Origin: Chloroflexota bacterium
GTDB taxonomy: Bacteria; Chloroflexota; Anaerolineae; Anaerolineales; UBA4823
Assembly: GCA_049325275.1 (NCBI GenBank)
Contig: JBMOLU010000009.1
Location: 45,103-109,102 of the forward strand
Length of the DNA: 64,000 nucleotides
Reading direction: 5' to 3'
Shown: positions 1 to 64,000 of the stretch, piece by piece
Numbering within the stretch: the first letter of the stretch is position 1
How the letters are laid out: each line of letters opens with the position of its first letter
Made by a program: the position numbers and the translations under genes
Notes under the pieces: model-generated
What the model saw: the letters and a program-made list of their open reading frames with translations, nothing else
The model's database searches: none
What the model was told of the DNA's origin: nothing

Positions 1-77
1 TCGGCCCGGCAGCCGGCAAAGAGAAAGAGTGAAAAGGCAATGCCCAACAGCAAAAACGGTTTTGGATAGATTTTCAT
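1..77 (-). CDS. N-terminus of a lipoprotein (runs off the window edge)
   Basis: Manual translation MKIYPKPFLLLGIAFSLFLFAGCRA: signal peptide with FAGC lipobox; divergent from the FKBP gene. Confidence 0.6.
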   Translation of the reverse strand, partial: MKIYPKPFLLLGIAFSLFLFAGCRA

Positions 78-356
78 GGTTTATAGGTTCATCAGATCGA
101 GCAAACGCTCACACGGGTCTTCCATAGAAAGTAATTATACCCTCCCAGTTTTCCGCAAAGCGATCGAAGCGCCGGCCAGACGCTTCATCAAACCTTCATT
201 CGTGGCAAGACAAGCGCGTGATACAATGTGAGATGTTTTGGGCATGACGGTGAAACGATGAGGTTCTCCCGTTTTCAACGGGAAAACGGGAGAACTGGAA
301 ATGAATTTTGCTTGTCAGGGGGATTCCCAAAGATCCATGTCGATTAGGAGCGTCCT

Positions 357-1634
357 GTGAAACTGAATAAACCCTTGCGCTGGCTGTTGGTAGCCACACT
401 TTCGATTTTTACCCTGTCTGCCTGCCAACCGGCAGCAAGCCCGACACCGACGGAACCGGCAATCCCCACGATGGATTTGAATTCCTTCGGCATTCAAACC
501 CCGCCGCCGACCATCGAACCGATCGTGCTGGAAGGCGCCACGACCACCGAAAGCGGTTTGCAGTATCTCGAACTGGCTGCCGGGGATGGCGCTGCGCCAA
601 AAAGCGGCGAGATCGTTTCCATGCACTATGTCGTTTCCTTGCCCGATGGCACAGAACTCTACAGCACTTACACAGACGATCAGCCCACCACGGTGGTCTG
701 GGGGCGCGGTTCGCTGCTGCCCGGTTGGGAAGAAGGCGTCGGCCTGATGAAAGTAGGCGGCAAAGCCAAGCTGGTCCTGCCGCCGGAGCTTGCTTTTGGC
801 TCGCAGGGAACCACCATGATCCCGCCCAATTCGCAGCTGGTCATGGAGCTTGAACTGCTCTCCAGCGAGCCGGCTCCCAAGCACACCAAAGTCGAGAACG
901 GCAAACTTAAAGCCGCCGACGGCGGCCTGCAATACTACGATCTCACCGTAGGCACCGGCACCGAAGCAATCAGCAACACCACCGTCACCACGGAGTTCAC
1001 CATCTGGGTACAAAGCGAAACGGCCGGTGAAGACGACATGTACATTGCTTCGTCAACGGACAGCGACCCGATCACGTTTGTGATCGGGCGAGGCGACATG
1101 GTTTTCCCCGGATGGGAAAACGGCGTGGCCGGGATGAAAGTCGGCGGTGAACGCTATCTGGTGATCCCCCCGGCCTTGGCGCTGGGTGAAACCGGCGGCG
1201 GTGATATCCCGGCGAACGCCACACTGATTATGGAAATCACGCTGACAGATGCCGTCGAGCCGCGCACGCCCACCAAAGTGGACGAAAAGGACTACGTCAC
1301 CACCGACAGCGGCCTGAAGTACTACGACCTCGCGGTGGGTACGGGCGTCACGCCCACCGTCGGCCAGACGGTTGTCGTGCACTACACCGGTTGGTTGACC
1401 GATGGCACGCAGTTCGACAGTTCGCTCGATCGCGGGCAGGAGTTCAGCTTCCAGCTCGGCACGGGGAGCGTAATCGCCGGTTGGGATGAAGGCGTCGCCA
1501 GCATGAAAGTCGGCGGCAAACGCCAGTTGGTGATCCCGGCTGCGTTGGGATACGGCGAAAGCGGCGCAGGGGGCACCATCCCACCCAACGCAACGCTGAT
1601 TTTCGAAGTCGAACTTCTGGAAATCAAGCCGTAA
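357..1634 (+). CDS. Lipoprotein with three tandem FKBP-type peptidyl-prolyl isomerase domains
   Basis: LSAC lipobox; three repeats of GW(E/D)xGVxxMKVGGxxxLVxP; last domain has VHYTGWLTDGTQFDSS and IPPNATLIFEVELL. Confidence 0.93.
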   Translation: MKLNKPLRWLLVATLSIFTLSACQPAASPTPTEPAIPTMDLNSFGIQTPPPTIEPIVLEGATTTESGLQYLELAAGDGAAPKSGEIVSMHYVVSLPDGTELYSTYTDDQPTTVVWGRGSLLPGWEEGVGLMKVGGKAKLVLPPELAFGSQGTTMIPPNSQLVMELELLSSEPAPKHTKVENGKLKAADGGLQYYDLTVGTGTEAISNTTVTTEFTIWVQSETAGEDDMYIASSTDSDPITFVIGRGDMVFPGWENGVAGMKVGGERYLVIPPALALGETGGGDIPANATLIMEITLTDAVEPRTPTKVDEKDYVTTDSGLKYYDLAVGTGVTPTVGQTVVVHYTGWLTDGTQFDSSLDRGQEFSFQLGTGSVIAGWDEGVASMKVGGKRQLVIPAALGYGESGAGGTIPPNATLIFEVELLEIKP

Positions 1635-1653
1635 TAGGTTGAAGGAAATTCAC

Positions 1654-1688
1654 AAGAGCGTTCTGGCCCGTACCGCCAGAACGCTCTT
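1654..1688. terminator. Bidirectional intrinsic terminator-like hairpin
   Basis: Perfect 14-bp inverted repeat aagagcgttctggc / gccagaacgctctt between convergent genes. Confidence 0.7.
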
Positions 1689-1693
1689 CGCTA

Positions 1694-4066
1694 TCAAGGT
1701 GAGTTTCTCGCAACCGTGACCCACATCTGCCGCCCGTCGCTGGTCAGTTCGATCCAGCCGTTCCGGTCGGTGCGCAAGAGGGGATACCCCGCCACGGCAT
1801 CCAGCGTTTCGGGCGAGGGGTGCTCACGCCGGTCGTCGGGTGACACACTCAACAAGATGGCCTGGGGGCGCAAGTGACGGATCCACTCGGCCGGATTCGA
1901 GGCCGTATAACCGCCATCGGCCAGCAACATAGCGCTTACCGGGCCAATGTCCGCCCCCATGCGTAGCGATTCGAGCGCCTCGAAATCGGCCCCAATCGGC
2001 AGCAAAAGACGGAAGCGATCCCACGTCAGCAGCAAGATAGCCCCACGCGTGCCGGCGGTGAGCACATCGAGGCGGGCACCATCGCCCAAATCGAGGCGCT
2101 GCCCGGGCTGCGCCGCAATCGCGGGAATGTTGTGGCGCACCAGCGCCGCCTGCAAGTCGCGGGCGGCGCGCGTGCCGTGCGTGGGGCCGGCCCACAACAC
2201 GCCGGTCACGGGGAAACGTTCCAGCAAACGCGGCAAGGCGGTCAGCTGCTCGTCGCCCGGGCAGGCGACCACCAGCCAGTCGATGCGGCGGCCCGTGGGT
2301 GGCAGGCGGCGGCCGAGCGCCTGCGAAAGCTTCGTCAGCGAAGGCCCACCGTCGATCAGGACGTTGCGGCCGCTGGGCGTGCGGATCAAGATGCCATCGC
2401 CGGGGCCGACGTCCATGACAACAACGTGCAGGCGTCCATCCGGCGCGCAAAACACGGCCCGCCAGAAGCAGATCGCCAGGAGGGCCAGGGTACCGATCAC
2501 CGCTGCCGGTTGAAAGAGGGGCCTAATCTTCGAAGCCAACGGACCCGGCAGGGTAAAAACGAAAATAGCGGCGTAAGCCAGGATGATCGACGGCAGGGCC
2601 ACGTCGCCCAGGTTCAGGTTGCCACCGGGGAACGGCGCCATCCACTCGATCACCCGAATCGAATAAGCCACCAACGGCCAGGCCAACCAGGAAAAGAGCG
2701 TGCCCAACGGCAGCCAGATAACGCCGGCAATCACAGAAAGCCCGCCGAGGATCATCAAAGGCGGCTGTACCGGCAATACGAGCGGGTTGACGACGAAAGA
2801 AACCAGCGAAACGCGGCCAAAATGGTAGATAATCAGCGGCAGGGTGAGCAGTTGCGCGGCCAACGTCATCAAGAAGATTTCGCCGGCCAGCGCGCTGAGC
2901 TTGCGGGCAGCCGGACGGCCCAGGCGGCCTTCCAGACGGGCGGCAAGCCAGTTGCCGAGCGGCGTGCCGTAGAGCACAAGCCCTAGCGTGGCGGCAAACG
3001 AAAGCTGAAAACCGACGTCCCAGGGTGTGTGCGGGTTGCGCAAACACATCACCGCTGCCGTGACCAAAAGCGTATTGACGGCCACCTGCCGGCGGGAAAA
3101 AATACCGGCAAAAACGCCCAGGCTGCCCATGATAGCGGCGCGCACCACCGAGGCCGCCGCACCGACGAGAATGGTGTAAAGAATGATGCCGGCAATGGCC
3201 ACCACGGCTCCCCAGCGCTTGCCCAGCAACTTCCCGAAGAAGGTTGCTAAAATCCCGGCAATGATGGCGATATTGAAGCCGCTGATGGCGACGATGTGGG
3301 ACGTGCCGGTGGCCGTAAAAGCGTCCTGCACGTCTTGCGGAATGCCGCTCTCGATGCCGAGCAAAATACCGGCCAACAGCGAAGCTTCAGGATCGGGATA
3401 AAGCGTGTAGAGCGTGGCGTGTGCCCGCTTCTTGGCGGCGTAAATCAGCGCAAGAAGTGGGTTTCCCCGGCTGTGCTGAAGCAGGTGAGGCTTGGCTTTC
3501 CCCATGTAGCTGTAAATGCCCTGATGGGCGAGGTAATCGCGGTATGAGAACGTTTCATCGGTGGGTGGCGTTTCGAGCTGCCCTTCCAGGCGCACGCGAT
3601 CGCCATAACGCCAGACGCTCCCGGGGGGCACGCGGGCCAGCAGCATCCCGTGCACGTCTCGAAAGCGCGGCGGATCGTCGTTTTTCAAACGAACCCGCCC
3701 CACGCGGATGCGCAGTAACGTCGCACCGTCTCGTTCGTCCGGCGGTTCGGCGATCGACCCTTCGACGATAAGCGGCGTTTGTAGATCGTTGTACCAGGCA
3801 ATGAACCCTGGCTCAACCTTGGGGATACTGCGTTGAAACCAGAAAGCCCCAAAGGCAAAGCAGCCCAAAAATACAAACAGAAAAGGGACAGAAAAGCGCC
3901 TTTTCGCCGTTGGTGGCGCCGGAAAGCGGCGTTGAATGCGTTTGAGCGAAACAGCCAGCAGAAGACAGCTCGCGGCACAGGCCACCCAACCTGACGGCGG
4001 CAAAGGCACCAGGCGGGCAGTCACGATGCCGGCCAACAAGGCAATCGAAAGCCAAAAAAGCGGCAT
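1694..4066 (-). CDS. comEC: ComEC/Rec2 competence protein (OB + competence + degenerate MBL domain)
   Basis: GTSHIVAISGFN, ASVVRAAIM, GFQLSFAAT, and C-terminal DVGPGDGILI..LIDGG. Confidence 0.92.
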   Translation of the reverse strand: MPLFWLSIALLAGIVTARLVPLPPSGWVACAASCLLLAVSLKRIQRRFPAPPTAKRRFSVPFLFVFLGCFAFGAFWFQRSIPKVEPGFIAWYNDLQTPLIVEGSIAEPPDERDGATLLRIRVGRVRLKNDDPPRFRDVHGMLLARVPPGSVWRYGDRVRLEGQLETPPTDETFSYRDYLAHQGIYSYMGKAKPHLLQHSRGNPLLALIYAAKKRAHATLYTLYPDPEASLLAGILLGIESGIPQDVQDAFTATGTSHIVAISGFNIAIIAGILATFFGKLLGKRWGAVVAIAGIILYTILVGAAASVVRAAIMGSLGVFAGIFSRRQVAVNTLLVTAAVMCLRNPHTPWDVGFQLSFAATLGLVLYGTPLGNWLAARLEGRLGRPAARKLSALAGEIFLMTLAAQLLTLPLIIYHFGRVSLVSFVVNPLVLPVQPPLMILGGLSVIAGVIWLPLGTLFSWLAWPLVAYSIRVIEWMAPFPGGNLNLGDVALPSIILAYAAIFVFTLPGPLASKIRPLFQPAAVIGTLALLAICFWRAVFCAPDGRLHVVVMDVGPGDGILIRTPSGRNVLIDGGPSLTKLSQALGRRLPPTGRRIDWLVVACPGDEQLTALPRLLERFPVTGVLWAGPTHGTRAARDLQAALVRHNIPAIAAQPGQRLDLGDGARLDVLTAGTRGAILLLTWDRFRLLLPIGADFEALESLRMGADIGPVSAMLLADGGYTASNPAEWIRHLRPQAILLSVSPDDRREHPSPETLDAVAGYPLLRTDRNGWIELTSDGRQMWVTVARNSP

Positions 4067-4255
4067 GGCAGAACACGATCGTCATTCACGCCCCATGCTG
4101 TGTACTTGCGCGCAAACAGAAATGGGGTTGGACGGTGATAGATTACGGCGATTGGTTATCCCGGAGACTTCCGAAGCCCCCTTTCGCAGGCTGCCGGTCG
4201 TTTGGGAAAGCAAATTACAAATCCAACGGTGCGAAACGCACGAATTTTCCGGTTG

Positions 4256-4786
4256 CTAACGCCTGACCTCGGCGATGTACGGCAGCGTACGGTGTTTTTC
4301 GGCGTAGTCGAGGCCATATCCCACCACCCACACATCAGGGATCGTGAAACCGAGGTAATCCAGGGGCATATCGATGCCGGTACGCTCCTTGCGTACGAAG
4401 ACACAAGTTTTGAGCGAGGCGGGGTTGCGTGCCTGCAAGGTGTGACACAAGTACTCGAGGGTATGCCCGGTATCGAGGATGTCTTCGACAATGATCACGT
4501 GTTGGCCTTCGATCGGCTCCGGCAGGTCCATCAGAATGCGTACCTCACCGCTGGTGGTGGTCTTGCCGTAACTGGAAATCGACATGAAGTTGACCACGTG
4601 CGGCACCTGGAGGCGACGCGAAAGATCGGCCAGAAAGATGAAAGCACCCTTGAGGATGCCGATCAGGTGGACGCATTTTGCATCTGTATAATCGCCGTCA
4701 ATCTGGGCAGCCAGCCCTTCCACGCGGGCCTGGATGGTTTCTCGATCGAGCAGCACACGGGCAAGGTCTGGCGGCAGAAATTTCAT
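4256..4786 (-). CDS. hpt: Hypoxanthine phosphoribosyltransferase
   Basis: GILKGAFIF, PRPP motif IIVEDILDTGHTL, WVVGYGLDYAEKHRTLPYI; start taken at MKFLPP. Confidence 0.93.
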   Translation of the reverse strand: MKFLPPDLARVLLDRETIQARVEGLAAQIDGDYTDAKCVHLIGILKGAFIFLADLSRRLQVPHVVNFMSISSYGKTTTSGEVRILMDLPEPIEGQHVIIVEDILDTGHTLEYLCHTLQARNPASLKTCVFVRKERTGIDMPLDYLGFTIPDVWVVGYGLDYAEKHRTLPYIAEVRR

Positions 4787-4863
4787 AGACAAATTATACC
4801 CGCAAACAGAGAAAACAAACAGGGTGTACGGACAATACACCCTGTCGAAACGGTTACAATCGG

Positions 4864-5571
4864 TTACTTGACCTGCTTGAAGGAGATGATGATCAGATTT
4901 TTCTTGCAATCATCGGAGGTTTGAAAGTAAATTTTCTCAGACAACGGCAAGCTGGCCTGATCGATCAACTGGATCCAGAGGGTATTGTTCGAGGCGATCG
5001 GCTTGTCGGCCAGCTTGAACTCGTAGCCCGACTCACCGTACTGCCGGGCAAGGCCGGTGATCATCGTTTGAGTCTCAAACAACTGGCCGCCTAACGTGCC
5101 ACCCACTTGTATCAGCAGGCCGGTGACCGGGCTGCTGCGCAGGTCGACCACGTTGCCGCCGATTCCCATCCAGGAACAGCCCAAGTTTTGGAAATCCTGG
5201 ATCATCTGGGGTTCCCCTTGAGGAATATAGCCCATCCCTGAAGCAGATGGCGTTGCGGCGCCTTCGGGGGTTACCATGGGGAAGGGCGTTTGCGAAGGCG
5301 GCGGCGTTTCGGTCGGCGTTGGTGTTGCGGTGGGGCCGGGCGTCCAGGTCGGTGGCAGGGTGATTCGGCTGGTTGCCGTCGAAGTGGGGATCATCGATGT
5401 GGGCGTCGTCAACGAAAGAATACGAATACCGCCGTCCGAGTCGAGAATCATCGTGACCGTATACACCAATACACAAACAACACCCAACAAAACCACGACC
5501 GTTAGAATATTCCACACGATTTCAGCGATATTTCGCGGTTCCGATGGCTCCTTGAAATCAAAAGCATCCAT
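4864..5571 (-). CDS. Hypothetical membrane-anchored protein with Pro/Thr stalk and extracellular Cys-containing domain
   Basis: One TM helix, LPPTWTP repeats, GGAGG/GGAAGG upstream. Confidence 0.7.
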   Translation of the reverse strand: MDAFDFKEPSEPRNIAEIVWNILTVVVLLGVVCVLVYTVTMILDSDGGIRILSLTTPTSMIPTSTATSRITLPPTWTPGPTATPTPTETPPPSQTPFPMVTPEGAATPSASGMGYIPQGEPQMIQDFQNLGCSWMGIGGNVVDLRSSPVTGLLIQVGGTLGGQLFETQTMITGLARQYGESGYEFKLADKPIASNNTLWIQLIDQASLPLSEKIYFQTSDDCKKNLIIISFKQVK

Positions 5572-5643
5572 ATTCCTTCCTCCGAGGCAAGTGATGGCTT
5601 TCCTATTTCCGACCGAAAGGCCACAATCATCTCTTTTATACGC

Positions 5644-6585
5644 TTACGGCACTCGAATTTCGATGGTACTTTGGTCACGCTCCTTGGCGACCCAATCGAG
5701 CAAAGCCTTTTCCTGCAAAACCAGGCGCACCGAAGCATCCACGGGCCGCCGAGGGTCGATCTCGAGCACCTGGATGATATGATAGCCCAGCGGGGAAGCA
5801 ATCACTTCACTGATTTGATCGGCCGCCAATGAAAAAGCGGCCTCTTCGACGGCCGGATCGACCAGGTAACCACGTGGAAACCAACCCAAATCGCCACCGG
5901 CCGTGGGATCGAACTGAAAGGCAAGGTCGGAAAAGCTGGCGCCGTTTTTGAGCTGTAGCAAGACAACATTGGCTTCATCAGAATTATATAGCAAAATCTG
6001 GCGGGCGTGTATTTGCTCGGCAACCACCGGCACATCAGTGACAATTTGATCGCGCATCCAGGCCGCAGCCATCGAACGGCGTAAAGCCCAACGGAACGTC
6101 TCATCATCGTAGCCGTGTGTACCCATCCAATCGGCCAGCAGTTGCAGGCCGCCCAACTGGGCGGCCAACTGGTCGAGGCGCGCCTGTACCGCGGCATCAT
6201 CGAGTACGAACCCCGCCTGCTGGGCGGCCCGAGCCAGCAGTGCTTCGTTGATCAGGTTATCCAACACCTGTTGCCTGGCGGCCGCGCCATCATCGTCTTC
6301 GGCCGGCTGCGTGGAACGGTAGAGCGCCAGTTCAGCTTCGTACTCTGCCTGGGTGACCGCCCAGCCGTTGACGATGGCAGCCAGGGGCGCTGCCGGAAGG
6401 GAAGGCGTAGGGATCGGGGTCCTGGTAGGTGGGGCCTGCGTGCCGGCCGGCGTGGCGGTTTGGGCGGGCAAGGTTTGCGTGGGTGGCGGTGGCGTAGGAC
6501 TGTTCCGGCATCCCACCAAGCTCAGCCCGATCAATCCCAACAAAAGCAGTCGCACAAACAAGTCTCTCGTATATCGTGTGTCCAT
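5644..6585 (-). CDS. PrsA/SurA-like parvulin foldase lipoprotein
   Basis: LVGC lipobox, SurA-N-like VLDNLINEALL, parvulin motifs HARQIL, GGDLGWFPRG, GYHII. Confidence 0.88.
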   Translation of the reverse strand: MDTRYTRDLFVRLLLLGLIGLSLVGCRNSPTPPPPTQTLPAQTATPAGTQAPPTRTPIPTPSLPAAPLAAIVNGWAVTQAEYEAELALYRSTQPAEDDDGAAARQQVLDNLINEALLARAAQQAGFVLDDAAVQARLDQLAAQLGGLQLLADWMGTHGYDDETFRWALRRSMAAAWMRDQIVTDVPVVAEQIHARQILLYNSDEANVVLLQLKNGASFSDLAFQFDPTAGGDLGWFPRGYLVDPAVEEAAFSLAADQISEVIASPLGYHIIQVLEIDPRRPVDASVRLVLQEKALLDWVAKERDQSTIEIRVP

Positions 6586-6746
6586 TCAACCGATTATAAC
6601 CGCAAGTCGGCCCCAGAATGGGGCACACAAAGTTGCCAGATCACGGGCGAATCATAAGGCCGGTGCGAAAGCAAAAAATCAGACAAAAACAGGATGGTAT
6701 AATGCGCTCGCGCTGTAACACATTTTTTCGCCCATGGGAGCTTTGC

Positions 6747-9440
<2,694 letters not shown>

Positions 9441-9443
<3 letters not shown>

Positions 9444-9545
9444 GGCGGGCACGAGATCCGCCCTGCGGCGTGCCCGCCGGAAAACCGGGGCAACCCCATG
9501 GGTTTGCTCCTACAAAAAACCGGGCAGCCCCATCGGTGCCCCTAC
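9441..9545. repeat. Cluster of GTAG-family REP-like palindromes
   Basis: Minus strand reads GTAGGAGCAAACCCATGGGGTTGCCCC (9487-9513) and GTAGGGGCACCGATGGGGCTGCCCG (9521-9545); plus strand has tagggcgggcacgagatccgccct. Confidence 0.6.
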
Positions 9546-9555
9546 AGGATGTTCT

Positions 9556-10275
9556 GTGAACGGTCAAGTTATCGCCTTCGCAGCGATCGCCCTCGTCGTA
9601 GCCGCTTTTGTCGTGATGGTTATCCTGGCTGTTGCCAGCGGCCGTAAGCAGGCCGAACAAAGCCAGCAGGCGGCCGAAACGCTCGGTTTCACACCGCTCG
9701 AGCCGCCGCCGGCGGCGATTGCCGAGCGGCTGCTCCCGCTGCACCAAAAAGGCTACCACAAAATCCTGGAAATACGCGACCTGCACCGCCAAAACCACCC
9801 CGGCTGCACGCTGTATCTGTACGATGTGTGGGATGTGAGCGACGCCGGTCACGATCGCGATGCGGCAGCAGTGATTGCGCTGGTGGCGCCCGATCTCGAT
9901 CTGCCCCACTTCCTGCTGTTTCCTAAAGTCGATGTCGTTGGCTGGGCCGGCAGTATGGCCAATCAGTTCATCGAAAAGTTAATCGGCCTGCACGCACGCG
10001 TGATCGATTTCGACGAGCGCCCAAACTTCAGCCAGCGCTACCTGGTAAGCGGCGATGACGAAGTGGCTGTCCGCCGTTGTCTCAACGGCCCGGTGCTGGC
10101 TGCGCTGACGCAGACGCCGCTCAAAAACCTGATCGTTTCCGGGTGGGGCGATGCGCTGATGGTGATGATGGAGAATACCGGCACGGCCCAGGAAGATGCC
10201 AGCGCCAGCGTCAGCGCCCGCCGCGCCATAGCGCTGACGCTCTACGAGCGGATGCGCGCTCACCCCCCGAACTGA
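9556..10275 (+). CDS. Hypothetical protein with N-terminal TM anchor
   Basis: GTG start in frame after the repeats; hydrophobic N-terminus; abuts the next gene. Confidence 0.65.
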   Translation: MNGQVIAFAAIALVVAAFVVMVILAVASGRKQAEQSQQAAETLGFTPLEPPPAAIAERLLPLHQKGYHKILEIRDLHRQNHPGCTLYLYDVWDVSDAGHDRDAAAVIALVAPDLDLPHFLLFPKVDVVGWAGSMANQFIEKLIGLHARVIDFDERPNFSQRYLVSGDDEVAVRRCLNGPVLAALTQTPLKNLIVSGWGDALMVMMENTGTAQEDASASVSARRAIALTLYERMRAHPPN

Positions 10276-10278
10276 CCG

Positions 10279-10818
10279 ATGCACCGTACCTACCTGATTT
10301 CACGCCCCGAAGACATTCCAACGGACTACCGCCAGACGCCTGTCGGCGCGCTGCTCGAATATCACAACCTGCAACGGGATTTCGATATCTCCTATACGCA
10401 GGCCGAACTGCTGATCGGGATGTGCATGGATCACCGCAAGCACCTCCACATTCCTAACAACTTTGCCTACATCATCCGCTCCGGGGGGGCAAACTTGCGC
10501 TATAGCGAATTCAAAGTATCGTACGCCGTTGCAGTTGGCGGCGTGCGCGCCATTGCGCTGATCGGCCACAACCAATGCGGCATGGTCAACCTGATGGCAC
10601 GCCGCGAGACGTTCATCGAGGGCCTGATGGCAGCCGGCTGGGACAGGGAATGGGCCGAAGCGCATTTCATGCACTTCGCGCCCATGTTCGAAATCGGCAA
10701 CGAGGTCGATTTTGTCCTCAGCGAGGCCAAACGTTTGCGCCTGCGCTATCCGGCAATCCTGGTCGCGCCGCTGATGTATCGCATCGAAGACAATATGTTG
10801 TACCTGGTCAAAGAATAA
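10279..10818 (+). CDS. Beta-class carbonic anhydrase
   Basis: Zn ligand motifs CMDHR and GHNQCG. Confidence 0.85.
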   Translation: MHRTYLISRPEDIPTDYRQTPVGALLEYHNLQRDFDISYTQAELLIGMCMDHRKHLHIPNNFAYIIRSGGANLRYSEFKVSYAVAVGGVRAIALIGHNQCGMVNLMARRETFIEGLMAAGWDREWAEAHFMHFAPMFEIGNEVDFVLSEAKRLRLRYPAILVAPLMYRIEDNMLYLVKE

Positions 10819-10911
10819 TGGCCCTGCAAGTTGGCGTGTGGCGGCAAAGCCACTACACGCCAACTTGTGCGTTTCACCGGAAGGGCATTTCCTGCGGGCA
10901 GTGACGCACCG

Positions 10912-11475
10912 CTATTCAGAACCAGAAATGAGTTTGCTGGCAAACTTCTGGCGGAATTTGGCTACCTTGGGGGCCACCACCGCCTGGCAATACCCTTGCG
11001 AAGGATTGTTATTGAAGTAGTTTTGGTGGTAATCTTCCGCCGGATAGAACTGATCCAGAGGCACTATTTCGGTGACGATCGGGTTGGGCCACAGGCGCTG
11101 AGTTTCCAGTTCGGCAATGGCCTGTTCGGCGGTAGCCTTTTGCTCGAGGGAATGGTAAAAAACGGCCGAGCGGTACTGTGTGCCCACATCGGCCCCCTGG
11201 CGGTTGCGTGTGGTGGGATCGTGGATGGTGAAAAAGATCTCCAACAATTCGCGAAAAGCGATCGCTTCTGGATCGAACGTGATCTGTACGACTTCGGCAT
11301 GGCCGGTCAACCCCGTGCAAACCAGTTTGTAAGACGGGTTTGAGATCTTCCCACCTGCATAGCCTGACACAACCCGGGTGACACCTTGCACGCGTTGGTA
11401 AACCGCTTCAAGGCACCAAAAACAACCACCGGCAAGGGTCACGGTTTCTTGTTTCATCTCATTCGCACGATTCAT
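10912..11475 (-). CDS. msrA: Peptide-methionine (S)-S-oxide reductase
   Basis: GGCFWC, TGHAEVV, QGADVGTQYRS, AEDYHQNY. Confidence 0.96.
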   Translation of the reverse strand: MNRANEMKQETVTLAGGCFWCLEAVYQRVQGVTRVVSGYAGGKISNPSYKLVCTGLTGHAEVVQITFDPEAIAFRELLEIFFTIHDPTTRNRQGADVGTQYRSAVFYHSLEQKATAEQAIAELETQRLWPNPIVTEIVPLDQFYPAEDYHQNYFNNNPSQGYCQAVVAPKVAKFRQKFASKLISGSE

Positions 11476-11613
11476 AAGTCGCTCCTCTCCCTTTTCAGCG
11501 GGTTACCAGGGCAAACCGAAACAGCCACCCAAGCCTGGCTTGATAGGCTCCTTCAGCGCTTCTGGCCTCGCCGGAAATCTCCACTGGCAAAAGCCTAAAG
11601 GCCCGCAGCTTCA

Positions 11614-12180
11614 TTACGCCGCCGTAGCCGTTTCATGTGTGGGTTCTGGCGCGGCCACAGGCTGCTTGTTCAATTCGACCTCGATGCTGATCTTGATTTC
11701 ATCGCCGACCAGCCAGCCACCGGCTTCGAGGGCGACGTTCCAGGTCAGGCCCCATTCTCTACGGCTGATGCTGGTCACTGCGCTGAAACCGGCCACCATC
11801 ATGCCCCAGGGGTTCTGGTATTGGCCGTTGTAGTCCACATCCAGCACCACGGGCCGGGTGACGTCACGGATCGTCAGGTCACCATACATTTTACCGTGGT
11901 GATCGCTGAGCGGTTCGATGCGCGTGCTGCGGAAGGTGATGTGAGGAAAATTTTCGGCATCCAAAAAGTCAGCAGAACGCAGATGTGCATCGCGCTGGGC
12001 CTCGCGCGTGTCGATGCTGCCGGCATCGATTTGTACGCTGATGTGCGATTGCTCCGGGTGTTCTTCGTTCGCATTCACATCGGCTTCGAAACGCTCGAAG
12101 CGGCCGCGCACGTTGGACACCATCATGTGACGAACGCTGAACGTGATTTCGGTATGGGCGGGATCAAGGTTCCAGGACAT
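11614..12180 (-). CDS. YceI family polyisoprenoid-binding protein
   Basis: WNLDPAHT..FSVRH..VRGRF, SIDT..RDAHLRSADF, GDLTIRDVTRPV. Confidence 0.92.
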   Translation of the reverse strand: MSWNLDPAHTEITFSVRHMMVSNVRGRFERFEADVNANEEHPEQSHISVQIDAGSIDTREAQRDAHLRSADFLDAENFPHITFRSTRIEPLSDHHGKMYGDLTIRDVTRPVVLDVDYNGQYQNPWGMMVAGFSAVTSISRREWGLTWNVALEAGGWLVGDEIKISIEVELNKQPVAAPEPTHETATAA

Positions 12181-12202
12181 AAGATGTTCTCCTTCGGGAA
12201 AA

Positions 12203-12220
12203 TGTTTTGATGTTGAAGTA
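12203..12220. promoter_or_regulatory. Putative MarR operator upstream of the yceI gene
   Basis: tgttttgatgttgaagta matches the palindrome at 12709-12726 at 13 of 18 positions. Confidence 0.4.
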
Positions 12221-12248
12221 TTTTTGTAAAAAAAAGCCTCGATTGGCT

Positions 12249-12695
12249 TTATTCTCTCTTACCCAGCTTCTTACAGAGCGCACCAAACGCTTGCTGCTCA
12301 CCGGCATCCAGCACGCCCAGTTCCGCTACAATCGCGGCCACCTGTGCTGGAAAAATACGCGCAATAAGCGCTTCACCGGCATCGGTCAATGAGACCTTCA
12401 CCATGCGGCGATCTTCCGGCTGGCGCATACGACGGACGAGGCCACGCTTTTCGAGATTATCGAGCACCAGGGTGATATTGCCACAGCTCTTGAGCAATTT
12501 GCCGCTGAGTTCTCCCTGGCACATCGGTCCCAGGTGATACAAAGCTTCCAACACGCCAAACTGGCTGACGGTCAGGCCTTCCAATACGTCGTGATGCGCC
12601 AGGCGGGCTGTCAGCGATTCGTACGCCCGCGTAAAGCGAATAAACGTATTCAAAGCAAGGGTTTCTTCAGCAGTTCCATGGTAATGGGTAGGCAT
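12249..12695 (-). CDS. MarR family regulator (MhqR-like)
   Basis: LTVSQFGVLEALYHLGP..GNITLVLDNLEKRGLV..EDRR..LT..G. Confidence 0.9.
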   Translation of the reverse strand: MPTHYHGTAEETLALNTFIRFTRAYESLTARLAHHDVLEGLTVSQFGVLEALYHLGPMCQGELSGKLLKSCGNITLVLDNLEKRGLVRRMRQPEDRRMVKVSLTDAGEALIARIFPAQVAAIVAELGVLDAGEQQAFGALCKKLGKRE

Positions 12696-12708
12696 ATCAC
12701 ACTCAAAC

Positions 12709-12726
12709 TATTTCGATGTCAAAATA
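12709..12726. promoter_or_regulatory. Putative MarR autoregulatory operator
   Basis: Palindrome TATTTcGAtgTCaAAATA just upstream of the marR start. Confidence 0.5.
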
Positions 12727-12909
12727 ATATCATATCGGACAAAAATTGTCAAATTAATAAATCATGAATGGGTAAGCAGGTAGATAAGGGCAATGAGATG
12801 AACGCGTGCGGCTGAGCCGCAAGCCAGATGCCCGCCCCCAAAAAGCAGAGCACCCGGCCGCTGCACCAGGTGCTCAACATCTTTTTCCGGTGAGGGAAAC
12901 CGCTTGCGG

Positions 12910-13983
12910 CTAAGCCTTGGTGGCCCAGTATTCGTCCAGGGCAGCCAACAGGGTTTCGACGTCGACAGGCATGATCTCGCCCATGTGGGCAATGCGGAAC
13001 GTCTTGCCTTTCAAGTCGCCGTAACCGTTAGCCATACGCATGCCGCGCGAGGCGATCATCTTGTTGAATTCGACACAATCGAAAGTTTCGGGATTGGTGA
13101 CAACCGTCAGCGTCTGTGAGCGATAACCTTCAGGGGCCAGCAAGGGCCAACCTTTGGCGGCCGCCCAATCCTGGCAAAGCTTTGCCATGGCGCTGTGACG
13201 GGCGTAACGCGCTTCCAGGCCCTCGGCCAGGATGCGGTCGAGCTGGTAGTCGAGCGCAAAGATCAGCGGCATCACCGGGGTCATGGGGGTAGAATCTTTG
13301 AGGCGATGCTTTTCGAGCAGCAAAAAGTCGAAGTACCAGCCGCGGAAGGGCACGGTCTTGGCGCGTTCCATGGCGCGTTCGTTGACGGCGCACAGCGCCA
13401 GGCCGGGCGGCAGGGCCAGGGCCTTTTGCGAAGAAGTAAAGAGCACGTCCAACCCCCAGGCATCCATCTCGACCTTGACGCCGGCAAACGACGACACTGC
13501 ATCGACAGCAACCAACGTGTCGGGGCTGACCCGGTGCACGACTTCGGCGATCTCCTTCACGGGGTTCATCACGCCGGTCGAGGTTTCGTTGTGAACGACG
13601 GTGATCAGTTCGTAGGCCTGCTTTTTCAGCGCTTCTTCCACCATCGCCGGCAGGATGGCCTGGCCCATGGGCACTTCGACTTTGTCGGCCTGTTTGCCGT
13701 TGGCGACGGCCACATCATAGAAACGTTTGGAAAAGGCGCCGTTGACGCAGCACAGCACGCGTTCTTTTGCCAGGTTGCGCACCGAGGCTTCGTGAGCGCC
13801 GCTGCCGGAGTTCGTCATCAGGAACACGCGGTGTTCGGTGTAAAAGAGTTGGCGCGCCTTCTCGGCCGCGCCCCGGAAAATCGCTTCGAAATCTTTGCTG
13901 CGGTGGGGCAGCATCGGTTTGGCCTGCTGCTGCAAAACGTCTGGGGCCACGTCCACTGGCCCGGGCACAAACATGGGAGACAT
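12910..13983 (-). CDS. Class V aminotransferase (alanine-glyoxylate/serine-pyruvate type)
   Basis: PGP, HRS, VHNETSTG, DAVSS, PLP lysine in SSQKAL, FRIAHMG. Confidence 0.93.
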   Translation of the reverse strand: MSPMFVPGPVDVAPDVLQQQAKPMLPHRSKDFEAIFRGAAEKARQLFYTEHRVFLMTNSGSGAHEASVRNLAKERVLCCVNGAFSKRFYDVAVANGKQADKVEVPMGQAILPAMVEEALKKQAYELITVVHNETSTGVMNPVKEIAEVVHRVSPDTLVAVDAVSSFAGVKVEMDAWGLDVLFTSSQKALALPPGLALCAVNERAMERAKTVPFRGWYFDFLLLEKHRLKDSTPMTPVMPLIFALDYQLDRILAEGLEARYARHSAMAKLCQDWAAAKGWPLLAPEGYRSQTLTVVTNPETFDCVEFNKMIASRGMRMANGYGDLKGKTFRIAHMGEIMPVDVETLLAALDEYWATKA

Positions 13984-14066
13984 GATTACCTCCGTGGGGT
14001 GTAAAATTGGCTTGCTCGTGAAAGGATTGTACCATTATTGCGCCATTTTTCACAAACAAGGTCCTC

Positions 14067-15836
14067 GTGATGAGTTCTGAAAAAAGATCGCTTTCTATTG
14101 TATCGCTTATACAAGTCGCTTTGCTGCTGTCTTTGATTCTGTCTTGCCGGGCTGCGTCCGGTGGCATCCCGGCCAGCGCAACCCCCAGCCTGGTGACCGG
14201 CACGGTATCTCCTTCGCCAACGCCGTTACCGCCAAGCCGAGCGGCTGACACGGCCACGGCCTCTGCAACGGCAGGCGTTACGGCAAGCGCCACACAACCG
14301 GCAACACCGACCGCCGCCGGTTATCGCGTACAGGTCCATCCCGAGGGCGGCCTGTACGTCGGCGATCAGGTCAGCTTCGAAGTCATCGGGGAACCGCCCG
14401 AAGAGTCACAGGCAAGCATCGAGATTGCGGCAGTGGAGCCTGTCTCCCTTGGCCCGGCCAAATTCGGTTCCTTCGGCATCGCACGGCGCAGCCAGGCAAC
14501 CTTCCTGTGGGCCTGGGATACGTCGGGGCTGGCGGCCGGCGTTTATACCGCAACCATCCGCATACAGGGAGCAACATCCCATACCACCTGGGATATGCCG
14601 CTTGCCTTGCAGCCGGCCGGTGAACGTCAGGCAGCGCAGTGGACGAGCGTCACGACCGAGTGCTGCGTGATCAACTACATCACCGGCACCGCCAGCGAGC
14701 GCGATATCGAACGCCTGGCTGCCCAAGCCGACGCGCAGGCGCGCTCGGCCAGCCGCAGTATGGAGGCCACATTCAGCGAGCCGCTGACGGTGACCCTGCT
14801 CTCACGCGTCCTCGGGCACGGCGGCTTTGCCAGCGATGAAATCTCTATTTCGTACCTCGACCGCAACTACGCCGGCGACACGTTTTCAACCGTGCTGCAT
14901 CACGAAATGATCCATATCCTGGACGCCTCCTTAGGCGGCAATTACCGCCCCAGCCTGTTCGTCGAAGGGCTGGCCGTCTATATGACGGGAGGGCACTTCA
15001 AGCCCGAACCGTTGAGGGAACGCGCTGCGGCGCTGTTGCAGATTGAAGGCGGCGAGTGGTACATTCCCATCGAGGATCTGGCTAATGACTTCTATGCTTC
15101 GCAGCACGAGATCGGCTATCTGCAGGGTGGGGCTTTGATCGATTACATGGTCAGGCGCTGGGGTTGGGCAGCTTTTTCGGCCTTTTACCGCCAGATGGAA
15201 ACGGGCCAAGACCAGTTACCCGCAGCGGTAATCGACGCCGCCTTGCGGGAACACCTCGCGCTTTCGCTCGGCGATCTCGAAGCAGATTTTCTACACGATC
15301 TGCAGCAACAAAGGGTGAGCACCGCGCAACGTGAAGACCTGCGCCTGACGGTGATCTACTACGACACCCTGCGTCATTACCAGCAAACGCTCGACTCGTC
15401 GGCCTATTTCGCCACCGCCTGGTTGCTCGATGGCCGTGAAATGCGCCGCCGCGGCATCGTGGCCGATTACCTGCGCCACCCCAACGCCGATGAAAACCTG
15501 GCGCTCGAAACGCTCTTGATGGCGGCCAACACGCAGATCACCCGTGGCGAGTTTGCCCTGGCTGAAGCCATGCTGCAGGACGTCGAAAACGTGCTGGCGG
15601 CAATCGAGACCGGCCAGGAGGAACCGTTTACGGCTTCTTGGGCTGCAAGCGAGTACCTGTCGATCGTACGCCTGCTGCGCGCCGCTGGCTACGAAGCCCA
15701 ACAGGTTTGGATATCCGGCGATCAAGCCGAAGCGCAGGTGAGCGATGCATCTGCCCGGCTGCTCCAGGCGCAGTTCCAACGCCAGGGAGATGCCTGGGCG
15801 CTGGTTGCCGTCGGCGAGCCGACTTCTGTGAAGTGA
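14067..15836 (+). CDS. Lipoprotein with gluzincin (peptidase MA-like) domain
   Basis: ILSC lipobox, Pro/Thr stalk, HEMIH followed by EGLA. Confidence 0.75.
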   Translation: MMSSEKRSLSIVSLIQVALLLSLILSCRAASGGIPASATPSLVTGTVSPSPTPLPPSRAADTATASATAGVTASATQPATPTAAGYRVQVHPEGGLYVGDQVSFEVIGEPPEESQASIEIAAVEPVSLGPAKFGSFGIARRSQATFLWAWDTSGLAAGVYTATIRIQGATSHTTWDMPLALQPAGERQAAQWTSVTTECCVINYITGTASERDIERLAAQADAQARSASRSMEATFSEPLTVTLLSRVLGHGGFASDEISISYLDRNYAGDTFSTVLHHEMIHILDASLGGNYRPSLFVEGLAVYMTGGHFKPEPLRERAAALLQIEGGEWYIPIEDLANDFYASQHEIGYLQGGALIDYMVRRWGWAAFSAFYRQMETGQDQLPAAVIDAALREHLALSLGDLEADFLHDLQQQRVSTAQREDLRLTVIYYDTLRHYQQTLDSSAYFATAWLLDGREMRRRGIVADYLRHPNADENLALETLLMAANTQITRGEFALAEAMLQDVENVLAAIETGQEEPFTASWAASEYLSIVRLLRAAGYEAQQVWISGDQAEAQVSDASARLLQAQFQRQGDAWALVAVGEPTSVK

Positions 15837-15880
15837 ATGCTGCGGCCCGCCAGTGCAGGCCTTGCGAATGCGGCCAAAAC

Positions 15881-18337
15881 TTACTTCACAGCCGCATCCA
15901 GCACCCCTCGACCGATGGCGGCAGCCGCCGCCGGATCGGCGCTTTCGATCAACACGGCCACGGTCAGGGGAGCGCCCTGCCAGCCCGGCAGCGTGCCGCC
16001 CAGATACCAGGTCACGCGCGCTGTTCCGTCGCCGGCGGTGATGATACGCTGCCAGAAAGCATCCTCCCTGTACTGGTCTGCCAGACTGGTCGCCGTTTGC
16101 CGGTCCAGCAGAACCTGCGACTGCCCCAAAGGCGGAAGCAGAACCCAACCGGCCTGCGGCGTATCGACGGCCAGCACAAGATCGGGGGCCGGACGAACGC
16201 CGCCGCCGCTGACAGTAGCAGCCAGCAAAGCCATTTGCAGGGGGCTGGCCCGCAAGATGGCTTCTTGCGAGGCACCACTGGCTGTCGGCAAACGCAGCAG
16301 CGGGGCCGTGTACAGGCCGGCTTCGGCAAGCGATGGAAGCGGCTGGCCAGCATCGATGCCCTGCCACAGGGCGTTCACGGCAGCCTGCGCCGGGTAAAGG
16401 CCCAGCGTGGCGCGGTTGAAAAGTGGGGAGGTTGGGTCTGCCAGCAAACTTTCTCCTTGTTGATCCAGTTGGTTGGCATCGAAAGTCGGATGTGAAGCGA
16501 GAGCCAAAATCTCGCCGTTCTCGGCGTTGATCAACACCACGGCCCCGGCTTGCTGGCCGAGGAGATCGTCGGTAATGCGCTGCAAATCGAGATCGAGGCT
16601 CAGGCGAACGTCCAGGCCGGCAGGCGGTTGGCCGTAGAGCAGGTGATTCCACCAAATGGAAAGGCCGCTGTTACCTTGCAAACCGCGCAGGTAGTCGTCC
16701 AGGCTGGCTTCCAGGCCGGCCTGCCCGTACACGGGATGGGTGTATCCCAACAACGGGCCGAGCAGCGGATAGCGATACTGCCGGGCCAGCTCTCCTGTAG
16801 GGCCGCTGCTTTCAACCAGGACGGTCTGACTGCGATCGAGCAGTGCACCGCGGCGTACGAAGCGATCGGCCAGGCTGCGGCGAAGGTTATCGGTGCGCGT
16901 CAGCAGCGCCGGGCCGCGCCAGTAAGCCCACCACCCCGTCGCCAGAGCCGTGGCAAACAAGCCCGCAAAAAGGAAGCCGGCCAAATGGAAGTACGGCTGT
17001 GGCCCGGTGTGGGTACGCGGTGCAGCATTGCGTTCGATAAACCGGCCGGCGGTCTCTTCTGCACGATCTTCATCGACGGTTTCCGCGGCAGGCGCGCTTG
17101 CTTCACCGATCTTGACCAATAAAAACAGGCAGAGGAAGGAGACCAGCAAAGACGAGCCACCGTACGACACAAGCGGCAGCGTCACCCCGGTTAGCGGCAA
17201 CAGACGCAAGTTGCCGCCGATGATCAGCACGCTTTGCGCAGCCAGGTAGGCGGTAAGCCCCGCGGCAAGAATCTGCCGGAAAGCATCACCGGCATACAAG
17301 GCCAACCGCAAGCCGCGCGCCACCAGAACCAACAGAAGACCGATCAAAGCAATGCTGCCGGCCAGGCCGGTTTCCTCGGCAATGGCAGCAAAAATAAAGT
17401 CGGAGTGCGCTACAGGCACCAGGCTTGGGCTTCCCATGCCGGGGCCGCGGCCAAACACGCCGCCGTTCGCCACGGCCAGCAAAGACTGAACGATTTGATA
17501 AGAACGCCCGCTCGGATCGATCCAAGGGTTAAGCCAGGCGTCCACACGCAAACGCACCACATCGAAAAGCGCATAGCCTAGCAAAGCGGCTGCACCAATG
17601 GCGAGCGAGCTAAAAAGTAGGAAACGCCGGTGGCCCGTCGCTACATAGACAACCGCGGCGTACAGGAACAGCAAAATGGAGGCCGTCCCCAGGTCGCGCT
17701 GAGCCAACATCAGCGCCAACGCAAGGCTGGTCATGACAAAAGTAGGCGCCAGAAGGGGTAAGGCAGGGCGCACCATTCCCATGGACAAGCGTTCTGCCAG
17801 GTACGCTGCCAGGTAGACGATCAACAACAGCTTGAGCGGTTCAGAGGGTTGAAAGTAAACGCCGCAACAGCCCAACCACAGGCGCGGGCCAAAACCCATC
17901 GGGTTGGTTCCAAAGATCAACGTCAGCGCCGTCAACAGCAGGCCGGCGGTAAACCAGACGTACTTATAGCGGCGCAAAAATTCGAGCTGCCGGACAAAGC
18001 GCAAGCCGAGCGTAAAAACGCCTCCGCAGACCAACAGCCAGATCGCCTGGCGCATGCCAAAAGCCGGATATAAACGCCAGATGGTCAGCAACCCCCATCC
18101 GCTGAGCAACGACAGGATCGGAATCAAATACGGATCGTGTGCGGTGAGGCGGCGATTGCTCTGCCGGTGCAAGGCCGCAAACACAGCGGCCCAGATCAAC
18201 CATCCCAACCAGTGGTCCCAACGGTATGGGACATCCCACGAACGCGCCCGTGCAGCCGGTGAAAGCGTCAAAGCAACGGCATACAATGCCGTGCAAGCGG
18301 CTGCCAGGATCAAAAGGCGAGATTGGATGGCGCGCAT
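15881..18337 (-). CDS. rodA: FtsW/RodA (SEDS) protein fused to a degenerate penicillin-binding transpeptidase-like domain
   Basis: FQPSEPLK, DLGTA, SYQIVQS, HSDFIFAAIAEE, PLTGVTLPLVSYGGSS; then RGALLDR, GLEASLD, GEILALASHP. Confidence 0.85.
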   Translation of the reverse strand: MRAIQSRLLILAAACTALYAVALTLSPAARARSWDVPYRWDHWLGWLIWAAVFAALHRQSNRRLTAHDPYLIPILSLLSGWGLLTIWRLYPAFGMRQAIWLLVCGGVFTLGLRFVRQLEFLRRYKYVWFTAGLLLTALTLIFGTNPMGFGPRLWLGCCGVYFQPSEPLKLLLIVYLAAYLAERLSMGMVRPALPLLAPTFVMTSLALALMLAQRDLGTASILLFLYAAVVYVATGHRRFLLFSSLAIGAAALLGYALFDVVRLRVDAWLNPWIDPSGRSYQIVQSLLAVANGGVFGRGPGMGSPSLVPVAHSDFIFAAIAEETGLAGSIALIGLLLVLVARGLRLALYAGDAFRQILAAGLTAYLAAQSVLIIGGNLRLLPLTGVTLPLVSYGGSSLLVSFLCLFLLVKIGEASAPAAETVDEDRAEETAGRFIERNAAPRTHTGPQPYFHLAGFLFAGLFATALATGWWAYWRGPALLTRTDNLRRSLADRFVRRGALLDRSQTVLVESSGPTGELARQYRYPLLGPLLGYTHPVYGQAGLEASLDDYLRGLQGNSGLSIWWNHLLYGQPPAGLDVRLSLDLDLQRITDDLLGQQAGAVVLINAENGEILALASHPTFDANQLDQQGESLLADPTSPLFNRATLGLYPAQAAVNALWQGIDAGQPLPSLAEAGLYTAPLLRLPTASGASQEAILRASPLQMALLAATVSGGGVRPAPDLVLAVDTPQAGWVLLPPLGQSQVLLDRQTATSLADQYREDAFWQRIITAGDGTARVTWYLGGTLPGWQGAPLTVAVLIESADPAAAAAIGRGVLDAAVK

Positions 18338-18425
18338 GGCGAAGAGGGCCGAAAACGCACAGCGGCAAGCGGCGCCGGGCGAAAGCCCACACGCATCATC
18401 AACTGCCGCTGTGCGCCAGGATTCG

Positions 18426-19310
18426 TCAGCCCAAGTATTTTCCCACCAGCAAATCGAGTGAACGGCGCATATCCGGCGAAACGGCGCTGGGGTTGGTCAG
18501 GATGGCGTTTGCCAGAGCGTGCTCGCACTCGCAGGCCGGTGCAGCGGTTTGCGGTTCGGCCAGTTCGCGCACCAGTTGACGCACAGCTTGCTGAGCATAG
18601 GACGTGTTTTGATGCAGCGTCTGGATGACCCGCTCCACCGTGACAGGTTCTTCGCTGACGTGCCAGACGTCGTAATCGGTGACGTGCGCCATCGTCGCAT
18701 AGCACAGTTCGGCCTCTCGGGCCAGAAAAACTTCAGGGGAGGCGGTCATCCCGATCAAGGCCAATCCCCACTGGCGGTAGACATTCGATTCTGCCTTGGT
18801 GGAGAAGCGCGGTCCTTCGATGGTCAAGAAAGCGCCGCCGCGATGGGTAATCGCACCCGTTGCCTTTACAGCCCGGTAGAGCTGTTGCGTCAGCGCCGGG
18901 CAATAGGGATCCGCCACGCTGATGTGCGCCACCAGGCCATTACTGAAGAAACTGCGCACGCGCTCGTGAGTCAGATCGAAGACCTGATCGGGAATGACGA
19001 TCGAACCGGGTGCATAATCTTCACGCAACGAGCCGCAGGCGCTGACGCTGACCACATGCTGCACCTTCAACGACTTAAGCGCATAGATATTGGCCCTGTA
19101 GGGAATGTCCGTGGGGGTAATGCGGTGCCCCATGCCGTGACGCGCCAAAAACGCCACGCGCTGCCCTTCCAGCGTGCCGATCACGATCGGAGAACTGGGC
19201 TTACCAAAAGGCGTATCGAGATCGAGCGTTTCAATATCCTGCAGCCCGGCCATCTCGTACAAACCCGAACCACCGATGACAGCAAGAATGGGAGAAGTAG
19301 AAAGGTGCAT
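18426..19310 (-). CDS. mtnP: S-methyl-5'-thioadenosine phosphorylase
   Basis: IGGSGLY, TPFG.PS, LARHG..H, YRANIYAL, EGPRFSTKAES, VTDYD. Confidence 0.93.
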   Translation of the reverse strand: MHLSTSPILAVIGGSGLYEMAGLQDIETLDLDTPFGKPSSPIVIGTLEGQRVAFLARHGMGHRITPTDIPYRANIYALKSLKVQHVVSVSACGSLREDYAPGSIVIPDQVFDLTHERVRSFFSNGLVAHISVADPYCPALTQQLYRAVKATGAITHRGGAFLTIEGPRFSTKAESNVYRQWGLALIGMTASPEVFLAREAELCYATMAHVTDYDVWHVSEEPVTVERVIQTLHQNTSYAQQAVRQLVRELAEPQTAAPACECEHALANAILTNPSAVSPDMRRSLDLLVGKYLG

Positions 19311-19334
19311 AAGAACTCCAGCAGAAAAGATTTT

Positions 19335-19754
19335 TTACGGGTTGCTATCACCCACCTGAACGGTTACGCCGCCACAGCGGATTACATCGCCATGGGTGAT
19401 CACGGTGGCAGTCGTAACCAATTCATCGTTGAGCAGCGTACCGTTGCGTGAACGTAGGTCCTCGATCCACCATTGGTTGTGGTGGTAAGAAAGGCGTGCA
19501 TGTTGGGCAGAAACAGTCGGGTCGTCGAGGTGCAAATCGCAGACCGGATCACGGCCCACAATCACCAGTGAACCGGTAAACAGGCGGGGCGGCAGCCCGG
19601 CAACGAACAGCGTCAAGGGCGCTGGCTGGCTGGCCATAACCAGGTCACGCTGCCGGCCGAGATCGCGCCACAGAATCCAAAGCATTCCAATCAAAAAAGC
19701 AAACAGGGCCACGGCAAACAGCAGGCGTAGTACCAGTAAAACAGGTCCACTCAT
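19335..19754 (-). CDS. Membrane-anchored FHA domain protein (FhaB-like)
   Basis: TM helix then VGR..D..VSAQHA..DLRSRNGT. Confidence 0.88.
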   Translation of the reverse strand: MSGPVLLVLRLLFAVALFAFLIGMLWILWRDLGRQRDLVMASQPAPLTLFVAGLPPRLFTGSLVIVGRDPVCDLHLDDPTVSAQHARLSYHHNQWWIEDLRSRNGTLLNDELVTTATVITHGDVIRCGGVTVQVGDSNP

Positions 19755-20530
19755 GAAATGGGTAACTCCGTCGTATCGTCCAGGTTCACAGGAGAATCGT
19801 GCCCAAAAATCAGGGTGACACCGGCCAGCGAAACCACATCGCCGGGCAAGAGGGTGGCGCTGTGCGTGACGCGCTGTCCGTTCACAAAAGTACCGCCGGT
19901 CGAGCCGAGATCGAAGATCATATAACGGCTATGGGCCAGGCGCAGTTGGGCATGCGCTCGCGAAACGCGAGGATCGTTGAGAACCAGATCGTTATCGGTG
20001 CGGCGGCCAATGTTGATGACCGGTTTTTCGAGCGGAAAAGTCCACTGGCCGTTGACGATCAAGAAAGCGTCTTCGGGTGCGTGTGGCGTTGGTTGCAGCG
20101 CCGGGTTGACGAGCATGGCAGTATTTCCGCCGGTGCGGCGGGGAAAAATCTGGGCTTCGAGGCGCATTTCCCCGCGCGCCATGGAGACCTCGGGCCGAAC
20201 TTCGAGCGTGGGATAAGCAACAAAAACGAAACCACTCTCACAACCACACTGGTAGACATAGGAGGCCAGCTCATCGATCCCGTCAGGATCAGCCCGTACT
20301 AACTGGGCAACGGTGGGCGGTAGGTGCAAGGTGAACTGGTTGGGCGCCAGGGCCACGCCTTCCTCGTTGGTTTCCGCGTGATCGTGAAGCGCCTGCAAAA
20401 GCAGCGCCGCCAGGCTGCATTTTTCACCGTCGCCCCAGGTCGCTATCGAGAACAAACGTGCCGTGCCGCCTTCGACCATTGCACGCAGGCGGGATTCAAT
20501 GCGGGCAAGCGCATCTTCGAGCCGACTCAT
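19751..20530 (-). CDS. FhaA-like protein (DUF3662 + FHA)
   Basis: N-terminal IESRL..VEG..APNQF; C-terminal IGR..D..VSRAHA..DLGSTGGT. Confidence 0.88.
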   Translation of the reverse strand: MSRLEDALARIESRLRAMVEGGTARLFSIATWGDGEKCSLAALLLQALHDHAETNEEGVALAPNQFTLHLPPTVAQLVRADPDGIDELASYVYQCGCESGFVFVAYPTLEVRPEVSMARGEMRLEAQIFPRRTGGNTAMLVNPALQPTPHAPEDAFLIVNGQWTFPLEKPVINIGRRTDNDLVLNDPRVSRAHAQLRLAHSRYMIFDLGSTGGTFVNGQRVTHSATLLPGDVVSLAGVTLIFGHDSPVNLDDTTELPIS

Positions 20531-20730
20531 AACCGCAATTATAGCGGGTTTCTCCGCAGAAAAGAAAAGTCATGGAAAAGACTCCAGATGCGGTATACTG
20601 CGGCCATGCAACACGACCACAGCTATCCGGAAGTTCAACAAACAATCCACGGCAAATGGGACGTGTGGGGGCCTGTTTTGCCAAAACGAACACGATGAGC
20701 CTGGTTCGGGCGCGTGGTGGAGAACAAGAA

Positions 20731-21858
20731 ATGACGGAGGCAAGCGCATTTCACGGAAGGTTGGGGGTGCAGCAGCGCGTCTTGCCGGGCTATCGGGCGT
20801 TGTTTTTCGAGATCTTGGCCGGCGCCTGCACCAAAGGACTGGGAGTGTTTGCCGGCAAAGCGCTGCCCACAGAGGCCATCGCGACAGCAGAAAGCATACA
20901 CCAGGCGCACACCTTCCCGGCGGTCAATCGTCACGGCTTCGACCCAAGCTCCCCACTTTACTTTTGCGTCCAAGAAAACCTGCTCGATTGGCTCAACACC
21001 TGGCAGCCCGATGCGCTGGTCGTAGAAGCGAACCCGCGCTACCTGGGCGTTTCAGCCGCCGTACGTTGGATGCACGTACGGCAGCGCCCGGTGCTGGGCT
21101 GGGGATTGGGGGCGCCGTTCAACCGCCCGGTGCTGGCCGTGCTGCTAAACCCGCTGTGGCGGCGTTTCCTCGGGCAGTTCGACGCGCTGATCGCCTACAG
21201 CCGTCGCGGTGCGGCGCAGTACTCCGCCCGCGGCTTCCCGGCTGAACGTGTGTTCGTGGCCCCCAATGCGGCCGTGCCCCGGCCGGCGGGGCCACCGCCC
21301 ACGCGCCCGCCCGTTTTCGGAGGCGCGCCCTGTGTGCTCTTCGTAGGCCGGCTGCAAGTGCGCAAGCGCCTGGACAACCTGCTGCGCGCGTGCGCAGCCT
21401 TGCCATCCATGCTTCAGCCACGCCTGATCGTTGTCGGAGACGGGCCGGAACGGGCCACGCTCGAGGCCCTGGCCGCCGCCACCTACCCGCGTGCAGAATT
21501 TGTCGGCGCGCACAGCGACGCAGCGCTCGAACCCTTTTACGCCGCTGCCGATCTGTTCGCCCTGCCCGGCACCGGCGGGCTGGCCGTCCAGCAGGCCATG
21601 GCCCACGCCCTGCCCGTACTCGTGGCGCGCGGCGACGGCACGCAAGACGATCTCGTGCGCGAAGAGAACGGCTGGCAAATTCCGCCCGACGACCTGCCCG
21701 CGCTGACCGAGACCCTGGCGCTCGCACTGGGCAATGTTGCTCGCCTGCGGGCAATGGGCGCCGAGAGCTACCGCATCGTAGCGGCGGAAGTCAACCTTGA
21801 ATGCATGGTGGGCGTATTCGTCGCAGCGCTCAGAAGCTGCCAGAGCCTGCGCGCCTGA
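20731..21858 (+). CDS. GT4 family glycosyltransferase
   Basis: LFVGRL..RK, VGDGP, GGLAVQQAMA, NGW; start at MTEAS is uncertain. Confidence 0.88.
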   Translation: MTEASAFHGRLGVQQRVLPGYRALFFEILAGACTKGLGVFAGKALPTEAIATAESIHQAHTFPAVNRHGFDPSSPLYFCVQENLLDWLNTWQPDALVVEANPRYLGVSAAVRWMHVRQRPVLGWGLGAPFNRPVLAVLLNPLWRRFLGQFDALIAYSRRGAAQYSARGFPAERVFVAPNAAVPRPAGPPPTRPPVFGGAPCVLFVGRLQVRKRLDNLLRACAALPSMLQPRLIVVGDGPERATLEALAAATYPRAEFVGAHSDAALEPFYAAADLFALPGTGGLAVQQAMAHALPVLVARGDGTQDDLVREENGWQIPPDDLPALTETLALALGNVARLRAMGAESYRIVAAEVNLECMVGVFVAALRSCQSLRA

Positions 21859-21888
21859 TGTGCGTAAACATACGATCAACTTGACAAC

Positions 21889-23130
21889 ATGAAACTACTT
21901 TTTGTCGCCGACGGGCGCTCCCCGATTGCCATCAACTGGATACGGTACTTCACCGCAACCGGTCATACGGTGCACCTGGCCTCGACCTATCCCTGCCAGC
22001 CGGAACTGCCCCTGGCATCCTTGACGATCATCCCGGCAGCCTTTGGCAACGTGGCCGGCGGAGAGAGAAAGCAAGGAAGTTCCGGCGTGCGCGGGCTGCT
22101 GCGCAAGCTGGCACCGGTCGGTTTACGAGTCGGGCTGCGGCGGCGCTTGGGGCCACTGACGTTGGCGAAAGCGGCTAAAAACCTGCGCGTCCTGCTGGAT
22201 GAAATCCAACCTGACGTGGCCCATGCCATGCGCATTCCCTTCGAGGGCATGATGCTGGCGCAGGCCGTTTTGATACGCGGCGGCGCAACACCGCCGCCCA
22301 CCGCCGTTTCGGTATGGGGCAACGATTTCACCCTGCACGCCACGGCAAACGCGACCATGGGCTTTCTCACCCGCCTGACCCTGCAAAACCTGTCTGCCCT
22401 GCATACCGACTGCCAACGCGACCAGAACCTGGCACACGCCTGGGATTTCGATCCCCGAAAGCCGGAAATCGTCCTGCCCGGAAACGGCGGCATCGATCTG
22501 GACGTGTTCGACAGCGCGTCCCGGCCGGAGGAGGCCGCGCCCAGGGTTATCAACCCGCGCGGCATTCGGGCCTACGTGCGCAACGATACCTTCTTCGCAG
22601 CCATTCCACGCGTGCTGGCCAAGTGGCCTGATGCAAAGTTCGTATGCCCGAACATGGCCGGGGAGGTGCAGGCCGAAAAGTGGGTGCGGCAGCACGGCAT
22701 CGCCCACGCCGTCGAGTTGCTGCCGCACCTGACACGCCCACAAATGGCGCAGCAGTTTCGGCGCGCCCAGGTTGCCACGTCCATCAGCGAGCACGACGGC
22801 ACGCCGAACACCCTGCTCGAAGCAATGGCCTGCGGTTGCTACCCGATCGCCGGAGACATCGAGTCGCTCCGGGAATGGATCAAGCCCGGTGAAAACGGCG
22901 GCCTCGTTGCACCGGGTGATGCGGACGCTTTGGCGGAGGCCATTTTGCAAGCCCTGGAAACGCCGGCCTTGCGACAGTCTGCCGCAGCAGAAAACGGCCA
23001 GATCATTCGCCAGCGGGCCGAGTATGGGGCTTGCATGGCAAGCGCAGAAGCTTTCTATGGCGGATTGATCGATCATCCCCCTCACGTTCCTCCTATTTAT
23101 GGAAGTGCGTCGCACCTTGCTCCCCCTTGA
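21889..23130 (+). CDS. GT4 family glycosyltransferase
   Basis: DGTPNTLLEAMACG, ENGGLV.PGD..ALAEAI. Confidence 0.88.
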   Translation: MKLLFVADGRSPIAINWIRYFTATGHTVHLASTYPCQPELPLASLTIIPAAFGNVAGGERKQGSSGVRGLLRKLAPVGLRVGLRRRLGPLTLAKAAKNLRVLLDEIQPDVAHAMRIPFEGMMLAQAVLIRGGATPPPTAVSVWGNDFTLHATANATMGFLTRLTLQNLSALHTDCQRDQNLAHAWDFDPRKPEIVLPGNGGIDLDVFDSASRPEEAAPRVINPRGIRAYVRNDTFFAAIPRVLAKWPDAKFVCPNMAGEVQAEKWVRQHGIAHAVELLPHLTRPQMAQQFRRAQVATSISEHDGTPNTLLEAMACGCYPIAGDIESLREWIKPGENGGLVAPGDADALAEAILQALETPALRQSAAAENGQIIRQRAEYGACMASAEAFYGGLIDHPPHVPPIYGSASHLAPP

Positions 23131-23217
23131 AACTCCCCTCGCCCGGGCATCCTACCCGCTCTTGCCGCCGTCGAGCCGAACACCCCTCGCAGCCTGATGT
23201 TTATGCTCCACCGTCGC

Positions 23218-23251
23218 TTTTCTGCCAGAATCGTACGGTTCTGGCAAAAAA
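23218..23251. terminator. Hairpin flanked by T and A runs
   Basis: ttttctgccagaa..ttctggcaaaaaa inverted repeat downstream of the GT gene. Confidence 0.45.
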
Positions 23252-23368
23252 GTCACAGAATGAAATGAAGCGTAGGGTTAGAGCCGTTCCGCTTGATGCG
23301 GGTTAGGAAGTTATTTTCCGCCAACACTTTTCAGACAGGTTTTGAGAAAACCGGCTCTTCCGGCTTTA

Positions 23369-23514
23369 CTAGCAGGGTGTCGGAGAGACCCCCGTTAAGA
23401 CTTCGGAGGTCTCTACCCGGGCAGTTTAAGCATAAAATAAGGCGAAATTACTCGAAAATCACGGCTTTTAAGCGGTCACGGAGATTTCCGAAGTCTTCTC
23501 CGACAGGCTGCTAG
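23369..23514. mobile_element. 146-bp MITE-like element with CTAG ends
   Basis: Terminal IR ctagcagggtgtcggaga / tctccgacaggctgctag (16/18); inner IR aagacttcggaggtctc / gagatttccgaagtctt; non-coding. Confidence 0.55.
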
Positions 23515-23617
23515 GGAAAGGAAAATGCTTCACCCGAAAACCGGAAGACCCACAAATATCTTGCGCCTCGATGGTAAAATTGCAGGTCGAGATCATTTCA
23601 TCTCCGAGGAGTTAATC

Positions 23618-23995
23618 ATGAAGCGTTTTTTCATTCTTGCGACCGTAATCTTGTCGCTGGCGGCCTGTTCAGGTTCATCGAACACGGCTGCATCAGCGGT
23701 GCAGGCCTACTTTCAGGCGCTGGTCGATAAAGATACTGAGAAGGCAGTCAACCTGTCTTGCGCCGCCTGGGAAGAGCAGGCGCGCATCGATGCCGATGCT
23801 TTTGCCACCAACCCCGCTACAGCCCAGGGACTGGCCTGCCAGGATGCCGGCACCGACGGTGAATACACCACCGTCACCTGCACCGGCCGCCTGGTCTTGG
23901 ACTACAATGGCGAGGAAGTGCCGATCGACCTGGCGGACCGTTCATACCTGGCACTGGAAGAAAACGGCGAATGGCGCATGTGCGGGCTAAAATGA
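23618..23995 (+). CDS. Small lipoprotein of unknown function
   Basis: GAGGAG SD, MKRFF..LAAC lipobox, four further Cys. Confidence 0.8.
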   Translation: MKRFFILATVILSLAACSGSSNTAASAVQAYFQALVDKDTEKAVNLSCAAWEEQARIDADAFATNPATAQGLACQDAGTDGEYTTVTCTGRLVLDYNGEEVPIDLADRSYLALEENGEWRMCGLK

Positions 23996-24086
23996 AGCGC
24001 TACTTTCTCGTTTTCAAGGGGAAGGATTGTGTAAAACACCCGCCAAAGGCGGAAAAACTTTTTCACCAAGAAACAGGGCCTACAGC

Positions 24087-24230
24087 ATGAACAACTCAGC
24101 GAACGAGCAAAACGCTTCTCGGGAATGGCTGCAAATAGGGTGGTATGCTTTCGTTTTATGCATGGTGGTACTGATCCTGCTCGTTTTGAGCAGCGATCAA
24201 GCGCCGCAATGGATTTACCAGGGGTTTTAA
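24087..24230 (+). CDS. DltX-like small membrane protein (47 aa)
   Basis: One TM helix, C-terminal WIYQGF resembling the DltX-type FIYxxF tail; directly upstream of the MBOAT gene. Confidence 0.7.
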   Translation: MNNSANEQNASREWLQIGWYAFVLCMVVLILLVLSSDQAPQWIYQGF

Positions 24231-24275
24231 ACCGGCCAACTGACGGGACCTTCGCCGGATAGTATCGCAGGCAGC

Positions 24276-25730
24276 ATGTCGCTAGCGTATATTCTCATCT
24301 TGATCGGGGCGGCCCTGTTGATCGGGCTGTTTCGCCGCGCCCGCGGCTGGTGGATGCTGGCGGCCAGCGTGCTCGCCCTTTACTGGCTGCAACCGCCGAC
24401 GACGATCCGCTATCTGGATTTCTGGCTGCCGACAGCCACGCTTGGGCTGAGCGTGCTCGGCTGGGCTGTTACGGCGCCGGCGGAAACACAGAAGCAGCCG
24501 CGCACGTTCGCTTTCGATCGCAACCTGCTCCGCGACGAGAACCTGCTTGCGGCTGCGGGGGTAATCGCGCTGGTGCTGTCGATCGCCGGCCTGCGCTACA
24601 TCGATGCGCTGTGCTGCCTGACGCCCAACCGCCCGCCGGTTTTCGGGCAGGTAGCCGTTGTTTTGGCCGTGCTGTCACTGGGCGCATTTGCCTTGTGGCG
24701 CAGCCGCAGGCCTGAAGCCTGGTTGACAGCGGTCACCGTCCTGCTGCTGGTGCTCTTTGCCGTGCTGAAGAGCGAACCCCTGGGCGCCTGGGCGGCGGCC
24801 GGACTGCGCACCCTGGGCGGGCAGGATCGCGCCCTGGCCGCCGCGGCAGAGCTGCGCTGGCTCGGTTTTTCGTTCGTCGCTTTCCGCCTGATCCACACGC
24901 TGCGCGACCGCGCCGCCGGTCGCCTGCCCGCTTTGACCCTGCGGGAATATGTCACCTTTGCCATCTTCTTCCCGGCGCTGCCCGCCGGGCCGCTTGACCG
25001 CGCCCAGCGTTTCGCCCGCGACCTGCACACTCCCTTCACGCTTGGGCCGGATACGGTTTTATCCGGTGGCAAGCGCATCGTGTGGGGGCTGTTCAAGAAG
25101 TTCGCCCTGGCCGATACGCTGGCGCTGATCGCCCTGAGTGCTGCCAATGCCGGGCAGGTGCAGGCAGCTGCCTGGGCCTGGGTGCTGCTTTACGCCTACG
25201 CCTTGCGTATTTACCTCGATTTCTCGGGCTACACCGATGTAGCCATCGGCACGGCGCAACTGATGGGCGTGGCCTTGCCGGAGAACTTCGAGCGGCCCTA
25301 TCTCAAGAGCAACCTGACGGCTTTCTGGAACAGCTGGCATATCTCGCTGGCGCAGTGGTTTCGCGCCTATTGGTTCAACCCGCTGACGCGCACCCTGCGC
25401 GGCAGCACCCGCCCGATCTCGCTGGCGGCCATCATCTTCAGCGCACAGGTCACCACGATGCTGCTGATCGGCCTGTGGCACGGTATCACCTGGAACTTTG
25501 CCATCTGGGGCCTGTGGCACGGGTTGGGACTGTTCGTCCACAACCGCTGGAGCGAACTGTTGAAGGGCCGCACAGCAGCCATCGACGAACGGCCTCGCCT
25601 GCAACGTGCTCTGGCAGCCGTCGGCACGCTGCTCACCTTCCACTACGTCACCCTGGGCTGGGTATGGTTTGCCCTGCCGGAGACCGGCATGGCGCTGGAT
25701 ATGTTCGCGAAGTTATTAATGGGAAAGTAA
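24276..25730 (+). CDS. MBOAT family O-acyltransferase (DltB/AlgI-like)
   Basis: GFSFVAFR, FFP..AGP, GLFKK, YLDFSGYTD, PENF.RPY, FWNSWHISL, GLWHG. Confidence 0.93.
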   Translation: MSLAYILILIGAALLIGLFRRARGWWMLAASVLALYWLQPPTTIRYLDFWLPTATLGLSVLGWAVTAPAETQKQPRTFAFDRNLLRDENLLAAAGVIALVLSIAGLRYIDALCCLTPNRPPVFGQVAVVLAVLSLGAFALWRSRRPEAWLTAVTVLLLVLFAVLKSEPLGAWAAAGLRTLGGQDRALAAAAELRWLGFSFVAFRLIHTLRDRAAGRLPALTLREYVTFAIFFPALPAGPLDRAQRFARDLHTPFTLGPDTVLSGGKRIVWGLFKKFALADTLALIALSAANAGQVQAAAWAWVLLYAYALRIYLDFSGYTDVAIGTAQLMGVALPENFERPYLKSNLTAFWNSWHISLAQWFRAYWFNPLTRTLRGSTRPISLAAIIFSAQVTTMLLIGLWHGITWNFAIWGLWHGLGLFVHNRWSELLKGRTAAIDERPRLQRALAAVGTLLTFHYVTLGWVWFALPETGMALDMFAKLLMGK

Positions 25731-26846
25731 ATGCCACGCGCTCGCTTCCTCCGTTCCACGCTCGTTCTCGCCACCTTTCTCTTCGTCGCGGCGAACCTGC
25801 TCTTTGCCTGGGCCTATCCGCTCGATGCGTTGGGCCGCATCTCGGCATACAATGTCGTTTTTCCGGGAAGAGAACGCCTGCCCTATGGCGAACGGCCCGA
25901 CCTGGCCTACAACCTGAGTCTGTTCAACCTGGAAGCGATGTTTGCTGCGCACGAGGCGGCCGCGCCAAAGGGGGACGACGAGTTTCGCGTCATCCTGATC
26001 GGCGATTCATCCACCTGGGGTTTCCTGCTCAGGCCCGAAGAAACGCTCGGCGCCCTGCTCGACGGGCAAAAGCTCACCGCAAACGACAGGCGCGTGCGCT
26101 TCTACAACCTGGGGTATCCCACGATGAGCGTCACCAAAGACCTGCTGATGTTGGAAAAGGCCCTGCACTACCAGCCCGACCTGATCGTCTGGCTGACGAC
26201 GCTCGAATCGCTGCCGCGCGAGAAACAGCTTGCCTCACCGATCTTGCAGAACAATGCCGCCGCGCTGGATGAACTCAACCGGCGCTACGGCCTGGACCTG
26301 GACACACGCCACCCGGCGCTGGTGCGCCCCACCTTCTGGCAGCGCACCGTCATCGGCCAGCGGCGCGCTCTGGCCGACCTGATCCGCCTGCAAGCTTACG
26401 GCGTGCTGTGGGCGGCAACCGGCATTGACCAGTTCTACCCGGAAACGTACGAACCACCGCAGAGCGACCTCGAAGCCGGGCAGGATTTTCACGGCCTGCA
26501 GCCGCCCACGCTCCACGAAAGTGACCTGGCCTGGAACGTGCTGGCAGCCGGCGTACAAATGGCCGGCGAGGTACCGATCCTGTTCGTCAACGAACCGATC
26601 TATCGCAGCCAGGGGCAGAACAGCGACATCCGATATAACTTCTTCTACCCGCGCTGGGCCTACGATGCCTATCGCCAGCAGTTTAGCGCACGCTGCCAGG
26701 CCCACAACTGGCGCTGCCTGGATGCCTGGGACCTGGTGCCGGCGGGTGAATTCAGCAACAGCGCCATCCACCGCACACCGGCGGGAGAAAATCTGCTCGC
26801 CGGCCGGCTGGGGGCGTTTTTACAGGAATGGATCGATGAAAGATAG
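25731..26846 (+). CDS. DltD/AlgJ-like SGNH-fold protein
   Basis: N-terminal anchor, IGDSS, FYNLG, NSAIH near the C-terminus; abuts the MBOAT gene. Confidence 0.75.
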   Translation: MPRARFLRSTLVLATFLFVAANLLFAWAYPLDALGRISAYNVVFPGRERLPYGERPDLAYNLSLFNLEAMFAAHEAAAPKGDDEFRVILIGDSSTWGFLLRPEETLGALLDGQKLTANDRRVRFYNLGYPTMSVTKDLLMLEKALHYQPDLIVWLTTLESLPREKQLASPILQNNAAALDELNRRYGLDLDTRHPALVRPTFWQRTVIGQRRALADLIRLQAYGVLWAATGIDQFYPETYEPPQSDLEAGQDFHGLQPPTLHESDLAWNVLAAGVQMAGEVPILFVNEPIYRSQGQNSDIRYNFFYPRWAYDAYRQQFSARCQAHNWRCLDAWDLVPAGEFSNSAIHRTPAGENLLAGRLGAFLQEWIDER

Positions 26847-27834
26847 CCTGACGTTTCGAAATTGGATCGCCAGAGGCCTTTTGGCCCTGAGCATTGCCGG
26901 TTGTCGCGCGCCGGTGGCGATCGCGCCCACAACGGCGCCTTCGGCCGCTGCCACAGGTGCACCGACCGCTGCGGTAACGGCCACCCTGCCTGCTGCAACC
27001 CGTACGCCCATCCTGCCCGTGGCTGAAGCCACGCAGGCCCCGACGGCCACGCCGCTTCCTAGCCCCACCGTGCGCCCCACCCTCGGCGTGGATGCGTGGA
27101 TGGCCCTGCCCGTCGTTCCCACTGCCAGCGAAACGGCGCTCCAGATTTACCGGCACGGCATCGCACTGGGCAACGACCCGCACGCCTATTCCAAGGTTGG
27201 CGACTGCGAATCGACTCCTACCTGGTTCCTGGGCGACTTCGATGCCGGGACGAGGTTCTACGACCTGGGCGACTATACTGGTCTCGCCGGCGTGATCGAG
27301 CACTACCAAGGTTCGCACGCCCGCACCAGCCTGGCGGCCAAGTCGGGCTTCAACGCTTCATCGGTCTTCTCGGCGTTGTGGGCCGTGCGCGACTCCTGCG
27401 AGGCCGACGAGACGCCCCTGGCCTGCGAGTACCGCGTCCACCGGCCCAGCCTGGCCTTCATCATGCTCGGCAGCAACGACGTCTGGCACCCCGAGAAGTT
27501 CGAACCGAACATGCGCAAGATCATCGAATATTCCATCGAAAACGGCGTGGTGCCCATCCTGGTGACCAAGGCCGACAACCAGGAAGGCGATCACAGCATC
27601 AACGCCACCATCGCCCGCCTGGCCTGGGAATACGACATCCCCCTGTGGAACTTCTGGGCGGCCGTCAAGGATTTACCCGATGGCGGCCTGCAAGAGGACG
27701 GCGTCCACCTCACCTGGTCCAGAAATTTCTTCAACGATCCCGAAAACCTCAAACGCGCCTGGCCTATGCGCAATCTGACGGCCCTGCAAACCCTCGATTC
27801 GCTCTGGCGCGCCCTATCCGAACCGCAACCCTGA
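26836..27834 (+). CDS. SGNH/GDSL hydrolase-like lipoprotein
   Basis: IAGC lipobox, stalk, KVGDC (Cys in place of Ser), GSND, DGVH. Confidence 0.8.
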   Translation: MKDSLTFRNWIARGLLALSIAGCRAPVAIAPTTAPSAAATGAPTAAVTATLPAATRTPILPVAEATQAPTATPLPSPTVRPTLGVDAWMALPVVPTASETALQIYRHGIALGNDPHAYSKVGDCESTPTWFLGDFDAGTRFYDLGDYTGLAGVIEHYQGSHARTSLAAKSGFNASSVFSALWAVRDSCEADETPLACEYRVHRPSLAFIMLGSNDVWHPEKFEPNMRKIIEYSIENGVVPILVTKADNQEGDHSINATIARLAWEYDIPLWNFWAAVKDLPDGGLQEDGVHLTWSRNFFNDPENLKRAWPMRNLTALQTLDSLWRALSEPQP

Positions 27835-27847
27835 ACCCGATACCCTC

Positions 27848-28087
27848 ATGGACATTTCTTCCCAACTCTCCCAATACATCGCCACCACCATCCTCAAGCA
27901 GCCCAAACGCAGCCTCGCCCCCGACGAAAAGCTGATTTCCTCCGGCCTGATCGACTCCTTCCACCTGGTCGACCTGGGACTCTTCGTCGAAGACACCTGG
28001 GGCGTGCGCATCGACGACACCGAACTCAACGCCCAGACCTTCGACACCCTGGCGCAACTGGCCGCGCTGATCGAAGCGCGGCAGTAA
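27848..28087 (+). CDS. Acyl carrier protein (DltC-like)
   Basis: 79 aa, acidic, phosphopantetheine motif LISSGLIDSF. Confidence 0.9.
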   Translation: MDISSQLSQYIATTILKQPKRSLAPDEKLISSGLIDSFHLVDLGLFVEDTWGVRIDDTELNAQTFDTLAQLAALIEARQ

Positions 28088-28291
28088 GGATAAGTAGATA
28101 ACCGGAACAAAAATTTTGTTTTCTTGCCGGGTATGTTACCCGGCAAGATTCTCTCCCCGCAAATATTCGAACCCCTGGCGGCGTGCTATCGTGCACGCCG
28201 CTGGTCGTTAGTGAAGAAGTGTCAGAAAAAGCGGGCCGGCGGTTTTGTAGTGATGAGATGGCGCTTCAAAACAGAAGGAGGGCAAAAAGCC

Positions 28292-29449
28292 ATGGGTACG
28301 CCTCCCCTGAAACGACGACAAAACCTTTTCCGCAAAATTTCCGGTCTGCCGGCCACCTTGCTGGTGATGGAACTGTGGCGGGAACTCTTTCTCCCGGGCA
28401 ACGCAGCGATCGGGTCGCTTCTGTTGTTCGGGTACGGTCTGTTCGCTCTTTTCCTGCTGCGGGATATTTTCTTCATCGCCTCGCCGCCGACCGCTTTTGC
28501 ACCAGAAGCCATACCGGCCGCCCAACAAAATATCGCCAGAATGCCCCGGCCGAAACTGGCAAGCTATCTTTCGAACCTGTTCACCTTTACCAACTGGATG
28601 ATTCTGCTGGCTTTCACGGCCATATCCTGCTGGCTGGGCCACCTGACCCTGCACCCGGCGCGCGTGCCCGTACAGGCCGACCGCAATCCGGGAAAATATG
28701 GCATTCCGTACCAGGATATTGCGCTAACCACGTCCGATGGCATCGTTTTGCAGGCCTGGTACACTCCGCCTGAAAATGGGGCGGTCATCCTGGTGGCGCA
28801 TGGTTTCCATAACACGCGGCCAGCGGAGATTTACGCCCTGTTTGCCCGTCACGGGTACGGTGTGCTGGCCTGGGATTTTCGCGGGCAGGGAGAGAGCGGC
28901 GGCGATACGGTCACGCTGGGTTACCTGGAATGGCAGGACGTCATCGCCGCACTGGATTTCGCCCGCAGCCAACCCAAGGCAGAGCGGATCGGCGCCTGGG
29001 GGAATTCGATGGGCGGTGCGGCCGTCCTGCGGGCGGCGGCGCACCGCCCGGACATTCGGGCCGTGGCGATCGACAGCACCTACGCCACCATGAGCGAACT
29101 GCTCAACACGAACGTCAGCATCCCGCTGATGCGCTGGCCGATGCGCTGGTACGTAGAATGGCAGACCGGCCTGGAACTCGATCAGGCCCGCCCGGTAGAC
29201 TGGGTCGGCCAGATCAGCCCCCGCCCGGTTTTCTTGATCGGCGACCCACAGGACAACATGGTCGGGCCTGGCGCTATCCACAGCTTATACACAGCGGCGG
29301 GGGAGCCGCGCCAGGTCTGGTACACGCCCGGGGCCGGCCACAACGGCATGTTCCAGGCCGACCCGCAAGCATACGAAAAGCGCCTGATCGAATTTTTCGC
29401 TGCGGCCTTCCCGGCCGGGAAGGTTTCGCAAAACGATGGAGAAGAATAG
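28292..29449 (+). CDS. Membrane-anchored alpha/beta hydrolase
   Basis: AAGGAGG SD; TM helices; AHG, DFRGQGES, GNSMG, GAGH. Confidence 0.85.
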   Translation: MGTPPLKRRQNLFRKISGLPATLLVMELWRELFLPGNAAIGSLLLFGYGLFALFLLRDIFFIASPPTAFAPEAIPAAQQNIARMPRPKLASYLSNLFTFTNWMILLAFTAISCWLGHLTLHPARVPVQADRNPGKYGIPYQDIALTTSDGIVLQAWYTPPENGAVILVAHGFHNTRPAEIYALFARHGYGVLAWDFRGQGESGGDTVTLGYLEWQDVIAALDFARSQPKAERIGAWGNSMGGAAVLRAAAHRPDIRAVAIDSTYATMSELLNTNVSIPLMRWPMRWYVEWQTGLELDQARPVDWVGQISPRPVFLIGDPQDNMVGPGAIHSLYTAAGEPRQVWYTPGAGHNGMFQADPQAYEKRLIEFFAAAFPAGKVSQNDGEE

Positions 29450-30890
29450 CCCTTCCGGTTACTCGTTGGCCTTTCCGGCTTTCAGGCGAACGGGCGAACT
29501 GGCCCGTACCGGCATCGATTTCACCCTGGCGCTGCTGTGGTGGGGGACCCTCGGCGCCGATCTGCTCCGCCTGCAATCGCCGCTGGTCTGCCAGGGGACC
29601 GAACTGGCGCTGTGGGCTGTCTACACACTGGTCTGCGTGGCCCTCGGCCTGGACTTGTGCTGGCAGTTGTGGGGACGCGAACGGCTCAGCTTCGGCGTCG
29701 GGCAGGCAGCGCTCTGCCATGAAATCGGAAGATTGCGCCTCGTGCAGCACGTTCCACTGAATGAAATCGTAGGGATCACCTGCCAGGCCCAGACGGCACA
29801 AAAGCCGGCCGCATCGCGCAAAGTGCTGCGCTTCTTCGACTTCTCTCTCGGTTCAATAACCATCACGACGCCGGAACGGGTTTACCGCCTGGGCGCCGGC
29901 CTGAAGCAGGCAGACGCCGAGCGACACGGGCGCAATTTGCTGGTATGGTGTGCGGCAGGCCGCTGTCAGGCAGACTGCGCGGGCAAACAAGCCCGCAAGG
30001 ACGCTCCGGGGGCCGCGGCACGCCTGCGCTACGCGTTCAACCTGTTTCTCTTCGCCAACCTGGCGCTCTCGCTGGCCCTGATTGCCTTGACGCCCTTTTT
30101 GAGCTGGGTTTACCTGCACCCGGCCGCCTACCCGCTGGTCGATCTGAACGCCGGCGACGCGCCATCCGATTACGGCATCGCTTACCGCGACGTAACGCTG
30201 ACCACATCGGATGGCATCACCTTATCGGCCTGGTATACGCCGTCGCAAAACGGCGCGGTGCTCGTTCTCGCCCAAGGCTATCAGGAAACGCGCCTGACCG
30301 AACTGCACGCCCGCTTTGCCGGCCACGGCTACGGCGTCGTTTCGTTCGACTACCGCGCCCGCGGCCAAAGCGGCGGCCAGCTGTGCACACTGGGCTACCA
30401 CGAGGCGCTGGACGTGATCGCCGCTCTCGAATTTGCCCGCAGCCAGCCGGGCGTGCGACATGTGGGAGCCTGGGGCTACTCGATGGGTGCAGCCACCGTC
30501 ATCCGTGCAGCTGCCCTGCACCCCGGTCTCGAAGCCATCGCCGTGGACAGCGCCTTTGCTACGCTCGAAGACTTGCTCAACACCGAAATCGTGATCCCCT
30601 TCATGCGCCCCTGGTTCCGCCTGGCAATGGAATGGCAAACCGGCCTGCGGATGGACATGGGCCGCCCGATCGACCAGATCGGTGCGATCAGCCCGCGCCC
30701 GGTCTTCATTATGGGCGGCGGCAGCGACTGGACGGTGCTTCCCGACACGGCGCAGCGCCTGTACGACGCAGCCGGCGAGCCGCGCAAGCTGTGGCTGGAG
30801 CCTGCGGCAGGCCACAACGGCGCCTGCCACACGAATTTGGATCGTTGTGAGCAAAAAATGATAAACTTCTTCGACTCAGCTTTGCGCTAA
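29436..30890 (+). CDS. Membrane-anchored alpha/beta hydrolase (paralog of the upstream gene) with N-terminal extension
   Basis: LTTSDGITLSAWY, DYRARGQS, GYSMG, AAGH; start uncertain. Confidence 0.8.
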   Translation: MEKNSPSGYSLAFPAFRRTGELARTGIDFTLALLWWGTLGADLLRLQSPLVCQGTELALWAVYTLVCVALGLDLCWQLWGRERLSFGVGQAALCHEIGRLRLVQHVPLNEIVGITCQAQTAQKPAASRKVLRFFDFSLGSITITTPERVYRLGAGLKQADAERHGRNLLVWCAAGRCQADCAGKQARKDAPGAAARLRYAFNLFLFANLALSLALIALTPFLSWVYLHPAAYPLVDLNAGDAPSDYGIAYRDVTLTTSDGITLSAWYTPSQNGAVLVLAQGYQETRLTELHARFAGHGYGVVSFDYRARGQSGGQLCTLGYHEALDVIAALEFARSQPGVRHVGAWGYSMGAATVIRAAALHPGLEAIAVDSAFATLEDLLNTEIVIPFMRPWFRLAMEWQTGLRMDMGRPIDQIGAISPRPVFIMGGGSDWTVLPDTAQRLYDAAGEPRKLWLEPAAGHNGACHTNLDRCEQKMINFFDSALR

Positions 30891-30966
30891 CCGTGCAGAG
30901 CACAACCAGGACATCATCATTTTCCTTGTTAGCGGTGTGTAACACCACGCCGCCCATCTGCCGCCG

Positions 30967-32649
30967 ATGAAAACCTTCTCCCAACGCCTGCAACAACTTT
31001 ACGAAAGCGATTCCCAAGCGCCTGCCATTCACCTGCTGCACGCCCGCCAGCCGGACGAAACCATCACGCGAACCGGCCTGCTGCGCGGCGCGGCCGGTTA
31101 CGCCCAGGCACTCGCCGCCGCCGGCGTGCAGCCGGGCGAAGTGGCCATTCTGATCCTCCAGCACGGCCCGGCGCTGGTGTACGCGTTTTGGGGTGCGATT
31201 TTGCATGGGGCGATCCCCTCGATCATGCCCTTCCTCACCGAAAAGCTCCAACCCGAGCAGTACCGCCGTTCGCTGGCGGCCTTGTTCGAGATCACCACCC
31301 CCGGCGCGGTGATCACCGATGCCGAGTTCGCTGGCGAGCTGCCGCCAACCAACGGCGGCAAGGTATTACTTTCCGCCGAGATCGATCCCACCGGGCCGAT
31401 CGATTTTGGCGCCCTGCGCGGCTTCGAACGCCAACCGCAGGACATCGTCCTGTTGCAACACTCTTCCGGTACGACCGGGCTGCAAAAGGGCGTGGCGCTC
31501 TCACACCAGGCCGTTTTCAACCAGCTCGAAAGCTACGCGACTGCCCTGCACCTCGCCGAAGACGACGTGGTCGTCAGTTGGCTGCCGCTGTACCACGACA
31601 TGGGCCTGATCGCCGGGTTCCTGATGCCCGTCCTGGAAGGCATCCCGCTGGTGTTGATGTCGCCGTTCGATTGGGTACGCGCCCCGGCGCGCCTGTTGCA
31701 GGCCGTCTCGCAGTATCGCGGCACGCTTTCGTGGTTGCCCAATTTTGCCTACAACTTTTGCGCCCAGAAGATCCGCGATCGCGACCTGCAAGGCGTCGAT
31801 CTCTCCTCCTGGCGGGCGATCAGCAACTGTTCGGAACCGATGCGTTACGCCAGCCACCAGATGTTCGCCGAACGCTTTGCCAGCTACGGCCTGCGCCCGG
31901 GTGCGCTGGCCACGTGCTATGCCATGGCCGAAAACGTCTTCGCCGTCACGCAGGGCGGGATCGACTCCCCGGCAACCGTAGATGCAATCAGCCAGCGCGG
32001 CCTGTTCGACGAACGTATGGCGCGCACCCCACAGGGTGACGAACCGGCCATCCCCATGCTCTCTTGCGGCACACCGATCGCCGGTACGCTGGTCAAAATC
32101 GTCGACGATCAGCGCCGCGAGCTGCCCGAACGCCATCTCGGCGAGATCGCGCTGCGCTCCAACTGCATGTTGACGGAATACTACCGGCGGCCCGACGCCA
32201 CCGAACAGGCCTTTCACGAAGGTTGGTACCTCACCGGCGATCTGGGCTATATAGCCGCCGGCGAGGTGTACGTCACCGGGCGCAAGAAGGATTTGATCAT
32301 CGTGGGGGGCAAAAATGTCTACCCGCAGGACCTCGAAACACTGGCCAACCAGGTGCCGGGCATTCATCCGGGGCGCGTGGTGGCCTTTGGCATCTTCAAC
32401 GAGGAAATGGGTACCGAAGAAGTGGCGCTGATCGCCGAAATGGAAGCCACCGATCTTTCCGAAACGGCATACATCGAAGAGGCTCAGCGCATCGAAGATG
32501 AACTACGCCTGCAGGTGACCCGCGGCTCGGCCGTGGCACTGCGTCACGTCAAGGTCGTGGCGCGCGGCTGGCTGCTCAAAACCAGCAGCGGCAAGATCGC
32601 CCGCGGGGCCAACCGGGAAAAGTATCTCAAGCATTTTGGGGGCGATTGA
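30967..32649 (+). CDS. Fatty acyl-AMP ligase (FAAL-like adenylating enzyme)
   Basis: LQHSSGTTG..KGV, SWLPLYHDMGLI, PNFAY, CYAMAE, TGDLG, KTSSGKI. Confidence 0.9.
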   Translation: MKTFSQRLQQLYESDSQAPAIHLLHARQPDETITRTGLLRGAAGYAQALAAAGVQPGEVAILILQHGPALVYAFWGAILHGAIPSIMPFLTEKLQPEQYRRSLAALFEITTPGAVITDAEFAGELPPTNGGKVLLSAEIDPTGPIDFGALRGFERQPQDIVLLQHSSGTTGLQKGVALSHQAVFNQLESYATALHLAEDDVVVSWLPLYHDMGLIAGFLMPVLEGIPLVLMSPFDWVRAPARLLQAVSQYRGTLSWLPNFAYNFCAQKIRDRDLQGVDLSSWRAISNCSEPMRYASHQMFAERFASYGLRPGALATCYAMAENVFAVTQGGIDSPATVDAISQRGLFDERMARTPQGDEPAIPMLSCGTPIAGTLVKIVDDQRRELPERHLGEIALRSNCMLTEYYRRPDATEQAFHEGWYLTGDLGYIAAGEVYVTGRKKDLIIVGGKNVYPQDLETLANQVPGIHPGRVVAFGIFNEEMGTEEVALIAEMEATDLSETAYIEEAQRIEDELRLQVTRGSAVALRHVKVVARGWLLKTSSGKIARGANREKYLKHFGGD

Positions 32650-32708
32650 GCGCCATCCTCATGCTTGTTAAAGCATTGTAACCAACTTCGCTTCGGCTTC
32701 TCTTTTCC

Positions 32709-32737
32709 TTGACAGCCCTTCCACCATGCGATAGCAT
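32709..32737 (+). promoter_or_regulatory. Sigma70-type promoter
   Basis: TTGACA-N17-TAGCAT upstream of the phosphatidyltransferase. Confidence 0.5.
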
Positions 32738-32788
32738 AACTTGCTGGTGGATTTTTACCAAACACCGGTCAAGGAGAGAAGATTTATC

Positions 32789-33409
32789 ATGGAACAAGGT
32801 AGAAGCATTCCAAAAGGATCGCTGACGTTCACAGATTTTCTGCGCAAGCGTTTTCAACATGTTGCCGAGCCGTTCGCCGCGTTTTTCAATCGTCTGGGCC
32901 TGATGCCCAACACGATGACGATCCTCGGCCTGGTTGGCAACACCTTCGGCGCTTACTTGCTGGCCATGGGGCAGATGACCTGGGGCGGCCTGGTGATCCT
33001 CGCCATGGGTCCGGTGGACGCCTTGGATGGCGCCATGGCACGGCTGCGCGGCCTGCCGACCAGCTTCGGCGGATTCGTCGATTCGGTCACCGACCGCTAT
33101 TCCGAGCTGGTCATCTTCGGTGGCCTGCTCATTTTTTATATCCAGAAGGGTGATTGGCTTTCCATCACCGGCGTGTACCTGGCTGCGGCCGGCTCGGTGT
33201 TGGTTTCTTACATTCGGGCACGTGCCCAGTCGGCGGGCTACGAAACCAAGGTGGGAATCCTCACGCGGGTCGAGCGCTACCTGGTGCTCAGCCCGGCACT
33301 GATCTTCAGTATCCCGCAAATCGGCGTCTGGATCATCGCCATCCTGGCCAATTTCACCGCCTTGCAACGCATCCTCGACGTACGCCGGCAGGCGCGCCAG
33401 TCGAAATAA
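32789..33409 (+). CDS. CDP-alcohol phosphatidyltransferase (PIP synthase-like)
   Basis: PNTMT, DALDGAMAR..FGGFVDSVTDR, VSYIRARA, R.ER. Confidence 0.92.
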   Translation: MEQGRSIPKGSLTFTDFLRKRFQHVAEPFAAFFNRLGLMPNTMTILGLVGNTFGAYLLAMGQMTWGGLVILAMGPVDALDGAMARLRGLPTSFGGFVDSVTDRYSELVIFGGLLIFYIQKGDWLSITGVYLAAAGSVLVSYIRARAQSAGYETKVGILTRVERYLVLSPALIFSIPQIGVWIIAILANFTALQRILDVRRQARQSK

Positions 33410-33473
33410 GGGTCTCCTGGCTTCGCCGGGAGACCCCAAAATTTGTATCTCCTCAATAGAGAAGGAGGAAGTG

Positions 33474-33517
33474 GGGTGTTTTGAGTTTGCTTCGCAAACT
33501 CACCCCCCACCACCCCG
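33474..33517. repeat. Palindromic element with GCTTCGC apex (copy 1)
   Basis: ggggtg..gagtttgcttcgcaaactc..cacccc; related copy at 34420-34457. Confidence 0.4.
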
Positions 33518-33564
33518 ATTTATTGAGAAGATACCAAAACTTGACGGAGAAAGGTACTTAAACC

Positions 33565-34383
33565 ATGAGATTTGGGCCAACAGGCATCCTCATTGGCGAT
33601 TTCGAACTGATCACCTACTACGGCATCATCTTGATGCTGGGTGCGCTGGCCGGCGCATGGCTGGCCGGGCGCGAGGCCAAACGCCGCGGCCTGGACCCTG
33701 AACTGGTCTGGGATGGGCTGCTGTGGGTTTTAATCGGCGGCGTGGTAGGGGCGCGGTTGTGGCACGTGTTCACCCCGCCGCCATCCATGGTTGCGGCCGG
33801 GTACACAACCGCGTTCTACCTCACCCATCCTCTGGATTTGATCAACACCCGCCTGGGCGGCCTCGGTATCCCGGGGGCGATCATTGGCGGCGCCCTGGCG
33901 CTCTACCTGTTCTGCCGCCGACGCAAGTTCAGCTTTGCCGTGTGGGCCGATATTGCCGCGCCGGGCCTGGCCCTGGGGCAGGCCATCGGGCGCTGGGGCA
34001 ACTACATCAACCAGGAAGTCTACGGTGCCCGCACCGATCTCCCCTGGGGCATCTACATCCAGCGAGAAGGGGCCAAGTTCCACCCGCTGTTCTTCTACGA
34101 ATCGGTGTGGAACCTGGCCAATATGGCCCTGTTGCTCTGGCTCGGCCGCCGCTACGCACACCGGCTCAAAGACGGCGACCTGCTGCTGGTATACCTGATC
34201 GTTTACCCGTTGGGGCGCTTTCTGCTCGAGTTCCTGCGCCTCGATTCGGCGCTGATCAGCGGCCTCAACATCAACCAGGCGATAGCCGCCCTGGCGGCCG
34301 TCGCGGGCATCGCCCTGCTCTACTGGCGGCACCGGCCTACCCAGTCCGAAACAGCCATCCAACAACCGGTAGAAAAAGAATAA
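33565..34383 (+). CDS. lgt: Prolipoprotein diacylglyceryl transferase
   Basis: YYG, GARL, GQAIGRWGNYINQEVYG, HPLFFYES, RF..EFLR. Confidence 0.95.
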   Translation: MRFGPTGILIGDFELITYYGIILMLGALAGAWLAGREAKRRGLDPELVWDGLLWVLIGGVVGARLWHVFTPPPSMVAAGYTTAFYLTHPLDLINTRLGGLGIPGAIIGGALALYLFCRRRKFSFAVWADIAAPGLALGQAIGRWGNYINQEVYGARTDLPWGIYIQREGAKFHPLFFYESVWNLANMALLLWLGRRYAHRLKDGDLLLVYLIVYPLGRFLLEFLRLDSALISGLNINQAIAALAAVAGIALLYWRHRPTQSETAIQQPVEKE

Positions 34384-34419
34384 AGGTTATCCCGTTTCAA
34401 CGGGATAGATACCCAGATT

Positions 34420-34457
34420 TGGGGTGTGATTGGGTGCTTCGCAGCACACAACACCCA
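34420..34457. repeat. Palindromic element with GCTTCGC apex (copy 2)
   Basis: tggggtgtg..gtgcttcgcagcac..cacccа-type arms related to 33474-33517. Confidence 0.35.
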
Positions 34458-34626
34458 TTAGACAGCCAAGGCAATCACACCTCAAATCTAGGGCAATTCT
34501 CGCCAAAGGCGGAAGAGCCGATTAAAGCTGCACCAGGGGGCCAAACGCTTTATGGATACCCCAGGTTTATTAAAATGCGAACAGATTGCGGACACTGCGT
34601 GAACGGTGCCTGCATAAAATTGTCTT

Positions 34627-35499
34627 ATGAGCGATCCTTTACGCATTCATCTCGAACAAACTTACTGCAACGCCAGTAACTTACGCTCACAAGGCGAGCA
34701 GGTGCGTCAAATCCTAAACACGCTGCTCTGCGCCTGGAACCGGTTGGATACTGGTTGGGAGAGTTACAGCGAAAGTGGCGTTCAAGACCTTTATCAACAG
34801 GCAGTATGCGAACTCACCCGTATGATTGCTATGCTGGAGCAAGTGGAACAGGCCATCAGCAAAACAACCGACAGCATCCATGCAGCAGACGAATCTTCAG
34901 TCGCACTATTTGATCTTGGCTCTAGGCCACCGAATTTTTCAGCCGATGGAATGCCTGTCGAATCATCGGTTCCCATAAGGGCGTATCAGAACCTGCCCAT
35001 TACTGACCTTCCACAAGGCGAACCTCCTCCAGGATACCTTGATTCGGCGAACGTTGACAGCGTTTCCCAAGAACGTATTGATGATCTGAAACAACTCCTT
35101 GCGACAACTTATACCGGATACGACGTTGCGGTGTGGTTAGATGAACAGGATATCGACGTGACGTTTGGCGATCTACCAGATGGTGAAATCGCTCATACAC
35201 CTGTAGCCGGAAGTACCATTATCTTAAGTTCCGACTTTGCAGGCTGGTCCGATTACGCCTTAGCCGCCTATTTGCTTCATGAAGGCACACACTTACGCGA
35301 TCCGCGTCTCGTAGAAATTGAAAAAGAAGGTAATGCTGCATTGAAGGCACTCCGGAGAAACTGGTATGAAGTGACCAAGAAGCTGGAAACGGCACTCTAC
35401 CCTTACCCTGAAGAGTATCGAGCGTTCAAAGCTCAGGCAGATTTCTGGCTTGAAGTGCGCGATCGAATCCCCCTGATCAAGTTGGAGAAGATGCAGTAA
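34627..35499 (+). CDS. WXG100-like N-terminal domain plus HExxH metallopeptidase-like domain; candidate type VII secretion toxin
   Basis: About 90 aa helix-W-helix ending IHAADE; LLHEGTH then EEYRAF; visibly lower GC. Confidence 0.6.
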   Translation: MSDPLRIHLEQTYCNASNLRSQGEQVRQILNTLLCAWNRLDTGWESYSESGVQDLYQQAVCELTRMIAMLEQVEQAISKTTDSIHAADESSVALFDLGSRPPNFSADGMPVESSVPIRAYQNLPITDLPQGEPPPGYLDSANVDSVSQERIDDLKQLLATTYTGYDVAVWLDEQDIDVTFGDLPDGEIAHTPVAGSTIILSSDFAGWSDYALAAYLLHEGTHLRDPRLVEIEKEGNAALKALRRNWYEVTKKLETALYPYPEEYRAFKAQADFWLEVRDRIPLIKLEKMQ

Positions 35500-35660
35500 A
35501 TTTGATTTACAATCCCGATGGCACACTTCGAACCACGGAAAAAGTCTACCGGAGTTTGCATGAGCGTTACGGCTACGGCTTTTTGCCGCCGTAGAGGACT
35601 GAACATGTTTTCAACCCCCATACACCATCTACCAGCAACGAGTCTTAGGAATACACATCC

Positions 35661-36284
35661 ATGAAACGTTGTGTCACTATCTCATGTTTATTGCTTGGCA
35701 TTCTCACGACGGTGCTTGCAGTAGGAGGATGGCTGATGTTCGAAAACTTGAAAAACCGCCGTATCCGACCCGTTACAGGCATCGCTGGTTACCAAGTATT
35801 CACGAAAAGATATGGCGAATTCTGTTTTAAAACGCAACTCCCCTCGAATTGGGTGATAGACCAATACCCCTTGGTAGAACGCGAAGGAATATGGATTGCT
35901 TTGAGGGGGCCAGTGAACCAAAGTAAAACCATTAACACAACGTTGCACATCACACTAAGCGAAAGAGAAGCCAATTCTCAAATACGATCGCTTGATGAAT
36001 ATATGAAAAACAGCATCAAGCAGACAAGTATTGGAGAGCCAACTGTTTTACTGAATCAGGAAGTTATAGTGGGAGGGATTTCAGGAAGGGAAGCAAAAAT
36101 CACCTACAAATGGCATCGACCCTATGCCGGTAAATTGCTCGAGATCATCATGGTGAAACAGTGGTTCATTATCTTCAAAGAGGACTACATTTTAGAAGTC
36201 TCTTATGGGAGCACAGAAGAAACTTTTGATGCTTACTATGAAGCCTACCAAAAAGTAGTCGATACGTTAACTTTTCAACCATAA
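35661..36284 (+). CDS. Membrane-anchored PsbP/DcrB-like protein, candidate immunity protein
   Basis: N-terminal TM, LPSNW, VGGISG, C-terminal VVDTLTF; AT-rich; follows the toxin-like gene. Confidence 0.6.
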   Translation: MKRCVTISCLLLGILTTVLAVGGWLMFENLKNRRIRPVTGIAGYQVFTKRYGEFCFKTQLPSNWVIDQYPLVEREGIWIALRGPVNQSKTINTTLHITLSEREANSQIRSLDEYMKNSIKQTSIGEPTVLLNQEVIVGGISGREAKITYKWHRPYAGKLLEIIMVKQWFIIFKEDYILEVSYGSTEETFDAYYEAYQKVVDTLTFQP

Positions 36285-36528
36285 GCGTGCCTGTAAGCGT
36301 TTTTAGCACAACGATCAGGCATCCGTGCCGCCGCCCGCTGAAATCTCGACCCTATCGCTTGCCAGCAAGAAACCTAAGCAAAGTGTAAGTCACGAAAAAC
36401 GACGGGCGGTTTTTAATTTGTTGTAGAATGTCTTCTGCACTATCCATTCGTATGCTGGCCCTTCCGATGCGCCGTAAGGCTATCTGGGCGGGGACCAGAA
36501 TCATTTCTTGAAAGAATAAAGGTGTCTT

Positions 36529-37476
36529 ATGATCACAGCCGAGGGGCTCACCAAGCAATTCGATGATTTCCTGGCCGTGGATGACGTCAGTTTGCAAGTC
36601 GGGGCCGGCGAAGTACTGGCCCTGCTGGGACCAAACGGCGCCGGAAAAACCACCACCGTGCGTATGCTGACCTCCGTCCTGCGGCCGACCCGCGGAAACG
36701 CCAGCATCGCCGGGTACGATGTCGTCAAATATCCGGCAAAAGTGCGGGGTTCGGTCGGTGTGCTCACCGAACAGCACGGGCTGTATGGGCGCATGAACGC
36801 CCTCGATTACCTGGATTTTTTTGGCCAGCTCTACCGCATGCCCGAAGCCCTGCGCAAACAGCGTATTCACGAACTGCTGGAACAGTACGGTTTGCTCGAA
36901 TTTAGCAAACGCCAGATCGGCGATTACTCGAAAGGCATGCGCCAAAAGCTGGCCCTGGCACGCGCCATCCTGCACGATCCGCCGGTGCTGCTGCTCGATG
37001 AACCGACATCGGCCATGGACCCCGAAAGCGCCCGCCTGGTGCGCGATGCGCTGCACCAGCTCAGTTCGGCCAACCGCGCCATCATCCTGTGCACGCACAA
37101 CCTGGCCGAAGCCGAAGAACTTTCCGACCAGATCGCCATCATCCGTCGCGGGCGGATCATCGCCCAGGGCACGTCGCAAACCCTGAAGCGCGCCTTGCTC
37201 GGCCCGGAGGAATACGAAGTGCGCCTGGCCACGACGCTCAACGGGCAGGCGCTGGATTTACCGGCCGAAGTAACACTGACCGAACGCAATGCGACGGGTT
37301 TCCGCTTCCACTCACCGTCACCGGAGAGGGACAACCCGCTGGTGATGGCGCATCTTGTCGCACAAAGTTTACCGGTCGTCAGCCTGCACCCCGTACCGCG
37401 CAGCCTGGAGCAGGTTTACCTGCAAGCGGTGCAGGCATCCGCTGAAGTACCCCTGGAGGTAGCGCATGTGGCATAG
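36529..37476 (+). CDS. ABC transporter ATP-binding protein
   Basis: GPNGAGKTT, YSKGMRQK, LLLDEP. Confidence 0.95.
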   Translation: MITAEGLTKQFDDFLAVDDVSLQVGAGEVLALLGPNGAGKTTTVRMLTSVLRPTRGNASIAGYDVVKYPAKVRGSVGVLTEQHGLYGRMNALDYLDFFGQLYRMPEALRKQRIHELLEQYGLLEFSKRQIGDYSKGMRQKLALARAILHDPPVLLLDEPTSAMDPESARLVRDALHQLSSANRAIILCTHNLAEAEELSDQIAIIRRGRIIAQGTSQTLKRALLGPEEYEVRLATTLNGQALDLPAEVTLTERNATGFRFHSPSPERDNPLVMAHLVAQSLPVVSLHPVPRSLEQVYLQAVQASAEVPLEVAHVA

Positions 37477-38896
37477 TCTTTATCCCGTTGCCGTAATCAG
37501 CCGGCGTGAAGTACGCGATCAACTGCGTGACTGGCGCATTACCACCCCCCTGGTCATTCTGACCCTGTTCTTCCCCATCCTGATCCAGTTTACGGCCCGG
37601 CAAATGGTGGGCTTTGTCAAAACCCAGGGTGGCGCCGACATCCTGTTCGAACGCCTGTTCCCGTTCCTGTTGATGGTGGTGGGGTTCTTCCCGATCACGG
37701 TTTCGTTGGGCATTGCCCTGGAAAGCTTCGCCGGCGAGACCGAGCGCCGCAGCATCGAACCCCTGCTCGACACCCCGTTGAGCGACTGGCAGCTCTACTT
37801 CGGCAAGCTGATCGCCGGCATCTTCGCCTCCGTGACGGCCAGTTACCTGGGCCTGACGGTCTATATCGCCGGGCTTTCGTACTCGGTAAATTGGCTGCCG
37901 CCGCTCGAACTGCTGGTTCAGATTCTGATCCTGGCCTTCGTGCAGGCGCTGGTCATGGTCAGCGGGGCGGTGGTCGTCTCGACGCAGACGACGTCCGTGC
38001 GTGCGGCAAACTTGCTGGCGTCTTTCATCATCATTCCCATGGCCCTCCTGCTCCAAGTCGAGAGCGTGATCATGTTCTGGGGGGACTACGGCATCCTGTG
38101 GTGGGTGATTGCCGGGCAAGTGGTGGTGGCAGGCCTGCTGGTGCGCACCGGGCTGGCCCATTTCAACCGCGAAGACTTGTTGGGACGTGAGTTGGACGCG
38201 ATCAACTTGCGCGCCGGCTGGCATAACTTTGCCAAAGCGTTCGTCGGCGGGGCGAAAAATCCCTGGCAGTGGTACCGGCAAGAAGTCGGCGGGGCCATGC
38301 GAAAATTGCTCATGCCAAGCGTTTTGATGATCCCGCTCATCATTGCCAGCTTCGCCATCGGCGCGCAACTTTCCGGCACCATCGCCGCGTCGGAAGACAT
38401 TTCCGGCTGGACGAGCGTCCTGACCGACCGGGACGTGATCGAGAGCCTGCGCGAGAGCGGGTTCATCAGCCTGCCGATGGTGTTCCTGCTCTGGTTGAAC
38501 AACCTCAAGTCGGTGCTGATTGTTTCGTTGCTCGGCATCATCTCGTTTGGCATCGTCGGCACGCTGGGCTTGATGCTCACCCCGGCCACGCTCGGCTTCA
38601 TCACCGGGCTGGCGGCCAAAGCCGGCATCTCGCCCTGGCTGCTGGCCAGCGCATTCTTTATCCCTCACGGCTCGCTCGAAATTCCTGCCATCATCATCAG
38701 CGGCGCGGCGATCTTGCGTGTCGGCACCACGATGGTCACACCGGCCAAGGACAAATCGATCGGCACAGCCTGGCTGATCGCGCTGGCCGACTGGGCCAAG
38801 GTCGTTTTAGGCGTCGTCGTGCCCCTGTTTTTCCTGGCAGCCCTGGTGGAGGTGTTTATCACGCCACGAGTGGCAGCGGTTGTCTTGGGTTTGTGA
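37466..38896 (+). CDS. ABC-2 type permease fused to a SpoIIM-like domain
   Basis: ESFAGETERRSIEPLLDTP..GK; C-terminal NN, PHGSLEIPA, AALVEVFITP. Confidence 0.82.
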   Translation: MWHSLYPVAVISRREVRDQLRDWRITTPLVILTLFFPILIQFTARQMVGFVKTQGGADILFERLFPFLLMVVGFFPITVSLGIALESFAGETERRSIEPLLDTPLSDWQLYFGKLIAGIFASVTASYLGLTVYIAGLSYSVNWLPPLELLVQILILAFVQALVMVSGAVVVSTQTTSVRAANLLASFIIIPMALLLQVESVIMFWGDYGILWWVIAGQVVVAGLLVRTGLAHFNREDLLGRELDAINLRAGWHNFAKAFVGGAKNPWQWYRQEVGGAMRKLLMPSVLMIPLIIASFAIGAQLSGTIAASEDISGWTSVLTDRDVIESLRESGFISLPMVFLLWLNNLKSVLIVSLLGIISFGIVGTLGLMLTPATLGFITGLAAKAGISPWLLASAFFIPHGSLEIPAIIISGAAILRVGTTMVTPAKDKSIGTAWLIALADWAKVVLGVVVPLFFLAALVEVFITPRVAAVVLGL

Positions 38897-39173
38897 CGGG
38901 CAAAACGATCATCCTTCACCCCCACCGCAAATGATAAAATTTGCCATTATACCGGCAGCGCCTGGGGTTGCGCCATGTCCAGCTTTAACGCTGGCGTGCG
39001 CATGATCCACCCGCAACAACGTGACCGCTTTCTCCGATTGGACCACCGGGAACGAAGCGGGGCCAACGGCTATTCACGTGATGTCCTTTGCCGCTCACTC
39101 TGGGTCTCAAAGGATCGGTTTCTTGCTCCTCGGGCTGGCTTTGGCAACGGGCGCATGCAGGGTTGTCTGGCGA

Positions 39174-39494
39174 TCAAGGCCAAAAAAGCTGTAATAGCAA
39201 CAACACTCCCATCCCCACCACAATCGTCCAGACGATATTTTTCGTGCGCCAGGCGATCCAGGCCGCCACTACGCCGGCAAGCAAGCGTGGGTTGAAGGGG
39301 ATAAAAGTGCCATCTCGAATCAGCAGTTCGGGGAAAATGATCGCCGTCAGCACCGCAGGTGGCACGAAACGCAGGGCGCGCCGCAGCCAACCGGGCGGCG
39401 CCCAGCGGCCCCACAGGGCAATGAACGACAGGCGCGTCACAAAGGTCAGCAGCCCGGCCAGGAACAAGGTGAGCCAGACGCTTGCCGCATTCAT
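39174..39494 (-). CDS. azlD: AzlD family membrane protein
   Basis: TFVTR, LRFVPPAVLTAII; overlaps the azlC stop. Confidence 0.85.
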   Translation of the reverse strand: MNAASVWLTLFLAGLLTFVTRLSFIALWGRWAPPGWLRRALRFVPPAVLTAIIFPELLIRDGTFIPFNPRLLAGVVAAWIAWRTKNIVWTIVVGMGVLLLLQLFWP

Positions 39495-40210
39495 GGTTTT
39501 TGCTTCCATCCTTCGGCCCACATCCCCACCAGGATTCCGGCCGCTGCGGCGACCATCAACCCCAGCTTGTAGGGCAAGCTGTAAGTCAGCAGCGCCGTCG
39601 CGCCCGCAACCGAGGCCGCCGCCACGCTGGGGCGGTCTTTCAAGGCTGGGACCACCAGCGCAATGAACGTCAACGCCAGCGTAAAGTCAAGCGACCAGCT
39701 TGCGGGCACCTGCGCGCCCAGGAAAATGCCCACAGCAGTCGAGAGCTGCCAGGTAGTCCACAAAGCCAGCGCGCCGCCGAGAAAGTACCAGTGATTCTGC
39801 TGTGCAGCCGGCTGACCGGCGTTTGCTCCGGGGGAAAGCGAAGCATAACGCGTGATCGCCACAGCATAGGCCTCATCGGTCAGCACGTAGGCCAACAGGA
39901 GCTTCCAACGGCGCGGCAAGTGCTGGACGTAAGGAGCAACCGAGGCGCTGTAGAGCGCATGGCGCAAGTTGACGACAAACGCCGTCAACACGAGCACCCC
40001 AAGCGGTGCGCCAGCCGCAAACAACTGCACCATGATAAACTGCGCCGACCCGGCAAAGACCACCGACGACATCCCCTGCGCGGCAGCCGGGCCCAGGCCA
40101 GCCTGGAGCGCCAGCACGCCGTAGATCATGCCAAAGGGAGACGTACCCAGTAAGATCGGCAGGCAGGCGCGCACACCAGAAACGAAGGATGAAAAGCGGG
40201 GGGAGTACAT
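39491..40210 (-). CDS. azlC: AzlC family permease
   Basis: MS..VFAGSAQF, VNLRHALYS, LTDEAYA. Confidence 0.9.
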   Translation of the reverse strand: MYSPRFSSFVSGVRACLPILLGTSPFGMIYGVLALQAGLGPAAAQGMSSVVFAGSAQFIMVQLFAAGAPLGVLVLTAFVVNLRHALYSASVAPYVQHLPRRWKLLLAYVLTDEAYAVAITRYASLSPGANAGQPAAQQNHWYFLGGALALWTTWQLSTAVGIFLGAQVPASWSLDFTLALTFIALVVPALKDRPSVAAASVAGATALLTYSLPYKLGLMVAAAAGILVGMWAEGWKQKP

Positions 40211-40342
40211 GATGGGTGATGGGATGATACGTGATGCGTGATGGGCGGCCGATTCAGGTTTCATGCAGCACGGCGAGTATACCGCGCCGGATGGTCTTTT
40301 CTTTTGTTTCTTCTGCACAATTCTCGGCCCTCAGCGTTGTTC

Positions 40343-40371
40343 TTGACGAATGCCGGGGCGGATGATAGACT
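40343..40371 (+). promoter_or_regulatory. Promoter of the arg operon leader
   Basis: TTGACG-N17-TAGACT with TGn extended -10. Confidence 0.65.
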
Positions 40372-40381
40372 CTCGACCACT

Positions 40382-40459
40382 ATGGCTATCCTTTTTTTTC
40401 GTCGCGCGCGTCGTACCTTACCTGCCCCTCGGGAAGGTGGGTTGCTTGCGCGTGCTTGA
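40382..40459 (+). CDS. Putative Arg-rich attenuator leader peptide
   Basis: MAILFFRRARRTLPAPREGGLLARA; 6 Arg of 25, including RRARR; lies between the promoter and a terminator before argG. Confidence 0.65.
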   Translation: MAILFFRRARRTLPAPREGGLLARA

Positions 40460-40481
40460 TTTTCAAGTGGATTGATCTGCG

Positions 40482-40508
40482 AAGCCCTCCATTCCCGGAG
40501 GGCTTTTT
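40482..40508 (+). terminator. Attenuator terminator upstream of argG
   Basis: aagccctcc-attccc-ggagggctt followed by a T run. Confidence 0.75.
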
Positions 40509-40609
40509 GTTGCCCAAAGCAGAGAGCAAAAGCCGGTAAACAGCCGCCAAAGCAATTGTCGTACAAACGCGATGCTCTCCATTTTCTCTTCTTTTTCCAG
40601 GAGGTTCCC

Positions 40610-41875
40610 ATGTCCCAACCCAGCGTCAAGAAAGTCGTTCTTGCCTACTCGGGCGGTCTTGACACGTCCGTCATTGTGCCTTGGCTCAAAGAAAACTATG
40701 ACTGCGAGGTGGTTTGCTTTACTGCCGATATCGGCCAGGCTGACGAAAACACCGGGCTTGAAGAAAAAGCCCTCGCCAGCGGCGCCAGCCAGCTGGTGAT
40801 GAAAGACTTGCGTGAAGAGTTTGCCAGCGATTACCTGTTTCCCCTGCTGCGCTCCGGCGCCGTTTACGAACGCAAGTACCTGCTCGGAACCTCGGTAGCC
40901 CGCCCTCTGATCGCCAAGCACCAGGTGGAAGTCGCTCACGAAGTCGGCGCAGACGCGGTTGCCCACGGTGCAACCGGGAAAGGGAACGACCAGGTGCGTT
41001 TCGAGTTGACCTTCACGGCCCTTGATCCACGCCTGAAGATCATCGCCCCCTGGCGAGAAAAGAACTGGAAGATTCGCTCGCGCGAAGATGCCATCCAATA
41101 CGCAGCCGCACACAACGTGCCCGTCGCCGCCACACTCAAGTCGATTTACAGCCGCGACCGCAACCTGTGGCACATTTCGCACGAGGGCGGCACGCTCGAA
41201 GACCCCTGGAACGAACCCGAAGAAGCCATGTTCCAACTCAGCGCTTCGCCTGAAAATGCCCCCGACCAACCCGAATACGTCGAAATCGGCTTCGAATCCG
41301 GCTCGCCGGTGAGCGTCAACGGCGAGAAAATGTCGCCGGCCAATCTGATCGCTTACCTGAACGTGCTGGGCGGCAAACATGGCATCGGGCGCGTCGACAT
41401 GGTCGAAGGCCGCCTGGTTGGGATGAAATCGCACGGCGTTTACGAAACCCCGGGCGGTGCGATTCTGCTCGCCGCCCACCGGGAAGTCGAATCGCTGGTG
41501 CTCGACCGCGACACGATGCACTTCAAAGACACGCTGGCGCTCAAATATGCCGAGTTGGTCTACAACGGCATGTGGTTTTCGCCGCTACGCGAGGCGCTGG
41601 ATGCTTTCTTCGACAACACACAAGGTCCCGTAACCGGGCTGGTGCGCCTCAAACTCTACAAGGGCAACGTTATCCCGGTCGGGCGCAAGAGTCCCTTCAG
41701 CCTGTACCGTGAAGACTTCGCCACCTTCGGGCAAGAAAACGTCTACGATCAAAGTCACGCCGATGGCTTCATCCGCCTCTACGGCCTGCCGCTCAAAGTG
41801 CGCGCCCTCAACGATCTGCCCGTTTCGGGCCTGAACATGCCGAAACCGGATTATTCGCGGTTTAAACGGGACTAA
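40610..41875 (+). CDS. argG: Argininosuccinate synthase
   Basis: [41 protein letters not shown]; GGAGG SD. Confidence 0.97.
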
Positions 41876-41877
41876 AT

Positions 41878-41931
41878 TTTCACGTATCACGTTTTACAAG
41901 TGTTTCGATGCATGATACGTGATGCGTGATT
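41878..41931. repeat. Heptamer-built imperfect palindrome (TCACGYA family)
   Basis: tttcacg tatcacg .. catgata cgtgatg cgtgatt. Confidence 0.65.
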
Positions 41932-41946
41932 TCAGTGGAGCTACCG

Positions 41947-43353
41947 ATGACTCTTTGGGGTGGACGTTTTTCTACCAAACTTGACTCACTGGCCTGGGAT
42001 TTGAATACATCCCTGGGTTTCGACCGGCGCATGGCGCAGCAGGACGTGCGCGCCAGCATAGCCTGGGCCAGGGCCATCGCCGCAGCCGGCGTGCTCACTA
42101 CGGAAGAGTGCGAGCAGGTTTGCGCCGGTTTGCGGGCCATCGGCGATGAATTTGGCACCGGAACGTTCGTCTTTCAGCCCAGCGACGAAGACATTCACAC
42201 CGCCGTGGAGCGCCGCCTGGGCGAGATCGTCGGTCCGGCGGCCGGCAAACTGCACACCGGGCGCTCGCGCAACGACCAGGTAGCCACAGATTTTCGCCTG
42301 TGGGTGCTCGATCATTTGCCGGCGCTGGAGGCGGCCGTGCAGGACATGCAAACCGCCCTCGTCGAACGGGCCGAAACCGACTTCGGTCTGCTCATGCCGG
42401 GTTACACTCACCTGCAACGCGCCCAACCAATCCTGCTCAGCCATTGGTGGTTGAGCCACTTTTGGCCGCTACAGCGCGACCGCCAACGCCTGGCCGATCT
42501 GCGCCGCAGAGTTGCCGTCATGCCGCTGGGGTGTGGTGCCCTGGCCGGCTGCCCCTTCTCGATCGATCGCGACGCCCTGGCCGGCGACCTGGGTTTCGAT
42601 TTGCCGGCCCACAACAGCCTGGATGCCGTCTCGGACCGCGATTTCGCCGCCGAATTCCTGTTTTGCACCTCGCTGATCGGCGTCCACCTGGGCAAGCTCT
42701 CCGAAGCAATGGTCCTGTTCACGACCACCGAATTCGGCTTCTTCGAGCTTTCCGACGCCTATTCAACCGGTTCGTCGCTCATGCCGCAGAAGAAGAATCC
42801 CGATCTGTTCGAACTGGCACGCGGCAAAGCGGGCACGCTGCTCGGCCTGCTGAGCGGGATGCTGGCCACCCTCAAGGGCCTGCCATCGACCTACGACAAA
42901 GACCTGCAAGAAGACAAGCCGCCCGTCTTCGCCGCCTTCGACACGCTGACGATGATCCTGCCGGTACTGGCCGGTGCGCTGCGCACCCTGGCGGTAAAGC
43001 CGGCGCGTCTGCGCGCCGGGATCGACCCCGCCATGCTCGCCACCGACCTGGCCGACTACCTGGTCGAACGCGGTGTGCCTTTTCGCGAGGCGCATGCGCT
43101 CGCCGGAAAATCGGTACGTCTGGCTGCCGAGAAGGGCGTGCCGCTCGATCAACTGAGCACAGAAGAATACCAATCGTTGCATCCTACCTTCGGCCCGGAC
43201 GTGCACCAGGTTTTCGACCCGGCCCAATCCGTAACCCGGCGCAAAGCCATCGGCGGCACAGCGCCCGAAGCGGTACAGGTGCAATGCCAACAAGCGAAAG
43301 CGTTTTTACATCGCACGCCCTATGATCCTTCCAACCCTATCCCGTTGATATGA
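41947..43353 (+). CDS. argH: Argininosuccinate lyase
   Basis: [45 protein letters not shown]. Confidence 0.97.
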
Positions 43354-44486
43354 TGACCCAAGCAACTCTCGTACTTCAAGATGGCACCATTCTCCAGGGC
43401 GAAGCCTTCGGAGCCGAAGCCGACCGTGTTTTCGAGCTGGTTTTCAATACCTCGATGACCGGCTACCAGGAAATTCTCACCGATCCGTCCTACCGCGGCC
43501 AGGCCGTGCTCTTCACTTGCTCGCATATCGGTAACGTCGGCATCAACACCGAGGATCACGAATCTCGTATCCCGCAGGTTTCAGCGGCGGTGGTACGGGC
43601 GCTCAGCCCAATCGTCTCCAACTGGCGGGCGACGCAAGATCTGTCGGCGTGGCTGGCCACGCACGGCGTGCCCGGCATCAGCGGCGTCGACACGCGCTAT
43701 CTCACCCGCAAGTTGCGCGATGGGGGCACGCAAAAAGCGGCCATCTCCACCCGCGGCACACCCGCCGCAAAGCTACTGGACATGGCGCGTGAATGGTCTG
43801 GCCTGGACGGGCTTGACATGGTCAAAGAAGTCACCTGTCCTGAGCCTTACCCATGGACGGGCGACCTCGGCTCCAAATGGGTGCCGCAAACCGCTGGCGC
43901 ACCACGAAAGCCCATCCGCATGGTCGCCTACGACTTCGGCATCAAGCACAACATCCTGCGCCACCTGGCGAGCTATGGCGCCAGCGTCACCGTCGTCCCG
44001 GCCGACACACCGGCCAGTGAAGTCCTGGCGATGAAGCCCGAGGCGATCTTCCTCTCCAACGGCCCCGGCGACCCGGAAGGGCTGCCGTATGCCGTCGAGG
44101 CAGTACGTGGCTTGCTGGATGCGGACGTGCCCATCCTGGGTATCTGCCTCGGCCACCAGCTGATCGGCATGGCCGTGGGCGGTAAAAAGACGCGCCTGAA
44201 GTTCGGCCACCACGCCGGCAACCACCCCGTGCAAGATTTACGCAGCGGCAAAGTGCAAATTACCGCCCAAAACCACAACTACTGTGTCGAAGCCGACAGC
44301 CTCGACCCGGCCCAGGTCGAAGTCACCCATCTCAGCCTGAACGATAACTCGCTCGAAGGCCTGCGCCTGCGTGACCGCCTGGTGATGAGCGTGCAATATC
44401 ACCCCGAAGCAGCTCCCGGGCCGCACGATGCCATCCCGGTGTTCGAGGAGTTTTTTGGGGCGCTGGAGGTGAGGCGTGATGCGTGA
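43350..44486 (+). CDS. carA: Carbamoyl-phosphate synthase small subunit
   Basis: [36 protein letters not shown]. Confidence 0.97.
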
Positions 44487-44515
44487 AGTCACGTATCACG
44501 TTTCACGCGTTACGC
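44474..44515. repeat. Heptamer-built palindrome overlapping the carA stop
   Basis: cgtgatgcgtga-ag-tcacgtatcacg tttcacg cgttacg. Confidence 0.7.
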
Positions 44516-44526
44516 AACCCTAACAC

Positions 44527-45330
44527 ATGAACCTCCTCTCCAATCCATCCTACCTCCTCACGCATCAATATCAAAACGCATCCAACCTGGAAGCGCGCAT
44601 GCAGTTACACGAGCGTTTCAGCACCAATCCATACCCCTGGCACCGCTGGGTGTTCGACCAGTTCGAGCTGCCCGCGGAGGCGTGTGTTTTAGAGCTGGGC
44701 TGCGGGCCGGCCAGATTGTGGACGGAGAACCTGGATCGGGTGCCTGCCGGTTGGGCGATCACGCTGTCCGATTTTTCTACGGGAATGCTCGCCCAGGCCC
44801 AGCAAAACCTGGCGCAAGCCACGCATCCTTTCCGCTTCGAGCAGGTCGACGCCCAGTCCATCCCGTTCGATGATGCTGCCTTCGACGCCGTCATCGCCAA
44901 CCAGATGCTTTACCACGTGCCCGATCTGCCGCAAGCGCTCGGCGAAATCCGGCGCGTGCTCAAACCCGGCGGGCGCCTGTATGCCGGCACGAACGGCGCC
45001 AACCACCTGCGCGAGCTGGACGATCTGATCCGCGCTTTCGACCCAGACTTGACGTTCATGCAGCAAATCTCGCTCAAATTCACGCTGGAAAACGGCGGCG
45101 ATCAACTTGCGCCCTGTTTCGGCTCCATTCAAATCGTACGCCAGCCTAATGCGCTGGTCGTCACCGAAGCCGGCCCGCTGGTAGACTATGTGCGTTCGAT
45201 GATGCGCATTTCGCTTGCTGAAAGCAAGTTCAAAGAAAAATTCCCGCAGTACGTTGCCGATGTCTTGCAGAAAAACGGCGGGCAAATCCGCATCAGCAAA
45301 GATGCCGGGTTGTTTACGGCCAGATGTTGA
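44527..45330 (+). CDS. Class I SAM-dependent methyltransferase
   Basis: VLELGCGP, DFSTGML, MLYHVPD, RVLKPGG. Confidence 0.9.
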   Translation: MNLLSNPSYLLTHQYQNASNLEARMQLHERFSTNPYPWHRWVFDQFELPAEACVLELGCGPARLWTENLDRVPAGWAITLSDFSTGMLAQAQQNLAQATHPFRFEQVDAQSIPFDDAAFDAVIANQMLYHVPDLPQALGEIRRVLKPGGRLYAGTNGANHLRELDDLIRAFDPDLTFMQQISLKFTLENGGDQLAPCFGSIQIVRQPNALVVTEAGPLVDYVRSMMRISLAESKFKEKFPQYVADVLQKNGGQIRISKDAGLFTARC

Positions 45331-45348
45331 TGAGAAAAAGCCGCTCTT

Positions 45349-46109
45349 TTGCGCTATATCCGTAGTATGAAAACGCAGCAAACAATCAAATTTCTCTTTT
45401 TGTTTCCTGTCAACAGTGGACGAGAACTGCCAGTCCAATCAGGAGTTGAGGGTATTCAACTTCACTACGAACGCCCAAACGGCGTGCTGTTTTTAGGAAA
45501 CTCGCTAAAACGAACAAATTCCCGCTGCGCACGGATAGCGTCCACATTCCTTATGGGAAGCACACGTTGAAATATCCCGTCCATCCACAAGCAGAGACCA
45601 GTCACTTTGGTAATGACAAAAAGCGTGAAGAGCACTGGACATCAAATCCCTTGGGCGCAAAACCTAAAGGTATTTCAGAACTCCCGACCACCTGTAATGG
45701 CATGGGAGAAAAAACACTCCATCCAACAATGAGTTATCAGCACGACTTATTATTGTTTCAAGGGGACAAACTCAAGGTAATTGGTTCTGCTGTAAACACC
45801 TCCAGCAAGGATCGGCTCGACAAGATTTTCATCGATACGTTTTTATATAGCCGCCTAACTGAAACGGCCATCCCTCACACCGCTATTTTCTTGAACGATG
45901 TTCAAAGAAAGAAAACGAGGCGAGAAAAGGAGTATGGCGTTAATGCAACCTTCCTTCCAGGGCATTTCAAAGGGTATACGGTCAAACTAAATCCATTCGA
46001 TGGGGTTTACCACTGCGATATTCGTCCCAACATGCAAACCGATGAATTTTTGAAGGCCCATATCAAGAGCATGATGCTTTTTCTGCGGTGGCTTGGGAGA
46101 GCTTTGTAA
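45349..46109 (+). pseudogene. Low-GC fragmented remnant, possibly of a restriction-modification system
   Basis: Two short ORFs with poor starts; HYERPNGVLFLGNSL resembles a DNA MTase N-terminus; D..IGSAVNTSSKDR..D resembles a PD-(D/E)xK core. Confidence 0.35.
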
Positions 46110-46113
46110 ATCT

Positions 46114-46734
46114 ATGAACCACTTCGACCTCGGCGCCCGTGAATGGGATAACGACCCCAAGCGCATCCTGCGCGCCAACACCGTGGCGCAGGCCATCGTT
46201 GCCGCAGTACCTTTGAACCGGCAAATGGCCGCCCTCGAATACGGCTGCGGCACCGGGCTGCTTTCGTTTGCCTTGCAGCCACACCTCGGGCCGATCACGC
46301 TGGCCGATAGCTCTGCCGGCATGTTGGAAGTCTTAAGCGAAAAAATCGCCGCAGCAGGGATCACGAATATGGCGCCCCTGTGGCTCGATCTTGCCACCCA
46401 AACGCTTCCTGGCGAACACTTCGACATCATCTACACCCTGATGGCGCTGCACCACATCCCCGATACCACCGCCATCCTGGGCAGCTTCCATACCCTGCTC
46501 AATCCCGGCGGCCACCTGTGCATCGCCGACCTGGACCAGGAAGATGGATCTTTTCACACACACGAATCGGGTTTCGATGGCCACCACGGCTTCGAACGCA
46601 CGGCCTTAACCCGGCAGCTTTCGCAGGCCGGTTTCGATCACATTCGCTTCACGACCTGCTTCGAGATGACGAAAAACGGACGAGTATATCCTATTTTTCT
46701 AGCCACTGCAAAAAGCGTGAAACGTGATGCGTGA
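46114..46734 (+). CDS. Class I SAM-dependent methyltransferase
   Basis: FD..AREWD, LEYGCGTG, MALHHIPD, LNPGG.L.IADL. Confidence 0.9.
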   Translation: MNHFDLGAREWDNDPKRILRANTVAQAIVAAVPLNRQMAALEYGCGTGLLSFALQPHLGPITLADSSAGMLEVLSEKIAAAGITNMAPLWLDLATQTLPGEHFDIIYTLMALHHIPDTTAILGSFHTLLNPGGHLCIADLDQEDGSFHTHESGFDGHHGFERTALTRQLSQAGFDHIRFTTCFEMTKNGRVYPIFLATAKSVKRDA

Positions 46735-46765
46735 GCCAATCACGCTTCATCCATCACATTTCACA
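46715..46765. repeat. Heptamer-built palindrome overlapping the MTase stop
   Basis: cgtgaaa cgtgatg cgtgagccaatcacg cttcatc catcaca tttcaca. Confidence 0.7.
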
Positions 46766-46784
46766 CATTCCTATGAACATCCCT

Positions 46785-47123
46785 ATGAACATCCCTAACT
46801 TCAACACCTACCAAACCGAATCACGCAAAACCTGGAGCCTGATCCACACCGATCATGCCATCGTTTACCCCACGCTCGGCCTGGCCAACGAAGCCGGTGA
46901 AGTGGCCGGCAAAGTCAAAAAACTCTTTCGTGACAAAAACGGCCAGATTTCCGCCGCCGACCGCGAAGCGCTCAAACAGGAACTCGGCGACGTGCTCTGG
47001 TATCTGGCGCAAATCTGCACCGAGCTCGATCTCTCGCTTCAAGAAATCGCCGAAGCCAACCTCGCCAAGCTCTTCGACCGGCTGGAACGCGGGGTGATTC
47101 GAGGCGACGGCGATCAGCGATAA
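46785..47123 (+). CDS. MazG-like nucleotide pyrophosphohydrolase
   Basis: LGLANEAGEV..KVKK, ELGDVLWY, N..KL..R, GDGDQR; alternative start at 46773 from a 12-bp duplication. Confidence 0.9.
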   Translation: MNIPNFNTYQTESRKTWSLIHTDHAIVYPTLGLANEAGEVAGKVKKLFRDKNGQISAADREALKQELGDVLWYLAQICTELDLSLQEIAEANLAKLFDRLERGVIRGDGDQR

Positions 47124-47128
47124 GATTA

Positions 47129-47181
47129 TGTGAAACGCGGAACGTGATGCGTGAGTCAATCACATTTCACGCATCACGCAC
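47129..47181. repeat. Heptamer-built palindrome
   Basis: tgtgaaa cgcggaa cgtgatg cgtgagtcaatcaca tttcacg catcacg. Confidence 0.7.
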
Positions 47182-47201
47182 CAAGCAACAAGGTACTTTT
47201 T

Positions 47202-47969
47202 ATGCTCACAAATGCTACTCTGTCCACATCATCCTGGCTTACCCGCTGGGATCGCATGCAAGAACGCTACCTTGTGGCGCGTGACGAGCGCTTCGCCGTC
47301 ATGGCGCAGCTCGTCCGGGCGACACGAGGCGACGCGCCCCAGATTCTCGACCTGGGCTGCGGCACGGGCAGCGTGATGGCAGCCCTGCTCGAAGCCATCC
47401 CCGGCAGCCGCGCTGTCGGCGTGGATATGGATCCGACCTTGCTCCGTTTGGCCGAAATGAGGCTGAACACCTACGGGGAACGGGCACAGGCGCTTTGGGC
47501 CGATCTGCGCCAGCCTGGCTGGGAGTCGCGGCTTCAACCGAAAAGATTCGGCGTCCTTGTTTCGGCAACGGCCCTGCACTGGCTGAGCACCGAGCAGCTC
47601 TCTGCGCTATACACCCAGGTTGCCGGCCTTCTCGAACCGGGCGGCATCTTCCTGAATGCCGACCACGTCGCCAGCGATCATCCCCAGGTTCAACAATCCT
47701 GGGAACGGAACCGGGCGCAAGCCCTGGCCACAAACGCTGCCATGGAAGGCGAAGACTGGGATTCTTTCTGGTCTGCCTATTTAGCCGAACTCGGCCCCGA
47801 AGCTGCCGCCGAACGCCAACGCGTCCTTGGCGAGTGGCACGGCGTCGAAGCCGGCCAACCGCTCGCCTGGCACCTCGACCAATTGCGCCAGGCCGGCTTT
47901 TCTTCCGTCGATTGTTTCTGGCGCGCCGACTGTGACGCGATTTACGGCGGCGTAAAACGCGGCGCCTAA
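47202..47969 (+). CDS. Class I SAM-dependent methyltransferase
   Basis: [33 protein letters not shown]. Confidence 0.88.
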
Positions 47970-48020
47970 GCCCGATCCTCTATCGTTTCACGCATCACGT
48001 ATCACGTTTCACCCATCACG
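47951..48020. repeat. Heptamer tract before carB
   Basis: cgtaaaa cgcggcg .. tttcacg catcacg tatcacg tttcacc catcacg. Confidence 0.7.
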
Positions 48021-48030
48021 TAAGGAACCT

Positions 48031-51000
48031 ATGCCTAAACGAACTGACATTCACACCATCCTCGTCCCCGGCTCCGGCCCGATTGTCATCGGCCAGGCGG
48101 CCGAGTTCGACTACTCCGGCACGCAGGCCGTCAAGGCGCTGCGCAGCCAGGGGTACCGTGTCGTGTTGGTCAACTCGAACCCAGCCACGATCATGACCGA
48201 TCCTGAGCTGGCCGACGCCACCTACATCGAACCGCTGACCCCTGAAGCGCTCGAGGCGATCATCGCCCAGGAAAAACCCGACGCCATGCTGCCAACCGTC
48301 GGCGGGCAAACCGGCCTCAACCTGGCCCTGGCGCTGAGCGAGAACGGCGTACTGGAAAGATATGGCGTCAAGCTGATCGGCGCAACACTGGAGGCCATCG
48401 AGGCCGCCGAGGACCGCCGCAAATTCCGCGACACGATGCTCGCCCATGGTCTGCCCGTGCCCAAGGGTGGCCCCGTCCAAACGTTGGAAGAAGCCGAAGC
48501 CCTGGCAGCCGAAATCGGCTATCCGCTGCTGGTGCGGGCCTCGTTTGCCCTGGGCGGCAGCGGGGCGGCCTGGATTTACGAGCACAGCCAACTGCGCGAG
48601 GCCACGCGTAAGGCCATCGCCGTCTCGCCGATCGGGCAGGCCTGGGTGGAAGAATCGGTGTTGGGCTGGAAAGAATACGAGCTGGAAGTGATGCGCGACA
48701 AAGCCGATAACTTCGTCGTGGTCTGCTCGATCGAGAATCTCGACCCGATGGGCGTACATACCGGCGACAGCATCACCATCGCCCCGGCGCAAACCCTTAC
48801 CGACCGCGAATACCAGGTCCTGCGCGACCTTGCCAAGGGCGTGATGAGCGCCGTCGGCGTGGAAACCGGCGGGTCGAACGTGCAGTTTGCCGTCGACCCG
48901 CACACCGGGCGCTCGCTGATCATCGAGATGAACCCGCGCGTCAGCCGTTCTTCCTCGCTGGCCTCCAAAGCCACCGGATTCCCGATCGCCAAGCTGGCTG
49001 CCCTGGTCGCCGTCGGCTACACCCTCGACGAAATCGTCAACGACATCACCGGCCAGACCAAGGCCTCTTTCGAGCCGTCACTCGATTACGTCGTCGTCAA
49101 AATCCCGCGCTGGGCCTTCGAGAAATTCCCCGGCGTCGACCCCACCCTCGGCCCGCAGATGAAATCGGTCGGCGAGGCCATGTCGCTTGGACGTACCTTC
49201 CCCGAGGCGCTCAACAAGGCCGTGCAGTCGCTCGAAATCGGCGTGGATGCACTGGATGGGTCCGGCCCCAAAAAGGCGGCTCCCGCAGGGGTCCCCACAC
49301 CCGAAGCCTTGCGCACCCCCACTGCCGACCGGCTCTTTGCTACCTACCGCACCATCCGCGCCGGAACGCCCCTGGAAGAAATTGCAACCGCCACCGGCTT
49401 CGATATGTGGTTCCTGGCGCAGATGAAGGAAATTGCCGGATGTGAGTGGCAGGTGGCAGGGCACAAACCGGGAGTTGCAGGTCAAAAGTCACAGGTCGCA
49501 GATCCGGATGGCGCTCTCAAGCGTTTGCTCCACAAGGCCAAACAAATGGGCTTTGCCGATTCCCACCTCGAACGCCTTCTCCCTCACGCATCACGCATCA
49601 CGCACCACGCCGATACCATCCGCCAACTGCGCAAACAACTCGGCATCCTGCCCACCTTCCAGCGCGTCGATACCTGCGCCGCCGAGTTCGAGGCCAACAC
49701 ACCTTACCTGTATTCCGCCTATGAGATGGCCGACGAGGCGCGCCCCACCAACCGCCAGAAGATTCTGATCCTGGGCGGTGGGCCCAACCGAATCGGGCAG
49801 GGCATCGAATTCGACTACTGCTGCTGCCAGGCGGCCTTCGCATTGGGCGAGATGGGTTTCGAGACGATCATGCTCAACTGCAACCCCGAAACCGTCTCCA
49901 CCGACTACGACACATCCGACCGCCTGTACTTCGAGCCGCTAACCCTGGAACACGTTCTCAACGTGGTCGATCGAGAGAATCCGGTCGGCGTGATCGTCCA
50001 ATTTGGCGGGCAGACGCCGCTCAACCTGTCGCTGGGCCTGCAAGCGGCAGGCGTGCCGATCCTGGGCACGTCACCCCAGGCCATCGAACTGGCCGAGGAC
50101 CGCGAAAAGTTTGCCGCTTTGCTTCACGAACTGGACATCCCCCAGCCTGAAAACGGCATCGCCTGTTCGCTCGAAGAAGCCGAACAAATCGCGCGCAAGC
50201 TGGGTTACCCCGTGCTGGTGCGTCCATCATTTGTGCTTGGTGGGCGCGCCATGGCTATCGTTTACGATGAAGCGCACCTGGAAGGTTTCATCCAGGAAGC
50301 TATCGAAGCTGCCCCCGGCCAGCCGCTGCTGGTCGACCGCTATCTCGAAGATGCATACGAAATCGACGTAGACGCCCTGGCCGACGGAGAACGCGTCGTC
50401 ATCGGGGCGGTTATGCAGCACATCGAGGAAGCCGGCGTTCACTCAGGCGACGCCGCCTGCGTGTTGCCGCCTTACAAAGTCAGCCAGTATCACATCAACA
50501 CCCTGCGTGAATACACCGAAAAGATCGGCCTGGCCCTCAACGTGCGCGGGCTGATGAACGTACAGTACGCCATCAAAGACGATATCGTCTACGTGCTCGA
50601 GGTTAACCCGCGTGCCTCGCGCACCGTACCCTACGCCAGCAAAGCCACCGGCCTCAACCTGGCGAAGATCGCCTCGCAGGTCATGGCCGGCAAAACGCTG
50701 GCCAGCCTGGGGATCACCGAAGAACCCGACCTCGACGGTTTTTTCATCAAGGAAGCCGTTCTGCCCTTCAAAAAGCTGCCCGGGGCCGACGCCATTCTAG
50801 GGCCCGAGATGCGTTCCACCGGCGAGGTCATGGGCCACGCCTCCCACTTCGGCCACGCCTTTGCCAAGTCGCAGCTGGCAGCCGGGTCTGGGCTGCCGCT
50901 CGAAGGCGCCGTGCTGATCACCGTCAATGACTACGACAAGGGCGCCGCGCTCAAGTTTGCCCGCGATCTGCACCGCATGGGCTTCAAACTCTATGCCACC

Positions 51001-51306
51001 CGGGGTACGGCAGCTTTCTTCAGCCACGCCGGGCTGCCGGTAGAGACAGTCAACAAAGCCGCCGAAGGCTCGCCGCACACGGTCGAATTGATCCGCGCTG
51101 GGCAGGTGCAGTTGATCCTCAACACTCCCCTCGGCTCGCAGGCTCACAGCGACGGCAACGAAATCCGCGCTGCGGCCACCTTGATGGAAGTCCCCCTGTT
51201 GACCACGCTCTCTGCCGCCGCGGCGGCCGCAGCAGCCATCCGGGCGTTAAAACAAAAAGATTTCAGTTACCGGAGCTTGCAAGAACACTACCGGCGTAAC
51301 CAGTAG
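48031..51306 (+). CDS. carB: Carbamoyl-phosphate synthase large subunit
   Basis: [56 protein letters not shown]. Confidence 0.98.
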
Positions 51307-51352
51307 ATTTCGCCTGGTTCGATCCCGATCCTGGCGAAACAGCAGCCTGGCA

Positions 51353-51802
51353 ATGAACAGGATGTCATCCACTTCTTGCCCCGAATGCGGGGCTTCCTGG
51401 CCAGAAGGCAGTACCTGCCAGGATTATTTTCACCAGATGCTCTTCTGGGAGTCGGAACATCCGGCTCTCGGGCAAGTGCACCACTTGATGGTACTGTGCT
51501 ATCATATCCAGCATCCCAGCCTGTATTCGCCCGAAGGCCTGCAATATGCCTGGCGGCTCCTGGCCGATTTCGTCGAAAAGGGTATCTCACCCCAAGAGGT
51601 TCGCAATAGCCGCCGCAACGCGGTGGATTCGGGAAAACGCAAATGGAAAGTAAAGGCCACACCTACAGCCCACGGGGCCTACGCTCACCCCATTTCCTGG
51701 CAAATGATGGCCGCCGATGTGGTGGCCGGTGGTGTGGAAAACTACTGCAAAAATGTGGAAAAGTGGGCGCAGATTACATATTCCACGCAGTCCGGGCAAT
51801 AA
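51353..51802 (+). CDS. Hypothetical protein (DUF5946-like)
   Basis: CPECGA..C, HHLMVLCYHIQHP. Confidence 0.65.
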   Translation: MNRMSSTSCPECGASWPEGSTCQDYFHQMLFWESEHPALGQVHHLMVLCYHIQHPSLYSPEGLQYAWRLLADFVEKGISPQEVRNSRRNAVDSGKRKWKVKATPTAHGAYAHPISWQMMAADVVAGGVENYCKNVEKWAQITYSTQSGQ

Positions 51803-51927
51803 AAGGCGCACCTGGAAGGTAGCTGTAAACGTTTGCTCAAAGTTTGTGGTAAAGTCACGGTAACCGTCGCCCAAAGTTTTGGTGTAGCCATAAAAAGATG
51901 AAGTTACCAAAAACAGGAGTCGATCAG

Positions 51928-52686
51928 ATGAGCAATTCACTGGCAGGTAAAGTCGCCCTCGTCACCGGGGGCAGTTCGGGCATCGGCAAGGCCACTGCGC
52001 TGGCCTTCGCTGCCGAGGGGGCGAAAGTCGTCATCGCCAACCGCAACCCCGCAAGCGGTGCGGCCGCCGTGGAGGAGATCCGGCAAGCCGGCGGTGAAGT
52101 CACCTGGATCCAGGCCGACGTCAGCCAGGCCGATCAGGTCGAGGCCCTTGTAAAGCGTACGGTAGAAACCTGTGGCCGGCTCGACTTCGCCTTCAACAAC
52201 GGGGGCTCCGGCGGCATGGGCGGCTGGACGGCCGAGATCGCACCCGAAGAGTGGAACAAAACCATCAATGGCTTCCTGACCAGCGTTTTCCTGTGCATGA
52301 AGTACGAAATCGCCGCTATGCTTGCAAACGGCGGTGTAATCGTCAATAATTCCTCCGTGGATGGCCTGCGCGCCTTCCCGTGGGACCCGGCCTACTCGGC
52401 GGCCAAGCACGGCGTACTCGGGTTGACCAAGTCGGCAGCTATGCAGTACGCCAACCGCGGCATCCGCATCAACGCCGTTTGCCCCGGCTGGATTCGTACC
52501 CCGCCGACGGAAAGCCTCATCCAGCACGATCCCGAGGCCGAGGAGCGCCTGCTCCAGCACCAGCCCATCGGCCGCCTGGGCGAGGCCCGTGAAGTGGCCG
52601 ATGCAGTCGTCTGGCTGTGTTCGGAGAAGGCCTCGCTGATCGTAGGCGTCTCGCTACCGGTAGACGGCGGATACGTCATCCTTTGA
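51928..52686 (+). CDS. Short-chain dehydrogenase/reductase
   Basis: TGGSSGIG, NNGG, YSAAKHG, NAVCPG; AGGAG SD. Confidence 0.94.
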   Translation: MSNSLAGKVALVTGGSSGIGKATALAFAAEGAKVVIANRNPASGAAAVEEIRQAGGEVTWIQADVSQADQVEALVKRTVETCGRLDFAFNNGGSGGMGGWTAEIAPEEWNKTINGFLTSVFLCMKYEIAAMLANGGVIVNNSSVDGLRAFPWDPAYSAAKHGVLGLTKSAAMQYANRGIRINAVCPGWIRTPPTESLIQHDPEAEERLLQHQPIGRLGEAREVADAVVWLCSEKASLIVGVSLPVDGGYVIL

Positions 52687-52807
52687 CATGGTTTGAGCGT
52701 AACCACATGGCAAAGGCCGGTGTGAGCATGTTTACGGCAGCCCGGCGGTCAGATGCGCTTTGGACAGCAGGAACCGCCAGGACAACCGCCCCGGAGGATG
52801 TATCTTC

Positions 52808-53596
52808 ATGCAACTCGAACTGCTCGAAAGCCACCCGTCGAATGCAGCCCACGTCACCCCGATCCTTTTCGTTCACGGATCCTGGCACGCTGCCTGGTGT
52901 TGGGAGAATTTCCTGCCGTACTTTGCCGAACACGGCTATCACGCCTATGCCCTGAGCCTGCGCGGGCACGGGAAGAGCGAAGGACGCGAGAAGATTCGTT
53001 GGCTGAGCGCAACGCGCGACTACGTAGCCGACGTGGACCAGGTCGTTCAGGCACTGGGTGCGCCACCGGTGCTTGTCGGCCATTCCACCGGCGGATACGT
53101 GGTCCAGAAATACCTCGAGAAACATCACCTGCCTGCGGGTGTTTTGTTGGCATCGGTACCCGTGTCGGGGATACTAGGCTTTGGCGTGCGCCACAGCCTG
53201 CGTCATCCCTGGGCTTTCATCAAATCCCACTTGCTGCTCGATCCGTGGCATCTTGTGGCGACCCCCACACTGGCTCAGGATGCTTTTTTCTCGGCGACCC
53301 TGCCGGTCGAAGCAGCAGCCCGTCACTTCGCCCGTTTACAAACCGAATCGCTGCGCATCGAAGCGGAAATGCTGTTCTTGGCCTTGCCACGCCCCGGCCG
53401 GGTGAAAACCCCACTGCTGGTGCTGGCCGCAGCAGACGATCGCATCTATTCGGCGGCCGAGGCACGCGCCACGGCGCGCGCTTATCGCACCCAGGCAGAA
53501 ATATTTGCAGGCATGGCCCACGATATGATGTTGGAACCCGGCTGGCAAAAGGTGGCCGACCGGATTTTGAACTGGTTAGAGGCGCGCAAGCTTTAG
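52808..53596 (+). CDS. Alpha/beta hydrolase
   Basis: FVHG..W, LRGHG.S, GHSTG, AHDMML; GGAGG SD. Confidence 0.9.
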   Translation: MQLELLESHPSNAAHVTPILFVHGSWHAAWCWENFLPYFAEHGYHAYALSLRGHGKSEGREKIRWLSATRDYVADVDQVVQALGAPPVLVGHSTGGYVVQKYLEKHHLPAGVLLASVPVSGILGFGVRHSLRHPWAFIKSHLLLDPWHLVATPTLAQDAFFSATLPVEAAARHFARLQTESLRIEAEMLFLALPRPGRVKTPLLVLAAADDRIYSAAEARATARAYRTQAEIFAGMAHDMMLEPGWQKVADRILNWLEARKL

Positions 53597-53605
53597 CGCC
53601 TCGAC

Positions 53606-54844
53606 TTACTCTCTCGAAATCAAGCGCACCGCCCGATCGTAGAAGAAGTAATCCCAGGCCCAGTTGATCAGCACGATCAGGCGATTCCGGAAGCCGATCA
53701 GGTTGATGAGGTGAACGAACAACCACATCAACCAGGCCAGGAAGCCGCGAAACGTCCACTTCCCGAGGCGGGCAACGGCCGAATTACGTCCAATCGTTGC
53801 CAGCGAACCCGGGTCGCGGTAAACAAACGCTTTCGTGGGCCGGTTTTGCAGTTTTGCGGCAATATTGGCGGCGGCCACCTCCGCCTGTTGGACGGCCACC
53901 GGCACCATCATCGGCAGCGCCATGCCATCCGTCTCCAGGTAGGCGGCATCACCAATCGCGTACACATCGGGCCGGCCGGGGAGGTTTAGTTCGGGCGTGA
54001 CGACGATGCGCCCCTGGCGGGCTTGCGCCACTCCCAGGCGATCGGCCAACGCCGCCACACGCACGCCGGCAGACCAGAGCAGCGTGTTGGCGGGAATCGT
54101 CTCGCCACTTTGCAGCGTCACCACCTGCCCGTCGTAACCGGCCACCTTGGCGTTCAGGCGTACGTCCACGTGCTTGTCGGCCAGCGATTTTAACGCCGTT
54201 TGCTGCAAGTTGGCCGGAAAACCGGGCAGGATCGTTTCCAGAGCTTCCAGCAGAATCACCTGCACGTCGTCCAGATTTAATGAGGGATAATCGCGCCGTA
54301 GTACCAGTCGGATCAGTTCGGCGAAGGCCCCGGCACTTTCCACACCGGTCGGCCCGCCGCCCACGATCACGAACGTCAGCAAGGCGCGGCAAGGCGCAGG
54401 ATCGTCGGTATGCGCAGCCTGTTCGAACTGGCGCAGCACGTGGTTCCGTAACGTAATGGCATCTTCCAGGTCTTTGAGTGTAAATGCGTTTTCGGCCAGT
54501 GAAGTGTTGCCGAAGAAATTAACGGCCGCCCCGGCGGCAACGATCAGGGCATCGTAGCGCACCGGACCTTGATCCGTTTGCACCGTTTTCGTATCGAAAT
54601 CGACACTGTGGACCTCAGCCAACAAGAATTCGACGTTCTCGTGCCTGTGAAAGATCGCCCGCACGGGATAAGCGATTTCGTTCGGCGAAATGCCCGCCGT
54701 GGCCACCTGATAGAGCAAAGGCTGGAACAGGTGATAGTTACGCCGGTCGATCAACGTGACCCGCACCGGTTGTTCGGCCAACTTTTGCGCCGCACGTAGC
54801 CCACCGAAACCGGCACCAATGATGACGACATGGGGAACGTTCAT
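53606..54844 (-). CDS. ndh: Type II NADH dehydrogenase
   Basis: GAGFGG, FQPLLYQVAT, GGGPTGVE, AIGD, Y.D.GSLATIGR. Confidence 0.94.
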   Translation of the reverse strand: MNVPHVVIIGAGFGGLRAAQKLAEQPVRVTLIDRRNYHLFQPLLYQVATAGISPNEIAYPVRAIFHRHENVEFLLAEVHSVDFDTKTVQTDQGPVRYDALIVAAGAAVNFFGNTSLAENAFTLKDLEDAITLRNHVLRQFEQAAHTDDPAPCRALLTFVIVGGGPTGVESAGAFAELIRLVLRRDYPSLNLDDVQVILLEALETILPGFPANLQQTALKSLADKHVDVRLNAKVAGYDGQVVTLQSGETIPANTLLWSAGVRVAALADRLGVAQARQGRIVVTPELNLPGRPDVYAIGDAAYLETDGMALPMMVPVAVQQAEVAAANIAAKLQNRPTKAFVYRDPGSLATIGRNSAVARLGKWTFRGFLAWLMWLFVHLINLIGFRNRLIVLINWAWDYFFYDRAVRLISRE

Positions 54845-54885
54845 CGCTTTCTCCTTATTCCTTTGCTTGCTTGCAAGCCGTTCGG

Positions 54886-54903
54886 TTGTGAAAATTATAA
54901 CAA
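54886..54903. promoter_or_regulatory. Putative Rex operator
   Basis: TTGTGAA-aatt-ATAACAA versus consensus TTGTGAA-N4-TTCACAA, about 40 bp upstream of ndh. Confidence 0.6.
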
Positions 54904-55059
54904 ATAAAAGATAATTCGGATAGTATTTATGTGAATTTCCCCGTTTTTGAAGATTTACGGCGCCGCAAGCGATAGTGTAACAAGAGAGCGATCTTCTGCC
55001 GCGCGGGGAAAATCACAACATTAATTTTCCCCGCAAACGTATATCCGGCGAACGCCCCC

Positions 55060-56760
55060 TTAAACGTCCCCGCCCAACTTCGCTTCGATGATCTGCACCA
55101 CATCCCCCAGCGTTTCGGCGTCGAAGGCAAACTTCGCCCCGGCAGCCGCGTAGAGTTCGGGTAAGGTGACCGTACCGCCCAGGGCCAGGGCCTGGCGGTA
55201 AGCGGCAACCGCGCCGGCTTGATCGCGGTGTGCATTGCGGTAGATTTGCAACGCGCCCAACTGCGCCAGGCCGTATTCCACATAATAAAACGGTACCTGG
55301 AGGATGTGCAGTTTACGCTGCCAGCCGGTGGCGAGGACTTCCTCATAGCCGCGCCAATCGACCCCGACCATAAAGCGCTGCCACAGGGCCGTCCACTGCG
55401 CGTCACAGTTGGCCGGATCGCCGGCAGCAACCGGGTTTTCGTACGCCCAGTGCTGGAAGGCATCCACCACGGCCATGTAGGGCCAGAAGGTGAGTACATC
55501 TTCCAGGTGCTCTGCGAGGGCGCGCTGGGCGTCGGCCGGGGTGTAGAAACCGCCCATTTCGGCGGCCAGGTAAGGCGCCGCAAGCAGCTCCATGCCCATC
55601 GAGGCCACCTCGGCAAACTCGAGCGGCACCTGCATCTGTTGAAAGTAAGGCAGGCCGGCACTCTCGAAAACGTGGAAAGCGTGCCCACCCTCGTGCAGCA
55701 AGGTTTGCACGTCTTCATGCAGGCCGACGGCATTCATGAAAACAAACGGCCGGCCGGCCACGGGATAATCTGTGCAATAGCCGCCCGGAGCTTTGTTCTT
55801 GCGGTTATCGAGATCCAGCAGGCCTTCACGGCGCATGACGGCAAAGTAGTCGGCCAGGCCGGCGTCGACTCGGCGAAAGATCGCTTCGACGCCATCTTCC
55901 AGTTGTGCGACGTCATCGAAAGGCTTCAGGGGTGGCCGTGAGAACGGGTCGACCACCAAGTCCCACGGGCGAAGAACGTCTACGCCCAACCGCTGGCGGC
56001 GCTTCTCGTGCAGGCGCTGCACCGCCGGGACGACGACTTTTTCGATCGCCCGGTGGAAGCATTTGCAGTCGGCAGGGGAATAATCGAAGCGCAGCATTTG
56101 CTGCCAGCGAAAATCGCGGTAGCTGGCCCGCCCCGCATTGGCTGCCAACCGGCCACGTAAATCCAACAGTTGTACCCATAAGTCGTCAATCGCCCGGCGG
56201 TCGGCCAGTTGGCGTTCGGCCGCCAGTTGCCAGGCGCGCTGGCGGACCGCACGATCGGGATCACGGCCAAAAGGTCCCAACTGTGAAATCGTCAGTTCCT
56301 CTCCGTCCCAATCGACGCTCTGTGCGCCGCTGATCTTGTCATATTCATTGGCCAGTTGAAGTTCCTGGCTGAGAAACGGCAGGTTGGCCTCACGATACAG
56401 ATCGGCTTCTGCCTTCAGGTTGCGCAGCGGGATCGCAAACCCCACCGGATCGGGGCCGCCGGCATCCCGGTACGCCAACAACTTCTGCTTAAGGCGCTGC
56501 TCGGCATCCTGGGCAGGCGGGTAGATTTCGTCGAGGTACCGCCGGTAGGCCCGGTCGGCGGCCGCATCGGCCGTGTTGACCGTCGTCGCCACGTACAAGC
56601 GCTGGTAACGCTCATAGATCAGGGCAGAGAGATGCGACCAATCGGCCAGCCAGGCATCAACGTTGCCTGCATCGAGTGGGCGGGCCAGCAGATCGGCCAC
56701 GTGGGGCTCGATCTGGGGCCAGGACCAGCCCATAAAGTCGGTGGCATGGGAAGGGAGCAT
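55060..56760 (-). CDS. M3 family oligoendopeptidase F
   Basis: RKNKAPGGYC, HEGGHAFH, EFAEVAS, FYYVEY. Confidence 0.93.
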   Translation of the reverse strand: MLPSHATDFMGWSWPQIEPHVADLLARPLDAGNVDAWLADWSHLSALIYERYQRLYVATTVNTADAAADRAYRRYLDEIYPPAQDAEQRLKQKLLAYRDAGGPDPVGFAIPLRNLKAEADLYREANLPFLSQELQLANEYDKISGAQSVDWDGEELTISQLGPFGRDPDRAVRQRAWQLAAERQLADRRAIDDLWVQLLDLRGRLAANAGRASYRDFRWQQMLRFDYSPADCKCFHRAIEKVVVPAVQRLHEKRRQRLGVDVLRPWDLVVDPFSRPPLKPFDDVAQLEDGVEAIFRRVDAGLADYFAVMRREGLLDLDNRKNKAPGGYCTDYPVAGRPFVFMNAVGLHEDVQTLLHEGGHAFHVFESAGLPYFQQMQVPLEFAEVASMGMELLAAPYLAAEMGGFYTPADAQRALAEHLEDVLTFWPYMAVVDAFQHWAYENPVAAGDPANCDAQWTALWQRFMVGVDWRGYEEVLATGWQRKLHILQVPFYYVEYGLAQLGALQIYRNAHRDQAGAVAAYRQALALGGTVTLPELYAAAGAKFAFDAETLGDVVQIIEAKLGGDV

Positions 56761-56766
56761 AGGGTG

Positions 56767-58242
56767 TCAGGAGGGGGATAAACCTGGGGTGCGGGTGTGC
56801 CAATCGGTGGCCTGTTGGTAGACGTGGGCTGTTTTGAGCAGCAGGTCCTCACGGAAGTGAGGTCCCATGAGCTGCATCCCGACCGGCAGGCCGGCGGCGT
56901 CGAAGCCGACCGGAAACGAGATGCCCGGCACACCGGCGAGATTGGCCGGCAGGGTGAAAACATCTTCCAGGTACATCGCCAATGGGTCATCCCCATGTGC
57001 GCCGATTTCGAAGGCCGTGGTCGGGGCCACAGGTGAGGCGATGACATCCACCTGCTCGAAAGCCTTGAGAAAATCTTGCCTGATCAGGGCCCGCACCTTT
57101 TGGGCCTGGCCGTAGTAAGCGTCATAGTAGCCTGCCGAAAGTGCGTACGTGCCGAGCATGATACGCCGCTTGACCTCGGCGCCGAAGCGCTCGCCGCGCG
57201 TGTTGCGGAAGAGTTCCCACAGGGCATCGCCGTCGGCACGCGGGCCATAACGAACGCCGTCATAACGCGCCAGGTTGGCCGATGCTTCTGCCGGGGCAAT
57301 CAAGTAATAGACGGGCACGGCGTATTCAGTGTGCGGCAAGCGGATGGGATGGATGCTCGCGCCCTGCGACTCCAGCACCGCAATCGCCTGGCGCACGCCC
57401 GTTTCGACATCTGCCTGGATGCCGCTGATGAAATATTCCTGTGGCACGCCGACGCGCAGCCCGGCCAGGGAAACCGGGCCCTGTAAGTCGACTTGCACCA
57501 CGGGGATGTCCGGCGTGGTCATATCCAATGGATCGTGCCCGGCAATGACGGAAAACAGCAGGGCCACATCTTCGGCCGTCCGGGCAATCGGCCCAATCGC
57601 ATCGAGCGAGGAGCCGTACGCCACCAGGCCGTAGCGCGAAACACGCCCGTAGGTCGGCTTCAGCCCGGTCACGCCGCAGAAGGAAGCCGGTTGGCGGACG
57701 CTACCACCCGTGTCGCTGCCCAGGGCCGCGGGCACCTGGCGGGCCGCCACCGCAGCAGCGCTGCCACCGCTTGAACCGCCCGGCACGCGCCTCACATCCC
57801 AGGGATTGTGCGTCACCCCGTACGCAGAATTTTCCGTCGATGACCCCATGGCAAACTCATCCGTATTGGTCTTCCCAACGATCACGGCTCCGGCGTGGCG
57901 CAGACGTTCAATCGCGGTGGCGTTGTAAGGAGGTGTGAAATTCTCCAGGATGCGTGAACCGCAGGTACAACGCACGTCTTTGACGCAAATCACATCTTTG
58001 ATCGCCAGGGGCAGACCCATCAGCGGCTGCAAATGCGCGTCGGCGTCACGCCGCCAGGCAGCGATTTGCCGGTCAGCTTCGTCGGCCTGGGCCAGGGCCT
58101 GCTCTGCTGTAACGGTAAGAAAAGCGTTCAGGGTTGGATCGCTGCGCTCGATCTGAGCGAGGCAGGCTTGCGTCAATTCACGGCTGGAAACTTCGCCACT
58201 TGCGATAGAAGTAATGGATTCGGAGAGCGTTGGAAGGGTCAT
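56767..58242 (-). CDS. gatA: Asp/Glu-tRNA amidotransferase subunit A
   Basis: GKTNTDEFAMGSSTENS, GGSSGGS, GSDTGGSVRQP, EVKRRIMLGTYALSAGYYDAYY. Confidence 0.96.
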   Translation of the reverse strand: MTLPTLSESITSIASGEVSSRELTQACLAQIERSDPTLNAFLTVTAEQALAQADEADRQIAAWRRDADAHLQPLMGLPLAIKDVICVKDVRCTCGSRILENFTPPYNATAIERLRHAGAVIVGKTNTDEFAMGSSTENSAYGVTHNPWDVRRVPGGSSGGSAAAVAARQVPAALGSDTGGSVRQPASFCGVTGLKPTYGRVSRYGLVAYGSSLDAIGPIARTAEDVALLFSVIAGHDPLDMTTPDIPVVQVDLQGPVSLAGLRVGVPQEYFISGIQADVETGVRQAIAVLESQGASIHPIRLPHTEYAVPVYYLIAPAEASANLARYDGVRYGPRADGDALWELFRNTRGERFGAEVKRRIMLGTYALSAGYYDAYYGQAQKVRALIRQDFLKAFEQVDVIASPVAPTTAFEIGAHGDDPLAMYLEDVFTLPANLAGVPGISFPVGFDAAGLPVGMQLMGPHFREDLLLKTAHVYQQATDWHTRTPGLSPS

Positions 58243-58306
58243 GAGCGGAAAAAGTGAAAGTTGATAGGTGATGGGCGCCGGCGATAAGGCCCGACGTCCT
58301 TTTGTC

Positions 58307-58591
58307 TCACTCGAAGACGGGCGGGATACGAAACTGCTCGTTTTCGACGGCCGGCGCGTTGCGCAGCAAATCTTCACGCAACAGGCCCGGGCGAGGAATA
58401 TCCGGGCGTAAAGCCGTGGGGATGGCCGTCTCCGTTGAAGCGTCTGCACGGATTGTTACCGTTTGCAGACGGACGAAGTGTTCGAGAATGGCCGAGAGCT
58501 GCTCGCTGTAGTGGGCGACCTCTTCGTCACTCAGTTTGAGACGGGCCAGGTGGGCAATGTGTTGGACTTCGGAAGGGGTAATGGTGGTCAT
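58307..58591 (-). CDS. gatC: Asp/Glu-tRNA amidotransferase subunit C
   Basis: EVQHIAHLARL, LRPD, LRNAP, FRIPPVFE. Confidence 0.92.
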   Translation of the reverse strand: MTTITPSEVQHIAHLARLKLSDEEVAHYSEQLSAILEHFVRLQTVTIRADASTETAIPTALRPDIPRPGLLREDLLRNAPAVENEQFRIPPVFE

Positions 58592-58628
58592 GGTTTGATT
58601 ATACCGTAGGGTTGAAGGTTGCAGGGTG

Positions 58629-59621
58629 TCACGCATCCGCCCATTCGGCGGTATACCAGCGCAGGTACTGTTCGATGTGCACACGCCAGTAGTCTTCATT
58701 GTGATCCCCGACAAAGAGATAAAACTCGTGGGGAACGCGCAGGCGCGTCAGGAGGCCTTCGAAGCCCAGTGCAGAATCGCTGATCTCCGGACGGTCGCTG
58801 TCGCCGAGGTCAACGAAAAAGCGCGGCATGGCTTCGGAAGGGATCTCCTCTAGCCAGCCGCGAATGGATGAAGCATCATCCCAAAAAATAGCCGCACTGT
58901 GCGCGCCGACCGCCGAGAAACTTTGCCAGTATTGAATTCCAAGATGCAACGCCCAACTGCCGCCGCGCGACAAGCCGCCGATGGCGCGGAAAGTGCGTTC
59001 TGGACGCGTGCGGTACTGCGCATCGATTGCTGGGATGAGCGTATCCATGACTGCCTGCCCGAAGGGATCGCGTTCCGGCTGGTTCCATAAGCGGTCGCGC
59101 GGCATGACGATGATTACCGGGGCGATCTCACCGGCACGGATCAAGCGGTCGGCGGCTTCGTCCACGCCCAGGCGATCCCATTGATCGTCGGTAAAGTACT
59201 GCCCGTGAATCAGGTAAAGCACCGGATACCGCGCCTGGCTGTGCTCCTGGTAGCAGGGTGGCAAATACACCCGGTACGCCAGGTCCTCCGCCAACATCTC
59301 GGCGGGCACTGCTGTCACAAGTATCTCGCCATCGTGCTGCAAACAGGTTTCGGGAGAAGCGGTAGGCGTTGGCGTTGGGTGATGGGTTCGCGTCAGGAAG
59401 GCCGTGGGGGTGAAGGTTGCCGTTGGCGGCATGGGGGTTGGGCTTACCGCCGCCGTTGGGGAAACCGTTGGCGGCAGCGAAACAGCAATATCGAGCGCTA
59501 CGGGCGGCTTGCGGGTGGGCAGTTCAGCCTCCCCCACAGCACAGGCTGCCAGGCCCCACAACAGGAACAAGAGTCCCAACCCCACCACCCGAGGATCGCG
59601 TCGTCTCCTGGCCTTTGTCAT
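58629..59621 (-). CDS. Esterase family lipoprotein
   Basis: LAAC lipobox, VYLPP.Y, YPVLYLIHG, GLSRGG, H..YW. Confidence 0.88.
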   Translation of the reverse strand: MTKARRRRDPRVVGLGLLFLLWGLAACAVGEAELPTRKPPVALDIAVSLPPTVSPTAAVSPTPMPPTATFTPTAFLTRTHHPTPTPTASPETCLQHDGEILVTAVPAEMLAEDLAYRVYLPPCYQEHSQARYPVLYLIHGQYFTDDQWDRLGVDEAADRLIRAGEIAPVIIVMPRDRLWNQPERDPFGQAVMDTLIPAIDAQYRTRPERTFRAIGGLSRGGSWALHLGIQYWQSFSAVGAHSAAIFWDDASSIRGWLEEIPSEAMPRFFVDLGDSDRPEISDSALGFEGLLTRLRVPHEFYLFVGDHNEDYWRVHIEQYLRWYTAEWADA

Positions 59622-59651
59622 AAAGGGAGTCTACCAGAAAATTAAAGCCGG

Positions 59652-59679
59652 TTGACATTTGCTTTTCCGGCGCGATAAT
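59652..59679 (+). promoter_or_regulatory. Sigma70-type promoter for the aptamer RNA
   Basis: TTGACA-N16-GATAAT immediately before the 5' pairing strand ACACTC. Confidence 0.7.
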
Positions 59680-59691
59680 GAAAATACACTC

Positions 59692-59975
59692 CGACAAAAA
59701 GCAAAACCGGTGAAAACCGGCGACGCAAAGCCACAGGGTCTAAAGTCTGCGAAAAAGGTCGAAAATTATTTCCTGATTCGCGCTTAAGCTGGATGCCTCT
59801 GAAAAGACCAGCCTTTGGCGGTTAGACTTGGCGAGCTAACCGGAGCATAAAAGAGGAAGTAACAGAATAGACTGCAAGGATGTTTGAAACAAAATTCAAA
59901 AACAGGTGTTGAAAAGCCTGTTTCACTTTGTTGAAAACACACCTGCCGCAAAAGGATCAGACAGCCGGCTACCGA
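59692..59975 (+). ncRNA. GEMM-I cyclic dinucleotide aptamer 1, A20 variant with ~210-nt P3 insertion
   Basis: aGCAAAACCGGT-GAAA-ACCGGCGACGCAAAGCCACAGGGTCTAA ... GACAGCCGGCTACCGAA. Confidence 0.75.
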
Positions 59976-60057
59976 AAAAGGCAAACCCAGCGAAAGCTGG
60001 CGGCGCAGAGTCATGGGTCTAACGTCTGTAAGGCGACCAAGATTGCCAGACCAACCG
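59973..60057 (+). ncRNA. c-di-GMP-I aptamer 2
   Basis: GGCAAACCCAGC-GAAA-GCTGGCGGCGCAGAGTCATGGGTCTAA..GATTGCCAGACCAACCG. Confidence 0.75.
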
Positions 60058-60163
60058 AAAGGCAAACCCGGTGAAAACCGGCGGCGCAAAGCCATGGGTC
60101 TAACGTCATAGAGAAATGACCAGCGAACGAAAGTTCGACGACTGCCAGGCTACCGAAGAGTGT
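60056..60163 (+). ncRNA. c-di-GMP-I aptamer 3
   Basis: GGCAAACCCGGT-GAAA-ACCGGCGGCGCAAAGCCATGGGTCTAA..GACTGCCAGGCTACCGAA. Confidence 0.85.
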
Positions 60164-60173
60164 TTCCACACCC

Positions 60174-60209
60174 AAAAACGCACAGGTTTTGAGACCTGTG
60201 CGTTTTTTT
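60174..60209. terminator. Intrinsic terminator, probably bidirectional
   Basis: aaaaacgcacaggt-tttgag-acctgtgcgttttttt. Confidence 0.88.
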
Positions 60210-60225
60210 ATTGCTGGGTCTTTCC

Positions 60226-60942
60226 TTAACGGCAGTACCGCATCAGGGCATCATGTTTGTGCACGGTAATACGTCCGTCGGCATCGATCGACGTAATCCC
60301 CAGCTGCTTGAACGTGACCATCACCTGGTTGACCCGCTTGCGTGAGGCGCCGACCAGATCTGCAATGTCGCTTTGGGTGAGGAAAATAGGAATCTTTATC
60401 TCACCGTTGCTGTTGCAGTGCCCATACTTTTCGGCAAATGCCAGGAGCTGACGCGCCACGCGCCCATACACATCGAGCGTGGCCAACGCCTGAATCAGTT
60501 CATTGGCCAGGCGCACCCGGTTGGAAAGAATGCGCACCAGGTTGAGCGAAAGCTCCGGAAAGCGATGCAACGCATCCTGAAAGGTCGGCCGATCCATCCA
60601 CAGCAAGGTCGATTCCTCGAGGGTCAGCACACTGGCCGAACGGCCGGCGGTGTCTACCAGGCTCATTTCGCCCACCGTATCGCCGGCGCCCAAGATGGCC
60701 AGCACCACGTCGCTCCCACCGACCTGCTCGATGTGAATTTTGACCGTCCCCCGCAAGATGATATAGACCAGTTCTCCGGGGGTATCGGCGGTGATGATAT
60801 TCGTCCCCGGGGGGAACGTCTTGTAACGCAGTTGGCCGGCCAGCCAGATGAGTTGTGAGGTTTCCAGGCCCTGGAACAGGGGAACTTCCGCCAAAGCTTT
60901 TGGCGAAACGATGGTTTGCGTGATTGCAGAATTCAAGAACAT
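60226..60942 (-). CDS. Crp/Fnr family regulator with cNMP-binding domain
   Basis: VPLFQGL, GEMSL..RSASV, C-terminal HTH LTQSDIADLVGASRKRVN. Confidence 0.93.
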   Translation of the reverse strand: MFLNSAITQTIVSPKALAEVPLFQGLETSQLIWLAGQLRYKTFPPGTNIITADTPGELVYIILRGTVKIHIEQVGGSDVVLAILGAGDTVGEMSLVDTAGRSASVLTLEESTLLWMDRPTFQDALHRFPELSLNLVRILSNRVRLANELIQALATLDVYGRVARQLLAFAEKYGHCNSNGEIKIPIFLTQSDIADLVGASRKRVNQVMVTFKQLGITSIDADGRITVHKHDALMRYCR

Positions 60943-61089
60943 CTCTCCCTCCCGGAAGCTTCAAAAAGGTTACCTTTAAGCGAATCGTTGCCGTCGCTTC
61001 TCGAAAAAGCCGCCGAGGCCTCGAAAGCCTTTCCTGCGAACGATCGAGAAACTGTGTCTGTCCGTTTTTCGCTCGCCGAAAAGGCGGCA

Positions 61090-62109
61090 TCATACGTTTA
61101 AGTTTACACCGAATCGACCGCCCTGCGGATGGGTCATCGATGGGTGAAAAAGTGCCCGTGCTTCAGACCCATCCGCCTGGCCTTCACCGATAGTAATCTC
61201 CAGGCCTTCGAAAGCGGCCAGCGTGTTCTCGAAGAACTCCCGCGCCCGGCTACCCAGGCCGGAGAGCATTTCGTCGTCGTAGTTCGGATCGTGGTGAAAC
61301 AGGATCAACTGCTTTACACCGGCCGCAGCGGCCACTTCGCAGGCCATCTCGGGGGTAGAATGGCCGTACCCTTGCGTAGAGGGCAAGCCGGCCATCAGCC
61401 CGCGGTAGTGATCCTGGGCATATTGGGCGTCGTGGATCAGCAGGTCGGCGCCCTCGGCAAACTTCACCAGGCGGCGATCTCCGCCGACGTAGCCTTCGGT
61501 ATCGGTAGCGTAGACCAACACATGCTCTTGCCATTCGAGGCGATACAGGTAAACGCCACCCGGATGGGCGTAAGACTTCATGATGCGCACGCGTACCAGG
61601 TCGCGGTCAGCAGGTGCCTCAGACGATTTGCAGACCCGCATACCGCCGGCCGCTTCGCCGAACAACACCACGTCGGTCTCGCGCAGGCTGCGAATGTCCT
61701 TGCCCGAAGCCATATCGTTCAACGTAACCGGAAAGTTGGGCGGGGTCTGGTTATGGTTCAACACATCCGAAAGCGCCGACTCGGTCGCACCCGGGCCATA
61801 AAGATGCAGGCGGGCTGCGGGGTGATAGGCCGGGGTGAAGAAGGGAAAGCCCTGAGTGTGATCGTGGTGAAGGTGGCTGAAGAGAATCGTGGCTTCGATG
61901 GGCTGCCCGGTTTTGCGGGCGCGGGCGGCCAATTCACGGCCCAAACCGATAATGCCGGTGCCTGCATCAAAGATCAGGGTGTATCCGTTGATATTGACCT
62001 CAACGCAGGAGGTATTGCCACCGTACCCAACGGTCCCACTGCCGGGTACGGGATAGCTCCCGCGCACGCCCCAGAATTTGACGCTGAAGGAATTGTTTTT
62101 CGTAAACAT
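61090..62109 (-). CDS. MBL-fold metallo-hydrolase (RNase Z/phosphodiesterase-like)
   Basis: FWGVRGS, YGGNTSC, DAGTG, SHLHHDH, TDTE, GHST, FHHDP; GGAGG SD. Confidence 0.9.
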   Translation of the reverse strand: MFTKNNSFSVKFWGVRGSYPVPGSGTVGYGGNTSCVEVNINGYTLIFDAGTGIIGLGRELAARARKTGQPIEATILFSHLHHDHTQGFPFFTPAYHPAARLHLYGPGATESALSDVLNHNQTPPNFPVTLNDMASGKDIRSLRETDVVLFGEAAGGMRVCKSSEAPADRDLVRVRIMKSYAHPGGVYLYRLEWQEHVLVYATDTEGYVGGDRRLVKFAEGADLLIHDAQYAQDHYRGLMAGLPSTQGYGHSTPEMACEVAAAAGVKQLILFHHDPNYDDEMLSGLGSRAREFFENTLAAFEGLEITIGEGQADGSEARALFHPSMTHPQGGRFGVNLNV

Positions 62110-62249
62110 GGCGACCTCCATTGGATCAGTTTCTGCCCCTATTATGCCAAGCCACCAGCCATCGAGGTAGGAAATATTTCTCAGCAGGCGAGAGAAGTAA
62201 CGGTCGAAAGGTTGTGAAGTGTGGCTTTTTTTGGTTGTAGAATCAAGCC

Positions 62250-63776
62250 ATGAAAAAAGACTCGTTATCCTCGAAGTTTTGTTTCCTGTTCCTGTTTGCC
62301 GGTCTCGTGGCCTGCCGCTTTTCTGTCAGCACACCGCCTACAGCGACTTATCGCCCCCCGCGAATACCGACGGCAACGCTCACGCCAACCCAGGCGAACG
62401 CAGAGACCTTATCGGCGCCTTCCGAAGCGCCGTCCACAGCCAGCCCCATACCGGCGCCGCCAACGGCCATTCCGCCGACGCTTGAACCCGTCTGCCGACG
62501 CGCCTCGTACCAACTGTCCGTCACCTTCGACGTCAGCGAGCAAAACGCCGCAGTTGCCGAAAGCATCGTGTACCGCAACAACAGCAGCCAAGCCTTATCC
62601 GAACTCCTGTTGATCGTCGAACCTGCCCGTCGCGAAGGCATCTTTACCTTGAACCGTATCGTCTGGCCGGGTGGGGCGCAGGCCGGGGCTTTTCGGTGGG
62701 AACGCGGTTTCTTATACCTGCCGTTGGCCGGGGCGCTCTTGCCCGGCCACGAAGTAACGATCGAGATCGACTACACATTGGCCCTGCCTCCCAACGCTGG
62801 TGTGCTGGGTTTTACCCCGCGGCAGGCTAACTTTGGCGATTGGTATCCTTATATCCCACCCTACCAGGAAGGCGCCGGTTGGTTGGCCTATGCACCTTCC
62901 AGCGTGGGCGAATATCTCGCTTTCGACAAGGCCGACTTTGATGTTAACGTTCAAGTGATTAATGAACCCTCCGGCTGGGAAGTGATTGCGCCGGGTTTGG
63001 TTGCCCGCGATGGAAACACCTATCACTTCGTATGGGAAAACGCACGCAGCTTTGCATGGTCGGGCAGCGCACAATACACCTTGGCAGAGGAACAGTTTGG
63101 AGACGTGCACGTCCGGCAGTATACGCTGGGCAGTCATGCTCACAAGGGCGAATATGCCTTGACGGTCATCGGGAAGGCATTAATGCTGTATAGCGAACTG
63201 TTTGCTCCTTATCCACATGACGAATTGATTGCCATCGAAGCAGATTTCTTCGATGGCATGGAGTACGATGGCTTATTTTACCTGGGCGAGACGTACTTTC
63301 AGCAGCACGATGGCACACCAGCCGACTACCTTACCGCCCTGACGGCCCACGAAACAGCGCATCAGTGGTGGTACGGGCTGGTAGGGAATGATCCCGCCTG
63401 GGAGCCTTGGCTGGACGAAGCATTTTGCACCTACAGTGAGTACCTGTACTACGAACGCTATGCCCCTGAGCTGCTCAGTTGGTGGTGGCAGTATCGTTCG
63501 GAGCGCTTTCATCCCCACGGTTGGGTGAACAGTACGGTGTATGATCAAGTAGATTTTCGCACCTACGTCGATGCCGTTTACCTGGAGGGTGCCCATTTCT
63601 TGAACGATTTACGAGACCGTGTGGGCAATGAAGCCTTTTTTGCCACCCTAAAGAAATACAGCCTATCTTATGCGGACGAACTAGCCACCACAGATGGCTT
63701 TTTTAGCATTCTAGATCAACAAACGCAAAAGCCCTATCAGGATATTGTTGATAGCTATTTCCGGGCCGAACCATAA
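62250..63776 (+). CDS. M1 family metallopeptidase lipoprotein
   Basis: LVAC lipobox, GMEY, HETAHQWW..WLDEAF, VY..GA. Confidence 0.9.
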   Translation: MKKDSLSSKFCFLFLFAGLVACRFSVSTPPTATYRPPRIPTATLTPTQANAETLSAPSEAPSTASPIPAPPTAIPPTLEPVCRRASYQLSVTFDVSEQNAAVAESIVYRNNSSQALSELLLIVEPARREGIFTLNRIVWPGGAQAGAFRWERGFLYLPLAGALLPGHEVTIEIDYTLALPPNAGVLGFTPRQANFGDWYPYIPPYQEGAGWLAYAPSSVGEYLAFDKADFDVNVQVINEPSGWEVIAPGLVARDGNTYHFVWENARSFAWSGSAQYTLAEEQFGDVHVRQYTLGSHAHKGEYALTVIGKALMLYSELFAPYPHDELIAIEADFFDGMEYDGLFYLGETYFQQHDGTPADYLTALTAHETAHQWWYGLVGNDPAWEPWLDEAFCTYSEYLYYERYAPELLSWWWQYRSERFHPHGWVNSTVYDQVDFRTYVDAVYLEGAHFLNDLRDRVGNEAFFATLKKYSLSYADELATTDGFFSILDQQTQKPYQDIVDSYFRAEP

Positions 63777-63793
63777 GATATCCCCATGTTATC

Positions 63794-63950
63794 TTTTTTA
63801 ATATATATCGTAGTCTTAGTAGGGCCTGTGGATATGTGGAGAGAGCCGTTTTGGATGCGATTCATCCGTATATCTGGGGGGCTGGTAAAGTTACCCCGTA
63901 TCGCTGGCGGAATGACGGCAAAAAGTTATCCCCAGTCTCGTTGGGGATAA
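63794..63950 (-). other. oriC: Candidate replication origin: DnaA boxes, GC motif, DnaA-trios and AT-rich tract
   Basis: Minus strand CTCTCCAC-ATATCCACA-GGCCC-TAC TAA GAC TAC-GATATATATTAAAAAA; extra TTATCCCCA boxes at 63926-63934 (+) and 63942-63950 (-). Confidence 0.7.
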
Positions 63951-64000
63951 CTTTGAGGAAGTCGGAAAGTTAAGCGTACGTTTTCGTGCGGCAGAAAAGG

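Follow-up and report, generated by a model that had tools for sequence, protein, structure and literature searches.

The classical leader-peptide attenuators belong to proteobacterial amino-acid operons and include trpL, hisL, leuL, thrL, the ilv leaders and pheL. The groups of Lyubetsky and Gelfand have reportedly worked on attenuation across phyla. End-product control of arginine operons is known from ArgR, a DNA-binding repressor that acts at initiation on ARG-box operators. As listed in the portion of a published account drawn on here, the specificities of attenuators are His, Leu, Thr and Trp in Rfam, plus Ile/Val and Phe, with arginine absent from that portion (PMC3766115). At the RNA level, T-boxes are named as a means of controlling arginine in the section used of another source (PMC1262725).

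The nearest Arg-codon-sensing leader that we found, as described in parts of one report, is orf34 of Salmonella speF, which has two consecutive Arg codons and in which a ribosome that pauses when arginine is low shifts the mRNA to an alternative structure (PMC6386406). According to the same parts, it acts on ornithine decarboxylase, an enzyme of polyamine synthesis, through Rho-dependent termination, ribosome-binding-site access and decay by RNase G (PMC6386406). Comparative genomics continues to bring up new candidate uORF attenuators, one being the cysS uORFC-8-2 motif, which has tandem Cys codons, and no uORF attenuator of arginine synthesis is mentioned in the portion of that work used here (PMC8632094). 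A leader-peptide attenuator for arginine biosynthesis was found neither in the openly accessible full-text literature searched nor in Rfam 15, which agrees with the initial annotation of this DNA, which knew of no well-described example. Here we describe a leader ahead of argG in a window of 64,000 nucleotides (the whole stretch of DNA analysed) from a Chloroflexota bacterium of the order Anaerolineales, and compare it with these systems.

Organization of the leader

The leader spans positions 40343-40511 of the window and comprises the following features:

40343-40348, forward strand: -35 hexamer TTGACG (promoter scan)
40363-40371, forward strand: extended -10, TGATAGACT, hexamer at 40366-40371 (promoter scan)
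40382-40459, forward strand: leader ORF MAILFFRRARRTLPAPREGGLLARA, 25 codons and TGA, putatively near-leaderless (translated ORF)
40400-40414, forward strand: Arg codons CGT CGC (GCG) CGT CGT, the conserved, putatively regulatory pair being 40409-40414
40404-40429, forward strand: segment 1, 5' strand of the anti-antiterminator hairpin (whole-leader fold, folds of relatives)
40431-40455, forward strand: segment 2, box GGGAAGGUGGGUU (40431-40443) and GCGCGUGC (40448-40455) (folds, covariation)
40481-40496, forward strand: segment 3, terminator 5' arm and loop, GAAGCCCUCC AUUCCC (folds, covariation)
40497-40511, forward strand: segment 4, terminator 3' arm GGAGGGCUUU and U tract (folds, covariation)

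The promoter is of the sigma-70 type (TTGACG-17 nt-TAGACT at 40343-40371, with TG ahead of the -10), and one promoter-like site was found within 39400-41200 against 0.4 expected from shuffles. The ATG of the leader ORF at 40382 lies 10 nt past the -10 hexamer and the frame closes with TGA at 40457-40459; six of the 25 residues of the peptide are Arg, namely RRARR and two others. The intrinsic terminator at 40481-40511 consists of GAAGCCCUCC-AUUCCC-GGAGGGCUUU and then UUGUU, has a predicted energy of -17.8 kcal/mol (z -4.6, equalled by 0 of 200 shuffles) and ends 99 nt before the argG ATG at 40610. It does not appear in the list produced by a simple terminator scan of the region, presumably because the T-count rule fails once the stem extends into the T run.

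The minimum-energy fold of the whole leader (-56.4 kcal/mol, z -4.1, 0 of 200 shuffles equal) places the Arg codons and the codons next to them (40404-40429) in a hairpin with 40431-40455, followed by the terminator. Its pairings join 40404-40411 with 40448-40455 and CUUACCU/CCC with GGG/AGGUGGG. When the 5' part is omitted and the RNA is folded from 40426 on, GGGAAGGUGGGUU (40431-40443) pairs with AAGCCCUCCAUUCCC, which is the terminator 5' arm and loop, and no terminator is formed even with its 3' arm included. In the folds, segment 2 has two alternative partners, segment 1 or segment 3.

Most of this layout had been proposed in the initial annotation. The promoter, the near-leaderless 25-residue ORF with RRARR and the terminator about 100 nt before argG are all present at the positions given above. 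The suggested pairing of 40431-40443 with the terminator 5' arm and loop is recovered once the 5' part is left out, and the suggested sequestering of this segment by accttacc and the Arg-codon segment occurs in the minimum-energy fold. Folding of the alternatives had been advised in the annotation; the whole leader and the terminator fold well beyond their shuffles, whereas the antiterminator fold of the window sequence alone does not exceed them (z -1.07, 26 of 200), and the support for this helix is comparative.

Gene context

The genes that bear on the element are:

39491-40318, reverse strand: azlC-like gene, upstream of the leader and divergent from it
40610-41875, forward strand: argG, argininosuccinate synthase (PF00764, PF20979), with GGAGG at 40600-40604
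41926-43353, forward strand: argH, argininosuccinate lyase (PF00206, PF14698)
43350-44486, forward strand: carA, carbamoyl-phosphate synthase small chain, its start overlapping the end of argH
48031-51306, forward strand: carB, large chain, 3.5 kb past carA, with co-transcription putative

Because the azlC-like gene is divergent, the leader terminator serves no upstream gene. The gene order argG-argH-carA-carB given in the initial annotation holds for its first three members, which adjoin, but not for carB, which is separated from carA by five ORFs (44527-47969) comprising three SAM methyltransferases, one MazG-like gene and one gene without a Pfam match. Whether carB is under the control of the leader is uncertain, since terminator-like sites found by a simple scan of the carA-carB stretch show no excess over chance. 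In named public genomes, the nearest argG loci belong to MAGs labelled Anaerolineales, Anaerolineae or Chloroflexota, and cultured Anaerolinea thermolimosa IMO-1 and a Bellilinea MAG are among them.

Distribution among relatives

A DNA search of 40 relatives recovered the leader in both congeneric genomes and the terminator just 5' of argG in nine further genomes. A common plan of promoter, ATG about 10 nt later, short Arg ORF, box and terminator is seen in 12 of 12 upstream regions, where the ORF has R-[A/S]-R-R or a comparable stretch of Arg, which in one region reads RRSSRR, and where a GGAAGG-type box and a AGCCCUCC...GGAGGGCUUUUU terminator are found. At the family level, a covariance model (R1) matched 73 of 137 genomes at E<=1e-3, including 28 of 46 high-quality genomes and 39 of 55 genera. 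A further model (R2) matched 78 of 151 sampled genomes of the order Anaerolineales at E<=1e-5, covering 16 of 18 families. No match was obtained in 64 of the 137 family genomes with R1 and in 73 of the 151 order genomes with R2, many of them incomplete and all under strict filters; conversely, some of the weakest matches counted in the family and order scans are terminator-only.

In a class-wide sample, 13 of 151 genomes matched, and full-length matches were present in only six genomes of other orders. The phylum-wide scan with R2 gave no credible full-length match outside the order. Five matching genomes from outside the order (family f86) were rejected as members on account of mostly terminator-only partial matches, and the sole full-length match of that family (26.3 bits, minus strand) was rejected because it overlaps a terminator-only match. 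The covariance model describes one sequence family centred on one order and not all Arg leaders.

Among 80 named argG loci the element is present at 42, and all 42 have an argG that is at least 71% identical. All but two of these carriers are labelled Anaerolineae or Chloroflexi/Chloroflexota, and the exceptions, labelled Gemmatimonadales and Herpetosiphon sp., are probably mislabelled bins. Cultured A. thermolimosa IMO-1 is among the carriers, and direct testing is therefore feasible. Four of the 37 argG loci without a match, or with a weak one only (L122, 14.9 bits), have an Arg-codon uORF and a terminator of different sequence; these four are labelled Anaerolineae, Anaerolineaceae or Chloroflexota. 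The combination of a terminator with an Arg-containing uORF was found at none of 24 argG loci labelled as other phyla. The genes downstream of 94 full-length matches were fetched and comprise 83 argG, 10 lysW/lysX and one other gene. The single match before another gene has Thr codons, and that gene encodes an aminotransferase. Taken across these genomes, the comparative evidence marks 40343-40511 as a real, conserved regulatory element.

Coding constraint and initiation of the leader ORF

An Arg-rich uORF with a terminator upstream of argG in relatives, which the initial annotation had advised looking for, proved to be conserved, and an in-frame ATG...CGN CGN ORF is kept in 83 of 86 distinct copies. 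Two of the three exceptions have one Arg codon of the pair replaced, and the third has Thr codons. At the conserved model position, 71 of 72 ATGs are in frame with the Arg pair, and the ATG-to-Arg-pair distance takes seven different values from 21 to 39 nt, all of them multiples of three. The peptides range from 18 to 59 residues and vary widely in sequence outside the Arg codons, although R-x-R-R occurs in 76 of the 83 copies, with Pro as the next residue in 34 of the 83. Arg makes up 17% of leader residues, compared with 6.2% in the long ORFs of the source genome.

The codons of the conserved pair are themselves biased, the first being CGT in 81 of 83 copies and the second in 73 of 83, while in the long ORFs of the source genome CGT accounts for 17.5% of Arg codons and CGC for 53%. 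The tRNA-Arg anticodons identified by ARAGORN in the source genome are CCT, CCG, TCG, GCG and TCT, with none carrying ACG. If this set is complete, CGU would be decoded by wobble, and such reading would suit a sensitive sensor.

A -35/-10 pair is recognisable in 72 of the 83 copies. In 68 of these 72 the -10 ends 7-10 nt ahead of the ATG, and in 50 the distance is exactly 10 nt. Since there is no space for a Shine-Dalgarno sequence between promoter and ATG, initiation is probably near-leaderless; both this mode of initiation and the predicted transcription start are drawn from promoter spacing.

Geometry and covariation of the alternative helices

The distance from the end of the Arg pair to segment 2 is 16-27 nt (median 19) in 83 copies. 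The stop codon lies at least 2 nt beyond the start of segment 2 in all 83 and 22-63 nt ahead of the terminator arm in 82 of them. We masked the 13 nt that follow the Arg pair and folded 85 copies up to the end of the terminator loop; a median of 7 of 8 terminator-arm bases paired with segment 2. In unmasked folds of 85 copies, from the ATG to just 5' of the terminator, a median of 9 of 12 segment-2 bases were paired, mostly with partners at +2 to +16 nt past the Arg pair, a stretch that a paused ribosome would be expected to cover.

Compensatory changes were found in both of the competing helices. In the terminator, 97.8% of cells are paired across 84 relatives, with compensatory changes at six of eight pairs (30 cells), a count reached in 0 of 500 shuffles. 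The antiterminator (columns 92-98 with 214-220) is paired in 86.6% of cells, and all seven of its pairs show compensatory changes (40 cells; 0 of 500 shuffles), compared with 7-14 cells in slid controls. Columns 214 and 215 covary with both of their alternative partners. For example, GGGAAGG occurs with CCUUCCC where GAGAAGG occurs with CCUUCUC, and there are three-way changes such as GAGAAAG with CUUUCUC and an altered 3' arm, or GAGAAGA with UCUUCUC and GAAGGGC in the 3' arm. Three-way changes of this kind are as expected of mutually exclusive helices.

Alignment-free tests agree with the column counts for the antiterminator. Segment 2 pairs with its cognate terminator arm at -17.0 kcal/mol, against -14.6 +/- 0.24 kcal/mol when partners are permuted (0 of 5000) and -9.6 kcal/mol when segment 2 is shuffled. 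For the helix between segments 1 and 2, the column-based count is weak (60.1% paired, compared with 57.2% in shuffles and 58.6% at a slide of +1) because its register varies among copies. Alignment-free tests were used in place of the column count for this helix, and gave -14.5 against -12.3 kcal/mol (0 of 5000). As the copies are related sequences, all of these shuffle and permutation counts overstate independence and are not probabilities. Overall, the 1:2, 2:3, 3:4 logic put forward in the initial annotation gains support from the frame, the Arg pair, the spacing and the compensatory changes in about 85 distinct relatives, with arg genes downstream. The terminator stem GCCCUCC/GGAGGGC and the letters of CGT CGT are unusually invariant, and a bound factor or an RNA-level constraint could be an alternative cause of this invariance.

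A further Arg leader and similar leaders in the source genome

In the source genome, contig C2 carries lysW (PF21344), lysX (PF22626 and RimK) and an argC/lysY-type dehydrogenase gene. Upstream of this lysW-lysX-argC cluster we identified a second Arg leader, MKTLLISPRSRRFPKRLQGPSVLCV, with the same CGC TCC CGT CGT codons. Its terminator is different (GGCCUCCG...CGGAGGCU) and so is its segment 2, AAGGCCCUUCGG, which can pair alternatively with the strand just past the Arg codons or with a terminator arm, such that the 1:2/2:3/3:4 layout is kept. The lysW leader was not found full-length by the covariance model, and it therefore supports the design independently.

Leaders of the same style also precede other genes of the source genome, with Thr codons ahead of aspartokinase and Pro codons ahead of ProRS. 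The source genome was scanned for leaders in two ways: a promoter-constrained scan, which was too strict, returned eight candidates, and a looser scan returned 70 rows, mostly noise, of which four were followed. A Phe/Tyr-rich mini-ORF was also observed ahead of TyrRS.

Searches for other regulators

The C-terminal domain of ArgR (PF02863) was found neither in the source genome, which is 99.94% complete, nor in the 101 Anaerolineales genomes examined (98 of high quality), while the control search detected it in 8 of 14 well-known genomes. A reading of the element as an ArgR site was rejected on the strength of this 0/101 result. A search of positions 39000-42000 against the 4227 families of Rfam 15, with E up to 10, gave no match at gathering score. 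The best match was Phe_leader at 24.8 bits (gathering score 55, E 0.38), and rnk_pseudo also appeared at 24 bits. A T-box reading was rejected as well, because no T-box match at E up to 10 was obtained in the same interval. The leader is only about 130 nt long, with a conserved ORF inside.

Proposed mechanism and alternative explanations

From the sequence features and how well they are conserved, from helix covariation and coding constraint in the ORF, and from a context of arginine-biosynthesis genes, we put at roughly 0.8 the probability that the element senses charged tRNA-Arg by transcription attenuation of the ribosome-mediated (leader-peptide) type. According to this model, transcription would start a few bases 5' of the AUG at 40382 and a ribosome would load on the near-leaderless mini-ORF. 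When Arg-tRNA is scarce, the ribosome would pause with the CGU CGU pair (40409-40414) in its decoding centre and cover most of segment 1, to about 40425-40428. Segment 2, left free at GGGAAGGUGGGUU (40431-40443), could then pair with the terminator 5' arm and loop (40483-40496), which would block the terminator and let RNA polymerase continue into argG-argH-carA. When Arg-tRNA is plentiful, the ribosome would traverse segment 2 to the stop codon (40457-40459) and the terminator at 40481-40511 would form. Without a ribosome, segments 1 and 2 would pair, so that the same terminator would form and transcription would end. The decisive pause is predicted at 40409-40414, given that a ribosome halted at the first pair (40400-40405) would leave a large part of segment 1 exposed.

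The switch may be real and yet be set by a protein acting as PyrR or TRAP does, or by a small ligand, bound at the conserved GGGAAGG box or at the invariant terminator stem, with an ORF that is incidental or serves coupling only. Near-invariance of the terminator stem and of box 2 across an order is unusual for a plain terminator and would fit such binding, as would the window's antiterminator, which is not thermodynamically outstanding. A bound factor would not, however, account for the frame, start and Arg pair that are kept through indels all of which are multiples of three, nor for a second Arg leader in which the Arg codons and layout are retained while box and stem have other sequences. 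Leaders on the same chassis have Thr or Pro codons before Thr- or Pro-related genes, and no Rfam family reaches its gathering score here; together these observations make control by a factor or ligand unlikely. An ORF arising by chance beside an ordinary terminator, with no regulatory role, is very improbable: short ORFs and hairpins are common, but about 85 distinct copies lie upstream of the same genes with covariation between their helices, the combination of terminator and Arg-containing uORF is missing from the 24 argG loci labelled as other phyla, and the divergent azlC-like gene leaves the terminator without an upstream gene to serve.

The mini-ORF could also be translated and control termination by a route other than the charging of tRNA-Arg, either through stalling of a nascent R-x-R-R(P) peptide by free arginine, in the manner of the fungal arginine attenuator peptide or TnaC, or through overall translation capacity. 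The prevalence of R-x-R-R and of a following Pro, and some similarity of the peptides beyond the Arg pair, are what a peptide-level signal might leave. A stall at the Arg pair would free the antiterminator, and stalling by high arginine has the wrong sign because it would raise arginine synthesis. Moreover, the peptides differ in length and in sequence outside the Arg codons, the residues encoded over box 2 track RNA pairing, and Thr and Pro versions exist with matching target genes. We consider this route slightly less probable again than a bound factor or ligand, and favour the sensing of charged tRNA-Arg by a translating ribosome.

A broader proposal is offered more tentatively, as one that is slightly more apt to fail than to hold. 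In the ArgR-less Anaerolineales, leaderless Arg-codon mini-genes may be the main regulators of arginine synthesis, with an attenuation regulon that would comprise argG-argH-carA and the LysW-carrier operon, marking the latter as an ornithine/arginine rather than a lysine operon. They may form part of a wider set of leaderless attenuators (Thr, Pro and possibly Tyr/Phe) that would also control aminoacyl-tRNA synthetase genes, in the place held by T-boxes in Firmicutes.

Comparison with known systems

A well-supported arginine case would extend the listed specificities of attenuators and would suggest how an entire ArgR-less order could control arginine synthesis. It would also show attenuation occurring naturally with a mini-gene that is leaderless or nearly so, ribosome and polymerase being coupled from the first bases of the transcript, and would hint, from sequence, at what the LysW-type operon of these uncultured bacteria ultimately makes.

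Like the classical leaders, the element combines a short ORF carrying codons for the amino acid concerned with helices 1:2, 2:3 and 3:4 that overlap one another; its intrinsic terminator likewise lies ahead of the first biosynthetic gene, and control is predicted to run in the same direction. The element differs from them in its predicted specificity for arginine, in its occurrence in Chloroflexota and in the lack of any sequence relation (Phe_leader, at 24.8 bits, is far below its gathering score of 55). Unlike in the classical leaders, the ORF starts 10 nt past the -10 without a Shine-Dalgarno sequence, and it crosses segment 2 instead of stopping before it.

With the ArgR system the leader shares end-product control of arginine-biosynthesis operons, as predicted here, but PF02863 is found in 0 of the 101 order genomes. 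The likeness to a T-box lies in the putative sensing of tRNA-Arg charging at the RNA level and in a terminator/antiterminator output before arg genes, whereas T-boxes are much longer than this leader, lack an ORF and work by direct binding of uncharged tRNA. As with cysS uORFC-8-2, attenuation is deduced from a conserved start, tandem cognate codons and a terminator stem, although the amino acid, the gene and the lineage are different. Finally, the leader has in common with speF orf34 a pair of Arg codons in an upstream ORF and, as predicted here, a choice of mRNA structure made by a ribosome that pauses at low arginine, while its target is arginine synthesis and it is predicted to act through an intrinsic terminator and an antiterminator that competes with it.

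Arginine leaders and their genetic context

We identified a second Arg-codon leader elsewhere in the genome from which the window derives (G000), at locus L175:

L175 positions 2317-2467 (G000:C2:204216-204366), minus strand in L175: second Arg leader, MKTLLISPRSRRFPKRLQGPSVLCV

This leader has a terminator and an antiterminator of its own, the sequences of which differ from those of the argG leader, and is followed by lysW (PF21344), lysX (PF22626) and a gene for an argC/lysY-type dehydrogenase. The presence of Arg codons in its leader suggests that the role of this LysW-carrier operon is in arginine/ornithine synthesis.

CGT is the near-exclusive Arg codon of the leaders, yet CGC is the commonest in the long ORFs of G000 (53%, versus 17.5% for CGT). 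Whole-genome analysis with ARAGORN identified tRNA-Arg genes with the anticodons CCT, CCG, TCG, GCG and TCT, and none with ACG, in an assembly of 90 contigs from which such a gene could be missing. If this set is complete, CGU would be decoded via G:U wobble in this organism. A search of 101 Anaerolineales genomes gave no match to the C-terminal domain of ArgR (PF02863).

Separately, carA and carB are parted by an unusual insertion of 3.5 kb (window 44527-47969, plus strand), the ORFs of which encode three SAM-dependent methyltransferases, one MazG-like protein and one protein without a Pfam match.

Candidate leaders before other genes

Further mini-ORFs and leaders were found in G000 and in a genome from the same family (L077):

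L172, ATG at 1901 (G000:C19:21736), minus strand in L172: mini-ORF MKMIFGGTIMTSTTTQDTLLGC and terminator
L077 positions 2501-2647, minus strand: Thr-codon leader, MDLNCATTTRAMTTTTSPNRWGVRA
L173, ATG at 1901 (G000:C46:105338), minus strand in L173: Pro-rich mini-ORF MHSLPVPPAPCHPFPFGLLVA and terminator
L174, ATG at 83 (G000:C2:7132), plus strand in L174: mini-ORF MFFGLFTFYMYATA and terminator

The L172 leader, which lies 19 nt upstream of a gene for an aspartokinase with domains AA_kinase and ACT, looks like a Thr-codon attenuator in the style of the Arg leader. The L077 leader shares the chassis of the Arg leader, with Thr codons instead and a different terminator sequence, and precedes a gene whose 460-aa product is a class I/II aminotransferase. 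The L173 leader has a prolyl-tRNA synthetase gene immediately downstream and is a candidate for leader-peptide attenuation acting on a gene of the aminoacyl-tRNA synthetase class. At L174, the mini-ORF starts 6 nt past a TATAAT box and the gene that follows the terminator codes for a tyrosyl-tRNA synthetase with tRNA-synt_1b, SYY C-terminal and S4 domains.

Arginine leaders in more distant Chloroflexota

Mini-ORFs with Arg codons, such as MNENIYDLHLSCRRARRNDGKPSG and MKTIRRRSTIGSEIRPQV, also occur upstream of argG in more distant Chloroflexota (L116, L117, L119 and L122), where the terminators are unrelated in sequence to those of the modelled family. Judged from these predicted elements, the Arg-codon leader design is therefore wider than the sequence family described by the covariance models R1 and R2.

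What the first reader, a model, noticed from the sequence alone, without database searches (positions are those of the whole stretch)
59652..60209. Stand-alone RNA of three cyclic-dinucleotide aptamers with no gene to control: candidate second-messenger sponge
Seen: a promoter (TTGACA-N16-GATAAT), three GEMM-I aptamers in series on the + strand, and a strong terminator. The upstream gene is divergent and the downstream crp gene is convergent, so there is no same-strand ORF. The only ATG ORFs I found in the insert are about 10 codons. The 5' end ACACTC (59686-59691) pairs with GAGTGT (60158-60163), closing the whole RNA like a stable ncRNA. Known: c-di-GMP-I riboswitches bind very tightly and normally sit in 5' UTRs. 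Inference: a ~520-nt trans-acting RNA that buffers or sequesters c-di-GMP/cGAMP, or a switch that controls antisense readthrough into crp.
Basis: partly seen in the sequence, partly recalled or inferred. Interest (0 to 1): 0.93.

Follow-up and report, generated by a model that had tools for sequence, protein, structure and literature searches.

The report
Stand-alone triple cyclic-dinucleotide aptamer RNA gene
A small separate gene makes a roughly 520-base RNA built from three sensors for bacterial second-messenger molecules, tied together by one stem and with no gene to control; related Chloroflexi carry the same RNA, so it probably binds or senses these messengers directly.

Summary
Rfam finds three c-di-GMP-I (GEMM-I) aptamers on the + strand, behind an 11/12 sigma-70 promoter and before a 15-bp terminator. 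An esterase gene diverges upstream and a crp-family gene converges downstream.

The unit is not a local oddity or a relic. It recurs in relatives, MAGs and metagenome contigs (37 cleanly aligned loci, plus the window and two more read by hand). It lies in at least 30 of 137 genomes of the window's family and in two other families of the same order. Downstream neighbours differ and are often convergent.

One outer helix joins the 5' strand of aptamer 1 to the 3' strand of aptamer 3. Five of its 7 pairs show compensatory changes. The aptamers abut without expression platforms of their own.

Thirty-three of 37 members mix A and G at the ligand-contacting position 20, which suggests cGAMP-type and c-di-GMP-type pockets.

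Metatranscriptome contigs from four studies cover the RNA at very high depth.

Best reading: an independent, probably abundant ncRNA that binds three cyclic dinucleotides and acts as a buffer, sponge or trans sensor. Ligand binding, transcript ends and function are untested. No description was found in the papers searched. The closest precedent is Bdellovibrio merRNA.

The parts
59652..59679 (+). Sigma-70-type promoter: -35 TTGACA (59652-59657), 16-nt spacer, -10 GATAAT (59674-59679). The predicted start is about 7 nt downstream, at the first base of the outer helix.
   Evidence: 11/12 matches. A TTGAC/TTGAA box, about 17 nt, then an ATAAT-type box sits at the same distance before the 5' strand in all 13 loci listed and in the 11 loci printed (read by eye).
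59686..59693 (+). 5' strand of the outer closing helix (P1): ACACUC plus CG.
   Evidence: Pairs with 60154-60163. 5 of 7 modelled pairs show compensatory changes across 40 rows.
59694..59745 (+). Aptamer slot 1, 5' half. It holds an A-rich junction with A at position 20 (59700), the GC pair 59701-59702, the P1a hairpin with a GAAA-type loop (59707-59720), A47 (59727), and the P1b 5' strand with a UCUAAAG receptor-like motif (59729-59745).
   Evidence: (Rfam alignment). The A at the position before the GC pair is seen in all 13 loci.
59746..59959 (+). Insertion of about 214 nt in the distal P1b loop of slot 1 (an expansion segment). It is conserved with the same-genus relative G002 and shorter in G001. 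It is absent from the ~280-nt short forms.
   Evidence: RNA-run contigs at 85% or more identity cover most of it: X2 and X3 throughout, X10 and X11 not beyond about 59880-59917. The Rfam E-value scan finds no other family here.
59960..59974 (+). Aptamer slot 1, 3' strand (GAC AG CCGGCU) and junction J1 (A, C92 at 59972, CG).
   Evidence: The junction matches J1 of the short forms. The Rfam hit placed the 3' strand at 59785-59800 instead.
59975..60050 (+). Aptamer slot 2 (G at position 20, 59980).
   Evidence: 50.4 bits, 59970-60050.
60051..60157 (+). Aptamer slot 3 (G at position 20, 60061; C92 at 60153). It carries a 30-nt extension of the P1b loop.
   Evidence: 64.2 bits; 57.5 bits to the GGC variant model, below that model's cut-off.
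60154..60163 (+). 3' strand of the outer closing helix: CG, an AA bulge, then GAGUGU.
60160..60171 (+). Possible small alternative hairpin: GUGU, loop UUCC, ACAC. It overlaps the 3' strand of P1. G001 has GUGG/CCAC at the same place.
   Evidence: Read. Three sequences only, with one compensatory change. Weak.
60174..60209 (+). Intrinsic terminator (15-bp stem, 4-nt loop, T run). It is usable from both strands.
   Evidence: Every locus printed has a U run and/or a hairpin plus U run within about 60 nt after the P1 3' strand (read by eye).

Best explanation
This is an independent non-coding RNA gene.

Transcription starts about 7 nt after the -10 box, at the first base of a helix that pairs the 5' end with the sequence just before the terminator. 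That helix is the P1 stem of a GEMM-I aptamer, but it is built from the 5' strand of aptamer 1 and the 3' strand of aptamer 3. One stem therefore encloses three abutting aptamers that have no expression platforms of their own.

Each aptamer keeps the GEMM-I core. The window has A at position 20 in slot 1 (the change that marks cGAMP-binding or bispecific GEMM-Ib RNAs) and G at position 20 in slots 2 and 3 (c-di-GMP type).

The RNA most likely binds up to three cyclic dinucleotides per molecule and acts in trans. Because it appears abundant and has almost no sequence outside the aptamers in the short forms, the likeliest role is buffering, storing or sequestering c-di-GMP and possibly 3'3'-cGAMP. 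Ligand binding may stabilise the closed, nuclease-resistant form.

Shown: the aptamers, the outer helix with covariation, conservation as a unit, varied neighbours, and presence in RNA libraries.

Inferred: the transcript ends, ligand binding and specificity, abundance per cell, and the buffering function.
For: 1. Aptamers. Three RF01051 hits above the gathering score in the window. There are three hits above it in G001 and L026, two in G002, and two or three in each metagenome locus.

2. A conserved unit.
- A 22-nt signature scan of genome contigs gave 3 loci, all with the unit.
- A 20-nt scan of metagenome contigs gave 31 loci. 9 hold a complete unit, 3 are cut by a contig end, and 19 lack it.
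- Covariance model R1 finds full-length matches of 157-316 bits in 37 loci.
- At least 30 of 137 genomes of family f1 carry it: 25 via L075-L099, 3 in genus g1, plus G004 and G011.
- It is also in f15 (G270, G230) and f12 (G547).

3. The outer helix.
- RNAalifold predicts it on 7 short forms without being told.
- It is in the MFE and centroid of the window RNA.
- On 40 rows, 98.9% of cells are paired and 5 of 7 pairs show changes on both sides.
- Helix types seen: UUGCUC/GAGCAA, GCACUC/GAGUGC, ACACUC/GAGUGU, GCAUCC/GGAUGC, CAACGCUC/GAGCGUUG, and a continuous 14-bp AAAAGCACUCUUUG/CAAAGAGUGCUUUU.

4. The whole structure. 94.3% of cells are paired, against 21-41% when the partners are slid. 40 of 63 pairs show double changes, and 0 of 500 shuffles reach that.

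5. No cis target. Of 27 loci whose flanks I read, 1 ends with the contig, 10 have a convergent neighbour and 16 a same-strand one.
- Same-strand genes tested by Pfam: RuvB, methylmalonyl-CoA mutase, thiamin pyrophosphokinase, YqeY.
- Convergent genes tested by Pfam: crp-family, Glyoxalase_2, HTH_34.
- One convergent neighbour is tRNA-Glu.
- Several same-strand genes have a TATAAT-type box of their own close to the start codon (by eye).

6. Expression. In 4 of 4 RNA runs laid (4 studies), contigs at 85% or more identity lie on 59696-60156.
- One is a 400-nt contig of depth 4,400 with 12 differences and 3 gaps over 59696-60091.
- Depths in bins specific to the insertion run from about 4.6e3 to 1.4e5 in X3, X10 and X11, and are about 31 in X2.

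7. Contrast within the genome. The same genome has two ordinary single GEMM-I aptamers, each followed by a long ORF that begins with a hydrophobic stretch.

8. Ligand supply. G000 has 16 GGDEF matches.

9. Precedent. merRNA of Bdellovibrio is a stand-alone, massively expressed c-di-GMP riboswitch RNA proposed to act as a sponge (PMC3627812, passages).
Against: - No ligand binding, transcript mapping or genetics exists for this RNA.
- The RNA evidence is assembled contigs of relatives (85-97% identity), not raw reads of this organism. Contigs cannot show ends, strand or level. Depths are summed over organisms and are inflated at the aptamer cores shared by all GEMM-I RNAs. Zero depth on the flanks is uninformative, because relatives have other flanks (cautions printed).
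- 16 of 26 readable loci do have a same-strand ORF within about 90-400 nt, so readthrough control cannot be excluded.
- Three of the convergent ORFs (L077, L099, L038) have no Pfam family, and the L017 ORF has only a sub-threshold match, so they may not be genes. The convergent ORF in L086 was not tested at all.
- Terminator stems are sequence-conserved within groups: CAGGGAUGAC...GUCAUCCCUG in five short forms, and AUGAGCGG...CCGCUCAU in genus g7, where the stem resembles the P1 strands. That would fit an expression platform.
- The 40 rows are not independent. About 20 come from one genus. A3 was fitted to the model.
- A sponge needs RNA copy numbers near ligand concentrations, and this is not measured.
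- No cGAMP synthase was identified: 0 SMODS hits, and the Hypr-GGDEF check was unresolved.
Confidence: 0.55

Rival explanations
1. A ligand-responsive riboregulator rather than a passive sponge. Binding of cyclic dinucleotides closes or opens the outer helix and thereby controls binding of a protein or RNA partner, or the RNA's own stability. This would make it a riboswitch-containing sRNA. The variable insertions (window 59746-59959) could carry the effector part.
For: - It rests on the same structural evidence as the best explanation.
- The mix of A and G at position 20 is kept in 33 of 37 aligned members. That looks like signal integration rather than plain capacity.
- The insertions are conserved within genera and are covered by RNA-run contigs.
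- Terminator-stem sequences are conserved within groups.
- A paper quoted notes that riboswitches acting in trans, or within non-coding RNAs, have been described.
Against: - The short forms (~280 nt) have almost nothing beyond three aptamers, P1 and a terminator, so there is no conserved single-stranded seed or extra domain common to the family.
- The insertions differ in place (slot 1 in the window, L029 and L013; slot 3 in L012) and in sequence.
- No partner is known.
Confidence: 0.25
2. A cis-acting (or antisense-acting) transcription attenuator. The three aptamers jointly control the terminator, and readthrough regulates whatever lies downstream. In the window that would be an antisense transcript into the convergent crp-family gene.
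For: - A terminator directly follows the P1 3' strand in every locus, which is the usual place of an expression platform.
- 16 of 26 loci have a same-strand downstream ORF.
- In g7 the terminator arms share GAGCG/CGCUC with the P1 strands.
- In the window's genus, a small hairpin can compete for the P1 3' strand.
- In the window and in G002 the RNA converges on crp.
Against: - Downstream genes are unrelated housekeeping genes or are convergent (10 of 26), including a tRNA.
- Several show their own -10 box by eye.
- In most groups the terminator does not overlap P1, and the possible alternative pairings are only 4-5 bp against terminator stems of 9-15 bp.
- Many members have a U run directly after P1 plus a second hairpin terminator, which looks like fail-safe termination.
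- crp is the neighbour only in 2 of 3 genomes of one genus.
- The contigs matching the RNA in RNA libraries are short and very deep. One 400-nt contig lies wholly within the RNA.
Confidence: 0.15
3. A relic: a former triple-tandem 5' leader whose gene was lost or inverted, now decaying.
For: No same-strand gene follows it in the window. The Rfam score of aptamer 1 is low (37.7 bits).
Against: - The unit is conserved across three families, with compensatory changes in all helices.
- The promoter and terminator are kept.
- The low score comes from an insertion, not decay.
- Matching contigs of high depth are present in RNA libraries.
Confidence: 0.02

Closest known systems
merRNA of Bdellovibrio bacteriovorus (Karunker et al. 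2013, PMC3627812; passages read)
   Same: It is a stand-alone RNA that holds a c-di-GMP riboswitch aptamer, has no conserved ORF downstream, and is very highly expressed. Its authors proposed it as a store or sponge for c-di-GMP.
   Different: merRNA is 445 nt. The passages describe a single c-di-GMP riboswitch in it and report conservation only within Bdellovibrio. The present RNA has three abutting aptamers under one closing helix, mixes A and G at position 20, and is conserved in three families of a Chloroflexota order. I made no sequence comparison with merRNA, because no merRNA sequence was at hand.
[quoted passage not shown] 2016, PMC4759541, abstract only) and the 12 triplet c-di-GMP-I arrangements counted by Sherlock et al. 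2022 (PMC9481103, passages)
   Same: Three GEMM-I aptamers in series on one transcript.
   Different: Those are described as three complete riboswitches in a 5' UTR, and are filed under 'multiple expression platforms, pseudo-cooperative'. Here the aptamers abut with 0-10 nt between them, share one P1, have one terminator, and have no constant downstream gene. Whether any of the 12 published triplets is this RNA cannot be told: the supplements are closed and no passage names Chloroflexi.
GEMM-Ib (3'3'-cGAMP) riboswitches of Geobacter (passages of PMC6140456, and PMC6456294)
   Same: Slot 1 of the window has A in place of G20, the change that lets GEMM-I RNAs bind cGAMP or both ligands. 34 of the 37 aligned members have this A in slot 1 and/or slot 2.
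   Different: The Geobacter RNAs are cis riboswitches upstream of cytochrome, pilus and polysaccharide genes. Selectivity of A20 aptamers varies from bispecific to 1,200-fold and cannot be read from sequence. No cGAMP synthase was identified in this genome.
Tandem glycine riboswitch (mentioned in PMC9481103 passages)
   Same: Several aptamers for one kind of ligand serve a single output, rather than each having its own platform.
   Different: The glycine aptamers control an adjacent ORF. Here there is no ORF and there are three aptamers, enclosed by a helix made of the first and last strands.
Riboswitch-containing trans-acting RNAs (EutX/Rli55, SreA). PMC3627812 passages mention the class in general.
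   Same: A riboswitch aptamer is used inside a non-coding RNA that acts in trans.
   Different: As I recall them, those RNAs carry an effector part (protein-binding sites or a base-pairing region) beside one aptamer. The short forms here have none that is evident.

Membership tests
c-di-GMP-I / GEMM-I aptamer (Rfam RF01051) | Match to the covariance model at or above the gathering score (35 bits) | tested here: met
   64.2, 50.4 and 37.7 bits for the three slots.
c-di-GMP-I / GEMM-I aptamer (Rfam RF01051) | The two-hairpin fold is kept through compensatory changes. P1a carries a GNRA-type tetraloop and P1b a receptor-like UCUAA motif. | tested here: met
   helices 2-12 are 85-100% paired, with many double changes. 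GAAA-type loops and UCUAA motifs are visible. Slot 2 of some short forms has an AAAA loop.
c-di-GMP-I / GEMM-I aptamer (Rfam RF01051) | Ligand-contacting nucleotides G20, A47 and C92 (Vc2 numbering; PMC6140456 passages) | tested here: inconclusive
   Window: slot 1 is A20/A47/C92; slots 2 and 3 are G20/A47/C92. I mapped the numbering onto these sequences from the consensus lines of Rfam's UAU and GGC variant models. That the variant names list positions 20, 47 and 92 is recalled.
c-di-GMP-I / GEMM-I aptamer (Rfam RF01051) | Binds c-di-GMP (or cGAMP for the A20 subclass) | not testable with these tools
   Needs in-line probing, ITC or a similar assay.
Riboswitch (cis-regulatory 5' leader) | Lies in the 5' UTR of a gene or operon on the same strand, and the association is conserved | tested here: not met
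   The window has a convergent crp-family gene. Of 26 loci with readable flanks, 10 are convergent and 16 have unrelated same-strand genes.
Riboswitch (cis-regulatory 5' leader) | An expression platform whose alternative pairing overlaps the aptamer's P1 | tested here: inconclusive
   A terminator follows P1 in all loci, but in most it does not overlap P1. Only 4-5-bp alternatives are seen in g1 and g7. No energy comparison was made.
Pseudo-cooperative tandem riboswitches (Bc3-5 type) | Each aptamer has its own P1 and its own expression platform | tested here: not met
   The junctions between slots are only about 12-20 nt and carry just the invariant CCGA. The only extended, covarying closing helix joins the first and last strands. 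Ordinary spaced doublets in the same family (spacing 174-197 nt, followed by genes) look different.
merRNA-like stand-alone riboswitch RNA (proposed second-messenger sponge) | Own transcription unit without a conserved downstream ORF | tested here: met
   A promoter and terminator are conserved around the unit. The neighbours vary.
merRNA-like stand-alone riboswitch RNA (proposed second-messenger sponge) | Very high cellular abundance | tested here: inconclusive
   Contigs in 4 of 4 RNA runs reach depths of thousands to 1e5 on RNA-specific parts in three of the runs. But these are contigs of relatives, with depths summed over organisms and no per-cell reference.
merRNA-like stand-alone riboswitch RNA (proposed second-messenger sponge) | Sequence homology to Bdellovibrio merRNA beyond the aptamer | not tested

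The most novel reading that the evidence does not exclude
An order of Chloroflexota keeps a dedicated, highly expressed RNA whose only job is to hold cyclic dinucleotides. It has three pockets under one clasp, with different pockets tuned to different messengers (c-di-GMP and an adenine-containing dinucleotide such as 3'3'-cGAMP). The RNA would therefore buffer and cross-couple two second-messenger pools and release them when the clasp opens or the RNA is degraded. That would be the first conserved, multi-site RNA 'second-messenger capacitor'. It would also give experimental footing to the sponge idea raised for merRNA.
Probability: 0.3. Interest if true: 0.9.

Novelty: new variant of a known kind. 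Interest (0 to 1): 0.8.

Why it matters
Riboswitch aptamers are almost always read as cis regulators. The idea that an aptamer RNA can act as a store or sponge for a second messenger rests on one speculative case, merRNA, which its authors found conserved only within Bdellovibrio.

Here is a family with clear comparative support: 40 loci in three bacterial families, with covariation in every helix. It has an architecture not described in the papers I could search, namely three abutting GEMM-I aptamers closed by a single P1, with no expression platform and no target gene.

The short forms are only about 280 nt. That makes stoichiometry, cooperativity and ligand selectivity directly testable in vitro.

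If the RNA is as abundant as the metatranscriptome contigs suggest, it would be a major sink for c-di-GMP and cGAMP in Anaerolineales, which are common in sludge, sediments and soils. Riboswitch censuses that assign every aptamer to the next gene would then mis-annotate it.

Tried and rejected
- **Pattern survey of the family.** The 20-nt 5' signature with up to 2 mismatches found clear matches in only 4 of 137 genomes (0-1 mismatch; 12 genomes counting 2-mismatch hits) and missed most members. Their 5' strands differ. I replaced it with the covariance model.

- **My first 'N92' column** (i-8 rule) is not C92. It is a P1b pair. I corrected this from the Rfam variant consensus lines and the junction alignment.

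- **Other R1 hits of 104-145 bits.**
  - Not members, shown by spacing and absent P1: G016:C338 (L100), G119 (L101), G125 (L103), G123 (L104). These are ordinary spaced doublets.
  - Not a member: G465 (L111).
  - Not checked; I cannot say what they are: G101:C47, G101:C51, G100:C45, G100:C90, G120, G121, G122, G124, and G038, G270 (second hit), G364, G497, G525, G544.

- **cGAMP synthase.** There are 0 SMODS (PF18144) hits in G000. I tried to spot Hypr-type GGDEF enzymes by the residue nine positions after the conserved Asn (with PMC6456294 passages). It gave no interpretable result, because my register did not return the expected Asp in ordinary GGDEFs. I draw no conclusion.

- **Flanks in RNA runs.** No contig lies on 59400-59658. 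The only one beyond 60176 is a depth-3 contig on crp in X2. The contigs come from relatives with other flanks, so this says nothing about transcript ends.

- **Run search**. 20 of 22 rows hold part of the stretch. I draw no habitat claim.

- **Alternative 5' partner.** R1 aligned the window's P1 5' strand to 59920-59931 inside the insertion. That segment is absent from G002, so I treat it as chance.

- **Literature searches for a prior description.**
  - Searches listed no paper that describes a stand-alone or single-P1 triple GEMM-I RNA, or c-di-GMP riboswitches in Anaerolineae.
  - One search was run for the A20/GEMM-Ib papers, not for prior description.
  - Subscription papers and supplements were not searchable. 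The supplementary tables of Sherlock 2022 and of PMC12452182 could list these loci.

Full report
**1. What is in the window.**
- Rfam (all 4,227 families, whole window) gives exactly three matches at gathering level. All are c-di-GMP-I (RF01051) on the + strand: 59690-59800 (37.7 bits), 59970-60050 (50.4) and 60051-60157 (64.2).
- A permissive scan of 59550-60300 adds only lower-ranking hits of the same clan and noise.
- The promoter scan finds TTGACA-16-GATAAT at 59652-59679 (11/12 matches). It also finds a 15-bp terminator at 60174-60207, followed by a T run.
- The upstream gene (58629-59621, minus strand) is an esterase. The downstream gene (60226-60942, minus strand) has cNMP_binding and HTH_Crp_2 domains. 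So there is no same-strand gene.
- The + strand does carry ATG ORFs of 32 and 37 codons and TTG/GTG ORFs of 38-48 codons. They run through aptamer cores, and the relatives differ there by indels.
- The 527-nt stretch 59684-60210 folds with z = -4.47. Its MFE and centroid structures contain both the end-to-end helix (ACACUC-CG with CG-AA-GAGUGU) and the terminator.

**2. It is a conserved unit, not a local accident.**
- The two other genomes of the same genus hold the same array. G002 is 75% identical over almost the whole length. G001 is more diverged.
- A 22-nt signature scan of 185,579 species genomes gave three records, named as uncultured Chloroflexia, Anaerolineales and Anaerolineaceae MAGs. 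All three carry the unit.
- A 20-nt scan of metagenome contigs gave 31 loci. 9 hold a complete unit, 3 are cut by a contig end, and 19 show no aptamer core after the motif.
- There are two size classes. Short forms are about 280 nt and are nothing but three abutting aptamers. Long forms are 420-520 nt and have an insertion in a distal P1b loop. The insertion is in slot 1 in the window, G001, G002 and L029/L044/L053. In L012 it is in slot 3.
- By homology, the window's aptamer 1 runs from 59690 to 59974, with an insertion at about 59746-59959. The 3' boundary called by Rfam (59800) is an artefact of that insertion.

**3. The outer helix.**
- RNAalifold on seven short forms, given no structure, predicts a helix between the first and last strands that encloses three aptamers. 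27 of its 61 pairs show compensatory change.
- A curated structure on the same alignment is 94.8% paired, against 23-37% when partners are slid by 1-3 columns.
- I built a covariance model from it (R1) and aligned 40 loci (A3). Three rows (window, L017, L012) are mis-registered at one end because of their insertions, so I read those by eye.
- On A3 the outer helix is 98.9% paired, and 5 of its 7 pairs have changes on both sides.
- The helix types are:
  - UUGCUC/GAGCAA
  - GCACUC/GAGUGC
  - ACACUC/GAGUGU (window)
  - GCAUCC/GGAUGC (genus g15)
  - CAACGCUC/GAGCGUUG (g7, g63)
  - in g4, a continuous 14-bp helix in which the usual CG..CG-AA part is replaced by UUUG/CAAA.
- The helix corresponds to P1 of a GEMM-I aptamer, as drawn in Rfam's GGC-variant model. 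It is made from the 5' strand of slot 1 and the 3' strand of slot 3.
- The internal junctions are short and carry only the nearly invariant CCGA. I found no extended helix that would close any single slot.
- Caveats: A3 is fitted to the model, and about 20 of the 40 rows come from one genus. The counts therefore overstate the number of independent events. The six helix types are the fairer measure.

**4. No cis target.**
- I read the flanks of 27 loci. One ends with its contig.
- Of the other 26, 10 have a convergent neighbour: window, L028, L038, L077, L078, L081, L083, L086, L099 and L017.
- 16 have a same-strand ORF beginning about 90-400 nt after the RNA.
- Pfam on ten of the downstream ORFs gave:
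  - same strand: RuvB, methylmalonyl-CoA mutase, thiamin pyrophosphokinase, YqeY
  - convergent: Glyoxalase_2, HTH_34, and a sub-threshold HHH_5 (L017)
  - nothing for three convergent ORFs (L077, L099, L038), which therefore may not be genes.
- L078 has a convergent tRNA-Glu. In g7 and g63 a tRNA-Phe/Gly/Cys cluster lies divergently upstream.
- Several same-strand genes have a TATAAT-type box of their own just before the start codon or a full -35/-10 pair. I read these by eye.
- Every locus has a TTGAC/TTGAA...ATAAT-type promoter ending about 7 nt before the 5' strand.
- After the 3' strand, every locus has either a U run at once, a hairpin plus U run within about 60 nt, or both.
- In the short-form group, the position between efflux genes and ruvB-DUF-queA-like ORFs is syntenic in four loci. 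I take this as shared ancestry rather than regulation.
- For contrast, the window's genome has two ordinary single GEMM-I aptamers. Each is followed within about 90-170 nt by a long ORF with a hydrophobic N-terminus.
- Spaced doublets upstream of genes also occur in the family.

**5. Distribution.**
- In the window's family (137 genomes), 113 have some GEMM-I aptamer.
- Verified closed triples occur in at least 30 of the 137:
  - 25 genomes represented by L075-L099 (157-245 bits, P1 checked)
  - 3 genomes of genus g1
  - G004 and G011, read by eye.
- Members with large insertions score lower (window 128.6 bits), so 30 is a lower bound.
- In an even sample of the class (151 genomes, including the window's), matches at E <= 1e-30 outside the window's genome were all in family f15: G270 and G230 as full-length high scorers, and G038 at 124.7 bits, which I did not verify.
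- The phylum sample (151 genomes) gave the same three f15 genomes plus G364, also f15, at 110.5 bits and also unverified.
- In the order sample, f1, f15 and f12 hold confirmed members. Hits of 104-126 bits in f7, f9 and f11 were either shown not to be members (L111) or left unchecked.
- So the RNA was found only within one order, among the genomes searched.

**6. Ligand-pocket nucleotides.**
- Passages of PMC6140456 state the following. G20 reads one guanine of c-di-GMP and C92 pairs with the other. cGAMP-binding GEMM-Ib RNAs have A in place of G20. A20 RNAs are often bispecific.
- I mapped these positions using the consensus lines of Rfam's UAU and GGC variant models:
  - position 20 is the base just before the paired GC
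  - position 47 is the first A after the closing GC
  - position 92 is the first C of CCGA.
  
  That the variant names list positions 20, 47 and 92 is recalled.
- The window reads A-G-G at position 20 in slots 1-3, with A47 and C92 in all three.
- In 37 cleanly aligned members the position-20 pattern is GAG in 18, AAG in 10, AGG in 5, GGG in 3 and AAC in 1.
  - 33 of 37 combine at least one A with at least one G.
  - Slot 3 is G in 36 of 37.
- Position 92 is C in most. It is U in slot 1 of L026 and L038, and A in slot 1 of several g7 members and slot 2 of g15.
- This suggests pockets of different specificity on one RNA. Selectivity cannot be read from sequence.
- G000 encodes 16 GGDEF matches and no SMODS-type cyclase.

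**7. RNA evidence.**
- The run index lists 20 rows holding part of 59600-60300. 15 of them are RNA libraries, from 14 studies. None holds half of the words or more.
- I laid four metatranscriptomes from four studies at 85% or more identity. All four have contigs on 59696-60156.
  - X3 has a 400-nt contig (depth 4,400) covering 59696-60091 with 12 differences and 3 gaps.
  - X2 has a 678-nt contig covering 59703-60102.
- Bins inside the insertion (59770-59880), which ordinary GEMM-I RNAs do not share, reach about 1.2e4 in X3, 4.6e3-8.3e3 in X10 and 1.8e4-1.4e5 in X11. In X2 they are about 31.
- The tool's cautions apply. These are contigs of relatives, depths are summed over organisms, ends and strand cannot be read, and DNA can be present in RNA libraries.
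- I take it as a hint, not proof, that RNAs of this family are very abundant, as merRNA is in Bdellovibrio.

**8. How it most likely works.**
- Shown: an autonomous promoter-to-terminator unit, three GEMM-I folds kept by covariation, a single covarying closing helix, and no constant neighbour.
- Inferred: it is transcribed as a discrete RNA of about 524 nt (59686 to about 60209). It binds up to three cyclic dinucleotides and acts in trans.
- The short forms consist of aptamers only, so capacity (binding) rather than base-pairing seems to be the selected property. Hence buffering, storage or sequestration is my first choice at 0.55, which includes the structural claims.
- Rivals:
  - a ligand-gated riboregulator with an unknown partner (0.25)
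  - a readthrough or antisense switch (0.15)
  - a relic (0.02).
- The conserved sequence of the terminator stems within groups is not explained by the sponge reading. So is the small hairpin that can compete for the P1 3' strand in the window's genus. Both keep the regulatory rivals alive.

**9. Comparison with what is known, and novelty.**
- Tandem c-di-GMP-I arrangements are known: 347 doublets and 12 triplets (PMC9481103 passages), and Bc3-5 in a 5' UTR (PMC4759541 abstract). They are treated as stacks of complete riboswitches.
- A stand-alone c-di-GMP aptamer RNA proposed as a sponge is also known: merRNA (PMC3627812 passages).
- I found no description of a triple aptamer under one P1, of a stand-alone triple, or of c-di-GMP riboswitches in Anaerolineae in searches. 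Supplements and subscription journals were out of reach.
- I therefore rate it a new variant of a known kind and score interest at 0.8. The structure and gene status are well supported. The function is open but directly testable on a 280-nt RNA.

Noticed in passing
G000:C80:152072-152160 (+) = L001:1501-1589; G000:C85:48350-48436 (-) = L003: The same genome has two ordinary single GEMM-I aptamers (78.7 and 53.9 bits). Each is followed within about 90-170 nt by a long same-strand ORF (473 and 443 aa, open-ended) that begins with a hydrophobic, signal-like stretch. These look like classical cis riboswitches for exported proteins.
   Followed up: partly
L086:967-1224, L078:2059-2315, L077:337-511, L080:2119-2424, L091:915-1239: In genera g7 and g63 the triple-aptamer RNA gene lies next to a divergently oriented tRNA-Phe, tRNA-Gly (and usually tRNA-Cys) cluster. 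In L078 a tRNA-Glu converges on it.
   Followed up: partly
L034, L038, L046, L048, L057 (terminators after the RNA; printed); L081, L083, L086, L078: Terminator stems are conserved in sequence within groups: CAGGGAUGAC...GUCAUCCCUG in five short forms, and AUGAGCGG...CCGCUCAU in g7. The g7 stem shares GAGCG/CGCUC with the P1 strands. Plain terminators usually drift, so this is unexplained.
   Followed up: no
L013:1440-1860 (-), L094, L098 (genus g4): In this genus the outer helix is a continuous 14-bp stem followed directly by a U run. The invariant CCGA of the first and last junctions is replaced by UUUG and CAAA. The helix closing the whole ~370-nt RNA could thus itself act as the terminator stem.
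   Followed up: partly
L026:2690-2715; L034, L052, L044, L053 (3' ends of the stretches printed): The genes downstream of the RNA (ruvB-like, methylmalonyl-CoA mutase) have a TATAAT box only a few bases before their start codon. This suggests leaderless or very short-leader mRNAs in these Chloroflexi.
   Followed up: no
L026 and L038 junction J1; L082, L085, L087, L089, L096 junction J1; L075, L076 junction J2: Some members have U or A instead of C at the position equivalent to C92. In L026 and L038 this falls in slot 1, which also has A at position 20. These pockets may have yet other specificities.
   Followed up: no
L008:2125-2343 (+) (G001): A 72-codon ORF encodes a very hydrophobic small protein. 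It has its own strong terminator and lies about 115 nt after the RNA's terminator in G001 only. Whether it is a real gene was not tested.
   Followed up: no
window 59920-59931: A segment inside the insertion (UUUCACUUUG) can also pair with the P1 3' strand, and the covariance model chose it. G002 lacks the segment, so it is probably chance.
   Followed up: partly
window 56767-58714 (-): The ORFs upstream of the esterase look like gatA and gatC (amidotransferase subunits) by eye from their translations. I did not check them with Pfam.
   Followed up: no
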